Assembly: GCA_020536535.1 (NCBI GenBank)
Contig: JAHLWZ010000886.1
Coordinates: 1-59,165, forward strand
Direction of reading: 5' to 3'
Source of the DNA: Pelomyxa schiedti
Lineage: Eukaryota > Protista > Evosea
Length of the DNA: 59,165 nucleotides
The notes under the pieces were generated by a model. It did not search any database and was not told where the DNA came from. It saw only the letters and a list, made by a program, of their open reading frames with translations. Below, in pieces: positions 1-59,165 of this stretch; the stretch's first letter is position 1, and every line of letters begins with the position of its first letter. The position numbers were made by a program, and so were the translations under genes.

Positions 1-121
1 GGGATGCTGATATTCACAGAAGAGGACACACAGGTAGTTATCTCAGTAGGGGCTGCCTCACGGGCTTCTTCTCCAAGCCATAGTGTCACACATGAGCTTC
101 TGTCAACTAGAATCGATGGTG
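1..121. repeat. Exact copy of 733-853 (part of a CAP C-terminal exon); probable edge of a 732-bp tandem duplication
   Basis: gggatgctgatattcacag...agaatcgatggtg is identical at 1-121 and 733-853; the right-hand flanks differ. Confidence 0.95.
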
Positions 122-396
122 GGGGAATGATGGCTGAAGATGAGGATGTTGTTACGGATGTGCTTGAAGTTGTTGTTGTTGTTGTTGTTGTTGTTGTCGA
201 CGGCGGCGGGAGTTGCAGGGGTATTGCCCCGTGTTGCATTAGTGCCACTCTGGCACGTGGTGGGCGACATGGCAGCCTGGCCGCCGTCATGCGTAAGGGC
301 ATGAGAACCGTGGCACGTTCTGGTTCGCTTTGGGTGAACCACGCACAGCGGTTGCTCCGCTCCCTCCCTCTTACGCGTGTAGTCTTGCATTTGCAA
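103..396 (-). pseudogene. 5' portion of a low-complexity protein gene truncated or chimeric at the duplication junction
   Basis: ORF MQMQDYTRKR...poly-N hits a stop just inside the duplicated CAP segment. The alternative frame (ATG at 302 or 290) reads through poly-T into CAP-derived PSILVDRSS and runs off the window. Confidence 0.4.
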
Positions 397-574
397 GATT
401 AACCCTTGAAACTCGGGCGTTATTAATAATATTTGATAAATGGCTGAAGAAAATAATCAACGGACCGGAACGCTGTCATTTTCGTTATCGTCGCTCAGGA
501 TCGGTGGTCTGGCATTTTTTTTATTCAGCCAAATGTCGAGATCTACGGACGGTAAAAATTTACGTTGTCAAGCA

Positions 575-2322
575 CTATGAGTGCTTGACACATTCGGAGA
601 ATAGTTTGCCACCCTGGAATACGATGGAGCGAACTTGTTCTGGTATTGGCAACTCCAGCTTAGGATAATTGTTTAATGGAACTGTTTATGGAAAGAAATG
701 AGCATACCACTTCCTCTGTGATATAACTGTTAGGGATGCTGATATTCACAGAAGAGGACACACAGGTAGTTATCTCAGTAGGGGCTGCCTCACGGGCTTC
801 TTCTCCAAGCCATAGTGTCACACATGAGCTTCTGTCAACTAGAATCGATGGTGCCTACAAGAGTAGAAGTGGGTATGTAAGTTTATAGAAGTGATTGATT
901 ACTTACTTTCTTTTTTATCTGTAGCTGAATGGAGCTTGAATCATAAATGTCAACGGATGATAGAACGCCTTGCTGGACGATTACGGCGCAATTCGTGCAT
1001 TTACCTTTGGAATAAGTTATGGCAATCCTTCTGCATTATTCTACGAATATTTCTAGTTGTTTTGAATATTAAAACCTATTGACACAGTGTGAACCTTATT
1101 TTCTACCAGAATATTACTGTCTTTGCAGGAAAAGATGGATACATTTTCATTTTGGTTTGTTGAAAATATTCGCAGCTCGGTAGCATTTTGGTTTTCCTAT
1201 GATGTAGGTTGTGAAAAATTTCAAATTTTGAGTGTAATTATGTACCACAATCCACTTTCTCCCCTTTTTTTCACATCTTGGTATGGTTGGCTTACTGGGT
1301 GTTCTGTGCAAATTGAGCAAAACCAAAAGATAGTTAAATATCATCTACCTATCGATTGCTTTAAACTTATAGACTCGAGAACTAGCCGATTCGTGTTCAG
1401 TGCTATTTCTTTCATCTGTGCAAGCTTCAGAAGGCTCTTCAGGTGCAGGAGTGATTACGTCACCCTAAGATAAATTGAGATTGTGGTGCCTGTTACTGTT
1501 AGAGTTGACCTCCGGATTCCATGTGACACCAGTAGGGTGAAATAATCTCACATAGTCAGTTAACTCCCGTAAGAAGGAAGTGAATCCATTTGCCCATTCA
1601 ACCATCGCGGGATCTCTAAATACAGTCAAAATGGTATGAGGCAAAGAGTGTTACTTGTCCCTAGACTGCACTATGGCACGATTAGTATAGTACTCCGTCC
1701 CCGGGAACATATCTTCAAGAAAAGATACAGGAGTTTCCTGGCGATATAGTAGTGCTAAGAGTCAACTTCGATAAAAAAATGGTTTTTTACCACGAAAATC
1801 CAGTTCAAGCATAAAGCAGCTTCACACAAAGAAAGAATGCAAGGAAGCTCAAATACACCCCGACACCGGTTCCTGTATCCAACAATTCTCTCAATACACA
1901 ATAGAAGAGGCTTCGCTATCTCCCTGGCACACTGGTCCGTAGGCTTCTGTGCCGTTGCAGCCAAGCCAATGAATTCAGCTTCTAACTTACATGCCAACAC
2001 AAACTCGCTCATCTTTTTTTTTTTTTTTTGTGTTTACTAGAGAGAAGTACAATCATCACCCATCACCTACCTGTGTGTGCAGAATGGGGCTGATTTGTTC
2101 AGCCAGAGGAATTTCCAACAACTCCAAGTGCATAATAAGGCACTCCAATTCCGCCTGCGCCTCACAAATTGCTCCCTCCTCTTCCTCCCCCTCCTGCACT
2201 TGTTTAGCCTCACAACAAACGCCCTCGATGCAACCACCAACTGCTGGCTCGGCGGCATTGATGCCAGCCATGGCTGCTGTTGTGGCTGTTGTTGCTGTGG
2301 TGGTGTTGGGTGTATCTGTCAT
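575..2322 (-). CDS. CAP: Adenylyl cyclase-associated protein (CAP/Srv2)-like, multi-exon
   Basis: N-terminal helical domain motifs QKP...AKPL...YRNR...LCEAALCLNWIFV, TPVSFLEDM...YYTNR and VEWANGF...YVRLFHPTGVTWNP. C-terminal CARP domain: KKGRKWIV, APSILVDRSS...EITTCVSSSVNISIP, ELPIPEQ...GKLFSECVKHS*. Confidence 0.88.
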
Positions 2323-2460
2323 GGACTTAGGTGAATTTCCTTCTTTTCGTGTAGTGAAGTGGGTCGACTTTAGAAAGAATTTCGCCAAAAAAAAAGGTTG
2401 ATTGTTGACGGAATTTCGTGAGATTGTGTTGTGGTGTGTTGTGTAGTAGTGTTTGGTTGT

Positions 2461-5400
2461 TCAAAGACGAGAGGGCGTAGAGGGAGTGGGGCTTCCTCCT
2501 GGGGGAAGAGCGGGGAGGGTCTGGGACAGGCGGTGCCCGTTGGGGGGCAGGGGGCGGACCGTGGCGGGGCTGGCGGTGACCAGCGGGGGCGGGGGCACCG
2601 GCGTGGGGTTGGCGTTGACTGCTGGGGGAGGCGGGATGGCTGGCGGGAGTATGGCTGGCTGCTGCTGCGGCGGGGGCGGCGGCGGCTGCTGCGGCAGGCC
2701 GCCCGGGGGGCTGACGCCCGGTGCCGTGGATGGCGGTGGGAGTGGGGTGGGGGCGGAGGGCTGGAGGGAGCCGACTTGCCAGCCACTGGGGCGGGCCGAG
2801 GTGGACCGGGCGAGCGGCGGCTTGGTGGTCGGAGTGCCTGGCGTGGGGGCGGTGCTGGTGGCGGGGGTGACGATGGGCGGGGGAATGGCCGTGTTAGGGG
2901 GAGCAATGGCAGTAGAGCTGGCGGGAGGTGGGATAGTGGGGGTAGAGGGAGGGGGGATGCTTGGTGTGGAGGGTGGCGGGATTGTGGCAGGAGTTGGGGG
3001 TGGAGTGGAAGATAGAGGGGGTGGAAGAATCGCTGGCTGAGGTATGGGGGTAACTATTTGTGTAGGTGGTTGAATTGGCGCCGTTGTTGGAGGAGTGGTG
3101 TGTTCCGGCTCCCTTCTAGCTGAAGGGTGCGCAGGTGTGAAAGAGTGTGGGACTGGAGGGGGTGGTGGAGGGGGAGGAGCAGGGGGAGCCATGATCGTTG
3201 AAGCGATATCTGATTGAATAGGAACAGCGGGACGTGCAGACTCGCCTATTTCAATTAACTGAAGGAGGTAAGAACTAATTTACTGCAAGACGTTCAAGAA
3301 ACCTTGAATAGGTCGCCTATCCTACGATCCAAGTCATACATTCGAAACATGAATGGTAAATTCATCCCCAAACTGTTAACTTCGCCTTTCACCTCTTGGA
3401 TAAGCAGCAATGCAGCTTTCCTGTATGGAATAAGTTTACATATCATTGGAAAAGAAGGCCACCTGATCGATTGAGACTTCTCCAATGAAACTTGGTTCGC
3501 GGCAATATTAACATATGGGATGCTCTTTTGCTTGTACGTATCACACAACGGGGACTGAAGGAGTGAACTCATCTAACTATGTTGGTCTTGTGTGAGAAAA
3601 TGAAGACTTGTTACCTCACGTGCAAGCTTACTTAAATAGACAATTTCCGAGATTGCCTCAGATTCTGTAATCATTTAGTTGAATTTATGTGATATTGGAA
3701 AAACCAGCAGTTCTGAGGTACAACTCATCTAACCTCTTTTGGATTCGATCGAAGATTTTTGTGACACGTTTCTTGGGTAAATCCAAATCGGCCTATGATG
3801 GTAAAAAAGGGTCCCCGTCGGACAAACATGCCTCATTGACTGTGATTGGGTCGTTCCATTCGGGTGGCACATCTGGGGTCAATCCTGTACCCACTAAACA
3901 GGAATTAGATCTTGTTTAACCTTCCCAATTCCCCCTTGGTACCCACCATCAGCTTGTCCTTGCTGTTCAAGTTTCCTTATTTTATTTCGAAGTAGCCTAT
4001 TTTCTGCTTCAGCAGCCCTCCTCAATGTAGACTCACGTTCAGCAAAACTGTGCAAGGATTCACAGTAGTCTTCAAGTTGTTTGAAGAATAGTATGCGAGA
4101 TTTCACTGCATTTGCAAGGGGGAGTGTGCCATCATCAACTTCTTCGTCAGCACCAGTGGTCTCAGTGGAAGGTGCTGCTGATGTTGATCCCTCAAGTTTA
4201 AACTTCCGGTCAAAACCCTTCTTCTTGTTGCTTGCCAGCTCGATGAGAAGTTGGCAGTCATACTAAAGGTGCTCTCAATGGAAGAAAATTCCACATGGTG
4301 TGGGGATACCGATGGAAACTTCTTACTGATATGATCAACAATAAGGTCAACACCCTTAGTTACTTGTTGAAGGAGAAAGTTGAGGTCTTCATCTTGGTTT
4401 TCCTCAGGTTCTGCTAAAGGGGCCCCACTATCAGGTAATGGTGATGCGACCTACTTGATTAGAAATCATTTGGCGCAACTCTGATTTACACACTGAAATT
4501 TGGTCCAAAAAGTTTAGTAAAAGAGGAATATTTCTAGCTATGACTTTGTTTATTGTAGAAAGTTGCTCGTTGGAGGATGGATTAGCAAATTCAACACCAT
4601 TCGCAAGTTTTTGTAGAAGTGTGGAGATCTTTTGTCGAATTAGCTGGTTTTGACCAAACGTGTAAATACCATCATGACAGTTTTCATTGATTGTTCATTG
4701 GGCTTTTCTGGATGGTTTTAAGAAAAAAAGAAAAGTTTAGCGAGGTTTCTACCGGGAAGTATCCCGGCTGTATCAGGGGTCAGAACGGCAGGGCACAAGA
4801 ATCTTAAAAACAAAAACCCCCCAACAGCAATTGTTTTAATTTGAGGTGATTTCTTGGCTACTTCCGTATAGACATGATGGAAGATTTGCCGCAATATCCT
4901 GTTGAAAAAAAAAATATTTTTACTTTTGAAAGATGTATCTACCACATACATTGGACAAGCTTCCTTTGAGGCAAAGATTTTGTCGCACAAGTCTTGGAGT
5001 ATCCCAGTCAGCCTAGTCACGCTTGCGTTCAAATCTACACCTTCTGGTGCACTTAGTTGTGTGAGATGTCCACTCAACTTTACTAAATTAGAAGAAATAC
5101 GTGATGGACATGTACCTGTAAGTTGAAGTCTCTTGCAGTCACTTGGGAAAAGAAGGGGCCCAAGCAAAATCTTAGATAATCTCTTCCGTATTTTCTGTAA
5201 TATACATTCATCATCCGTGTGGCAAGTGAGTTGTTTCTAAACAATGTCTCCGCCTTGGCTTTTTTTTTTCCCCCTCAATGTTATAACGAGTGGAGGTTGC
5301 ACACCAGCATACTTGTCTCCTTTATTTCCTCGTTGATAGCCCATTTGATCAAATTGTTTGCCACACCATAGGAGAGATGAATTGTTGCAAGAGCTTCAGA

Positions 5401-5597
5401 GTTATGGAGCAAGTTCTCCTTAGCTGCAAGTGCAGATGCAGTGGACAATGCCGAGGACAGTTCAGGCCCACTGAACAGCAACTACAAAAACTATGTAAGC
5501 AAATACGCTACAAACAGTGTTGTTGGGTTGGCATTGTGGGAGAGTTTGCCGTTTTAAAGGCGGCGATTCGCTCTTGCTTGCTTGGTCGCCGATGCAT
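2461..5597 (-). CDS. RasGAP-domain protein with coiled coil and long proline-rich C-terminus
   Basis: Arginine-finger motif ETLFRNNSLATRMM; GGFLFLRFLCPAVLTP signature; ISTLLQKLAN; coiled coil at 3894-4106; poly-Pro last exon 2461-3192. Start ATG 5597 is inferred. Confidence 0.85.
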
Positions 5598-5825
5598 TTA
5601 GTGCTAGTGGCGAATTATTATTCTCGGACGTTGGAGGGTGCTGTTTTTAGACCTGACCATTCCATCACACTCGCGAGCCATACTTGCTTGCCGATAATTG
5701 TGCTTTCTCTGCTTTAACGGCCAGCACGTGAATCACTCTCCAAAGTGAGTGTCACACAAACCAGAATCACCCCAGATTTCTCCCTTCAATCGACGCGGAA
5801 AAAGTAAAATCAAAGAACGAACGCG

Positions 5826-6539
5826 ATGAGCCAGCCGCAGTTTATTCTGATCTCTACGTCGGCAGGTAAGTGCGTTTTGACACCTTGTAATTATGTCAAA
5901 GTTTGACAGGCAGCTAACATAACCACAAATACCAAACAAAACCCACAAGGCAACATCAAGATCAAGATGTTGCGTGACCAGGCTCCCAAGACGTGTGAGA
6001 CAATCTCGAAGTTGGTGTCGTCGGGGTTGTACAATGGTTGTTGCTTCTACAGAGCCGAACCAGGTTTCGTAGTTCAAGGTACGATCTCCTTTGTGTTTCT
6101 CCATGAGATCTGATCTTGCACTTACACAAAGGGGGTTTGAGGACCCCTGAGGGGACAGTACGTAAAAGCCCTTTTGGCGGGATTCCACTCGAGTACGGGG
6201 CCCTAAATAAGAAAGGCACAGTCACCCTTGCTCGTTGGGAGAAGACTGACTCTGGTGACAGTGAGTTCTTTGTATGTTGCCCATTTCCGCCTTATAACAG
6301 TGCCTACCACCCCAAATGCCAATCTAACGTCCATTTCATCACAACAGATTAACCTGAACAACAACACAAACCTTGACCGCTATGGCACAAGTGGTTGGGC
6401 TCTTGGGTTTGCCGTTTGGGGAATGATTGTTGAAGGCATGGATGTTGTTGAAGCCATTTCAAACCACCCAACAACCACACAAGGTGGGTTAAAAATGTTG
6501 ACCAGACCAGTGGCATTTACCTCTGTATCCCTTGTCTAA
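5826..6539 (+). CDS. Cyclophilin-type peptidyl-prolyl cis-trans isomerase (PpiA/PpiB-like), 4 exons
   Basis: Spliced product: GNIKIKMLRDQAPKT...GLYNGCCFYRAEPGFVVQGG...NKKGTVTLAR...SGDSEFFINL.NN.NLD...GFAVWGMIVEGMDVVEAI. Confidence 0.92.
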
Positions 6540-6611
6540 AAATCAAAAATAAAAAAGCTTCTCGGGTGATAACCCAAAGTTATGCTATTGGCGTAAAAAA
6601 CCACATTTCAA

Positions 6612-9600
6612 TCAAGCTGTAGAAAATTGCCAGAATCCAGTCCCATACCTTTTATTTGTGGTGAGTGAAAAATAACTCTTGGAATAGTAGAAACAATTCG
6701 TCAGCCCAGGGGAACTTTTCTCTCACTTTGGGGCCACAATCCTTTCCAAGTGTGCAAACAATGAGCCCATTCAGGATAACACTGTGATCATTCACCTTGA
6801 TGTTTTGATAGTTGAGCCGTTTTGTGGCATTAGTAGGAATGATTACCTGTTGGCCTCCATCCAAGACTATATTGTACAGTTTATGAACAAATGTGGAAAC
6901 AGGTGTTGCTACAGTGAAGGGATGTACCCATTCGCCTTGAAGGCAAATAGGGTGACCAGGAGTAAGCCCAACTCCACAAACATAAGCCATTGACTGCATG
7001 CAGTCTAGAGTGCGAATAGAGAGCAGGGCAATCCTTCTGGGCCGCATTTGCTCACTCAACACCAAGTCGCCATCACATAAATCCTCCACTTTTCTGTAAG
7101 GGTTACTCGGAATTTTCAGTGTACAATAAGTCGGTACTTGCGACTATAATCACTCATAAGGATATACGCATCTCCAAGAAAGCATGCGGCTCTATTTGGC
7201 CCCTTGGTATGTGTGAAATGGATGACGATGTGAAACAACTATTTGACTTCTGAACCTTAAATGGATCGACTGTAATTTTCACAACTTTGGGGGTTGAATT
7301 TTTCCATAGTAATTTCCGTGCTTGTGATAGAACTGGAAGCGATGAAAACCAGTGTTGGCCCCCAATAATTACACACAGGTTTTCCGCAAATTTGTTTTCT
7401 CACTGCTATGTACAAAGGGCCTCCATAAAATATCATCATCGCATAATGAATAGAATGCTTTACATGTCTGATTGGAATCTGAGCTTATATAATAGGGAAG
7501 CAATAATACGTGGCCAAGTAAGCACAACTCTTCTGCACTCAGATATGACAGTACCAACAACCAGCACTGGTGGGGCATACGAGTAACAGGATTATAGAAA
7601 AGTGAAAATGTGTATCCATCTCCAAGGATTCTGGCCTCGGTTTGGCGCAATACTCCTCCACAAAGGAAAACTGCTTGTCCTCTTGGTACAACTGAGTGAA
7701 ACTAAATTCTATCAAGAAAGCATACGGGATACACAAACTTACCTCCCTTGATACAGGTGCAGCCTCACTTTTCGCTCTGGACCATATTTTTTTAGACAAA
7801 TCTAGGCTTTTACGTTATTAGCTTCTATCTGTATAACCTAGCACTTACACGGAAAATTCGCACGCTTCACTTTCATTAGCTGACCCGACGACAACGAATG
7901 TTGAATCGTCTATGAGGCAACCACGATTGCCTCTCTGAGGTGTGGGGGGTAAACCAAATGATGTGTGGCATGACCAAGTGAATGTGGCTTCGCTGAGGTT
8001 GACAGACCACAGGTCAGAAAACTTGATCCTTTTTTCATTGATGCCACCAAAGACAAACATTTCACCTAGACTTGGGAAACTGTTAGAAAAAGAAGGATTT
8101 GGATTAGGGTTTGCCAGCACGTATCATACCTTGTTACAAATGCAGAGTGGTAATGCCGCCCTGGAGGTGTTACAGAACCTGCATCAACTCTATGCCACTC
8201 GGCCGTCGTAAGATTGAATTCTATGCACCTTTAGATATTTTGCTTTCCTTCCATTTTACCATATAAACGATGAGAAGACATCCCCGGAGAGTGAAATCCA
8301 CCAAAAAGATATAGCTTCCCATTCCAACTATGCAGACTCAGGTGAAATTAAAAAGGTAAGATACATACTGCACTAAGGATGCACCAATTAGGGCCGCTGG
8401 TTCTTCAGGGCCGACGCAAGTATTAAGTCTTTGAAGGCCACAGTCTGGCATTTCTATCAAGAATAGGGATCTCGAAAAAGATACAGATGCTGAAGGAAGA
8501 GTACTGCTCGGAGGTGATGCAGTTGATTCTGAAGCAACAGTTTCTCCCTCTGTTACTACCGTACTAGATTGTGGAATTTCTGAGTCCAAGGGAACTGTTG
8601 AGGATGCGGTTGGGCTAGAGGCTGTATCAGATAAATTCCCGCCATAGAGAAAAATCCTGTTCCCCACCTGACAAGCTGCTGGAAACTGTGAACCGCCAAA
8701 AGATACACCACTGCATGTCAAGGGGATGGGCGGCAGCCATTTTCTTGTAGTTAAATTAAATCTTTGTGCAGTGCGCGCAGGCACCTTGGAGGAGTCACAG
8801 CCTCCAACTATGTATAAAATGTCATGTAGTACTGCAGAAGAATGGCCATAACTAAATTTGAAAACGATAAGAGCAAAGGTATTTGTGTTTCGTATATACC
8901 GACAGCAGGGTTCTGCAACTGAAGGTGGCCCAAATATTGATTCACAACATACTAGGCCAGAGGTGGATGATAACACAGGTGCAGGTAACGAACTAGGAGG
9001 GGGTGGGGTCGAACTTGATCCGAAAAGTAACCGAGAGAAAAATCCTGTTCTATATTAGTATTTTATTAGATGAGAGGCTACTTTCCAGGAGTACTCGGCT
9101 TTTTTTTGGCATCAGGAGAGTAGTTAATAGCTTCAAACATAACGTCAATAAGAGTCTGTTCATTTGTTTTTTTGCTCCAAGGAGAGACTTCTACATAAGC
9201 ATATGCACCAATGTCATCAGCTATCTTTTGAAATGGGGGAAAAAAAACAAAAAAAACGGGATAGTGAGTGCTTCCTCACACATCTGAGCTTTCGTGGATA
9301 TACCTGGACTCCCTCTTTCCAGTAAAAAGAGTCACTCATTGATTCTCGAGGACCTGCGATAGCGACCAAAACTATGGCTACACCAGGGCAGTTGTTCCAT
9401 GCTTCTGGGAACCACTTTTGGACAATCTCATGTTTAGTCAGGCCAAAAAACGAGAAGCCGATTCTGAAGCATAGGAGAAACAAGTCGGTCCCGGGATACG
9501 AGAGAGGTCGGTCCCAGTCCCTGAACTCGTATTCCATGCGGACAATGTCGTGGATCTCGAAATTAAAGTCGTCTCCGTTCGAGGTCTTTTTGCGCAAAGC

Positions 9601-9795
9601 CACAGCCCCGAGTGTGTCAGTCGACCACGTCCCGAAATTCGGTGCCTTCCCGTCCCTCATCAACGTCACAAGTGACGTCTGCGGGTCACTCTTAACCAAA
9701 CAAGGGAAAAAAGGGGGGGAGGAAAGAGAATGCACCTTGCCAGTTTCCCCCGCCCCCAGGATGAACACCTTGTGTGTCTTTGGTGTGAGCCACAT
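6612..9795 (-). CDS. Multidomain protein: atypical Rho-like GTPase + Kelch repeats + F-box + C-terminal Hint (Vint-type) domain
   Basis: Rho: KVFILGAGETGKTSL, DRPLSYPGTDLFLLCF, KWFPE...CPGVAIVLV, IGAYAYVEVS. Kelch: YGHSSAV..DILYIVGG, RIFLYGG, KLYLFGG, MFVFGG..FSDLW. F-box: MPHQCWLLVLSYLSAEELCLLGH.CKAFYSLCDDDILWR. Hint: CFLGDAYILMSDYSRKKVEDLCDGDLV, GLTPGHPI, KLYNIVLD, VILNGLIVCTLG. Key joins (Rho-Kelch, F-box-Hint, within Hint) use phase-consistent GT-AG introns; the Kelch-F-box join was followed less closely. Confidence 0.8.
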
Positions 9796-10082
9796 TCCAA
9801 CGTAGCTCAAGAAATAAGGAAACAGTTAGGATCTTTCGTCTTCGGGAAACCGTTTCATCGAAGAGCAGATCTCTGGGTCTTGAGTGCCAACCTCAAGGGC
9901 TCTGCCCTACATTTCTCCATCTTTTCACCCTGTCTAGTACGTACAGCCGTTCAGGCTTTTTCTTCTATGGACCCCTGCCTGATGAGAATCCAATCCAAGC
10001 AGACGAAATTAAAAAGCCGATGGCAGACAAGCAGCCAGTTTACCGATTTTTGGTGTGGTTCCAACCCCATTTCCATTGTACT

Positions 10083-11117
10083 ATGTTTCCTTTATTAACG
10101 CTCGAAGAAAAGATATCGTTTGGAGTGTTGTTGTGGGCCCTGCTGTCATCTCGTGGCGGCGGTTTTTCCGGGCTTGCTGGTGCCGTTGTGTGTCCTGGCA
10201 CCTATCTAGTTTTGGACGTGAGGTCACTCGCGGCGTTGAGCAACTGCAGTTCGATTACAACTGAGTTGGACATCAACTGTCCGCAATGCACGGAAGAGGT
10301 AACTGAGTGAGTTGCTTGTTTGTGATTCATTGCTTTTATTTCTTTTTTTTTGGGCTATTACTGAGCATGGAAAAACGTAGGATATAATCGAGTACTTGGA
10401 TAACCTGGTCTTTGTTGAGGATATCTATATACATTCTGTTGGCTCATCTAGTGTTACGCTCAGCAACCTGGAAATAGTGAATGACCTTCTTACAGTTGAT
10501 ACTAGTGCTGTTGTGGTGCACTTCCCAAAAATGAACTTTGCCTATAGAATAATCGTGTCAGGAGGCAGGTCACCTTTTTTTTTTCCTCATCTCTCAAAGA
10601 TCTGATACATCATACAGCGCTTTCACTACATTTGACGCCCCCATACTCGGAAACATTGGAGACTACTTAATGCTTCAAAGCACAGCTACTGGTCTCACAC
10701 AATTTAGCGTCCCACAGCTCAAAGTCATTGAGTGTTGCGACTACAGCGGCGTGTGGATTGAAGCCCCAGCACTCACTGTTCTTGACATGCCTGAGCTGGA
10801 GGCGATACGTTGGGACTGGACAATGACTAACAGTGGTGTAGCTGTCATTAACATGCCAAAGCTCAAAATGGTTTATGATTACGTTACCTGGCGAGGGTGT
10901 GCATTCCCGAGTCATTCTCTTTGCCAGGCTTTAGGCTGACCTCCACAGAAATGCCGACTTGATTGACATATCGTCACTGTGGAACCCCCAATTTGCGGTT
11001 CTAAGCACGCTTCACTGCTCTGGCAGCCCAAACCTATGCTGCTCACAACTCACAACGCTTGAGGAGACTGCCTCCATTGAAGGCGGAATTGTGTCCAAGG
11101 ACTGCGCTCCTTGCTGA
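10083..11117 (+). CDS. Secreted receptor L-domain / Ecm33-like beta-solenoid protein
   Basis: Hydrophobic N-terminal segment; C..........L..LSNCSSITTELDI cap; repeated (L/F/M)P.L..(I/V) units (TLSNLEIV, HFPKM, SVPQLKVI, DMPELEAI, NMPKLKMV); ends SGSPNLCC...KDCAPC*. Confidence 0.65.
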
Positions 11118-11252
11118 TCATCTATTTAAACCCCACATGAAAAAAGGGGGCACCTTTTTGCCATTGTTGGAGGGGAACTCTGGTACCAGGTTTCAGGAAA
11201 TTCGCCATCAACTCTCACTAAACATTAAAAACCAAGTTGGCGTTGTTTAGAG

Positions 11253-12295
11253 ATGGAAGGTCGGTTGAGGGCACGGCCACTCTTTCCCTTCGTTTTTTTT
11301 GGTTAACTGGTTGTGCAGACCAATTGTTTCAATTGCGATTTGCTTCCAAACAACTACAACGACAATCGACGAGGTCTGAGCAAAATGAGAAACGCGAAAA
11401 GCTCAAAGCCAAAAAGGCACTCTTTATCCCTTTATTCATGTCTTTTATTATTATTATCGCATAACAAACACAAACACAAACAAAAACAAAAACAACAACA
11501 AAAAAACCTCCAACTCAAGCAAAACAATGACCCTTTGTGGCTCAAATAACACAGTAAACATCCTTACACTAACAAGAGTTCCAGGCTATGGAAAAGGGCA
11601 ACATGGACGGTGCTCGTATATATGCTGAAAATGCCATCAGAGAAAAAAATATGGCACTCAACTACCTCAAGCTTTCTGCACGCGTAGACGGTGTTGCCTC
11701 TCGTGTAGAACAAGCGATCAGAATGAGGGTGGTATGACGCCTCCATTTACGTCTGAAAAATCCTCAGCTATTGCAGGTAACAGGGTCCATGGCCGGAATT
11801 GTGAAATCTTTGGACAAGGCAGTGAACAACATGGACCTTAGTCAGGTTCAAGTAGTTTCCGCTCTTTCGCATCTCTAATGGGTACCGCAGGTGACCCAAG
11901 TTATGGATCGTTTTGAAAAACAAATCGAAGACCTGGATGTTCAAGGTGAATATGTCCTGAAAGCCACATCCAAATCATCAGCGACATCAATGCCTGCTTC
12001 TGAGGTAACAAAGCAGTACATTATCGTAATACACTATGCATTATATTGAAAAAAAAGCAAAGTTATCCATACTGGTTTTCCTAACCCCAAAATGCCAAGG
12101 TGGACACACTTCTTGAGCAAGTGGCCGACGAGAATGGCTTCATACTAGCAGAAGGTATGGTTGATGCACCAACGGAGGCCCCACACAGAACCGTGGAGAG
12201 GCAACAGGATGAGCTCACTACAAGACTTGAGAAGTACCAACTCTAGTTCAAAAACAAACTCACTACTCTCCAGACTCAAATCAGGGGGAAGTTAG
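11253..12295 (+). CDS. CHMP1: ESCRT-III subunit CHMP1 (Did2/Vps46)
   Basis: MEDQLFQLRFASKQLQRQS...KAKK|AMEKGNMDGARIYAENAIREKN.ALNYLKLSARVDGVASRV...MDRFEKQIEDLDVQ...DELTTRLEKLK, with a C-terminal MIM1-like motif. Confidence 0.95.
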
Positions 12296-12378
12296 GGGAA
12301 CCCACAAGTTGGCGTTGTACATTCTACTGCACAATAAAAACAAGTTTCTTTTTTTGTTTTTCTTTAAAAAACATTGGG

Positions 12379-13608
12379 TTATTGTAGAAGGGGGACGAGG
12401 GTGGATGGTGTGGTCACCGAGGTGAGTGCTGTGTAGTGTAGCACAAACATGTACAGGGCAACACACCACACTACCATTGAGAGGAAAAACATCGATGGTA
12501 ACAGTGGGATAAAAAGCAGGCACACATCGTAGAGTGTGTGGAGAAGTGTGGGGAGCCACAGCACCTTGATGGCTTGTTTGAAGCTCGGTAGTATGGCGGG
12601 GTTGCTTGTGTCAATTGTTGCCCAAGATGACCCAAGAAGGAATCCTGACAACTGTTGAAAGTGGCCAATTTCTAGAAGAGTACACACCACAGAAAACATG
12701 CAAAGAGAAAGTGATAACAGACCGGTTGGGAGCGAAGAAGACGCCGATTACCTCTGTAAGAGTACACAGGTGCTCGAGTGTGGAAAAACCCAGAGCTCCT
12801 GTTGCCAGGAAAAGGGCTTGTGTGTAAGGATGGTGGATATTAGGGATATGCTTTACAGAGGGTAGTCCAACAATGAACTTGGTGGTTTCTGCATATATCA
12901 AAATGCAAAGAGAGGTGGAGCAAGAGGACCTTCAAAGATTCCAGCACTGCCGAATGCCAGCAATGCAAAAGTAAAATACATTGGAGAATTGTTGAAGTCC
13001 TGAAACCTGTTTGGGGTACGATCAACAACAACCTTGTACTGATAAGGTTGGCATAAAAGAGGTTTTTGTTTATACCCCACATAGAGATACGATAGCCAAA
13101 ATGGCGGTAACTAGAGCAGTTTGTACCAAAGCCATTGGAGGAACTGCCCAGAATCCAATAGCAAAAAACTAGCGAAATTTGGAAAAGGCAAGAATTGGTA
13201 CTGTTTTGACCTTGAGCACCCCTTTGTAATCTGCCAAATGGCGGTTTCGCCAGAATAAAAACCAAAGCCAAAAAGCAGGAGGGATAAAAGCAAATAGAAC
13301 CCGTGATACAAAGGTCATGAAAATGGCCCAACCAGCAGTGTTTTCATATTCTGCAGCACGTCGTTTCGTTGCGAAATAGAATGGGTTTTTTTGAAAACAA
13401 AAAAAAAACTGCCCCCCACCATCCCTTAGGGTGAGGTAAAAAAAAAAGGTAAACCTGCAACAGCCGTCAACGCTATCAAAGCTAGCATTGCCAATACGGC
13501 CACCACATTGGGCAGAATCCACCAAGATCTGAACTTCCCGGGATACCGAGTGTACACCACCGCTGTCGTCTCCGCCCACTCGTAGTCGTCAACTGCACCC
13601 CAAGGCAT
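12379..13608 (-). CDS. PrsW-family intramembrane protease, multi-pass membrane protein
   Basis: After splicing: AGIFEETTKF (EExxK), GALGFSTLEH (FxxxE), IGHF (H) and LLHTLYD (HxxxD), all within many hydrophobic helices. Confidence 0.75.
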
Positions 13609-13779
13609 TATAATTAATTAACCAACTGAGTCATTTAACGACTCTGAACGGAAGTTACAGGTCACAATCACATCCTCCTGGTTGGGCAATCCACTCCAGA
13701 GTCCATCCTCTGAAGGGGTGCTTTCTTAGGAGAATTGATGAATTCATGTAACCGGGCTTTTAAATTGGCTTTGAATCAC

Positions 13780-15211
13780 ATGGAGGGTGTTTTGCGAGAC
13801 GTTCGACGGATGGGAAACGTGCAAAAAGTGTCTGAGGCGCTAGCCAACATGACGTCTCTGGGTAACCAAGATCAATTCTACAACGAGGTATGTCTTTGCG
13901 AAAGGGGAGACAAAGCGAAGACCAAAGCAAACCAAAATTGTGGGATTGTGGCAGGTGCTTTGCGATAGAGTTATTTGCGACTACCCTCCTTCGCGGGTGT
14001 ACATGAGATCCGTGTTGAAGTCGTATATAACCTGCCTCGAGGCCACTGGAAATGTATTGTGGGAGTGCTCGTTCCGTTCCCTATTCTCATTGTGGTATTT
14101 TCTTTTCTCAGGAGATCAATGAAGGGATATTGGACCGGTTTTTTTCTTTGATGGGCAGTGATGACCCTGGCGTGTGAGTCCCATAACTTTTATTCTTTAT
14201 AATATGGAGGTAATAGCGTTAAAAGCAATTGACATTAAACAGGGAAAACGGACCGTGTTACCGCTCATATACTTTGGGTGATGGTAAAATATTCACAATA
14301 CGATCGAATCAGCATTTCAACCCTGGTCCGTCCATGTACTTGCTGTGAAATTCTTGTTGTAATTGTCACAGTAAAAAGTTGGTCTATTGCCATGGCCTGC
14401 TGGGTACCACCTTGCGGAACACATCATGAATCACCCCGGTCGGTACCCTCTTTCTTTGGCCATTCCTGAGTTTACTGGCGAGTAGGTATCGTCCAAGGAA
14501 AAACAGTTATTGAACTAGGAGCTGGTGTGGGATTCACAGGGCTCGTTATTGCATCGACATGCCAACCAAAAAGAGTTATACTCACAGATTATCTTTCATC
14601 CGTTCTCGTTAATTTACAGCACAACATTGACTTAAGCATGTTTCCGTACCTGTCTTTTTCTTTTTTCTTATCCCAGAATAGATAAACCCCTATGCACAAG
14701 CCCAGTCACAGCAGTAGAGTGCGACTGGGACACTCCAGAAACCATCCAGTCATGTATTGAAACTGAAGATAGAGAAACTGGTGTTGTTGTGCTTGCAGCC
14801 GACTGTGTAACTGCATATCCTCTTTTTCCTGTCTTCGCCAACCTATTTAAGGTCTATGACCCCGATTTGGCCTGCTCACTTGCCCGCACCTTGTCCCTCC
14901 TCCTCCACACTGTTCCCGCATCAACGGCGCTTGTGTCTTGCACACTCAGAGAGCCCAGCACACTCACAACGTTTGCTACCAGTCTATCCTCCCACAAGGT
15001 TTTCGCCACCCACGTGCATGCCGTGGGCTACGGAACTGTCAATCCGGCTCTACTGCATCAAGCCACACGGTGTGTTGTACCTGCAGTAAAAGCAGAGTGC
15101 ACAGACCCAACTCCGTGTGACTGTGAAACAGCCCTAAAGAGGGTCTTTTATGAGCCTTCAAAGGGTGAATCCCTTTGCCTCCTCACACTCACACTCAAAG
15201 CCTTCAATTGA
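13780..15211 (+). CDS. EEF2KMT: Protein-lysine N-methyltransferase EEF2KMT/FAM86A-like
   Basis: FAM86-type YPPSRVYMRSVLKSYITCLE; GLLPWPAGYHLAE; KTVIELGAGVGFTGL; VILTDY; CDW; VVLAADCVYDP. Confidence 0.85.
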
Positions 15212-15278
15212 ACTAAACTGCCACAAAAACAAATGGTTTTCACACAACTTAAACGTCTTCTCTTTTTTCTATTTGTTT

Positions 15279-18200
15279 TTAGGGGATACCTGTTGTGAGC
15301 CATGTGTCGTGGAACGTGGGATTGGAGGACCAGAATTCCATGTTGGCTTGTAGGTTGCTCTGTATTTCACAGCAGGGAACTATTTTGGTGTATGTGTTGA
15401 GTAGCGGCTGTGCCAGGAGGTTGATGAAGTTGGCTTGAAGCTTTGGGAGCTTGGTTAGTCCATTGTTGCGGTCTGTGAAGGGGCTCAAAGGAATGCTCAG
15501 TTCGGCCTGTGGGTTGGGATTTTGGCCCCAAGTGGTTGTTAGGGATGAGTCAGAGAATAAGGGCATGTACCTCCCGGTCTCCTTGTCCAAAGAATTCTTC
15601 AACAAGTTTGCTGACCCAGAAAAGCATGTTCTTGTGGGGTCTCATACACTACGAAATTAGAGAAAAGACAGGATAACAGGAAGGAAATGTTTGGTCCTTG
15701 GGCCTTACATTGGAAATGTCCGCTACTTTTAGGGTTACACTCATCAGTTGAACTCTGTGATCGAGGTTCTGTATGGGATCAAATTTTCCTCCCTCAAGCA
15801 CGGTCTGTGAAAAAAGTACCAGTTAAGAAAAGAACTGTTTTGAATCTGGGGGAAATGTAGGATACTTGTAACTTGGACAGAATTTCAAAATGATGAGAAA
15901 TATCAGTTCCAAGCACGAGTTCGATTATTGTGGTTCGCACTAATGAGAGCTTAACAATGACACGATCAACAAGAACCAGTACCAAACTTCAGATCTGCCG
16001 GTGTGAAGCTCCACTCTTTTGCGTGCTGCAAAAGCAATTTTATGCCGATGCTTGCATGCAAATTCTCAAGTACACTTCGATCTGGATTCAGTTTGTTAGG
16101 CACCTTCTCTGTACGTGGGCAGGAAACCATTAAATTGAACTGCTATTGGATCGTTAGTCGCAGTCAAGAAAGCCTTTCATCCAGATGTTAGTTATAGAGT
16201 AACTGAAAGCTAAATACATTGTTCACCCCAGGGTGCCCAACCTAAACCCCTTTAAAACAAAGGATAGTTCCTTTCTACACACGTCATGCATCACGGCGGC
16301 ACATATGAGAGAAAATATTTCCAAATACGGCGTTGGCCCAAGAAGTGGTAATAGACCGTGGGTCATAATGTAGTAGATACATTGCACCACATCCGTTGCA
16401 TGGTGCGAATTATGATAGGGATTGTCCTTTCAAAAGTAGTGGGTGAGCGGAATTTAGGCTGTAGTCTTACTTTGTAGAGGCTTTCTACATCACGAAACAG
16501 GGATTCCACTTCTCCAAGTTTAATACTGAGATGATCAAATACACTCAGTTTGAGGAGCACTTGCAATGCGATTCTTGTCAATAGATCTTCTTTGTGCATA
16601 TATTTAGTTTCTACCTATGGCATTGTTTTTAGGCCAGTGAGGGGTATAGTTATAATGTAACCATATAATCCCAATTCTCTAGATTAGTTAATAAATCTGG
16701 GTCCTCATAAAGCTGCTCGATTGCCAAGGCATCGGGTATAGAAGGAGAGGTATGCACAAAGATACTGTGGGGATGAGATAGCCCATTAGGAATGATTTCA
16801 CAGTCCAGCCTGTTCTTATTGGGAGGTTGAAGGTTTAAACCAATAAACATACCATTTTTGAACATCAGTGTCCAGCAAAGAGCTTTGAACCTTGAAATCA
16901 GGCTTGAAGAGGCCTTCTGTGCATTCCAGCATTTCAATAATTGATTCCACAGTCTGATGGGCTGTCGTGCTCATCAGAGTTTTGTTTAGATTTCTCAATT
17001 TGTCAATCACCTAGAGATCTTAAGTTCAATTTAAAATTTAGGGAATACCAACTTTCATCATTCCTGAGTCAAGGTTTATCTGAGCTGGTCTGATTCCTTT
17101 CTGAGGTTTTGAAAGGGAGATTGAGGAGAGAACCCTTAGTTATAGTAAGACATCGTAGATATGGAGGAATAAATACGATAGCGCCACTAGGAACCCAACA
17201 ACTCCTATGGAAATATAAACGGAAATCTGGGAAACAGAATTGAGATATGCATCACTGTTGACAGTAAATTACAGTTGAGAAAAGCAAAACGACCTGTTCT
17301 GTGTGGCAATCACAACGACCCACTGAACATCCTCAAAAAGAGTGAAAGGTGCCGCTTGGCTGATTGGGAAAAAAATAAATTGAGGAAAAAGGGAGGTTGG
17401 GTACTAACATGTGGAGATCTCCATATTCCCCAGATACAGCCTCAGTAATTCCTACGAGACTAGGGACTTTTTTTAACAAAATAGAGCATGTATCAAGAAT
17501 TCGTTCATCACCAGACTCATCTGGGTAAATAGCACTGCCAGTCGTTAGTTGGGCAACTCGTTAGCAGGGCATTACCCAAGCGATGTGTCTGGAATGGAGA
17601 AATTGCCAATTGTAGCAATAAGATGTCCTGTACTGTCTATAATATAAGCAAATTCCGTATCTTCACGAGGAATTTCGTTCAAAATAGTATTAATCTATTT
17701 CAGGGTATTAGGAAGGAAATTGCAGGAAGTGGTGTCTTACCTTTGGTATGGACATTCCAGCCACAATCCAGGATAGAGGTGTGCTATTGGACGAGTAGAT
17801 AATCTTAGAAAAATGGGAGTTGGTTTTGTTGTAAATGACTCAAGCAGCATACTCTCGTCAATGTAACAAAGTATGTTATTCCAGCTCTTAAAATGGGTTA
17901 ACGCAAAATGACATTAATGGAGATAAATACCCCGTAAACATAGATCTCGTATCATTAAAAAATTGCCCAGTTGCAACAGCAGGAGTCATCCACGGTCCCC
18001 AGTAGAGAGGAATAGACATACAGAGCAACTAAGGAAAGGTGAATAAGGCTCTGTAAATAATCTATAGTACTTGATTCAATGCGCAAGTGTCTAGATCTGT
18101 GGCATAACCACACAATTTGCCATCATCCATCAATTTTGACCTCAGTAGTACAGTATAGAAGGAGTCTCCAGAAGCAACAACAGTCTGCGTCTAGTGATAT

Positions 18201-19119
18201 GGGTCAGCCTCACCTTGGACAACTCAGAAGTACCATTGGGCAATTTTCTGGAAGAGCTGCATCACAACTTGATGGGTCGAATGTCGCAGGGTCCTCGGGA
18301 ACCAGTGCAATTAAAAGGTGAAGATTGCTCTGGTAGAGAAAATTTAGGGTCTTGGTGTTCATAGTGCAGACATACAACTGAAGCTGAAGAAATCATATAC
18401 CCCCACATTTCAGTAGCTGTCTCGGCGTGAAGGAGCTCTGGGTTTAGGCGAGATTGCAACTCCAAGAAACTAACTCCATCATTCAATTTCTTGCCTTTTG
18501 TGAGTACGTTTTGAAGTAAACAAGAATAGGCGATTACCGAGCTTACGTCGTAGACCACATTGAAAATAGCTTTTTCTCAATTAGTGAGGGAGAAAAACCT
18601 GAGGTCACTCAACAAAGTACCTTCAGTTTTAACCTCAATCAACTGTTTGTCCAGTTCCTCGAGTGCTGTCATTGACCTCTCATACCACAGAATGCTTATT
18701 GCCAAAGAGGTTATAGCCACGAACACCAAAACCAGCAGAGAAAATCTCACTCTGGAGGAGTAATATGCCCTCGCAGCGAAATGAGCCACTGCGCCGCCAC
18801 GAGAGCATTTTCCACGATCATGGTCTCTGCTCTGCGGGTTCACGTTCATGTTGCTCAGGGAATTGGATCTCGTTCCCGGCAGCGAAAGCGGCTCTCTGGG
18901 CTCTCCGTCGTCCGGCACGGACGGTGTCAGGCTTATGGGAGGCGGAGTCGCCGTAGTTGTCGAATCCGAGACTGACGTAACCGCGCGTATGCAGTCATCT
19001 CCCGAGACAGAAACCACGACAGCATCTTGTTCGTCACGCGGATCTGGCCGCCGGCCCCCGACCACGTCACTAAACTCCCTCTCCTTTTTCCCAAATGAAT
19101 GACTGCGAGATCCAGACAT
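15279..19119 (-). CDS. Class I cyclic-nucleotide phosphodiesterase with N-terminal TM-Cache-like sensor-TM module
   Basis: PDEase motifs NPYHNSHHATDV, AAVMHDVGHPGVNN, LVLGTDISHHF, LKVADISN, EEFFGQGDRE, QANFI. TM1 FSLLVLVFVAITSLAISILWY; Cache-like AYIIDSTGHLIAT and WVVVIA; TM2 near 17150-17210. Confidence 0.85.
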
Positions 19120-19414
19120 CTCTGCTACAAACCAAGTCGCACAACTACACCCCACCCGGTTGCTACGCACACGATTTAGCGAAGCAACGCCCTTGGCTTT
19201 GTTATTTCTTTGTTGTGTGATGTACATTTAGCAGAAGTGCACGTTTCCCTGGATAAAGCTTGAAAAACCGTTCTCTCGATTCGTTCCAATCTGAAGAATG
19301 GCTGTCCGAGTGATCCACCACCTCAATGTGCAAGAATGTCACTGTTGCTTTAAAAGAAGCACAAAGTGTCCATTCCGGTCTCGTGCTTTGCACACAACAA
19401 CCCTGTTATGGGAC

Positions 19415-21489
19415 CTACGATTTTGAAGCTGTGCCGGGTGCAGTTCTGTTTCGTTTGGGCTGTGGCTCTGTGGGTGTTTCCGCTTCAGAGTTGCCATGTA
19501 CCTCCTTCTTCACTGACTTGTCTGTTGTGTTGCTTTCCGGCGCTGTGAGGGCTGCTGCTGTTGTTGATGCTGTGGCTGATGCTGATGCTGATGCCGTTGC
19601 CGTTGCCGTTGCTCCTTCTTCTTTGTGGGGCTGCGGTGCAGGTACAATGAGGTGCACGACTTGTGAATCAGGAACTGTGACAGATGCGGTCTCCATTCCG
19701 GAGGTTCCGTGCCCCTCCTGGTCCATCTGTGCAACAGACTTGACCGCATTGAGTGCCGGAGGTGCTGTGCTGAGGGCCGGGATGCTTTCGTCATACAAGT
19801 CGAACCACGGCAGCCCTGCTTCTGTGTATTTCTTGGCTGTTACTTGGCTCTCCGGCATATCGCGGCCGGTGAGATTCCTCCACATCATGCTGTTGGCGAC
19901 GTGGACAACGAACTTCATGCAGGATCCTTGGAACCATTCATGTATACCGAGGGGATCTTTGTAAATCTTCTGCTTCATCTTGCCACCTGCTGCAAACCCC
20001 ATTGCCTTGTATTCATCTGGGTCACCTCCTCCACGCAGCCGCAGTACAAGAAGCAATGTAGAATCGGGGCCAATTTTATAGTCTCCTAGTGCCTTTCCGT
20101 CTTCCAGCTGCTTTCCAGAAAAAATGAGCCTCTGTTCGTCTGGAGAAATTCCCTCATTATCATCAATAATTTCTCTGACTTCTTCAATGGTGCTGCTCGA
20201 CTTCACTGCGACTGCAAATTGTTTTCCAGAGAGGGTTTTAACGACAAGGTCAAATTCTGACGTTGCAGAACAGCTTTAAGTATGTCAAATACAAAAGAAA
20301 AAAGAATGGGAAAGTGCCTGAAAGTGACACGGTTTGTTGCTGGCGGCACAATATCACCAAGTCGTGCAGGACGTTGCCGCTCAAATTCTTGGGATTCGAG
20401 ACACACTAAGTCACCTTCCTGAAGGCCGAGCTCCCTTGGAGTTTTGGTGATGTCCAAGGGAACCCTTGAATCGGCTTCGGGCTTCCCGATGGAAAAGGCC
20501 TCGAAGTCCTTTGACACTCGCGGATACAGTCTGATTTCCAATCCCCCAACTTGTTCCCTTCCTGTGAGCTGACCCTCGACGGTGTATCCTGACCCCAGTG
20601 GCATTGCAACGAACTGCCTGATGAGTCCCCGGCTTACGTGAATCCCGTCCAACCACGGCTGTGGGGGGCACACCATGTAATCCTGCTCTCCCGTTTCAGC
20701 AAGCCCGCCGGTGCCATTCCCACCAGTCACAGCATTGACACCACCGATGCAAACCTTCACTGCTGCCGGTTCCGCCTCTTCGGAGCTGTTGAATGATATC
20801 CACATTGCCTCGCACTGCCTCATTGGCATCACACAGGACGTGCTGGCACCCTCGCTGGTCCAACTGGCCGGGACGTTGTGGCAGGATTCCAGAGGCTCGA
20901 GAGGAAACTGGCCGAGACCAGGAGGGAGAGGGTAGTCCTTGCCATCGTCGGGAATTCTCAGTGTCTTGTTGAAGCTCACAGTCATGATGTCTCCAAATTT
21001 GATCTTGCTCCCGTTGTGAATCTTGGCAGTGCGGCCACCATGCAGCCACCAGTTGAATGAGTGAATTAAACTGACATTGGATTTCAGAACCGCGTGTTCA
21101 CTCACACTCGTAACTTGAGGTGTTGTAGTAGTCGTAGTCGTCGAATTTGTGTTTGTATTCGTAGTTGTCTTTGTAGTTGTACTCGTAGTGGTTGATGCTG
21201 TTACGCTTGTATTTGCATTCGACTCCACAGCATCAGTTCTTACAGAGCCAGTCTCAGTGTCAGATACTCTGAATGTTTTGGTCTCCTCAGTCACTATCCT
21301 TGGCAACCTTTTTTCATTGTACAACAAGTGTGGTGCCTGTGGCATTCTGCGAAAGAGTGTCGTTACAACTTAGGTTGGAGTACGAAAGGGCACTCACGAA
21401 AGTTGCTTCTGGGCCAACGTAATGAATTCATCTACGGTCGTTTCGCGTGTCGTAGCGATCTCGGTCTCCCCAACAACCACCGTTAGCAT
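19415..21489 (-). CDS. Ubiquitin-insert protein, tandem copy A (ubiquitin domain 20027-20254 inside a conserved uncharacterised domain)
   Basis: [26 protein letters not shown]...[15 protein letters not shown]...[21 protein letters not shown]; then Ub [11 protein letters not shown]...[14 protein letters not shown]...LVLRLRGG; then [17 protein letters not shown]...[14 protein letters not shown] intron at 20274-20317. Confidence 0.85.
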
Positions 21490-21995
21490 TTGGTTGATTA
21501 TAAAAAAGAAATTTCTTTTTATCAACCACTCGTGTTTGAATCAGAAATTAAACTTTGTGTGGTTCTCCTTCTTTTGGGCTGCGGTGCGGAGCAGGCAACG
21601 ACGTGCACGACTTGTGAATCAGGAACTGTGACAGGTGTTGTTTCCACTCCATGGCTGCCGTGCCCCTCCTGGTCCATCTGTGCAACAGACTTGACCGCAT
21701 TGAGTGCCGGAGGTGCTGTGCTGAGGGCCGGGATGCTTTCGTCATACAAGTCGAACCACGGCAGCCCTGCTTCTGTGTATTTCTTGGCTGTTACTTGGCT
21801 CTCCGGCATATCGCGGCCGGTGAGATTCCTCCACATCATGCTGTTGGCGACGTGGACAACGAACTTCATGCAGGATCCTTGGAACCATTCATGTATACCG
21901 AGGGGATCTTTGTAAATCTTCTGCTTCATCTTGCCACCTGCCGCAAACCCCATTGCCTTGTATTCATCTGGGTCACCTCCTCCACGCAGCCGCAG
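19707..21995. repeat. Near-identical direct repeat blocks 19707-20044 and 21658-21995 (further blocks at about 20795-21085 / 22735-23025)
   Basis: Direct comparison shows one substitution in about 338 bp. Confidence 0.9.
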
Positions 21996-23375
21996 AACAA
22001 GATGAAGGGTGGATTCTCGTTGAACTCTATAGTCAGTAAGTGTTCGGTCATTATCCAGCTGCTTTCCAGAAAAAAGGAGCCTCTGTTGAACGCCGGGGAT
22101 TCCCTCACTTTCTTGGAGGAGGTGTTTGAGTTCATCAACAGTGGTGGTCGGCCTCACTTCGATTGTCTGGGTTTTGCCAGTTAATGTTTTAACAAAAAGT
22201 TGAAATTCTGGCATCACAGAACAGCTGCAACAAAGTCAGGGAAATGAAAATAATAATGGGAGAGTGCCTGAAAGTGACACGGTTTGTTGTTGTCGGCACA
22301 ATATCACCAAGTAGTGCAGGACGTGGAGGCATAAACTCTTTGGATTTAAGAGACACGAGATCACCCTCTTGAAGGCCGAGCTCCCTTGGAGTTTTGGTGA
22401 TGTCCAAGGGCACCATTGAATCGGCTTCGGGCTTCCCGATGGAAAAGGCCTCGAAGTCCTTTGACACTCGCGGATACACTCTGATTTCCAATCCCCCAAC
22501 TTGTTCCTTTCCCGTGAGCTGACCCTCGACGGTGTATCCTGATCCAAGTGGCATCGCAACGAACTGTCTGATCACGTCTGGACTGACATGTATTCCATCC
22601 AACCACGGCTGTTGAGGGCACACCACGTAATCCTGCTCTCCTTTTTCAGCAAGCCCATTGGTGGAGTTCCCGCCAGTCACAGCATTGACACCACCGATGC
22701 AAACCTTCACTGCTGCCGGTCGTGTACTTTTGAATGACATCCACATTGCCTCGCACTGCCTCATTGGCATCACACAGGACGTGCTGGCACCCTCGCTGGT
22801 CCAACTGGCCGGGACGTTGTGGCAGGATTCCAGAGGCTCGAGAGGAAACTGGCCGAGACCAGGAGGGAGAGGGTAGTCCTTGCCATCGTCGGGAATTCTC
22901 AGTGTTTTGTTGAAGCTCACAGTCATGATGTCTCCGAATTTGATCTTGCTCCCGTTGTGAATCTTGGCAGTGCGGCCACCATGCAGCCACCAGTTGAATG
23001 AGTGAATTAAACTGACATTGGATTTCAACACAGAGTGTTCACTCACACTCGTAACTTGGGGTGTGGTAGCGGTGGCGGCGGTCGTGTTTGATTCCACAGA
23101 AGGGTCGCTCACATTTCCAGTCTCCATATCAGATACTCTGAATATTTTGGTCTCCTCAGTCACTATCCTGGGCAGCCTTTTTCCATTGTACAGCAAATGC
23201 GGTACCTGTGACATTCTGGAATTGTTAGAGAGCCTGGGGTTACAGAAGAGCGAAAATGAATATGAAGATTGAAGGTCACGTACGAGAGTTTCTTCGATGC
23301 CAACACCACGAACTCATCTACGGTTGTATCGCGGGTAGTCTCAATCTCAGTCTCACCAACAACCACAGTAAGCAT
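21522..23375 (-). CDS. Ubiquitin-insert protein, tandem copy B (ubiquitin domain 21978-22205)
   Basis: Same architecture as copy A. Ub [12 protein letters not shown]...[11 protein letters not shown]...[13 protein letters not shown] is 49/76 identical to canonical ubiquitin by hand count. GC-AG intron at 22225-22267. Confidence 0.85.
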
Positions 23376-23655
23376 TTTACCTTTTGAGGGTTGGTGCACG
23401 TTCGACATGCACGCGAGGGGAGCGTAAACAAAAAAGATGCTCGAGGGAGGTACCGAATGATGAAACAAGCACTACACATTATCGCCTTATTCTTTCCAAC
23501 ACTGACCCCACTCCGGCTCCTTCGTGTTTCTTAGTCATTATGACAGCAACCGTGTGGCGATCTTAAAAAGGCCGTTGGCAGGGCTTTAGTGTCACGCAAA
23601 GGCGAAGGGAAACAAAAACTTGCAGATACCAGATTCGTTTGATTGTGCCTTCGAA

Positions 23656-26600
23656 ATGTCCTCTTCGTCGGAACCAGTGAGCAGCAGTGACGAGGACTAC
23701 AAACAGGAGGACGACGACCAGGGCTCGTCGTCCTCGTCCCATGATTCCGCTTCGCGCTCCTCGTCCGACACTGACGGCAAGTCGCGGGCCAGATCGCGCC
23801 GAGGAAGGAACGGCACGCCCACGTCCGCGGCATCGAAATCTCCACTTACATCGACATCTGCCTCTACGTCGACGTCTCTTTCTTCGTCGCGATCGCCGCC
23901 GGGGAACAGCCGCGAGGATGGAGGACGTAGTAAATCTACTAGAACAGTGAAGGCCGGCGCTAGTTTGTTGTGGAGGGAAGAAGATTCCAAAGATTACGGC
24001 GCCGGCGACGAGGAAGACGACGACGAGGACGAGGAGGAAGAGGACGAGCGAAAACTGAGGTCTAAAGTAAAGCAGAGGGGCGGCGGAAGTGGCCGCAATT
24101 ATGGGAGCGGGAACGGAAGCGCCAAGGGGAAGTCTGTTCCGGCACCTGCTCCAAAGAGGAGAAGGACCGGCGGTACTTCCAGGAATTCCACTTCTGCAAC
24201 TGCAGCTGCAGTGAATTATAATCCGGGTATAGTAAATCTCCATTATTCAGGCATTTGGTGTTGTTTTAGTAAGTAACCTGGATTTTCTTTTTGCCCCCTC
24301 CACTCTTCAAGGTTGGACGACCAAACCTTCTTCAAAGTCTCCTCCCTCTAAGCAATCATTGGCATGGGATAAGGCACGAGAAAAACCCTCAGAGCACATA
24401 AAACACTTTTTTGAGTTCATGCGCCAAAAAGAGGAGAAACTCACCCAACACCCTGTACATATCATTCTAAGTGATGACGAAAGCACTGATAAAGTATGTG
24501 TGTTCTGCGTGAGACTACAGGGTCACTGATCTGTACCCAGCATACTGAAACTGCAAGCGCAGATGGAGCCTCAAGACCTCCTTTATCAACACATAAGAGT
24601 ACCATTCTCGCACCCAATAGTGACAGTGACTTTGATCCAAGCCCTATTAAACCTCGTGTGCATGTAATACGTGAGTGAACATTCACCTCTTTTTTCTTAA
24701 AGTTTAACTTCCCTTCAGCCGATTCACCACTACAACGAGCAGGAGCACCCCTTTTTCCTTCCAAGGTTACACTTTGTTCTTCCACACACCCACCAATGCG
24801 CAAATGCCTAGGTTTCCCAGAGTTCAGAAAATACAGAAATTTCTTCCCCCATCAAGGGGGATTGCGCTTCCAGTCCAGGGGAGAGTTCAAACACTAAGTG
24901 TACTTCAAATTCTGATGGAATGTTGGAATGTCCTATTTGTGGACTCACAATGCCACGATGGCGGGAGAATGATATGCAAACACATATCAATCACGAATTG
25001 AATAAGGCAGAAAGCATTCCAGCCAATGCCCACCCACTGAGCACAGGAGCTTTCAAACTCCCTCCAGAGCTGGAAGAGACATCCAGTGAAGAGGATTTAC
25101 CACCACAAATGCGAACGAGTATGCATCTCAATTATCTTCTTCTTTTCCTCATTTTTAGTTTGGGAACGAAAGAAGAATGCCTTAAGTGAAATTCGACAGC
25201 GAAGAAGACTGTCCAGCTTGAGCAGTGGTCTGCACCAACAACATATAAAGTGTTAACTTCACTACAGATGATATTCCAAGTAGATCTCCTCCGGCATCAC
25301 CCAATAAACCAGTGGCAAATGAAGAAAAGCCCAAAACCACCCCACCAAGGAAATCTCTTCTGCTGTCTGTATTTGCTGGTTCTGACAATGAAAATGAAGA
25401 TAATACGTACTATTCCTCTATTCATCTTTCATTTTTTTCCCTGAACAGTTTCTTTAGTCCCTCATCTAGCACCTCACAACGGGTTTGTCCCTCCCATCTG
25501 AATCTAATAATACTACCACTAAAAAAAAAAAAAATTCTGACCCGATGAATACCAGGTTCGACTGAGGAAGACTTGCGGTATTTTCATTTTCTGAATCTCT
25601 TCCTCTAAAAAACTTTAAGAGATCAATTCCACCCCCAGTAGCGCACGTACTGCAGCATCTCCAATTATAATAGATGACACGTCTCCTAAGAAAGAAGATG
25701 TAGCAACAGACAGTAGTGCAAGTGCTGAAATGACATCATCAGGAGAAGACTCTACTTCATCAAATGACAAAGTACCACCAAAACGTGTCACGAAACCGAA
25801 CAAGCACATGTCAGTTGAATCACAGTTAAATATCCTTTTGAGTGTCTGAACTAAATTCTAATTCAATCACCTGGTGTTTGCATTAATTTGTGTACCTGAA
25901 TTAATCCAAGTTTGTGAGAATCACTCCAAAACCATGAATGCCCGCTTGGAAACCTGGGAGTCTCCCGAAGGTTCAAGTGGTTGTATGCCCCTCCCTTGAA
26001 TATCTTTCCTAATTCAGTTTGTAGCCTCCACAAGTAGTACTCGTGTTGCCCAACCATCCTCTCTAAAGAGAGATCTCTATCCTTACCAGCTGGCAGGCCT
26101 GAATTGGTTGTATTTATTGCACCAAATGGAAATGAATGGCATACTTGCTGATGAGGTTGTGTCTATGCGCTGTTCCTTGCAAATTAACGCTCCCATAGAT
26201 GGGCTTGGGAAAAACTGTTCAGGTATTTATTCCACCACCAACTCCCACGATCTGTCATAGTGTTATATCATCCTGCCACAATTATCTCTAGCTTCTATAA
26301 ATGTAGGTAATCGCACTATTGGCATTACTTCATGAGAATGGTGACATTGGACCACACCTCATTGTAGTACCTGCAACTCTAATTTCTAACTGGGAAAGGG
26401 AACTCGCATCATGGTTGCTCTACATTCAGGTGGTTCCTTCTTACAGAACTAGGTGCCCAAACTTAGAAGTTTCCACCTATTATGGTCTCGAAAAAGAACG
26501 CTATGAGATGAGACAAGAATATTTATCTGAAGGCTACTCTTTTAATGTAATGCTTACAACATACACTGTCTGCCAGAGAAAGGGTGATAAGCATTTCTTG

Positions 26601-28536
26601 TCCAAACTTCCTTGGACATACGTCATATTAGATGAAGCACAGGTAATATCTCTGTACCTTTCTTATGTCGTTTTACATACGTTAGAACATTAAAAATGCC
26701 GTGTCCAAGCGCTTTACAAGTCTGGTAAAGATTCCTTCTAAACGTCGGCTTCTTCTTACAGGCACTCCCTTACAAGTAGAGTCTACTTAAATAATATCAA
26801 CTCACTTATCAAGCCATGAAATCAGAATAACTTAAAAGAACTCTGGACATTGCTACAATTTTTGATGCCTACATTATTTGAAGGACCTCGTGATGACTTA
26901 TTTAAGCTTCTCTCTCTGAAATCACAGTCAGAGAAAAATACACAGCGCATCAAGAGCATTTTGGCACCTTTTATGCTTCGTAGACTAAAAACGCAGGTTG
27001 GGGTTTCCTTCACATGTGCAACCATTCAAAGAGTAAATAGGTTATTAAGCATCTCCCTAAAAAAGTTGAATCCATAAAACCTGTAAAAATGGCTGCAGTT
27101 CAAGAATCACTATATACAAGTATCATGCAAAAATCTCGCACCGCCTGGGCAGATTCTCGAATCACCTTGAGCACGTAATACTGCTAAACAAACTCTGTCT
27201 CATTGAATGTAGCGAGTGCAATGCGCAAGGAAAAGCAGAGTGCACCATCCAAAAAAGAAGCTGACGTTCGCAGACTACTCAAGAATCTGTTAATGGAACT
27301 TCGCAAGATGGCTAATCACCCCGTTTTGTGTAGGTGCTTCTACACAAATGAAACTATATCCTTCCTTTTCATGTTTTCGGAGCACAAATGAAACTCCTTT
27401 ACTGTCAATTCCACATAGATCTAATTGCTAAGGGACTGCATGAAAATCATGACTCTTCATTTGCTGGGGTTTCACTTGAGAGAATTGTTGAGGTACGGAG
27501 ACTTCCCTGACAACCAAAAGCTCACACATCTCAGGAACTGCAAAATTACTCTGACTTTGAGCTCCACTTATTGTGTGGTGATCGTACTTTTTTAGTGCAA
27601 CACTGCTTATCTGAGAAGGAACTTTTGGAGTCCTCAGGTATTCCAATCCCCGTTTGTAGTATGCTATTCAACAAAACAAAGGTAAGTTGATGTGTTTGAA
27701 GGACTTAGTGCAAACCCTTCCCAGTCAAGGGCACAAAGTGGGTTCCGTCATTTGCTCTATTCAATTATTTATCCCTGTTGTAGATCCTAATTTTTTCCCA
27801 AATGACTAAGATGCTGGTACCCTTTCCCGCCGTGGGAGTGGAACTAAGTTGTCCTAGGATATTATAGAACTTATGTTAGAAAGCATTCCCGTTAAATATC
27901 TACGCCTTGATGGTTCTACACCAGTTGCAGAGCGGGCAGATGTTATAGACAATTTCAACTCCAACGCGGTATCACTCTTCCATTCCGTTTCAACCCTCTC
28001 ACCCCCTGTTCTACATTTAACAGACAATATCGATTATGCTACTAAGTACTCTTGCTGGGGGTCTTGGCATTAACCTTACCTCAGCTGATACTGTAATTTT
28101 TTATGACCTGGCATTCAATCCCCAAGGTAAAAGCGAAGTGTAACTTCAGTTGCAATATTTTTAACCCGCTTCTCCTATTGCCAGTTGACAGCCAGGCGCA
28201 AGACCGGTTTTTCTCCCCCAACCCAAAAGTAATTAGTCTCACTCCAACTCAGGTGCCACCGCGTTGGACAACAAAGAACCGTAACAGTCTACAAGCTCAT
28301 TGCCCAAGGCACCATAGACAAACGTAATTCCTACCTTTATTTCTTCTTTGCTGTTCCTTTCCGCTTACTCCAATGTAATACAAACACCAATCAAAATAGA
28401 TATTCTCGACATGGCGGCGAGGAAACTCGAACTCCACGACGAGATACTGGAGGAAGGGTCGTGCGCGCGCTCACCAAGCGTTAGCAGAATGCCTGCCAAG
28501 AAGATTACAAGGCTATTTGACGCCCTATTTGCGTAA
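23656..28536 (+). CDS. SMARCAD1: SNF2-family chromatin remodeller, SMARCAD1/Fun30/ETL1-like
   Basis: [120 protein letters not shown]; long acidic/Ser-rich N-terminus. Confidence 0.85.
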
Positions 28537-29018
28537 TAAGAATACAGCCACCCTCTCTCCCTATCACCGTGATACTAAAAGGAACAATAAATTTTGGCAG
28601 AAAAAGGGGGTTTTTCTTTATTTATAGGGTGCCAAAAAGGCACATCGCATGGATTAAACTGGACTTTTAGAGTTGTTGGCTGAAACAGAGGAGAATGGAG
28701 GGGTGAATTTGGTGCCGTTGTGTTGATGAGAAATCAACTGGTGCGGATGGTGTTGTACAAGGGAATAGGGGTGAACGAAAAGGGCTACGACTGACAGGAG
28801 AGTGAACTGAGCTGAACCGGTCCAAAAGAATAGTCCACAAGATGAGATGTGCTTTCACACAGCACAGCTTGCGGTGCCACACAAGGCCAGTGATCAGCGA
28901 GTTCATTCGCGAGTTATTAGCCGTGCTTCCCGTTCACTTATCCCAAAACAGCATCCACCCACTTCAACATCACCTCAGCTCCTCCCCTCTCCCCCGCCTC
29001 AGCCGGCAGGGCGCTCAT

Positions 29019-29334
29019 TTAGGACTTCTTGCTGGGTGTTGGTACTGTCGGCTCCTCGTCGCTATCGACGTAGTTGGGGTCGTTCTTGTCAATGGCTCCC
29101 TTGGCTGCCATTTCGGCCTCGGGGTCAACAGCCTCTCCTCCTGGAAACGGTTACATTTAATACACAGCTTTATAACAACGTGAAAGAAAGTGAAACAACT
29201 AATAGCAGGAAAAAAAATAGGGAAAAAAACAAAAACACCGCGGAGCGGATATGCGTACCCTTTCGGTCGTGGGCACGGTAACCTCGCTTGTCGGTTGAGT
29301 GCCTGTCCTTCTCGACTGGTGTTGGTTTAGGCAT
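29019..29334 (-). CDS. 65-aa two-exon microprotein resembling the N-terminal motif of PDCD4/MA3 proteins
   Basis: Exons 29334-29259 and 29140-29019 (GT-AG intron, 198 nt total) give MPKPTPVEKDRHSTDKRGYRAHDRKGGEAVDPEAEMAAKGAIDKNDPNYVDSDEEPTVPTPSKKS*. Confidence 0.7.
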
Positions 29335-29543
29335 ATTCGATTTGTTGTTGACGACTTTGACTGTCGCTTGTCCGGCTGTGTTGCTGTAGTTTTTCTTTTT
29401 GTTTTTTTAAAGTAACTAAATGTCCGGTCTTTTCCTTCTTAAAATGACGAACCCGAGCAATTGAAATTTCGCTTGGAAGTATAGAAAATGGGGGCGAATT
29501 TCTAAAGAAGAAGGTTGACTTTTTTTTTCAACAGGGTTGTTTG

Positions 29544-31036
29544 TTACGTTTTGACTTTGTTGTAGTTGTTTTTGGATTGGAGTGCCTGGCATGCAAAGCA
29601 TACTATTATAACAATAACGACTAAAATAATGACGGTCACAAGGACAGACAGGATAACGAGTATTTCCCAGGTCTCAAGATTTGGGCAGTACTTGTCCTTG
29701 TCATCACGAGTTACACAAGGGCTGTGCGGTTCCTCCACATAGCCACATAGAGTGCAAGAGTAACTGGTAACGACTTAGTGGGATACGAGGAAAGGGGAGG
29801 AGAGGTTATACAAATCAGTGACTTGAGAGCCACACTTAGATTTCTGGCAACTGTATGAATCCAGAGAGAAATAAGAGCCCACACAGGCTTTATCAGAAAA
29901 GCAGATGTACATGGACTTTTCTTCTTCCAGACAGACGGTGGACATGTCCACTTCACAGTAAGACGTTCCGGTATAGTATGAGCACTGGCATTCAGTACCA
30001 GAGCAATCACTATCACTGTCACATTGCTTGTTGTATGGTAAGTCAACATTATATTGACTAAATTACAATTGTACCGTTAATTCCGGCTCTGAAATTAATG
30101 TGCATATCCCACCTATGCACTGGCATGATGGGTCGCATATGTAATCTCCCTCCTTTTTATCCCTGAGAACCAAATCAATGGCAATTCAGAACGCACGTAG
30201 CAAGCACTCCCTTCCTCCACACTAAACAACTGAATGCACTGAGAGGACGTAATATCACAAAATAGGTTTGTGCCACATGGTGTGCCTCCAGGAGAGCACG
30301 TAGCTCCTTCAGACAATGTGTATTCGCATTGCCCAGAATTAGAACAGTACAGACCCGTGTCACAAGTCATTCCCACACTCCTCCATACAAACAGATCATC
30401 TGTAGTGTAAGGGGCCTCACAGGGCTCCTGGTACTGGTGAGGCAGACACTCGCCATCCACGCATAACATTGAGCCCCAGCACCCGTGTTCCTCATCACAG
30501 TCATCATGTGCGTTTCCCAGAGGAAGACAGGTGTTGTTCATGCACTCAATCATTTGAGAACCAAGCATGTTGGCATAACAAATAGTTTCTTGAGAGGCAT
30601 CAACATTGCATTCCAGTCCCTAAGTTGACAATTTAAACAAAAAAAAAAAAAAAAAAAAAAAATTTGGTGTACTGGCTTTTTCCAATGAAAGTTATAATAG
30701 TATCTAGAAAGAAAAACCAAAACCTCGGAATCAGTGGAGCACTCAGAGTCAATACAGTAGTAGTTCATTGGGCAGCAGTCGTTATTTGGATCTGTACATA
30801 GTCCCTCGTAATCACACTTGTCGTTCACATCGACGCACGTGTAATTCTTTGTGCATAGCTCGCCGTTGCTCGAGGGAGATGACGACGGCGACGGCGAGGA
30901 AGATGACCCACAATCCGGAACTGCGTGCAACTGCGTTAGAGGGCCCTCTGCCTGTCCACAAATTCAAAAACAGGGGGGATCAGATACAAATAAAAAGAAG
31001 AGCGACTAGGCCACCAAGAGGCAACAGGGAGGGCAT
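29544..31036 (-). CDS. Cysteine-rich single-pass (type I) surface protein
   Basis: Hydrophobic N-terminus (start inferred); repeated C-x-x-x-(L/M)-x-C-x-x-x-x-C modules (CPMNYYC, CWGSMLC, CDTGLYC, CGTNLFC); C-terminal TM ILVILSVLVTVIILVVIVIIVC and short basic tail. Confidence 0.75.
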
Positions 31037-31222
31037 TTTGAAGCTAATAGATCAGCGTGAGATTTGCAGTTGCACACCAGCCCGCATCTTCGTTTCTAAT
31101 CAAGCAACCAATCAATCTCATCACATCGCCGCCCCCCTTTGTCTTTTTTTTTTTCTCCCTTTGTTTCCTCTTTATTTCTTTTTTCGCCCTAGTCACGACC
31201 TGCGTGTTAATTGAGATTAAAA

Positions 31223-32358
31223 ATGCGACACATGGTAGTAGCGGCGGTGTTGGTTTCGTTATTTGCAATTGCTTTTGCTGGTCAGCCTACAAGGGATACT
31301 TTTTTTGACTTCTTCGCTGGGTATTTTTCTTTGCCATACCGAAGTGTGAAATTATCACAAGAATGGATTCATTCGTGCAATGCTAACCTGGGTTTTTTTT
31401 TTTTTTTTTTATCAGTGAATGGGATATAACTACATATTCTGCTCTTCTTGATACTGCTTCTGATCCTGAGGCAAAACCAGGTGTGCGTAGTCTTGTACTT
31501 GAATTTAAGAACTCATTGTAATCAACGTACATTTAGAGATTGTGGAAGTTACTCATTACAATATCCAAAAGAAAAACGGGTCCAACACAATTCTGGAAGG
31601 AATCTTTGCCAAAGACGATACTCCAAGACTTGTTAAGATGTTTGTTCCTCCCACATTTGTGTTTGTGCTTTCATAGGAGATGTGAAAAATACATACTCTC
31701 ACCTGCTCACAATTTGCACAATTCACTATACTGATTTCTTTCTCAGAGAAATGACTTCATCCACCGGTGGTGTCTGGTACGAGTCAAACGACAACATAGA
31801 ACCCATATTCCATGAAGTCTTCACTTTCTCCTTCACCAATGTTTCAAATGGCTATTGGATTTCTTGGGGCACCTACTACACTCCCCAGGCCGATCACGCT
31901 TATGAGGTGGTTGGTGAGGCATTGAGCGAGTTTGCTGAGGTTAAGACAGAGATTGCCGAGGGAGAGGCTGTTATCGCAGAAGAAAAGAAGCCAGGGAAAG
32001 GCACTTTGGCCTGCAGGCTGTATGTTGCCACTCTTTCTCACCCAGCTTTCACAATGACTATTTCCAAAGGGAACAATGAGGTATCACTCCTACCAATACC
32101 TTTTGCAGATAACCTAACAACAAACAAAGGTTGAGGTGTGGAGTGCCAAGCGGAAACTTGATCCCCCACAAAAATCATTCCTCCAGAAATACGGAATGAT
32201 GCTTATAATGGGTGTATTCATGTGTATGCACTCCCACCACTCACGCATTTCTTCCACTAACCCCACCACTCTTCACAGTCCAGATGTTCAAGAGCCGAGG
32301 TGCTGGTGCCGCCGCACCTGGAGGAGCCCCAGCAGCAGCTCCCGCAGCTTCAAGTTAA
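31223..32358 (+). CDS. Signal-peptide protein with C-terminal TM, EMC10-like tail
   Basis: Signal peptide MRHMVVAAVLVSLFAIAFAG; C-terminal KSFLQKYGMMLIMGVFM followed by an Ala/Gly/Pro tail, reminiscent of EMC10. Lumenal domain not recognised. Confidence 0.55.
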
Positions 32359-32518
32359 ATGCGCCAATTAAACTCCCCATGATTGTTGCACCTTTATCAA
32401 ATTCAATTGCCCAATTTATATTTCACAGACACTATTGGTTTTTGGCTCTTTTTTTCTTTTGATTCATGTCGCCACCGTAATGTGTTGGATGGCAGTGTCA
32501 TTTTGTTGCCTTTAATTG

Positions 32519-34761
32519 TTAGTGACGAGGAGTCCAGCCAGTGTGAGCTTGTGCTGATGCCTGAAGTGTCTTGAAAATCCGCCGTATCTCGGCTCCAGCA
32601 CCCGAAATCCGAATGTGAGGCCAATCAATTGGGGGAACTGCCCCATCGCCGTATTCTTCTGGGTCAAGGACTGGGAGCACAGGGTGGTCGAGCACGGCGA
32701 GTTGGGTTGCTGTGTACTTGGGAATGGAACCCATAACTGCGGACAGGGGCCCCATCAGCGTCTGTGTTTTGTTTGGAATTGGTGTTATACATTTGGGGGT
32801 TTATTTTGCTTTTTTGGCTTTTTGTTTTGGTTCGGTCGTTTTTGCATTGGGGTGCCAAAAGTGTTTGATATTTTTGGAATTCAACCTCAACAATGTGGTC
32901 TCCACAAAACAGAGGTACTGAGGAAGGCTTCAAGCATACGCAACAGAGTCTCCTTTCCGAGCAGTAGGATATAATTTTACTTAGAGACAAACTTCGGGGC
33001 GAAATGATCAAGTTGGATAAAAACTCAGTGTTTCCCTGAGCCTCCACTCCATACAGTGCTTGCATAGTCCTGTGGAGAAGGGTTCTTTCAATGATAGGGA
33101 TTGAAAAAGAAAGACAAACCGGAGACAGTGGATAACGCCAACAAGTTGCATTTCTAAGCTTGGCTTTGATTTAGTTACTACACGAATGGGGTAACTAAGC
33201 CAAATACGCTGATAAGTTACAAAAGGTGGTCTCCTGGAACTGGTTGAACAAAACAACTAAGGGAAAAAACAGAAAGCTACTCGCCAAGGAAGTAGTGACC
33301 CGACCAATTACTACGGTATGCATGGGCAGAATAGTTCTGAAAAAGAGTTTGTATTTCAGAGATTTTTAAGAGTTGATTTACATCAGGATATGTAATAAAG
33401 CGTCCTGCATTCTCAAAGTAAAAAAGAGGACCAGTGCTAGGTCTGGACAGGGTTAGCATAAACTAAGTCAAGATGCAACAAACGCGATTGACAGGCTTGT
33501 CCACGTACTGTGAAAAGGTTGGGTGGTAAACTCCTGAACCAAAGTAAGGTCAAAACTGCCAGACGAAGTAACTTACCTTCGGGTAGCACATGGTGTCACC
33601 CTGAAAACATGACAAATTGTTGACAAAAAGCGGTTTATCACAACTGGAAACCGACTTACAAAGAAATCGAAGATAAACCACCATGCGCACCTTGCAGTCC
33701 AGGAACCTCTATATGATTGATATGTTACTGGTTTAACAAGGTATTGGCCTGCAGGAAGACTGGCACTAGGTTGTAAAATGGGACCTTCTGTCCCGCAGAT
33801 TGGAACAGCAACATAGCCGCAGTCTATTGATTATTGATTACTAAGGAAGACAAACAAAGTGAAACAAACCAAAACCAAAGATATCGTGCAAAGATAGCGA
33901 GGATGGCTCCAATGGTATAGTCTGGAATGGGCCAGACTTTGATGGGAAGTAAACAATAGTTTTTTCGGGAGGGACATCAGTGTAGTAACAGGATCGAGGT
34001 CCAATGTGATCAATTGGCTCTGGTGGGAATCCCTCGAACCTCTAAACCAATATGTGTATCAAAACAAGTACATAAAAACGATGTGCAGAATACAACATTC
34101 AATGTAAAATAGAGGGGAAAAAAAGAAAAAAGGAAATCACCTTGATAGACTCAACATCATGTGTGATTACAACAGGTTTCTTCAATTCGTAGGATTCATC
34201 CAGAGCCCCCTCCACGTGTTGAAGATTGGCGTCCACGGTCTTCACCCTTGTTTCTGGTCGAGGTTCCCAGCCCTTGCTCACGTGCGTTTCCTCCCATGTG
34301 GGTGCTGGAGGTGGCGGTGTGAGCGGAATCCGATTGTGGGACGGCGGCGGCGGGGGCGGGGTCGGCGTAGACGTGAGTGGAATCCACGAGCCGGGATTAT
34401 GGGGCGGCGGTGGTGGCGGGGGTGGCGGGGGCGTCGAGCCCGGCGGCGGGGGCGGGTGCGGGTGCGGGCGCGGCTCCCAGGACCCGATGTTATGGAACAT
34501 CGACGTCGGAGGTGGCGGTGGAGGCGGGGGCGGTGGCGGTGGAGGCGGGGGCGCCGGCGGCGGCGCGCTTGGCTGCTCGTCGTAGCCGTAGCTGGGCGGC
34601 CGTTCCTCTGTGGTGGTGATCATCGTCGTGGTGGGCGTCGGGGCAGGGGTGGCCTCGACGCCGTACTTGGCGCGGACTGCTGCCTTTCTTTCGTTGGCTT
34701 CCTCCTCGACGATGAAGCCACAGTCGAGCAGGTCTTGTATCTTTTGTAGCTCGTCCTCCAT
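32519..34761 (-). CDS. Hypothetical protein: SHOCT-like N-terminus, polyproline region, unrecognised globular/Cys-containing C-terminus
   Basis: MEDELQKIQDLLDCGFIVEEEANERKAAV (SHOCT-like); poly-Pro tracts; multiple short downstream exons with CKHC...CCVC...CGDH. Confidence 0.6.
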
Positions 34762-34933
34762 CGCCGCTCTTATTACTCAATTGGTTTGTTTTTCTTTCGT
34801 TTGCTCGGTGCACCGTTGTTGAACCGTTTTGTTGTCGGTTGATGGGTCATTCTGCTAAAAGAGAAGGGCTTTGGAAAACCACTTGGACAAATGTGGTTTT
34901 CCCCAGTGTTTATAGTATTGTCGATTCCCTATC

Positions 34934-37900
34934 TCACTCAGCTGATAGTGATACAGAGTCACCAGTATCATACATTGCAACAGAGGGGAACAATGGTGCT
35001 TCGGCAATACCGGTGAACACAACTCCCAAGTCATTCCCCTAGTTTGTTTGTTGAGAATGTGGTGAGGCACTGTACACACGCACATTGACGGTGAACGAGG
35101 CAGTGTGTGCGTTGCTGTCGAATACAAGTATCACTTCTTGGCCGGCCGCTGTGCATGTTGTTCCACACGCCCAGGGATCCGCTGACCCGTGACACTGCAG
35201 GGTACTGGTGTGATTTGACCTGCTGATTGAGAAGCTGCCGGTTTCGCAATTGTAGCAACCCCCATATCCACTGGTGCTACCGCCATGCCCAGGCCACAGT
35301 GTACCTGATACTCTTTGTTGAGGGTGCATTGAAACGGAACAGGGTAACCTGATTGATTGAAGCCAATTCCAACTTTGCCACTCAGTGTCTTGTTGATATA
35401 AAATCTTAGTCTCACAACACCACAATGTTGTAAGTCAAGATTTACAAGGGCCAGCCACCACCGATGAGAACCAAGAATGTTTGTCACAGTGCGGTTGCCA
35501 TTCGATAGTTTCCAACAAGGAGGGCATGCAGCGACACTAAAGGCAAGAGAGGCAACTTGTAGAGCTACAAATAGATAAGGAAACGAATATCGGTTTTAGG
35601 GAGAAAGGCCTATGTAATTCTGCTCTGAGGACGTGACTTGCTCAGTTAACCCTGAAGGTTGCTTAGAATAGACAGATCTCAAAGTACAAATAGTGTACGG
35701 GTAATTTGTAAAATGGAACTCTCAAGTTGCTCATTCATTGCTATTTTTTCTTGTTGCAAACCTGTTCGTGTTCACTCATGTTAACAAGGGTTGGGTTCAT
35801 ACTGGTCCTTTCCTCCTCTAGTGCTGTGACCCTACGTTGGATTTCTTTACGTTTGTTATTTATAAGGGTAGAAGAAAGTCAAATTGTTCAAGGAACTTGT
35901 GAGTTCAACGTTGGAAGTTTCAATGGTCTCCTTACGTGCCACATTTTCTTGATTTAGCTCTGGCATTCTTAGAGAAACCCAAATTTACATTGCCTTACTG
36001 GTTTTTTCCTCCTCTAGTGCGATGACTCTCTCTTTTAGCTCTTGTTTCTAATTATAAATTTATAGAGGAGACTTGTGGCTGTACCATGCAAGGCAGCTGT
36101 TGCTTCAGCTAACTCTTGCTTAATATTGGGCTCAGAATGCATGGCTGAGAAATGTGAGTGAAATTTACAAGGTGTTCCAACTACATTTGAAATTGAAAGG
36201 AACCAGAACATGGGGCACTACAGCCTGACTACGTTGTAATGTGCTTTTGAACTTTGGGTGGAAGTAAAGAAATCTATATGTATGTAAAATTAGGCATGCA
36301 GCCAATGCAGCTGGACACACGTATTCATAAACAGGAAGTCACCTGTGAAATGCTCAGAAACAAAGGCAACGCCGGTTGGTATTTTACCTTGAGCACTAGT
36401 GTGCATTGAGAGTAACGTCTTAGAGAGAGAACTTGTCTCAGCTGCTTCATGGATCAAGTTTGTAAGACCTCCAAGTTTTTCAACAAGCTCAGAGGTTCTC
36501 TTCTCTGCAAAAGCTTTAATCTCTCTAGTGGCCTAAATAAAAGGCAATCAGATTTTACTATTTTCTTCGCCCTACCTTCTCTTCCTGTTGGCGCATCTCC
36601 AGAATTGTGGAAGCACAAGCTGCATGAACACCAGCCAGCTCACGTGAAGTTTCCGCGTGGATTGCTTGTATTTCCTCGATGAGTTGTTTCCGCTGCTGAG
36701 TAAGTGCCACAAAACTTGTTTCAAGGCTGCTCACAAGTTGCGTGAGTTCTTCCTTCATCAAAATTGTACCAGTGGGTCGTTTATCTGTTGTCATACCTTT
36801 GTTCGACTGACAGCTTCGGGAAGCTGCATATTGCTGTGGCCTCTGTGATCGCCAAGCTGGCTGCAGTATACGCACACTAACTGCCCAGGGCGACCTTGTG
36901 GTGAACAAGCAGTACATAGAAGAATCCGAGGTTGCCCAGGGTGCTCGGAGTGTTGTGTACAAAATGGCGACATCTCATGCAGAGGAATTAAGAGAACACG
37001 CGACGTTTGGGCTGGAACCTGACCAAACAACTTGAATCTGGGAACAGAGTCAGTTTGACCAGGTTGAGTCTGTGCCAAAATTAACTCAAAAAGGCAATTC
37101 CTTTTTCACCTGTTGGGTGTCATCACACTCTACTAAGCGAGCTTTTGGTGCCAAGTCCCCATACAAATCCAGTCCCGCAGTGAGTTCGGAATGTGAATAG
37201 AAACAAACTTCAAATGTGGTGGGCTTAATTTGCACATCAATAGTATGTGGGACCTTGGTGACAAGTTTCTTAAAAACTGAGTTAGTACCTTGAGATCAAG
37301 TATTCACACAACCTCCAGGCAGGCACGGAAGGCCTTCTTCTTTGTTAGCAATTCAAGTGGGGTTGCTTGGGAAATGTCTTTCTTGCACTGATCGGCAGCG
37401 GTGCTTAACTCATTCTTAAGGGTTGTGATAGTCGTTCTTTGTTCCATCACTTCCACTTTAGTTGGAGGTAAGCCCTTAAAAAACCTTCATATATATACAT
37501 TTATCTTTAAAGTGTGAAGCGGTCTCGGCAAGTAATTTCTTCTTTCTTTTTGCAAGATTTTCTTCCAGTTCCTCAAATGCAGCACCTATGCTTTGTATGG
37601 AACTTGTCACCTCCTCTTCCAAAAACCTTTCTGTATTGTCAAAATTTACAAGTATTGTGTCCAGTCCAGAGATGCCTTAACACCCTCTGTTAGGTGACAG
37701 GTTTTGGCGAGGGGAAAAAAAAATTTCACTTGAGGTAAGAGCATCACACAAAGACTGAAGCTCATTCTAGAGGAAAGGTATTAACAATGCGAGAGGTTTT
37801 CGCAAGTGAATCACTCACTTTGGTTGCTTCCGCGGCCTTTTTTATTCCCAACGCTGGATGCCCAAAGTGCTCTTCTTCCTGCATGATGTTGAGAGATTAT

Positions 37901-38628
37901 AGTGCTAATATTTATAAACCTTGCAGATTGAACATAAGACAGCTTCACAGTAAACGCAAAAAAGATTTGCTTTCTCCTCAGGGTGTACATCACACTGTGA
38001 GAAAAAGGGTTGGGCAGAAGCCGAAACAGTGGAATTTTGAGGCACACTATAAGATCTGCTCAGATAGTTTAGATTGAAACGTAGGTACATCTCATGTAAC
38101 ACACGAATTACTCAGGACAGATGACTTCTCGCACGAAAATTCCCGGGGAACAGGTTGAGTAGGTGCCGCGAGCTTCGCCGAGCCCACGAAGGCGCCCACG
38201 ACAGCGACGAGCTGCGCGTTGCACGGTGCGTCGCCCGGCACCCACATCGTTTTGCACTTTGGGCACCACACGCGGCCCCCGCAGCATCCCCAGGGTCCGT
38301 CCCCCTCCCCCTCCTCGTCCGCGCCGGTGCCGCCAATGCCCACGTTTTTCCCTGCTCCCCCCGGCTCCCCCTCCCCAGCGCCGCAGCCGCTCGCGGTTTT
38401 CCCTCCTCCCCCGGCCTCCTGCAGTCCAGAGTCCGACGCAACCGCCACTGCGGTCGCGGGGCGTTCGGGAGTATCCGCGTGGACTTGTGGGGTAGACGCG
38501 ATGTTTGCTTGCTGGGAGCCGCGTGGGCAGCAGGCACGACAGGCGGAATGGCCGCAAGGGAACGTGACAGGGTCGTCAAGAAGCCGCTGGCACACGGGGC
38601 ACGACAGCGCGCGTCTGACTTCCTCCAT
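34934..38628 (-). CDS. TRIM-like E3 ligase: RING, B-box, coiled coil, second B-box/coiled coil, SPRY
   Basis: RING CPVC..LLDDPVTFPCGHSACRAC...CPKC. B-boxes CDVHPEEKANLFCVYCEAVLCSIC and CTQH...LLCTAC...LVCVYCSQLGDHRGH. SPRY end GQEVILVFDSNAHTASFTVNGNDLGVVFTGIAEAPLFPSVAMYDTGDSV. Single-gene continuity is inferred. Confidence 0.7.
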
Positions 38629-38786
38629 ACAAAATAACGGCTTGTGGAATCCCCAACTTGGTGTTCCTCTAGAAACAAACTGGGCACGTTGGGTTCATCA
38701 CACCAACACCCCAAGTCAGAGCTGGGCTCGCATACTGCAGCTCGTTCAATGGAAAGGAGAAAAACACAGTTCTATTAATTAATTGC

Positions 38787-39602
38787 TCAGTGGCCAGATG
38801 ATGCTGTGGTGGTTGTGGATGTGGGTGCGGTTGCGGACGGTCCCTCTGCTGCACTTTTGATTGCAGCTTCTATTTCATCAAGTTGGGACACAATGGTGGT
38901 GAGGTGGGGCTTGTCCATCTCAAAGCGGAGGACAGTTTGTGTTTGTTTCTGCCCGAGGTTGGTTTTTTTTTGTGGAATGAAGATAATTTGCATACGGCAA
39001 GCATTAGCTCGAATATTGCAGTCTGTTCGTTAATATCTGCAGCACCGGAGCTACGGGATTTGGCTTTGACATCGATTCTCCATGATACTTTTTCAAGGGT
39101 TGGGTTCCATGTTGTTCGTTTTCTCATTACATCGTGAATCTAGTACAACGGTTACGCTGGTATTACAAACTAAGACCTCACTTTGGCTCGTTGATTCTTC
39201 CAAAATTTCAACATAATGTCCTTTTGTGGTTGAGAAAAGGGTACCTGCATGCAAGCATTAGATTTTCCACTTGCACAATCAGCGGAGGCGCACTTTCTTC
39301 AGCTTCATAAATGTCTCAAGTTGAGACGCTTCATAGTCTTCGTAAGCAGCACGTGCAAGAATATCTTTGCACAGGTTGTACAACTGTTCAACAGCTGTGG
39401 GTTTTTTTGTTGTAAGAAGACGAAAAAGACACTGAGTGAAGTAGAGAGGCATCAAAGAAAAAGGAGCACCAGGGACTTCCAAAGCAGGGAACAATTTTTC
39501 TTTGAGGATCTGGACAGTGATTGTGTCGTCACGTTCGTACTCGCGTTTTACCACACCAACCAACAACGAGTGGAACGACCGTATGTTGTCCGCTGCTGCC
39601 AT
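38787..39602 (-). CDS. COMMD1: COMM domain protein 1
   Basis: ITVQILKEKLFP, QLETFM, IMLKFWKNQRAKIHD, WNPTLEKVSWRIDVK.KSR, AIFELML and LRFEMD...LDEIEAAI match the COMMD1 pattern. Confidence 0.85.
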
Positions 39603-39841
39603 TGTGCGCCTCCTCTCCCCTTCCAATCGTTTTTTTTCTTTTCTGATTATTTTTCTCTCAAAGAGATCCCAGGCAGGAGCATCAATCCGAGCCATCTCCG
39701 GAGAAAAGATTGTAAGGCACAGATGGACGGCCTCTACATCTGTGACTATGGGATGGTGAAGTGACGATTGGAGTGGATTTGCTGGGATTTTTTTCGTGAA
39801 AAACAAAAAGCCGAACGAGCGGCGATCAAACTGACAAATCC

Positions 39842-42223
39842 ATGGATGCATCTCTACGACACCGAGCAGAGCCCATTTTATCATTTTCACGCACACTATG
39901 GGACCTGGTAGGCCCCTTTTTCCTTTTTTTTCTTCTTGTTTTCGACTACCTCCTCCTTTTCCTTTTACTCTCTTTCTTTCCCACCACCTTTTCCTTTTCC
40001 AACACCACCAACACTGACCAAAGGGGGTGTGAACCACGTGTGTGTGTGTGTGTGTGTGACAGGTGTTGCCTATTGTGAGACACGCCAGGCACGAGTGGCT
40101 GGACCACAGCGAAGATCCGCCGTGGGTTGGCACGTGCCAGTGCATGTGCGCGACGGTGAGCCAGAAGGGGTTCTACTGCTTCGGCGACGAGGACCACGCC
40201 GCGTTGCTGCTGCTTTGCGCCGAGTCTTTCTTCCCACTCGAGGCTTTGGCCTGCAGGTTTTCCATTTCCCCTGTTTGGCATTGTTGTTTCCTGCTTTTGC
40301 CTTGTTCGTTTTTTTTCTTTATGTTGGTATTAGTTGGAGCTTTTGGACAAACAAACAAAACCAATGAAAGAATGCGTGGACGTTTGCGGAACTAAGTGCA
40401 ATAGGTGGGCTCATGATGTGCTAGTAAAGGCCAAGTATACTACGTTGTGTTTGGCCGAACCTCGGTATGGGGGAGCACTCACAGCGTGCGTGAAAGCGAG
40501 GTCGGATATATGCCTGCGTAGGATGGTATCCATGTTCCCCACGGAGCTTCTTGATGCAACTGCTGCTCTTTCCAGTGCATGTGAACTTGGTGACTTGGAT
40601 ACCGTTCAGTGGTTGCTACCCCAGGCTGAGAGAGCAGTAACCACTGCTGGCCAGAAACAGGAGGAACTGAATGTAGATCCAGATTACTGCCTGAAAGCAG
40701 AGGATGCGGAGCCTATTCCCGTAGCAGTTGACAAATATGGATTATTTACAATGGCCCACAAATCAGATAACACTGAGCTCCTTGATTTCATCGTGTCCGC
40801 CGCTAACATTGTGGATGACAATTATCGCCTTAACCAGGCCATACAGAGTGGTCGATTTTCTACAATAAAGCATGTCGTTGGTCAAATACCTCCAGATACT
40901 CTGCGCTGGAATCACTGGGTCTCTTCTTGTGCGACTACCAGTGTAAAAGTTGTTGAGTGGCTTTATGCTAAGGTTTCAAAGAGAGATCCAGTACCAGAAG
41001 AGTACACTCCTCCAACTATGTTAACAGTGGGCAATTGCACATCCGTGCCACCTTTTGACAACATTCCACTCTTTCCGAACATGGAATGCCCAGCTATATT
41101 TGCCGCCTCAGGTGGCAACATGCCAGTATTTGAGTGGTTGCTACACACGTTTCCTGAACGGTGTACAAAATTCCCAATGATTTTTGTGAAAGCCATCGCT
41201 GTTGCTGTAACCTTCGAACGTATCGAATTTGCAGAGGAACTCAGATCCAAAACACCAGGTTTTGATATTTCTGTGCAAATCGATCAGGAGACAAGGCACA
41301 AGATGTTTAAAGCAGCATGTCAGATGGGACGTGTCAACTCCCTGGAGTGGATGTTTTCACAAATACCTGATATTGCTGCGTGGAGCTCTAAGGAACCTGA
41401 CTGGGGTTCAATCTGTTCAGGTAACCATCTTGCGGTAATGAAGTGGCTTTCAAACCACTATACCATGAGCCCACAGTCCCTGATCTACGGCTTATGCAAC
41501 GGTTGCCGCGGCTCAGACCTGCGACTTGCACGCTGGATTGTACAACGCTTTCCACCAGCCTCAGGAGCAGACGTCGTGAAGAAGGATGGTGTGCTCTACA
41601 CAGCATGCTTTACCGGCTCCTTGGCAGCCGCCAAGATTATTGCGAAGCAGTTCAAAGTCACGGCCGAAGACGTGCGGATGTATGACAACGGCCTCCTAAA
41701 GAGTGTTTCCTGCAGCAAGAACATACCACTTGGCAAGTGGCTTGCCGACACGTACAAACTCACGCACGCCGACGCGATGGCTGGAGACAGGGAGCCTTTG
41801 CGCAACGCCATACGGTTCCGCAGCAGGGCGTTCGTTAAGTGGTTTGTGGAGAGATTCGACATCACCCTGGAAGACCTGATGGCCTCCGGGGCACTCATGG
41901 CCGCCTTTGAAGGTAGAGATTCTGCCAGTGACTCCCCGCCGGTCCTTATGTACTTATTCAACAAGTGCGTAACTTTGGCAATCGCCACTTCCCTCCTGTA
42001 TCTCCAACTAAGTGTTGCACGACGGTATAGGTTTAAAATGCCGTATGATGACGCGGTCAAAATAGGCAGGGAGGCGGCAGCGGAGGAGTATGCTAATGAG
42101 TGCTTTTCGCACATAGCTTACCCATTGGTTATACTGCCCAAATGGAAAGCATACTGCGAAAAACAAGGCATTCCACTCAAAGCCGCAAAGAAATCCAAGG
42201 AAGACCATTGCCTTTCAATGTAA
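39842..42223 (+). CDS. Degenerate ankyrin-like repeat protein with C-terminal CaaX box
   Basis: Repeated ACxxGxLxxxxWL units (ACELGDLDTVQWLL, AASGGNMPVFEWLL, ACQMGRVNSLEWM, CSGNHLAVMKWL, ACFTGSLAAAK); ends KAAKKSKEDHCLSM*. Confidence 0.75.
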
Positions 42224-42308
42224 TAATTACAAGAAACCTCAGTTTTTTGGAATTCTTGGAACACAAAATGCCACAGCACCCAGTACTAACAAAATCATTC
42301 ATTTTACA

Positions 42309-45300
42309 TTAGTTTTTCTTTGGTTGTGTAACTGTGTTTGTTGCTGAGGATGATGTGGATGTGGATGATGATGAAGACGTCACAGCGGGGCCCGAGTTGC
42401 TGGTCTTGCGCCTGCTTCTGTGCTCGCGTGAGTCTCTGTGCTCCCGCTTCTCCCGGTCCCTGTCCTTGTCCTTGTCCCCTTTGTCTCTTTCATCTATGTC
42501 GCCGCCTCCGCTGCTCCCGCCGCCGCTGCCGGTGCTGTCCCCCCCGCCGCCGCTTCCGCTGCTCCCCTTGGCGCTGCCCTCCTTGTAGCTTGATGACGCC
42601 GGCTGCGGCAGCGCCCGCGCCTGCGGCAGGGGAGTCACCCCCGTGACCGAGAGTGTCTGCGACGATGACGAGGGGTTGGTGGCCGCGACGGTGGGCAGCG
42701 GGGCCGAGAGCCCGAGGGCGGGCCTGGGCGTGGAGCCGTGCTGGGCGGGCGCCGTGGAGGCCACGAGGAGCGAGGGGGACGAGTTCGCGTTGGGGTTGGC
42801 GTTGAGGTTGGCCCCGAGAGACAGGTGCGTGGCTTGAGGCGGAGCGAGCCCCAGGAAGCCCGTGCCTGTGCTGGCGTTGGAGGGCGGAGCGAGCCCGAGG
42901 AGGTTCGTGTTTGTGCTTGTGCTTGTGCTTGCGTTCGGGTTGGGCGGCTGTGCGGGTTTTGGCTGGGAAGTGAGTGACAGGTTGAGCTTGGGGAGGCCGG
43001 GCCTCACGGCCGGGGTGGAGGTGGCGGCTGCGGCTGCCATGGACTTGGAGAGTTCGATTGTGCAGGGTATGTTGGACTCTGCTGGCGTGACTGATATGTT
43101 GGTGCCGGTGTTGGTGGTGCTTTGGGGCCCGGACTGTGTGAGTGAGAGATTAAGCTTGGGAACACGTGAGCCTGCACGTGCACCTGCAAGTGAAGATGCC
43201 AGGGGTGGGGATGGTGGCCCTGATGGTACTGGGGGTGTTGTAGTTACAGGTGCGCCTTGTGGGGGTGTTGTGGGGGGTGATGTTGATTCTTGGTTCAGTT
43301 TGTTGAGGGCAAGTTTTGGTACTCCTCGATTGATGTTATTTACATACTTTTGGGTGTTGTTGGGATTATCTTGGTGTTCCAAATTGGAAAGGGGAATAAT
43401 TGGGGAGGAGGTTGGGGTGGGTGTTGGTGTGGTAGTGGGAGTGGGAGTGGGAGTGGTTGATGGTGACGGTGTGGTGGCTGCATTTGTTGTCATGCTTGAT
43501 CGCAGTGATCCAGGAAGAAAATGAGCTACATTTTCACTTGATGGTGTGGTTGAAATGGGGGGAGCTGTTACTTTCTGTTCAGAGCCGATGCACTGTTCCA
43601 GGTGGGCCAGTACTTGACACATTTTTGCTTGAGTAACCTTTGACCTTTTTCGTCAGAAATTTATTCGACTGAGGGGATATGTGCCTTATCATCACCCAAG
43701 TCTTTTGCTAATTTTTTATAGTGGGCCCTGCACACTTCCTCCACAAGCGGGAAGTCGTTTGTAAATAAGTCTTGAAGAGAGGCACATGGGGTATACATTT
43801 GAACCCAGTCTGGAGGTACATCCTAGTAAAGATGAGTGTTTTCATAAAAAGTTCTTAGAGAGGGAAACTACAGTCAATTCGTCGTACCAAGCAATCACAA
43901 TCGGCCTCTTTTTCTTTACAAATTCATCCATTACACTCATATAGCCTTGTGGTTGTGAGATAAGTGTAATTTTACTGTGGAAGCAACCTTCTTTTGGGCT
44001 AAATTCTGCATAATTTACAAGATTTTGCATAGTTTTGGTTATAAGCATTAAAACGCGCATAGTTTGTGCTGATGGAGGACTGGATAGAATGCCCATTGAA
44101 ACTGGCGCCAGAATGTTTGGGCAGAAGAACCTTAAAAACATCATCCTATACAACTGTAAGAAACGGGAGACTGCGCTCATACTTCACAACCCACTGACAG
44201 CAATAACTCCAGCCCTGGCATCAAACTTTCTAGAAACTTCACTCCTCAAATGCCTGCAAATGACTCGGAGTGGCCTACATGGACAAGGGTTAACATGTCG
44301 ATGGAAAATTGTGGAAATACAATGGGCATCTATCAGTAGACCCAATTATATGGTCAATAAAATTTTCTTTCACAACGTTGATAAAAAGATGAATATAATC
44401 ATGTATACCAGTGATTTGAAGAAGATTCGAGATATTTAATTGCAAGTTGTCTGCCTCAGTAACTTTTGTTGGATCAATCTGAAAATGTGTTGGGACGCAC
44501 GCTTTCACTCCCACAAATCACAAATATTAAACCTCATAGTCCTCTGGATTATCAACCACATATTGTAAGGAGGGCTTCAAGGTATTAATAATGTAATCCC
44601 GACCAATCATCTTGGTAAAAGCTGTCATTAACTTCGTTGCTGTTGTATTCCCACGAAATATTGTGCTTGGCTCCTCTACAGGGGATGAGCTTTGAAAGGA
44701 AATTGTAGAATTAACGTGTTTCTTGAACTTGTCTGGATATTTCTGATTCGACCAATGGAAGTGCACAATTATAGTAGTCCAATATCCTGGAGTGTGCACA
44801 AATATATCACTAAAGTGAAAAAAAAAAAAAAAAAGGTTTACCTTACAATAGAGACCACCACTTCATCAGCTTTTGCTTGTTGTAGAACTTCTATGAGGCC
44901 AGACACAATGATAAGATTGGGCGATGCAAGTAGCTACTTGTATTGAGACTAGCAAAATGAATTGCAATCATCACCTCAACAAGTGTGTCATATTTATGCA
45001 GGTGTGTCTCTCTATAAATATTTTGCATCTGTTCTTCGCGTTTGCTCTTCGATTCTTGATAAGTCAGTTTAGCCTAATGTCAATAGAAAAGTGAATGGGA
45101 GAATTAAGGAGAAATTATAATAACCTGTTCAGAATACTGCTGCAATTGTTGTATTAGTACCTCTTTTTCTCTGAAGAGGTTGAAGCATTTCCGATAATAA
45201 TCGGACTGCACAGAGAGTAGGTTTCTAAAACCACCTTTGCTAAGAAAACAGATAAACAGAGAGAACGCACCTTATATGTGAAACAACGTCAATGTCTCTT

Positions 45301-46288
45301 CGCAGGTTAACATCCTCAAGTTCTTGGAGTGTTTTTGTTTGTATATTAAAAAATTCTGTCCCAGTGGCTGCTGCTTCTTGATGAAGCTGTAGAGGAATAA
45401 GAGAACATTACTCTAAGTGTAATTCACACAGAAAACATTCTCCCCAAATCGGTCTTTTTTTCGAATTCCAAATCTCGGAGTTTGGTTCTCATGGCATCAT
45501 ATGTTTTGCGTACATGGTGATACTGACTTTTTGTGGTGCACATTTTTTTTATGTCTACATCAACAAATTGGTTGAGAGGTTTCACAACTTGTTCTCGCAA
45601 GTCTGTTTCCTACATGCATCACCCATAGAAGAGAAAGGCCAAGTGAAATAAATGAAGTACAACAACTCCGTTAAGGTGATGATGGGGATATAGAGAGCCT
45701 AACCAGGGATTTTCTGAAGCTGAGGAGCTGTCGTTGCAAGTCACTATACACCAATAGAGCATTACCTGTTACAATTGATTGGCTATGTTAGATGCTGGTT
45801 TATCACTTGATTTTTTTTTTTTTTTTTACCCCTGTGTAAAGTGTAGGGATGTAACCTAATACTTCGCCTTCACCCGAGGAATTGAGGTCATAGGCATACG
45901 CTGCAAAGGCATCAGCCACATGATCAGTTCCCATGATATTACTGGCATCTAAATTATTGTGTTAGAATTAAACTTCAAACCACTTGATGTTACAGTGCAA
46001 TTTTTCATCTAGTTTCTTCTCACATGCTGCAGTAATGTTTTTGAGCTGCACACGCATCATCTTGGCGCTCTTTGTTTTTTGGAGGGGAAAAAAAAAAGGA
46101 AAATTATTCATGAAGGAATAGAGGTACGAAAATAAACAACTGCCCAAAAAAAAAAAAAAAAAAAAAAAAAGGAACTTGTAAAACAGGCGTACTCTTTTAT
46201 TAATATTGATAACTTCGTCAGGTTCTACATCAGTATGACGAGAAAGAGTCTCTACAAGAGACTGTCTATTTGCAGGAAAAATGCTCAT
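42309..46288 (-). CDS. BAR-domain + RasGAP protein with long low-complexity tail
   Basis: BAR-like ETDLREQVVKPLNQFVDVDIKKM...YHHVRKTYDAM. RasGAP TIFRGNTTATKLM, FLRFFCPNILAP, LITKTMQNLVN. P/T/S-rich tail with repeated PKL(N/A)L motifs. Confidence 0.82.
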
Positions 46289-46560
46289 TCTCTATGCAGA
46301 CCACGTGGTTTCGTAGTCCTTCGCCGCACCAATAGCCTGCCGCCAACCGCCCCGCAGTGAAAAATAACGATGGAAAAAAAAAGGAAGCAACAACGTCGGC
46401 AGCGCGGCACCTCCGCACTAATTTTTTTTTTCTTTTTGTTTTTGGCAGAATCAAATGTCAAACAGGGGGATCAACGCCAAAGAAGCCAAGCAGGGCTACG
46501 AATATTTCGGTGTCCAAAAATAGACAGTGCTCGTTTGTCGAGTGTGATGTTGGCCCCCGC

Positions 46561-49500
46561 TCACGGTGTGTCACTTGTGATGCCAATGCTGTCACTGGGC
46601 GTTGGTGTCGTTGCTTCTGTGTTGGTATTGTTACTGTTGTTTGGTTGCAGCTGTGATTCGGCTGGTGGCTGTGTTTCGGTTTGTGGTTGTGATTGCGATT
46701 GTGTTTCTGGTTGCGGTTGCAGTTGTGGTTGTGGTTCGGGTTGTGATTGTTGATTGGTGGGGGGTTCTAGTTGTTGGTTGATGGAATCGGCGGCGGTAGT
46801 GTTGGTGGTGGGGATGAGTTCGTTAGTGGTGGGTTCGGTGGTTGGTGGAGTGAATGGAGGAGGCTGTGGAATGTTGGGTTGTGCCGTTTCTTGATAGGGT
46901 GATGGAATTAAGGGTTTGTCAGGCTCGGGGGTTGTTTGGGTTGGTGTCTGTGGTTCGTTTGTGGGTTTTGTGTGTTCTATTCCGGTTGGGAGCGCTGATT
47001 CGTTTTCCTGTTCTGAGGAAGTTGTGGTGTTTTCTTGCTGGTTTGACGCAATTGTTGTAATTGGTTCAGGCTGGAGACTCGATGTACCGGTCTCAGTGGA
47101 AGTCTGTACTTGCCCCGCATCAGATATGCAAGCGGCAGACCCATTGACATCCGCTTCTTGACAATGTGGGGTAATTGTGGGCATCGTAGTTGAGGCCTCT
47201 TTTTCTTGAGTAGACTTCCAAGCTGCCAATACTGGGTTGGCTTGCTCTTTTTCTGGTTCTGTTGGAGTGGGTAGTTGCTTTTCTTGAACAACAGGAGCAT
47301 TCAGTATCATATCTAAAACAGTACTTCCGCCCGACTTGGCAGGGCACGTGGTTAGAGGTTCGGTTTCTACAAAGGAAATGAGGGTGTTGGTTGTTTCCAC
47401 AACTTTTCCTTGCTCAGTGTGGGAAGGTTCCCTGTTTGGTGTGTCAGAAGCCGTTGGGGCTGTCTGAGGAAAAATCGTTCCATTTGTACTCGAGCTGCTT
47501 ATTAAAGAAGTTGTGTCAGTGACTCTCGTTAATGGATCACAGTGTGCTGAAGCTGTAGAATCAGTCGCGGTATTAGATGTTGCACTAGTTTGTTGAGAAC
47601 CTGGTGGTGTGGTAGCTGTCTCAGATCTACATCGAGAGTTCTTAGAGACGAGAAGGTGCAAAAGATGCAGAGAGCATACTGAATGTCAAGATCACGGCAG
47701 AGGGAAAATGGTGGTGTAGCGAAAAGGTCTTTCAGGATACTTTTTTTATTTGCTGGACTCAGGGAGGGATTGAATAAAAACTCTGCCGCAGATAAAATGA
47801 GGACAGGTTCGCTTGTTTGTTCAACATATTCCGGAAATCTGTGCACAGAGCCATGAGACGTATGGAAAAAGCAACAAGGGTTACAATGATCTAAGGAGAG
47901 GATTTCTGGAAGCCGCCAGAAAGAGGCAATTAAGTGCCCACATTGCGACTTTGTTGTCATGCTGTAGATAGTTTGGAGCGCACATACACACCCAATCTTC
48001 CACTGTATGATGATATCCCTTTGACTGAAGGATGCCGAAAACCTGTATAAAATAATAAATTGAAAATTATGGAAAGAAATTTCACCTCGAACATCAATTG
48101 TGCTACAATTTGTGGATTGGGTTCTTTCAGTTTGATAAATTCATTGAGAATGAGAGATAGAACTTCATCAGCGGGGAACAAGTCTACCATCACAGAGGGC
48201 AAAATACTTGTAGTTGTTTATTGAAAGCGTGAGAATAAATAACATACTCGACAACCACTTTGGCTTGCTGTAAAAAGGCACCCTTTCGCAAAACAGTGAA
48301 CAATAATTTCAGGTGTTCAACATTATTAGTTGATGCAGGACTGAAAAAGAGTAAGCAGAAGAAAACCCCTCGCACCCTACTTATCAACTGGTGACGGTTT
48401 AGTGACCACCTCGTCATAGGCAGCAGAAGAATACATCACCACCAGAGTTAACCCGAAACTCAATAAGCTTGAAACCGCGTTAACAGCCTGAGATGCAAGC
48501 TGTTTTGTAGCAAATCGGGCGATGGTTTCTCGATGTGATAAGGCTAAACTGGTGGAGAGTAGGAGTCTCTGGAAACCAAGACATAAAGACTGTACTACCT
48601 GTTGTTCATAAGTTCTAAATCTGCATTTAATGAAGGAAACTAACGGTAGTGTGGCAATTCCTTGAATTCCATATATTCAATGCCTGCGTTAATGCCTGTT
48701 GTGTAAAGCCTTGTACCTCAGCCTTATAACCGAGAGTATTTGAGTAACACCAGGAAACTTTAACGAGTTACCTCGTGATGGTGTTGGTCAATGATATGAA
48801 ACATCACTGAAAGAAGTAATGGCCTAATCATGAACGCAGCAGTGGAAGAGAGCTGAGTCACGATAAATCTCATCAGCAGCGTCAGTAGACCTTGTGAAAC
48901 ATACTATTTGGAAGTTAAATGTCCCACAGGGAAACGTGAGGGATTCCAATAATAAAAAGGGAAAAAATTACATTTGCTTCCAGAAGATACAATGACCCGG
49001 ACAGGGCTACAGCATGAAGCCATAGAATACGTGACTCCAATGCATACTTCACAAGTTCAAAGGAGATCTTGGGCCACATTGTGCTTGGATGTGGGGTGAC
49101 AACAGCCATTGACTGTTAAAGTTTGTGAAAATATTTGGATCCAAGAGCTTATACCTTTAAAATAGCAAGTATTGTTAACCCTTTCGTTATGAAATCATCC
49201 GGAACGTCAGAATGCATAATGATCCGATACATAATACTGAGGACCCATTCATGCTGTTCTCTATTGTTGAACTTTAAACCAGTTTTCTAGTTTTATACAC
49301 TGCTACCTAGTAAACAAGTCCGAGAGGAGGACGATAGACTCCACTGCTTGTCGCTGAATCATTTCATGTTTGAATATGGATGCGGATGTCTGCGTGTGCT
49401 GGGGGTTCAATGTACTGGTAAACATTTGGCCAATAGAAGACCCACCAGGTGCACTGGAACTGAGGTTTGGTGTAGAAGTGGAAGCTGTAGAGAGGGAAGA

Positions 49501-52500
49501 AGCAGATGATGGCGGCATTGGAGGGAGGTTCAAGAATCCCTCAAGGATTGGAAGAAGCTCGGAAACAAGAGTGGAAATGTTTAATCCCTAAGACATGTTA
49601 AATTGGATCTGTGGGTACTTGTTAGGGAATAACCATAAAATGATATGATCCGTCAGTACGCATTTCTTTTACAGACAGTTGATTAAGATGAAATTGGTAC
49701 CTGACAGTTAGGGTTAGACAAAGTTTTTGTTGGATTTGGGTGCAACTTTGTGGGCCTTTCAATGTTGACCAGTAGAAGGTGATTATTTGTAATCCCCGGT
49801 GCAATTGGCTTTGGAAAGGTGGTAAACCAAAGAAGTGGATGAGAATGGACAAGTTACATCTATTGGATAACATTCATATGTTTCAGATTCACTCAACAGC
49901 ATAAGTTCATGCAATTTTTGTTGAAGGGCGGCAATTTTGGGCCAAAGACCCTTGGAGCTCATGAGATCATTGGCGCTCTGCCTCGCTACATGTCTATCCT
50001 ATTCATGAGAGTTGTCATATACCAAGAAAGAACCGTAAAGTTGTCTGTGAAAATAGGGCCTCTTCGAAGTTTGGAGACTCTTGTGTGAGAGCTAACTACT
50101 AAGTCCTTAGTTTTGAGAATCACAAGCTTTTGTTTTGAACAACCTGCAAGAGTGAGGAGGTAAGAGTGCCTAAGGCATGGCACTTGAGCTGCTCAGTTAC
50201 ATCAGGTTCTTTTTGTTGTGTACTGGTCACGAGACTCAAAAGGACTTGGTACCCCTTTTTTTCTTGACGTTTATTGAATTTTTTTCCTCTTTGTTGCATA
50301 CCCTCTGAAACTGCTGGGGATTTTTAAATGAACAGTGCGACATGAAAAATGACATGAATTGCAGGGCCGCCTCGGGTGTATTCAGAGAGTTAATTTGTGT
50401 TGTGAAAGGTAGTTCAAGAGAACTTATTATAGTGTCCGACTCATTCTAGTTTGTCTTAGAATATAATACACCAAATGTGTGAAGAATACAATAGTAAGTG
50501 GGAAAAATGTATCTGTGTGTAGCCTGGCAACAGATAAAACGGTTGCAAAAAATGCATTGTCAACATCACCACTGCATGTTATGGTGGTACTTTCTTTCCG
50601 ATACCTATTTGTCGTTGTGCAAAACATTATAAGCACGAAGTACAAACCAGCGATATGTTACATCCAGAAGGAACACAAGCTTAGATGCTGGGGTTTCCGT
50701 TTTTGCTGCTGCTGCTGATCGCTTTGTGTGGGGTTGGAGTACTTGAATATAAAGCTATTGTTATTGTTATTACAAGTTGGTGGAGTGCAAGATAAAGACA
50801 TTATAAAGGTACTGCAAAATTTCATTTGAGGTTGTTTCACTGATGGGAGATGATTCATCACTAACACTTCTGGTTCCACAAGCTAGTAACTTTTGTTGTT
50901 TAGTACCACAACCAGTAAGCAGCAAATGAAAGTTTGTACCTGAAGAACTAGGGGAAGGTCATATGGGTTTCCAACAGAGACTTGCCATCTGAGGAGGAAC
51001 TGATGAAGCAAACGAGTACACAGCATGATAATGTTTTGGTTATCCCACAGGCAATCTTCTTTAGGATGTGCTGCTTGTGCATTTATAGAAATGGCTTGCT
51101 GCAATGACACACTCTTTAAATGAGGAGCATTTTTTTTGTGGAAGGATAGTATGGCTTTTAGTAAGCAACGACAGTTGGTGAGCTGTCGACTCCACTCAGC
51201 GTAGGGAATAACTAGCTGGCCTTTACAGTGTGAGTAGAGGTGAGAGGAAGAAGGCATACTTTGTAGGCTGTAGAGCGAAACGAATTTTTCAACGGACTCA
51301 ACCACAGATTCTATTACAATGTGCTAAGTACACATTAGAAGCAAAAAAAGAACAGGAGACGCAAACCTGAATCCAATCTGGACAGAGGTCCACAGAATTG
51401 CGGAGTAAGGCGTAATCAAACTCTTCCGAGTTAACAATCAACTCAATTTGATCCCGTTGAAGTAAAAAGATGAGTGGCATGAAAGTGAAAGGCTTCTATG
51501 GTTGAAACAAAAACAGTCAGTGGAAGCTCTGGGTAGCAAATAAAGAGTAACCTTTTGAGAGTTCTTGAAGCTTTGGAGAATGAAATCACACAATTCCCTC
51601 TTTGGAATAGTTTGTAAATCATCCTTAGATGTACCTGCGGGATTGGTTGCATTGTGAGATGCATCTATTTTTGCTCTTGGAGTGGGACACTGAGGGCCTT
51701 GGCTAACACCGGAGCTTTCGAGCCCAAGGGAGGAAAGTTGAGAAGCTGCATTCAAAAAAAGATGTTCTCCTGGAATATTGTGGAGAAATTCCTGATGTAG
51801 AGATCTCAACTGAGCCAATATTTCAGGAGTAGGCCCTGTTGGTAGGCTTTCTAATCTCATTAATTGGATTACAGGTAAAACGTGAAGACCTTGTGTTAAG
51901 AACTGGACAATTGAACACATAAGGTCTTCAGTACTCTTCTGAATGGAGGAAATATGACTTCCAACAAAATGCTCCACTAGAATCTGCAGGTTCTCAGAAA
52001 AATGGGATGAAGGAGAGACCCACTCTCAGAAGAGCAACTGAAGGCTTGAGAAATTTGAGGAAACTCAGTAGTCTTTGGAAAAGAGCAAGAGACTGGGGTA
52101 GGTGGGGTTGAGTTTGTGTGAGAAGATTTGTGCAGCATTGGAGGATGAAATCTTGATTTCCTTGCAGCTGAACTAACAGAGGCATAACCTGCTGTACTGT
52201 CTCGCGGTTAATGTTATAGCTGTTTTCATAGAAAGTGAGACTGGCGCCAAAGCGATTTAAAATTACATGAGGCATTCCAGGAAGGCAGCAGACGTAATTT
52301 CAACTGATGTCAACATCGAAATGAGCATTCTGCAGTAGGCGATTGTCATTATATGGTATGCGACATATTCATCAAAGAGGAGAGACTTGGAAATTTGAGT
52401 ATTAATATGATGTAAGAAGTCGTTACATCAGGGTACAGATCCAACATGACTGCTTTTCTAGGAAGAATTAATAGGAGTCTAAGCTAGTAGAACATACTTC

Positions 52501-55500
52501 CAAGCGGGACTGTTATGTTGTAGTGTGAAAAGTAGATTACAAATACATCTAACAATGACAGGCTTCTTGCTGTGAAGTAGAATTAAAAAAGAGTTTTTTG
52601 TTTACACAGAGGAAAACCTGGCTAAAGTGTATGTCGTAAGGGACTCAAGCTTTTCGATGCACTCAGAAGCACTTACGGAACTGTCAGAAGAGGCCCCAGC
52701 AGTGCATGAGAGAATATTGAGTTCTGGCATAGATAAGGCACTTCGGCACAGTTGCAGCCTTTCAATAAAAGCAGTGCAATAAAAAATGAAGTGGGAAAGA
52801 AGTTGCCAGAGCTCTGGACTTCCGAAGGCACTAATTTTGACTGCTGCTCTTAGATTGTTTCTGGACTATGGGAAGGAATACCACAACACATTTCTGCAGA
52901 AGCCAAGAGTGCTGGTATAAGAGCTGACGCTTGTTGTACAACGTCCTCAAACCTGGGTGCATTAGAGCTCATCCTAACAGTATACGTAAGACCTGTGAGC
53001 ATCACTGCTTGCATGTGTAAATAATGACCACCCAAGTCTGAGAAGAACAAGCAGGGAGGGGAGCCAGTCCAGCTCCGACTCATGAATGCACTTACTGAAG
53101 AATGAGGCACGGTGAGTGTTGGGGACACGAGGGTTGGATTGGACAGGGGGTGTAACAGGCCGGGATGATGTTGGGGGGACTAGAGACTGAAGGAGGAAAG
53201 GGTTGATAAGCATTAGCCACTGCTTAGCTGACAACACTTGAGGAGAAATAAGTGCCAATATGGCATAAAGATTTTGCATATCCTGCAGAAGCCAAATTAA
53301 TTGGGGGAAAAAAAAACTAAGTCAGGTGAGACACACTTCAAAGCATGTGATTGGTATTTGCTGAGTGGCTATCTTTGGTAAAAGAGTTGTGGCTATAGGT
53401 TCGGAATACCTAACAATGTGAGGAAAACTGAGATAATGATAATATCATACAGGGCCCATTTCTGTGGTGGTTGTTGATTCTTGTGTAGAATAATAATGGC
53501 CAGCTGCTGACATAATGGGTGGTTGATGTGTTCAAGAACAAATCTGAATTTAAACTTAGGTGCTTCTGCAAGTCGAACCAAAATAACCTAAAGAAGTGCT
53601 CACGGAACGTCTGCAAGGATGGGTATGCCTGGCTGGGATCCACTGTGACGGATTGAGAAAATGGAATTTTGAGAACAAGTTCTACCAGGGCCAGGAAAGA
53701 GATATTTGCAAAATAGTCGGAACGAAGATAAAAGGGAGTGCCGGGTTGCTTCAGATGTTGAAACAGAAAACGACATGTTCACAAGCTGCATAAGACGCTC
53801 ATGTGAAAGTACCTTATCGAGTATGAGAAAATCTTGCATGAATAATTGATGGAAACCTGGGGCATATGTCTCCGAATGAAGAGAACTGCAATAAATTCAA
53901 TGATATGGGGAACAACAGCATAGGCTGTGGAGGCAAAGGAATTTTTCTCCTCAACTTGGCTGAGTAGCATATCAAGGAAAACATGTTCAGAGTCGAGCCG
54001 GGAGAAGTCAACCTTACCAGGAATTAATCTTATTGAGGGAAGAGAAAACGTACCCCAAATCTAACTAGTTGAGACAACATCCGTAGGATAGCAAGTTTGA
54101 TGTGACTGTCGTGTGATAGTTTATACTGCCCTATTGAACACACAACAAGGGGTTCAAATGGACGAATTAATTTTTGGTTGGACTCAGTCCTATATCTGTT
54201 GAGTTAAAAGATCAAACCATGCAAAGTTACTTGGCAAGATTCTGGATATCATCTGCTGTGCAAGTAAAATCATCGAAGTGGGAGTCATTCATCAAACCAT
54301 CGCTATATTGATAGACTATGAAGGAGTAAACCAACTGGAAAAAATAGCTAACTTACCTTTTGGAGTTGATGCAGGTACAGACATTACTGATTGAGAGAAA
54401 GTGCAATAAAACAATTCTTCAATGCAAATACATACAGCCTAATATTGTGAACCAATAAGACGTGAGCAAAACCAACCTTTGGCTCAAACTCAAAGTGACG
54501 TGAAAGGTAGTAAATGATCTCTTCATTGTAAGTGGTTATAAGTTTCCCAAAATTCCTGATGACAGCGGCCAAAGTCTGAAAATTTTATACATGAACAAAT
54601 GCGGAAGAAGTAAAGAATGGGGGGTACTATTAAACACGATTCTCTCATTTGCACAAACTTGTCAGCAACAAAAGTAGTAGTTGTTAGAGAAGCAGTATAG
54701 GTATTGTGAAGCCTTTTTTTTTTTTTGAATTAGGGATTTTTTTGAAGTTTTTTAGGTTGGGTTTGGTGTGCCTTGTGTAGAGATTTAAATATGGTTGTAA
54801 ATTCACAAAATAGCCCAGGTGCTGTGGAGGTGCCATCCGTAGACCCGAAACTATCAAACATCAATCAAACGCATGTGCTATTGGGGAACTTACAGTAGCT
54901 CTGAGCAGTGGCTACTCTAAGATCAGAATTCAGGGCTTTTTGCTCCAAAACAAGACACATTATATTTAGAACTTTCATGAGGTGTCTGGTTGTGGTCAGG
55001 AAAGAGTAATTGCCTTTCAAAAGGGTACTTCAAAACAACTGTTGAAAAAGGTGTGAAAAAGCGCCCAGCTTCTCGTGCAAGTAATCCAATCAACTTGTTG
55101 AAGTCAATACAGTAGAAATATTGGAATAGGGAGATTACAGTTATTACGTCTTGGTGTATATCGAGATCAGCACTAACAACAGAGGAGCACAACCTATCCA
55201 ATGCTAGAGGAAGTATTGCACTATTGTATATGCTCATTGGGTTACTGACCCGGCTCAAGACATCTGTATACAATAAATATGTATTGTCAAAAGCTTCACA
55301 GACCATCTGGTGAGTACAGAGGTGTTCTGACAAAAGAATACTTTCTGGCAATGAGTGCCAATGCTTGGTAACAGCCCTTCAATAAAAAAGAGGGATGAGG
55401 TTTTGCAAGCAAATTAACTATCTCTCGGACAATATGGGATAGATTGGCACTGTGTTGCTTAATTGGGTCACAAAACAAAAAAAGCTTTCTAGACCAAGTA

Positions 55501-58168
55501 CTGTTGTATCATCAACATCTCCACAAACAGAAAAGATGGAATGCTTTGAGCCCACTGAATCAGCAACTGGAGACAGATCAAGCTGCGATGAAAAGTTAAG
55601 TCTGCCAATGATATTGACCAGTGCATGGCTTCCAGCTGGATACCGGTTATAGGTTCCCTCATTACAACGAACATACCAGTCCTCACTCTGATATCTTCAT
55701 CACCAAGGAACAACAGCAAGTAATTTATGACTTGCATTGCCAATGGTGTGCGTGAGGCATGTTGTGATCGAGATAGAAACTGGAAATACATTAGAAGCAC
55801 CACAATCAGGTTAAGGTACCAGGTTAGAGCTGTTTTTGTGAGTGAAAGTTGAAAATCGGTGTTGCTCTTGTGATTCTTCTACAAATGCTACCGAGCCAAA
55901 ATCGATACGAGATAGGGTGTTGGCAACCTACCACTCTTTTAGTGTGCGAGTGCAAGGCTATCATACTTCTTGTCTTAGAAGCCAGTAGGCACTTGAACCA
56001 ACACCAAGTAAAGAATAAATCAGAAGCAGGGCCACTTCCCCACAAGTAGTTGGATTACCGCACAACAGGTGTGGGATACACATATCAATAGCTGCACATG
56101 CCATCTTACTTGTTACTGCTGATATGTCAATCAAATAGTTGGAAAGCATAGAGCCAACTTGGTGCACTGAAAGACATGAATAATGAGTTTTGTCAATTTT
56201 TGTTACCAGTGACAAATGAGTCTGTTATTCTATTGGCTGAGAGATATCCAGCAATAACACTTCCAATTAAAATTGCAGTTGCACCCCGTAGGAGCTGATC
56301 GCTATCTCGTGCATGTGTTGAAAAATGTTCAAGCAACAAAGAATTTGGATCTGTTGTTTGGCCAATGGATTCAGGTACACTCTCAGATGTTGTTATACTG
56401 GAAGAAGGGGGTGAAGCATCTGCTTGTGAAGGAGTGTCACTAGGTGCAACAGTGGAAGCTGAGGAAGGCTTTCCAGTGTCATCACTCAAAACAGTTGGTT
56501 CATTGTGAGTGCTGCCATTACAAGGAGTTCTTGATGTCAATTGCAACAATAATTTGTTGGCAAAGGAGTGGAAATGCACGGTGTTATATCTTGCTGCTAG
56601 AGACAAGCAGGGAAGGGCAAGAGATTTCTCACTCACCCTAGAAGATTGGGTATTAAAGCATATGGTATCCAAAGTGAGGAGAAGGTCATCTTTTATAACA
56701 GGGTTACATTTGGGAATACAAATGCAACAACAGACCAAGGCTGGAAATGCCGTCCCATAGTTCTGGAAATATTCCACATAAATTAAAAATCTGTTGCAGA
56801 AGTTCAAGAGATGAAACAATGACGTTGTGGTCTGGCTGGACAAGGCTATGGATATTGTTGGACAAAGAAAAGCAAATGAACGGATTACGATTCAGATGCC
56901 AGCTTTACGACAGACGGCAAGACCTCTTGTAATGCAGACACTTGAGGTGGTTTTCCTGTTCAAGTTAAACAGGGGCAGGTCAAACAAAGTCATAACTGGA
57001 GGAAAGTTGCTCTCCCGATTTATCAATCTGTGTGAGTTGGATGAAGCACCCCAGTGTGCCTTGTATAATTGCTGGGGTCCGATTGTCCTGAGTAAGATAC
57101 TCAGGTAATTGAGAGTAAATAACCCAAACACACAGAGCACTGGAACAGTAGCACAGAGAAAAGCTGAGAATACTGAGGGACAGGGTAATGCCGGCATACA
57201 GCACTAAGACAAGTCGCACCAGACCTCCTCAGTGGGGCTGAATGAAGGAATTTCTTAAGTAGGAGTTTGGCAAAGAATAACATCAAACCGGCTGAGTGCT
57301 TCAGAAGAGGGAAGAAAATTGTGAGGAATTCTGTGACCTCAGTGGGCTTGAGATAGTGCACCAGAGTTCCACAAATCTTGTCCATACCCTCTGCAAGTGC
57401 TTCCTTCAAGAAGATGAAAAAATAAGCTAAGTTGAGTGCTTGTCACAATTATTGGTTCATCATTGGTTCCAATAATATCTCGAAACGGACCCATGAGAAC
57501 CGTGATGTATTTCCGTGCTTTATCAGGAGTAACAAAATGACAAATATCAGCAAATTTTTTCAGTGCTGCTCTCTTGGATCGGAGATTGGGAGGTGGATTG
57601 ATATTTCCCTAGGGCTGCTGTAAGAAATTCTCCTGTCTCCAAGACAACAAACCCGTAGGAACTTGAAGAGCTCATAGAGAATTCTCTCGTTATATGAAGT
57701 GACCAACACCTTTATAATCTTGTTTATGGTCTCATCCGCAACAGTCCACACATTCAAGTCCGAGTCCCCCTGTGCATGCAAAAGTGACTCTAGCACTGCC
57801 GCCAAAATTCGGGTAAAATCTTGCGAGTGTCTAGGCATTGACAGGTAGGTTATTTCTTGAACAAATTGCATGCCGAGGTTTTTTGTTTAATATTGGTGAA
57901 CGTTCGTTTTGTAAGCAACGAGGTAAAGTATACGCGTATACCTCAGCACAGGCGAAATGACTTGCTCAGCGAGCACCCTGCACGCCGCGATTTTGTTGTC
58001 CCGGCAATTTTGTGAGCTTGTGGCCGTGCCGCCCGGCGCCGCCACTGCGGGAGATGCGACGCCGGCGCCAGATCCGCGTGGTCCCATCGTAGGGGGCGGC
58101 GGTGCACCGGTCTTGAGTATGTCCAGTGCCCGGAAGACGTCGATCGTCGTCACCTGCGTAACATCCAT
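46561..58168 (-). CDS. HTT: Huntingtin homologue (HEAT-repeat protein), many exons
   Basis: N-terminal match to the huntingtin pattern: DNKIAACRVLAEQVISPVLRHSQDFTRILAAVLESLL...DSDLNVWTVADETINKIIK...RILYELFK, RSKRAALKKFADICHFVTPDKARKY, LRRSGATCLSAVCRH. Also DSDQLLRGATAILIG, LGDEDIRVR and RLDSEHVFLDMLLSQVE. Confidence 0.88.
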
Positions 58169-59099
58169 TTCGCCCCGCCAACCACTGCCGTAATCTCAAA
58201 ATATATTCCCAGTCGCAACCTTGCGGGGGTGTTTCTTTGTTGTTGTCCTTCGACGAGGTGTTGCAGCCACTGCCACTTAAAATGCCGGTTGATTCCGCGG
58301 AAGCGAAAAACAAAAAAAAAAACTTTGTTCCCCACTTTGGAACTAATGACAGTCAGTGGCAGCTCCTTTCCCCCCCTAAATTCAATTTTCGGTACCGGAA
58401 GGGAGTAAACCACACCCGGCGGGAATGCTGGAAACTAATTAATTAAGGAAATAATTAATTTCTTTTTTGAAAAGGAAAAAAAATGCCTTGTCTGTGCTTT
58501 TAACAGCATTTTTTTAAACAAATCTAACTCTCAGCACACCCTGCATGGGTGTTGTGGCAAATATTTGTGGCGATTATTGGCTGACCACTGTTCTGTCTGA
58601 CTGACGACCAACACAACAACACAACACAGCTGTGTGGTTGTAACACCGTGTTTGCACAACTGGCTTTCTGACTTGGAGTGCAGATGTGCCAAAGACACTG
58701 ATGCACTAATGTGCCGACGCGCAACGCGCCGACGAGGCGAAATGCTGGTGCCCACCACCATCGTGATGACAAACAAAAAATCATCGAAGAACGTTGCAGC
58801 ACAGCAAACATTTGTCGTAAACCAAATACCGAAAATGTTGGGATTGTGGGGCAGTGGGATGATGTTGTTGGGGGTTACAAGCCCAAAATGATGACGTCGT
58901 TTTGGGCTCGCTGGTTTTGGAGTCTTTTTAGGTGTCACAGTGATTCACTCACATCTTATTAAACACGAACAAACAACAATACACCACCCAATGGTAACAG
59001 CTTATTAAAGTAGTTTAGTTGCATTAAATAATTTCCAGGATCCGTTTTCACTCTTTCTGGATCCTAACAATCCTTTTGGCTTGACTTCAAACCTTGATT

Positions 59100-59165
59100 T
59101 CAATCCTCCTCTTCCTCAACCTCATACTCCCTCTTTTGCTGGGCAAATGTCTCATACAGTTATGA
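59100..59165 (-). CDS. Possible 3' end of a gene entering from beyond the window
   Basis: Minus frame reads LYETFAQQKREYEVEEEED*; too short to identify. Confidence 0.3.

Follow-up and report, generated by a model that had tools for sequence, protein, structure and literature searches.

Pelo_13499 Is Very Probably a Four-Domain Gene Encoding a Candidate Self-Cutting Ubiquitin Ligase Receptor

Within the analysed window, a stretch of 59,165 nt from the anaerobic amoeba Pelomyxa schiedti, the gene Pelo_13499 very probably unites four domains in a single product, in the order degenerate Rac-like domain, Kelch propeller with six blades, F-box, and Hint domain of the Vint type. In our preferred reading, to which we give a probability of roughly 55%, this product is the 90-kDa cytosolic precursor of an SCF (Skp1-Cullin1-F-box) receptor, which would cleave its own chain at Ala672|Cys673 once a nucleophile becomes available.

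The exon chain, deduced from the public model and from paralogs, comprises 16 exons on the minus strand (9795-6612; all coordinates below refer to this strand unless stated otherwise) and encodes 815 aa, with the start ATG at 9795 and a stop codon ending at 6612. Exon 1 (9736-9795) carries the start ATG and the P-loop GAGETGK|T and was placed by sequence, by a paralog intron, and by alignment with the G1 motif of intact Rac paralogs. An exon search yielded the public protein KAH3745091.1 (“hypothetical protein Pelo_13499,” 789 aa) with 100% identity to the Vint exon. This entry starts at Met27 and equals our 815-aa model from there on; it lacks exon 1 with the P-loop as well as the first six codons of exon 2. 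We retained exon 1 because the paralog P0002 is likewise interrupted by a phase-0 intron at this GK|S/T site. The 789-aa public protein, here termed P0001, is the sequence to which the Pfam scores for Kelch, F-box, and Vint refer, and single exons or P0001, not the joined 815-aa model, served as queries in the homology searches. For intron 7, the acceptor at 8080 was dropped in favour of 8071 on paralog and public-model evidence, without RNA confirmation. The predicted protein ends with FSTA and has no C-terminal CAAX box. An assembly chimera is unlikely, since DNA run X4 covers the stretch, since one DNA contig (6200-9238) includes the junction between the Rac-like and the Kelch region, and since paralogs show the same domain order.

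Three other loci on the contig deserve mention. The 3' part of a cyclophilin gene (6228-6539, plus strand; PF00160, 24.5 bits) lies convergent with Pelo_13499; at 6571-6580, RNA contigs from both genes have about 10 nt in common. A RasGAP-domain exon (4718-5167, minus strand; PF00616, 39.4 bits) is situated about 1.5 kb downstream on the strand of Pelo_13499 and is probably unrelated to the fusion. At 19415-20206 (minus strand), a ubiquitin domain ending in LRLRGG is fused to a longer C-terminal region.

The C-Terminal Vint Domain Keeps the Residues for a Proposed Cleavage Before Cys673

The original prediction described a Hint domain of Vint-like character that follows the F-box via a linker ending in GPNRAA and begins with CFLGD. 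This was borne out: F-box, linker, and Hint domain lie in one open spliced frame, and the two linker introns (7376-7333 and 7255-7203) are confirmed by RNA. The linker (7185-7413, 44 aa, defined by alignment) contains the family motif LWKNxTP, and its last residue, Ala672, is residue -1 of the Hint domain. In the full-length predicted model, linker and C-terminal tail have a pLDDT below 50. The Vint domain itself (6615-7184, 143 aa), which was delimited by PF14623, by the structure model, and by RNA-confirmed introns, scores 62.5 bits with PF14623 (cut-off 27), and its predicted model reaches a pLDDT of 86. The best sequence-profile match is the Tetrahymena Vint structure 8R2C (E 4e-23), which is also the best structural match (Foldseek E 3.7e-9; Z 15.7; rmsd 2.4 over 129 residues) and ranks first in both Foldseek and VIA-align, the next Z being 12.9. 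BIL domains, inteins, and Hedgehog follow after it.

All expected motifs were found in this frame, namely Cys1 (Cys673, codon 7184-7182), the block-B TxxH motif LTPGHP (6966-6949), the block-F motif YNIVLD (6876-6859), NGLIVCTLG as part of a segment continuing as VCTLGKDCG (6759-6733), and YGT within YGTGFW (6647-6630). An alignment of 22 Vint domains with a mean column identity of 34% shows no variation at Cys1, Phe2, and the block-B Thr, His, and Pro, and Cys1 and TxxH are retained in the paralog loci. Block F has Asn in Pelo_13499 and Asp in some paralogs; in Hedgehog, the block-F Asp activates cholesterol. The structural alignment further shows that inteins end at model residue 120 (Thr113 of the Vint domain, the Thr of VCTL), where the intein positions His-Asn|+1 are occupied by Cys-Thr|Leu. 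The terminal His-Asn is thus missing, as originally noted, and because the +1 nucleophile is absent as well, neither splicing nor C-terminal cleavage is expected. The segment after the Hint core (TLGKDCG...YGTG(F/Y)W) aligns with 8R2C beyond the core, is only about 30 residues long, and is nearly invariant in the F-box-associated Vint subfamily. Beyond Cys1 the domain has two conserved cysteines (in VCTLG and KDCG), and residue -1 varies among family members (A, G, E, S, V, Pro).

Judged by these retained residues, Pelo_13499 probably undergoes Cys1-dependent cleavage. It could also be that the Vint domain does not cleave at all and serves as a ligand-, metal-, or redox-binding module, for instance with Cys1 held by Cys112/Cys118, so that the full-length protein would be the working form. 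The two additional conserved cysteines would suit such a role, as would the unconstrained residue -1, which includes Pro and Val. We consider this unlikely, since the invariance of Cys1, Thr, and His in 22 of 22 Vints fits selection on chemistry better than selection on binding alone. Less probable still is a protein ligation in which a lysine of a Kelch-bound substrate, of a partner, or of a ubiquitin-like protein attacks the thioester and yields an isopeptide-linked adaptor without ATP. Such a reaction has a precedent in Tetrahymena, where BIL2 makes isopeptide links and joins a ubiquitin-like domain to a Ras GTPase (PMC8616854). After 8R2C, the Vint model has one of its best structural matches in BIL2, and the Vint domain comes shortly after the F-box, a position where substrate-binding domains often lie. 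However, BIL2 retains the terminal Asn, mutated in its structures (N143A), that the Vint domain of Pelo_13499 lacks, the latter is much nearer to 8R2C than to BIL2, and no ubiquitin-like domain flanks it.

RNA and Intron Evidence for the Domain Order

The RNA evidence consists of assembled contigs from three single-cell libraries (one sample, one study). In these contigs the last eight introns of Pelo_13499 (8-15) are spliced out, all as GT-AG introns on the minus strand, and the resulting joints are absent from the DNA run. Contig no. 5 of X2 (1049 nt) covers 6571-7960 in spliced form and takes in the last Kelch blades, the F-box, the linker, and the Vint domain up to its end. F-box and Vint are thus part of one spliced RNA, because this single contig spans both. 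At window position 7021, inside the Vint exon, two of the three libraries show G>T relative to the DNA, which reflects an allele or strain difference. The RNA contigs of Pelo_13499 stop at 8013, 7960, and 7549, the region 8014-10200 is without any RNA contig, and the pattern fits a 3' bias at low depth. Exon 1 and the remaining Rho exons were accordingly placed from sequence and paralogs. Of the single transcript postulated at the outset, the part from Kelch through F-box to Vint is therefore seen on one spliced contig, whereas the Rho exons remain uncovered.

Only two joins between the Rho and Kelch regions are free of stop codons, one through an intron at 9081-9050 (32 nt, phase 2) and one through an intron at 9094-9045 (50 nt, phase 1). 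The former had been proposed originally and is probably wrong: the public model uses 9094-9045, and the paralogs point to the same site, P0002 with a 53-nt phase-1 intron at KP|GLF and L041 and L050 with possible phase-1 introns of 50 and 52 nt at KP|GFF, all of them sharing the position KP|(G/R)FF with 9094-9045. Moreover, 66 other introns, taken from the public models of five genes, have a median length of 46 nt and a minimum of 39 nt. A branch-point-like TACTAAT lies about 10 nt upstream of the 9094-9045 acceptor. The fusion of the Rho-like to the Kelch region as such stands, then, most likely by way of 9094-9045, with the same domain order and intron in the paralogs. We infer this join from the public model and from paralog intron positions, not from RNA.

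In this context, it might be that a separate Rho gene ends at the TAG at 9081-9079 and that what is expressed is a shorter protein, either Kelch-F-box-Vint or F-box-Vint. Such a reading would accommodate the ends of the RNA contigs and the in-frame TAG that follows PGK if the junction intron is retained. It would also agree with the loose end of the X2 contig at 7960, whose letters resemble a template-switch oligo. We regard it as very improbable: the three libraries show no sign of a lone Rho transcript either, the Kelch frame has no start Met until well inside the propeller, the paralogs repeat both domain order and phase-1 intron, a complete Rho-Kelch-BTB transcript exists in Pyxidicula, and the 3' bias accounts for the RNA cover.

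The N-Terminal Modules Suggest a Pseudo-GTPase and a Cullin Ligase Receptor

The profile checks favoured Kelch, F-box, and Vint, which all pass the Pfam thresholds, whereas the Ras score of the Rho part (17.7 bits) stays under the cut-off of 21.6. The Rho-like exon named in the original prediction is recognizable by its match to human Rac1 (E about 1e-9), yet by its motifs it is a pseudo-GTPase. The domain starts in exon 1 and continues in exons 2 and 3 (9678-9304 and 9224-9095), which were assigned by the Rac1 match and motif alignment. It keeps the G1 P-loop GxxxxGK[ST] as GAGETGKT across exons 1 and 2, of which exon 1 is without RNA cover, and has SPW as G5. The G3 motif DxxG reads DIVR instead of DTAG (9549-9538), and the G4 motif [NT]KxD has become VAIA with loss of its Lys and Asp (about 9366-9349). 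Because G3 and G4 are lost, the domain is unlikely to act as a GTP switch. Both motifs are intact in the paralogs P0072 and P0038, and P0072 has a fully intact Rac domain (Pfam Ras, 120 bits).

Directly behind the GTPase-like part follows a basic/amphipathic segment, KKKP|RFFSRLLFG (9019-9044 for the part behind the junction intron), which was recognized by paralog alignment and hydrophobic moment. It is kept in paralogs as (G/R)(F/L/W)F(S/A)xL, and the RFFSRLLF-type stretch has a hydrophobic moment of 0.70, among the top eight nine-residue windows. The segment is a possible membrane anchor and, being conserved, a competitor to Hint chemistry as the feature that sets localization, which the original prediction had ascribed to the Hint domain.

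The Kelch beta-propeller (7600-8937, exons 4-10) was assigned by Pfam Kelch families (Kelch_1, 78.1 bits) and by structure-model matches; it contains a Ser/Thr-rich insert (8631-8476), and RNA covers it only at 8013 and below. Its model matches the propellers of LZTR1, KLHDC2/3/10, and FBXO42. The closest solved propellers are those of KLHDC3, LZTR1, KLHDC2, and FBXO42, all of them cullin-ligase receptors, with an identity to KLHDC propellers of 15-23%. This likeness indicates the class of the Pelo_13499 propeller and not its ligand. The F-box (7414-7581, split by the RNA-confirmed intron 7509-7468) scores 40.2 bits with PF12937 (cut-off 24.3) and 31.2 bits with PF00646 (cut-off 20.5). By analogy with its family it is likely to bind Skp1, for which the genome has at least five loci. 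Least probable of the readings considered is C-degron mimicry, in which the cleaved C-terminus would bind its own or a paralog's propeller: in KLHDCX proteins, which recognize a C-terminal Gly, the protein's own C-terminus is inhibitory (PMC11568203), KLHDC3 and KLHDC2 are among the nearest propellers, and Gly stands at residue -1 in 6 of about 14 family members, but the N-terminal piece of Pelo_13499 ends in Ala and others end in Glu, Ser, or Val, the identity to KLHDC propellers is low, and Gly at -1 is common in ordinary VWA-Vint proteins too.

F-Box-Vint Proteins With Exchangeable N-Terminal Modules

The P. schiedti genome gave 47 Vint matches, and an eight-paralog profile placed Kelch and Vint pieces on the same strand within a few kilobases on at least 18 contigs, including that of Pelo_13499. 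Twenty loci were read. Eight of them show a colinear Rho-Kelch-F-box-Vint order with shared intron positions, in one the order is Rho-F-box-Vint, and seven are of the ordinary VWA-Vint kind, as represented in this genome by L031-L033 and L035-L038. In all, nine loci checked carry the four domains in this sequence. Intron positions are common to Pelo_13499, P0002, and P0005, and the three Vint introns are shared with the WWE protein P0008 as well.

Full-length homolog searches, limited by a length window and a word index, found the four-domain form nowhere outside P. schiedti. In P. schiedti and Mastigella eilhardi, WWE-Vint proteins have in front of the Vint domain an F-box-like motif that is interrupted and weak (below the Pfam cut-off, E 7.5e-5 to 5e-3), and the combination also occurs in two unidentified public samples, SRR30280145 and ERR13493907. 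The set comprises P0003, P0004/L051, P0006/L052, P0008/L039, and P0013. WWE domains often bind ADP-ribose. The Vints of these proteins share TLGKDCG and YGTG(F/Y)W with the Pelo_13499 subfamily. Since F-box-like motif and Vint occur together with WWE in Mastigella and the two samples, F-box-Vint looks like the older core, and what is conserved more widely, by sequence, is an F-box(-like) motif joined to Vint, in front of which the N-terminal modules can be exchanged.

A tree of 34 Vint domains places the degenerate-Rho group (98/92) among F-box-associated Vints and away from VWA-Vints; the Vint of the two intact-Rac proteins is of another kind and has a long branch. A single group of all Rho-Kelch-F-box Vints was weakly rejected (p-AU 0.038, in a test chosen after the tree and affected by the long branch). 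This hints at two recruitments of Vint into Rho-Kelch-F-box proteins. Related fusions without Vint are a complete Rho-Kelch-BTB transcript of Pyxidicula operculata (P0039) and a Kelch-F-box-Ras protein from a metagenome (P0043). P0040 of Willaertia magna is a small GTPase-Kelch fusion without Vint, in which the F-box is only a weak local match.

A second Vint family of P. schiedti (P0007, P0009, P0011, P0014, P0015, P0017, P0019, and P0022; e.g., L049) has an unannotated upstream region with an LCGxHPR motif, followed by AFGNF and EAGN motifs. Residue -1 is mostly Lys in this family, and the members scanned had no Pfam matches other than Vint.

Proposed Mechanism and Comparison With Known Systems

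According to the preferred reading of a self-cutting SCF receptor precursor, and going by what is known of the families, the F-box would dock on Skp1, the Kelch propeller would bind substrates, and the pseudo-Rac domain with the amphipathic segment would act as a binding or membrane-targeting module. In Hint chemistry, a thioester arises between Cys1 and the residue before it (PMC8616854). Cys673 would correspondingly attack the Ala672-Cys673 peptide bond in an N-S acyl shift. Because the C-terminal Asn and the +1 nucleophile are absent, this thioester could be resolved only from outside, be it by water, a thiol, a small molecule, or another protein. Cleavage may wait for a nucleophile or ligand that is admitted by the post-core segment; this segment lies in the piece released, which suggests that it controls or supplies the resolution step. 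The products would be a 16-kDa Vint fragment and a 74-kDa pseudo-Rac-Kelch-F-box adaptor whose C-terminus is free or bears an adduct, and the cut would switch activity, place, or lifetime of the adaptor. No fixed new C-terminus would be made across the family, because residue -1 varies. If cleavage takes place, a small-molecule adduct rather than plain hydrolysis or thiolysis has slightly less than an even chance. Processing inside the cell has been proposed for Vint proteins before (Burglin, 2008, PMC2362128). A broader idea, which we put forward tentatively and hold to be rather doubtful, is that F-box-Vint proteins are protist ubiquitin-ligase adaptors that attach themselves, without ATP and via the Hint thioester, to a metabolite, a lipid, or a target protein, while place or partner would be chosen by an exchangeable N-terminal module, be it pseudo-Rac-Kelch, intact Rac-Kelch, or WWE.

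For the natural nucleophile and purpose of Vint domains, we found no account in the literature searched, in which Burglin (2008) was the one paper on Vint. F-box-Vint paralogs with catalytic residues kept would be small soluble test proteins for Vint function inside cells, with cleavage, adduct mass, and Skp1 binding as the read-out. Transfer of an adduct would amount to a new route by which a ubiquitin ligase is matured or targeted, and to a second natural ligation of the Hedgehog type; plain hydrolysis would still make a conditional switch on an SCF adaptor. The reach is limited in that the full four-domain form is so far known only from P. schiedti. We found no published description of F-box-Vint or of the four-domain architecture, in agreement with the original remark that no description was known, and an account in a closed journal is possible.

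By sequence, Pelo_13499 belongs to the Vint domain family and to the F-box proteins. With VWA-Vwaint-Vint proteins it shares the C-terminal Vint Hint domain (PF14623), motifs A and B, and the lack of splicing residues, and as in these proteins no signal peptide was seen. Membership in that gene family was rejected, since P0001 has no VWA or Vwaint match and has F-box and Kelch instead. Several canonical Vints (8R2C, P0032, L031, L032) read TLGH, whereas Pelo_13499 reads TLGKDCG and has the YGTG(F/Y)W tail. Burglin (2008, PMC2362128) found Vints only together with VWA, four of them with a U-box, and these U-box-VWA-Vint proteins are a precedent for a Vint linked to ubiquitin ligases.

RhoBTB proteins combine an atypical Rho domain with a cullin adaptor. 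The original comparison with them holds as an analogy; as to membership, no BTB domain was matched by Pfam on P0001, and RhoBTB works through BTB/Cul3 and not, as predicted for Pelo_13499, through F-box/Cul1. LZTR1, a RAS-binding protein, is likewise a Cul3 adaptor with BTB, whereas FBXO42 and the plant F-box/Kelch proteins belong to Cul1; none of them has a Hint domain. The propellers of LZTR1 and FBXO42 resemble that of Pelo_13499, in which Kelch precedes the F-box, unlike in FBXO42 and the plant F-box/Kelch proteins.

Intein or BIL membership was rejected because of Cys-Thr|Leu in place of His-Asn|+1 and the missing C-extein. BUBL/BIL2 of Tetrahymena (PMC8616854; PDB 6TMM, 6Y75; Z 12.4) is, like Pelo_13499, a eukaryotic Hint tied to the ubiquitin system, but it has a terminal Asn and flanking ubiquitin-like domains where Pelo_13499 has an F-box neighbour and no C-extein. 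Hedgehog/Hog proteins share the Hint fold (1AT0, Z 11.9), Cys1 and TxxH, the C-terminal position, and the absence of a terminal Asn. Pelo_13499 differs from them in that no secretion signal was seen, in its block-F Asn, and in its extension of about 30 aa, and it lacks the Hog motifs J/K/L, as described for Vints (PMC2362128). Hog membership was rejected, since P0001 gave no PF01079 match at E 0.001 and only about 30 aa follow the core. By analogy, Pelo_13499 may work like Hedgehog, with an adduct, or like BIL2, with an isopeptide link.

Follow-up and report, generated by a model that had tools for sequence, protein, structure and literature searches.

What becomes of a protein that carries a whole ubiquitin, complete with its LRLRGG end, between the two halves of another domain? 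The question is raised by positions 19415-23375 of the window, by which we mean the whole analysed stretch of 59,165 nucleotides from Pelomyxa schiedti, where exactly two minus-strand genes lie in tandem. An earlier note had described this arrangement in both copies and had proposed that processing after the di-Gly leaves a large N-terminal fragment. The arrangement itself is confirmed by Pfam and by splicing. For its consequence we favor a modified reading, to which we give a probability of about one half: the precursor would be nicked by DUBs, its halves would stay together and the ubiquitin C-terminus would be displayed, to be used either for charging and conjugation or as a switch.

Coordinates of the two tandem genes and of the parts of their products
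Feature	Positions	Strand	Details
Gene A (P0002, 586 aa)	21522..23375	-	exons 23375-23284, 23233-22268, 22224-21522
Gene A introns	23234-23283; 22225-22267	-	GT-AG; GC-AG
Gene A N-terminal pieces of two predicted split Ubl folds, residues 1-115	22981..23375	-	AF2 secondary structure, alignment; piece A = 1-51, piece B = about 59-115, with Thr-rich spacer
Gene A host-domain N-half, residues 116-288	22462..22980	-	
Gene A C-terminal pieces of both predicted split Ubl folds, residues 289-355	22218..22461	-	crosses intron 2
Gene A intact ubiquitin fold, residues 360-435	21978..22205	-	ends LRLRGG; 49/75 identical to ubiquitin
Gene A host-domain C-half, residues 444-565	21588..21953	-	begins MGFAAGG
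Gene B (P0001, 659 aa)	19415..21489	-	exons 21489-21398, 21346-20318, 20273-19415; architecture as gene A; RNA-supported
Gene B GC-AG intron	20274-20317	-	holds N-half and ubiquitin in one frame; RNA joint 20273/20318
Gene B host-domain N-half, residues about 134-309	20512..21039	-	
Gene B intact ubiquitin fold, residues 381-456	20027..20254	-	ends LRLRGG; 46/75 identical to ubiquitin, 36/75 to that of gene A
Gene B host-domain C-half, residues 465-586	19637..20002	-	first 97 residues identical to those of gene A

The predicted splicing of both genes, each with a GC-AG second intron, reproduces the database proteins P0002 and P0001 letter for letter. Intron 1 of gene A could also end at another acceptor, 23216; the protein would then have 580 aa, and this splice agrees with that of gene B. 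The genes are 88% identical across 1.5 kb of DNA, and a third paralog, P0003, is located on another contig. The 44-nucleotide skip of the second gene B intron is present in RNA contigs X2 and X3 (two of three RNA runs, one sample), and a further RNA contig (19965-20174) bridges the GG junction. Because the RNA contigs of gene B cross both intron 2 and this junction, the N-half, the ubiquitin and the C-half share one frame, and an artefact of assembly or annotation is ruled out by RNA that joins the N-half to the ubiquitin and the ubiquitin to the C-half. Among the RNA contigs examined no piece was specific to gene A, which proves nothing. DNA contigs of run X4, which may be the source sample, cover the unique ubiquitin region of each gene and also the stretch where the two genes adjoin.

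The last exons of both genes match the Pfam ubiquitin family (PF00240, E 1.3e-22 and 2.6e-25), ending [21 protein letters not shown]. The database name 'Ubiquitin-60S ribosomal protein L40' is wrong, as Pfam finds only ubiquitin-type families in these exons. By VIA, the encoded ubiquitin aligns with ubiquitin over 73 residues (Z 16.4, rmsd 0.7). The residues of ubiquitin that contact E1 and DUBs include L8, R42, I44, V70, R72 and R74; all six are present in P0001 and, except for a change of I44 to Leu, in P0002. In both genes LRLRGG is followed by Gly, and eight residues of linker come after GG. The linker in the P0002 model has low confidence (pLDDT<50 at 432-438), and it is therefore likely to be exposed and accessible. 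Genes A and B have identical tails, but these fall in a tract without any synonymous change and so do not count as independent evidence. Positive selection on the ubiquitin was rejected on pN/pS values of 0.32/0.45, which are below 1. There is no upstream GG site and about 360-380 residues precede the ubiquitin, thus processing would not yield free monomeric ubiquitin. A Pfam scan and our own pattern found no RING in P0001 or P0002, and no Hint/BIL domain follows the Ubl-GG in either gene. Both proteins end in basic motifs that we label NLS-like by eye; P0003 ends in a CaaX-like motif, and CaaX is also found at the C-ends of P0004 and P0063.

The flanks of the ubiquitin are the two halves of a single domain. 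Both find their counterparts in a single bacterial protein of about 320 aa, in the same order and with no ubiquitin between them, and they are therefore not unrelated independent domains. AlphaFold2 models this bacterial protein as one beta-rich domain (pLDDT 91.6, pTM 0.90), predicted to be a beta-sandwich, and its only disordered loop (181-195) is the insertion site. This loop ranges from 20 to 697 residues in the 222 family members without ubiquitin, and in some it holds MshEN. In Pelomyxa the insert is 156 aa rather than 76; besides the ubiquitin it includes other Ubl-like pieces that amount to about 67 aa.

Whether a cut after GG would release anything depends on how the halves are held. 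Submitted as two chains, the segments 116-435 and 436-565 scored 0.90 compared with 0.06 for the best control. Two halves of a single domain often pass tests of this kind, but a PDB search gave no similar structure. Of 78 solved complexes 51 came up to the mark for this score, as did 2 of 108 mismatched pairs; the figures for eukaryote sets were 39 of 65 and 2 of 126. At least 64% of contacts agree between runs, partner pLDDT is at least 58, and the interface comprises over 400 contacts, with strand 444-450 paired to 254-259 and strand 475-479 to 184-188. Both halves are thus predicted to remain bound after a cut. Since core strands come from the C-half, cutting after GG would nick the protein and free no fragment. 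That the flanks are halves of one domain agrees with the earlier note, and its large N-terminal product is the part that we abandon.

We examined 314 homologs, of which 31 were dropped as incomplete and 283 have both halves; the members are related and eukaryote types are enriched by the queries, which applies to all counts from this set. A search with the full-length protein returned chiefly polyubiquitins. Ubiquitin occupies the loop in 61 of the 283, and 58 of these 61 have the GG end (full ubiquitins 42/44, split 12/12, partial 4/5). As a comparator we used the 222 members without ubiquitin, only 2 of which have RGG ahead of the C-half. All seven ubiquitins that have drifted below 55% identity have GG. 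R72, L73, R74, G75 and G76 are retained in 84-97% of cases, the tail arginines in 84%, compared with 47% for K48, 27% for K63 and a mean of 66%. The tail is conserved as if it were processed, and a plain flexible linker could account for part of this conservation: 33 of the 44 full ubiquitins have a third Gly directly behind GG. Among the 12 split-type members, 10 have Pro at this place. Another 36 of the 283 have kept a split-Ubl piece and carry no terminal ubiquitin; 28 of these form one clade with ascomycete names, in which the ubiquitin is thus dispensable. A Hint domain (Pfam Hint/PT-HINT, 150-173 aa) begins at the Cys after GG in four members, all within one clade and hence the result of a single event. 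Their C-ends (HN-T, HNN-S) could permit plain splicing-out. Our pattern finds RING in 59 of the 283, always on the C-half and always in the nested eukaryote type, and Pfam confirmed it in all three RING-bearing homologs scanned. Independent ubiquitin insertions, for which P0371 and P0405 were candidates by FastTree, are not claimed here, since a single Ub/Ubl clade was not rejected (p-AU 0.615, with 62 of the 283 rows in the AU test). Ubiquitin within the host domain is not specific to Pelomyxa, and recurs in amoebae, fungi and other protists; bacteria have the domain without interruption and fungi have it with ubiquitin inserts, as the earlier note stated.

The remainder of the insert and the N-terminus appear to form further ubiquitin-like folds, each split around the host N-half. 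In the P0002 model (AF2, pLDDT 84.3, pTM 0.74), linear di-ubiquitin 2y5b aligns to residues 2..435 over 144 of 150 residues (Z 15.8, rmsd 5.1), so that residue 2 opens a second Ubl, of which 1-51 provides all but about 20 residues. Single-residue bridges at 18 and 338 suggest 335-355 as the missing piece. The second split Ubl, which may resemble SUMO, and the intact ubiquitin are together predicted to form a tandem like linear di-ubiquitin. A third Ubl may be assembled from 59-115 and 291-328, as suggested by the pattern of secondary structure. Twelve homologs carry canonical ubiquitin 1-54 at the N-terminus and about 52-76 behind the host N-half, and the Pelomyxa N-terminus and the segment ahead of the intact ubiquitin can be aligned to them. 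When the pieces were joined and tested as profiles, the nested pairing was not favored, with scores no higher than shuffles (A_N+A_C 9.3; B_N+B_C 13.8). A_N+B_C, the crossed pair, was alone in passing (probability 47.9, score 23.1 versus a shuffle maximum of 13.0), which shows at the level of sequence profiles that both pieces are Ubl-derived and leaves the pairing unspecified. A search with 13 stretches for likeness to SUMO-type families brought no Pfam match and no relevant PDB match.

These features suggest the following course of events. The precursor would fold with intact ubiquitin in the variable loop of the predicted beta-sandwich, and a USP-type DUB would cut after LRGG, at G435 in gene A and G456 in gene B, a step that we consider quite probable. 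The product would be a nicked two-chain protein of about 60-70 kDa that displays a free ubiquitin C-terminus. The free GG may then be charged by E1 and the whole complex attached to a target or to itself; charging is possible because L8, R42, V70, R72 and R74 are present. Given cleavage, charging and attachment would be the most likely use of the GG, at somewhat less than even odds. That cleavage occurs and the whole complex is charged by E1 and conjugated is accordingly a more tentative proposal, and somewhat doubtful. In fungal homologs the RING on the C-half would aid attachment, and it fits a self-contained ligase-modifier; the Pelomyxa proteins have no RING. Alternatively to conjugation, the nick may be a maturation step or a switch. 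A broader and doubtful version sees natural giant two-chain Ubl modifiers, in which eukaryotes wrapped a bacterial or phage beta-sandwich in nested split ubiquitin folds, which are activated by a DUB nick at LRGG or by Hint itself, and which are conjugated whole, with the fungal RING on the C-half. A review (PMC9703124) describes GG-ending ubiquitin fusions as cut by cellular DUBs, protein-ubiquitin fusions with a free GG as becoming charged and attached to other proteins, and Pro after GG as resistant to DUB cleavage. On this last point, the Pro in most split-type members counts against the nick.

It is also conceivable, and in our view unlikely, that the ubiquitin is an integral handle for the proteasome, p97 or an E2, or a chain acceptor. 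Any cleavage would then be a side effect, if it happens at all, and GG would have been kept for its flexibility as a linker or recaptured lately from genes for ubiquitin. The absence of terminal ubiquitin in 36 nested-type members is consistent with this explanation, as are the frequent third Gly, the Pro of the split type, and the degeneration of the other Ubl pieces, which have no GG. However, GG in all seven of the most drifted copies argues against recent recapture, R72 and R74 are retained far more often than K48, the Hint domain sits exactly at GG, and eukaryotic cells normally cut GG-ending fusions, according to PMC9703124. A release of parts by cleavage, either of an N-terminal modifier or of a C-half with a localisation signal or RING, would give a role to the variable tails of the C-half (RING, CaaX in P0003, P0004 and P0063, and the basic NLS-like motifs of genes A and B). 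It is very improbable given that the C-half strands belong to the sandwich in the bacterial model and that the halves are predicted to bind through over 400 contacts.

The loop might instead be protease bait, with the ubiquitin baiting or trapping DUBs of the host or of an intruder as a substrate-type inhibitor or sensor, and bacterial members might act likewise on neighbouring proteases. Both forms of this explanation we regard as distinctly unlikely. The ubiquitins of the paralogs are only about 45% identical while their host halves are 92-100% identical; however, gene conversion of the flanks explains this difference, and pN/pS in the ubiquitin does not exceed 1. The LRLRGG-Pro of the split type would bind a DUB and yet resist it. 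Bacterial members are fused to trypsin (Pfam Trypsin_2, 7 of 120 rows) and adjoined by M12, caspase and trypsin genes, and one fungal member contains MLKL_N; the bacterial loops, however, have no common cleavage motif, and there is no invariant Cys or Ser able to trap an acyl-enzyme. Foldseek gives a weak match to wsv390-like proteins (E 6.4e-4, TM 0.24; wsv390 itself E 0.014), with an rmsd of 13.9, and P35 lay outside the best 50 VIA matches. PMC3317351 presents ORF390 as a substrate-inhibitor of caspase, and the lead also draws on PMC12656988 and PMC6683665.

Among known systems, the proposed nick by a DUB has a parallel in ubiquitin fusion precursors (polyubiquitin, Ub-L40, Ub-S27a and FUBI-S30), in which the same LRLRGG-ending ubiquitin is chained to another protein and which, like the Pelomyxa proteins as we expect, are cut by DUBs after GG. 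In contrast to these, the Pelomyxa ubiquitin is internal, is 61-65% identical to ubiquitin, lies between domain halves, releases no monomer and has no L40. ISG15, FAT10 and engineered protein-ubiquitin fusions also have a free GG on a larger protein and a linear-di-ubiquitin order, here with a predicted second Ubl upstream; unlike in ISG15 and FAT10, the predicted payload is a two-chain complex of 60-70 kDa with its own binding domain. Integral UBL proteins (Rad23, Parkin and UHRF1, including UBL-RING E3s) usually have no cleavable GG. UBL and RING also share one chain in fungal homologs, yet ubiquitins inserted in the host domain keep GG in nearly all cases. Engineered split ubiquitin likewise completes ubiquitin folds from two distant pieces, whereas the present case is natural, within a single chain and apparently nested twice. 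In the ciliate BUBL proteins (Ubl-BIL/Hint; Tetrahymena BIL2), Ub-GG is followed by a Hint domain with Cys1, as in our four Hint homologs, and BIL2 conjugates the upstream Ubl without ATP, according to PMC8616854. However, the Pelomyxa genes have no Hint, and the Hint homologs contain a single unit within the host domain rather than Ubl-BIL repeats. The protein would work in the manner of a ubiquitin fusion precursor, from which it differs in that no free ubiquitin would be set loose, and it belongs neither to the Ub-L40 type nor to BUBL. We found no description of this family in the open-access literature searched.

The host domain is widespread. A profile search with the N-half found 3,823 clusters at 50% identity (E up to 0.001), and the domain is present in bacteria, large phages, giant viruses, amoebae, fungi and other protists. 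It was found in 17 of 251 sampled genomes (one bacterial phylum), on 6 plasmids and on 29 viral contigs, many of 190-620 kb. By structure it is also found in giant viruses (Harvfovirus E 1e-21, TM 0.72), and a Ubl-containing protein of Hyperionvirus matched as well (E 3e-8). No relative of the domain was found in Pfam, NCBIfam, PHROGs or PDB sequences, and named Atlas clusters gave no match. The best Foldseek result in the PDB had E 0.19, and a wide VIA search reached Ig-like sandwiches (best Z 4.1, rmsd 4.1, 103 aligned). PADLOC gave a single weak match (E 0.003), within an N-terminal extension of P0014 and not in the host domain. The absence of matches does not show that the fold is new. The columns conserved across the 283 hold Gly, Pro, aromatic and polar residues, with no Cys, and the best His and Ser reach 81% and 77%, which speaks against an enzyme of the thiol or serine type. 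The polar residues that are invariant are R143, E192, Q239, D243, Q254, E267, Q269, Q454 and D459. A gene for an XRE-type HTH protein adjoins the domain at 15 of 16 loci of the bacterial phylum (from related genomes), 13 of 29 viral loci and 2 of 3 plasmid regions, and at none of the seven loci L001-L007. Fusion partners include trypsin, kinase, TPR, vWA, ZZ and MLKL_N. Most probably the beta-sandwich binds a ligand and is not catalytic, and these neighbours and fusions hint that it may be a mobile module with a role in regulation or conflict.

The host domain represents a large, unnamed family that spans bacteria, viruses and eukaryotes. If the Pelomyxa proteins are nicked and conjugated as we propose, they would add a kind of Ubl modifier that carries a folded payload, and would demonstrate a natural split-ubiquitin assembly.

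Divergence between the two minus-strand tandem paralogs is uneven along their length. The ubiquitin bodies at 20027-20254 (gene B) and 21978-22205 (gene A) share 45% identity and have a pS of 0.45 in the paralog comparison, whereas the LRLRGG tail and the C-terminal half of the host domain differ by 1 synonymous change in 111 codons. Because the ubiquitin bodies have diverged to this extent while the tail and C-half have not, the flanks have likely been homogenised by gene conversion. Some RNA contigs from X1, one of the runs matched to the window, match it only partly, with loose ends at 19551-19593 and a joint at 19868/19955; these contigs may derive from the third paralog, which lies on another contig, or from another copy.

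Other domains are also joined to the host domain. In bacterial members (P0008, P0011, P0019 and relatives) an MshEN domain occupies the loop position of the ubiquitin, and the fungal-type member P0400 carries an N-terminal MLKL_N match (E 2.5e-5; below Pfam's cut-off). When the structural model md1c91dfd64aa was compared with BFVD, the predicted fold bore a distant likeness to uncharacterised pithovirus, nudivirus, iridovirus and granulovirus (P22.2) proteins; giant-virus RING fusions were likewise among the matches.

The Vint-type Hint domain in the window has, as far as seen, no connection with the ubiquitin-insert genes, and the remaining domain pieces are ordinary neighbours.

Other domains in the window
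Feature	Position	Strand	Evidence
Vint-type Hint domain	6655-7143	-	Pfam PF14623, E 2e-11
RasGAP, Kelch, cyclic-nucleotide phosphodiesterase, SNF2 helicase, RING, COMMD1 and ankyrin pieces	4721-5236, 8341-9054, 15282-15641, 26307-26690, 38095-38694, 39282-40172, 40334-42220		

On a Bradyrhizobium plasmid (locus L038, 6001-12822), the host-domain gene is followed by genes for an M12 metallopeptidase, a caspase-family protein and a trypsin. Across many bacteria and large phages (among loci L014-L036, L039, L040 and L041-L056) an XRE-type HTH gene directly adjoins the host-domain gene, and the two are a so far undescribed two-gene unit.
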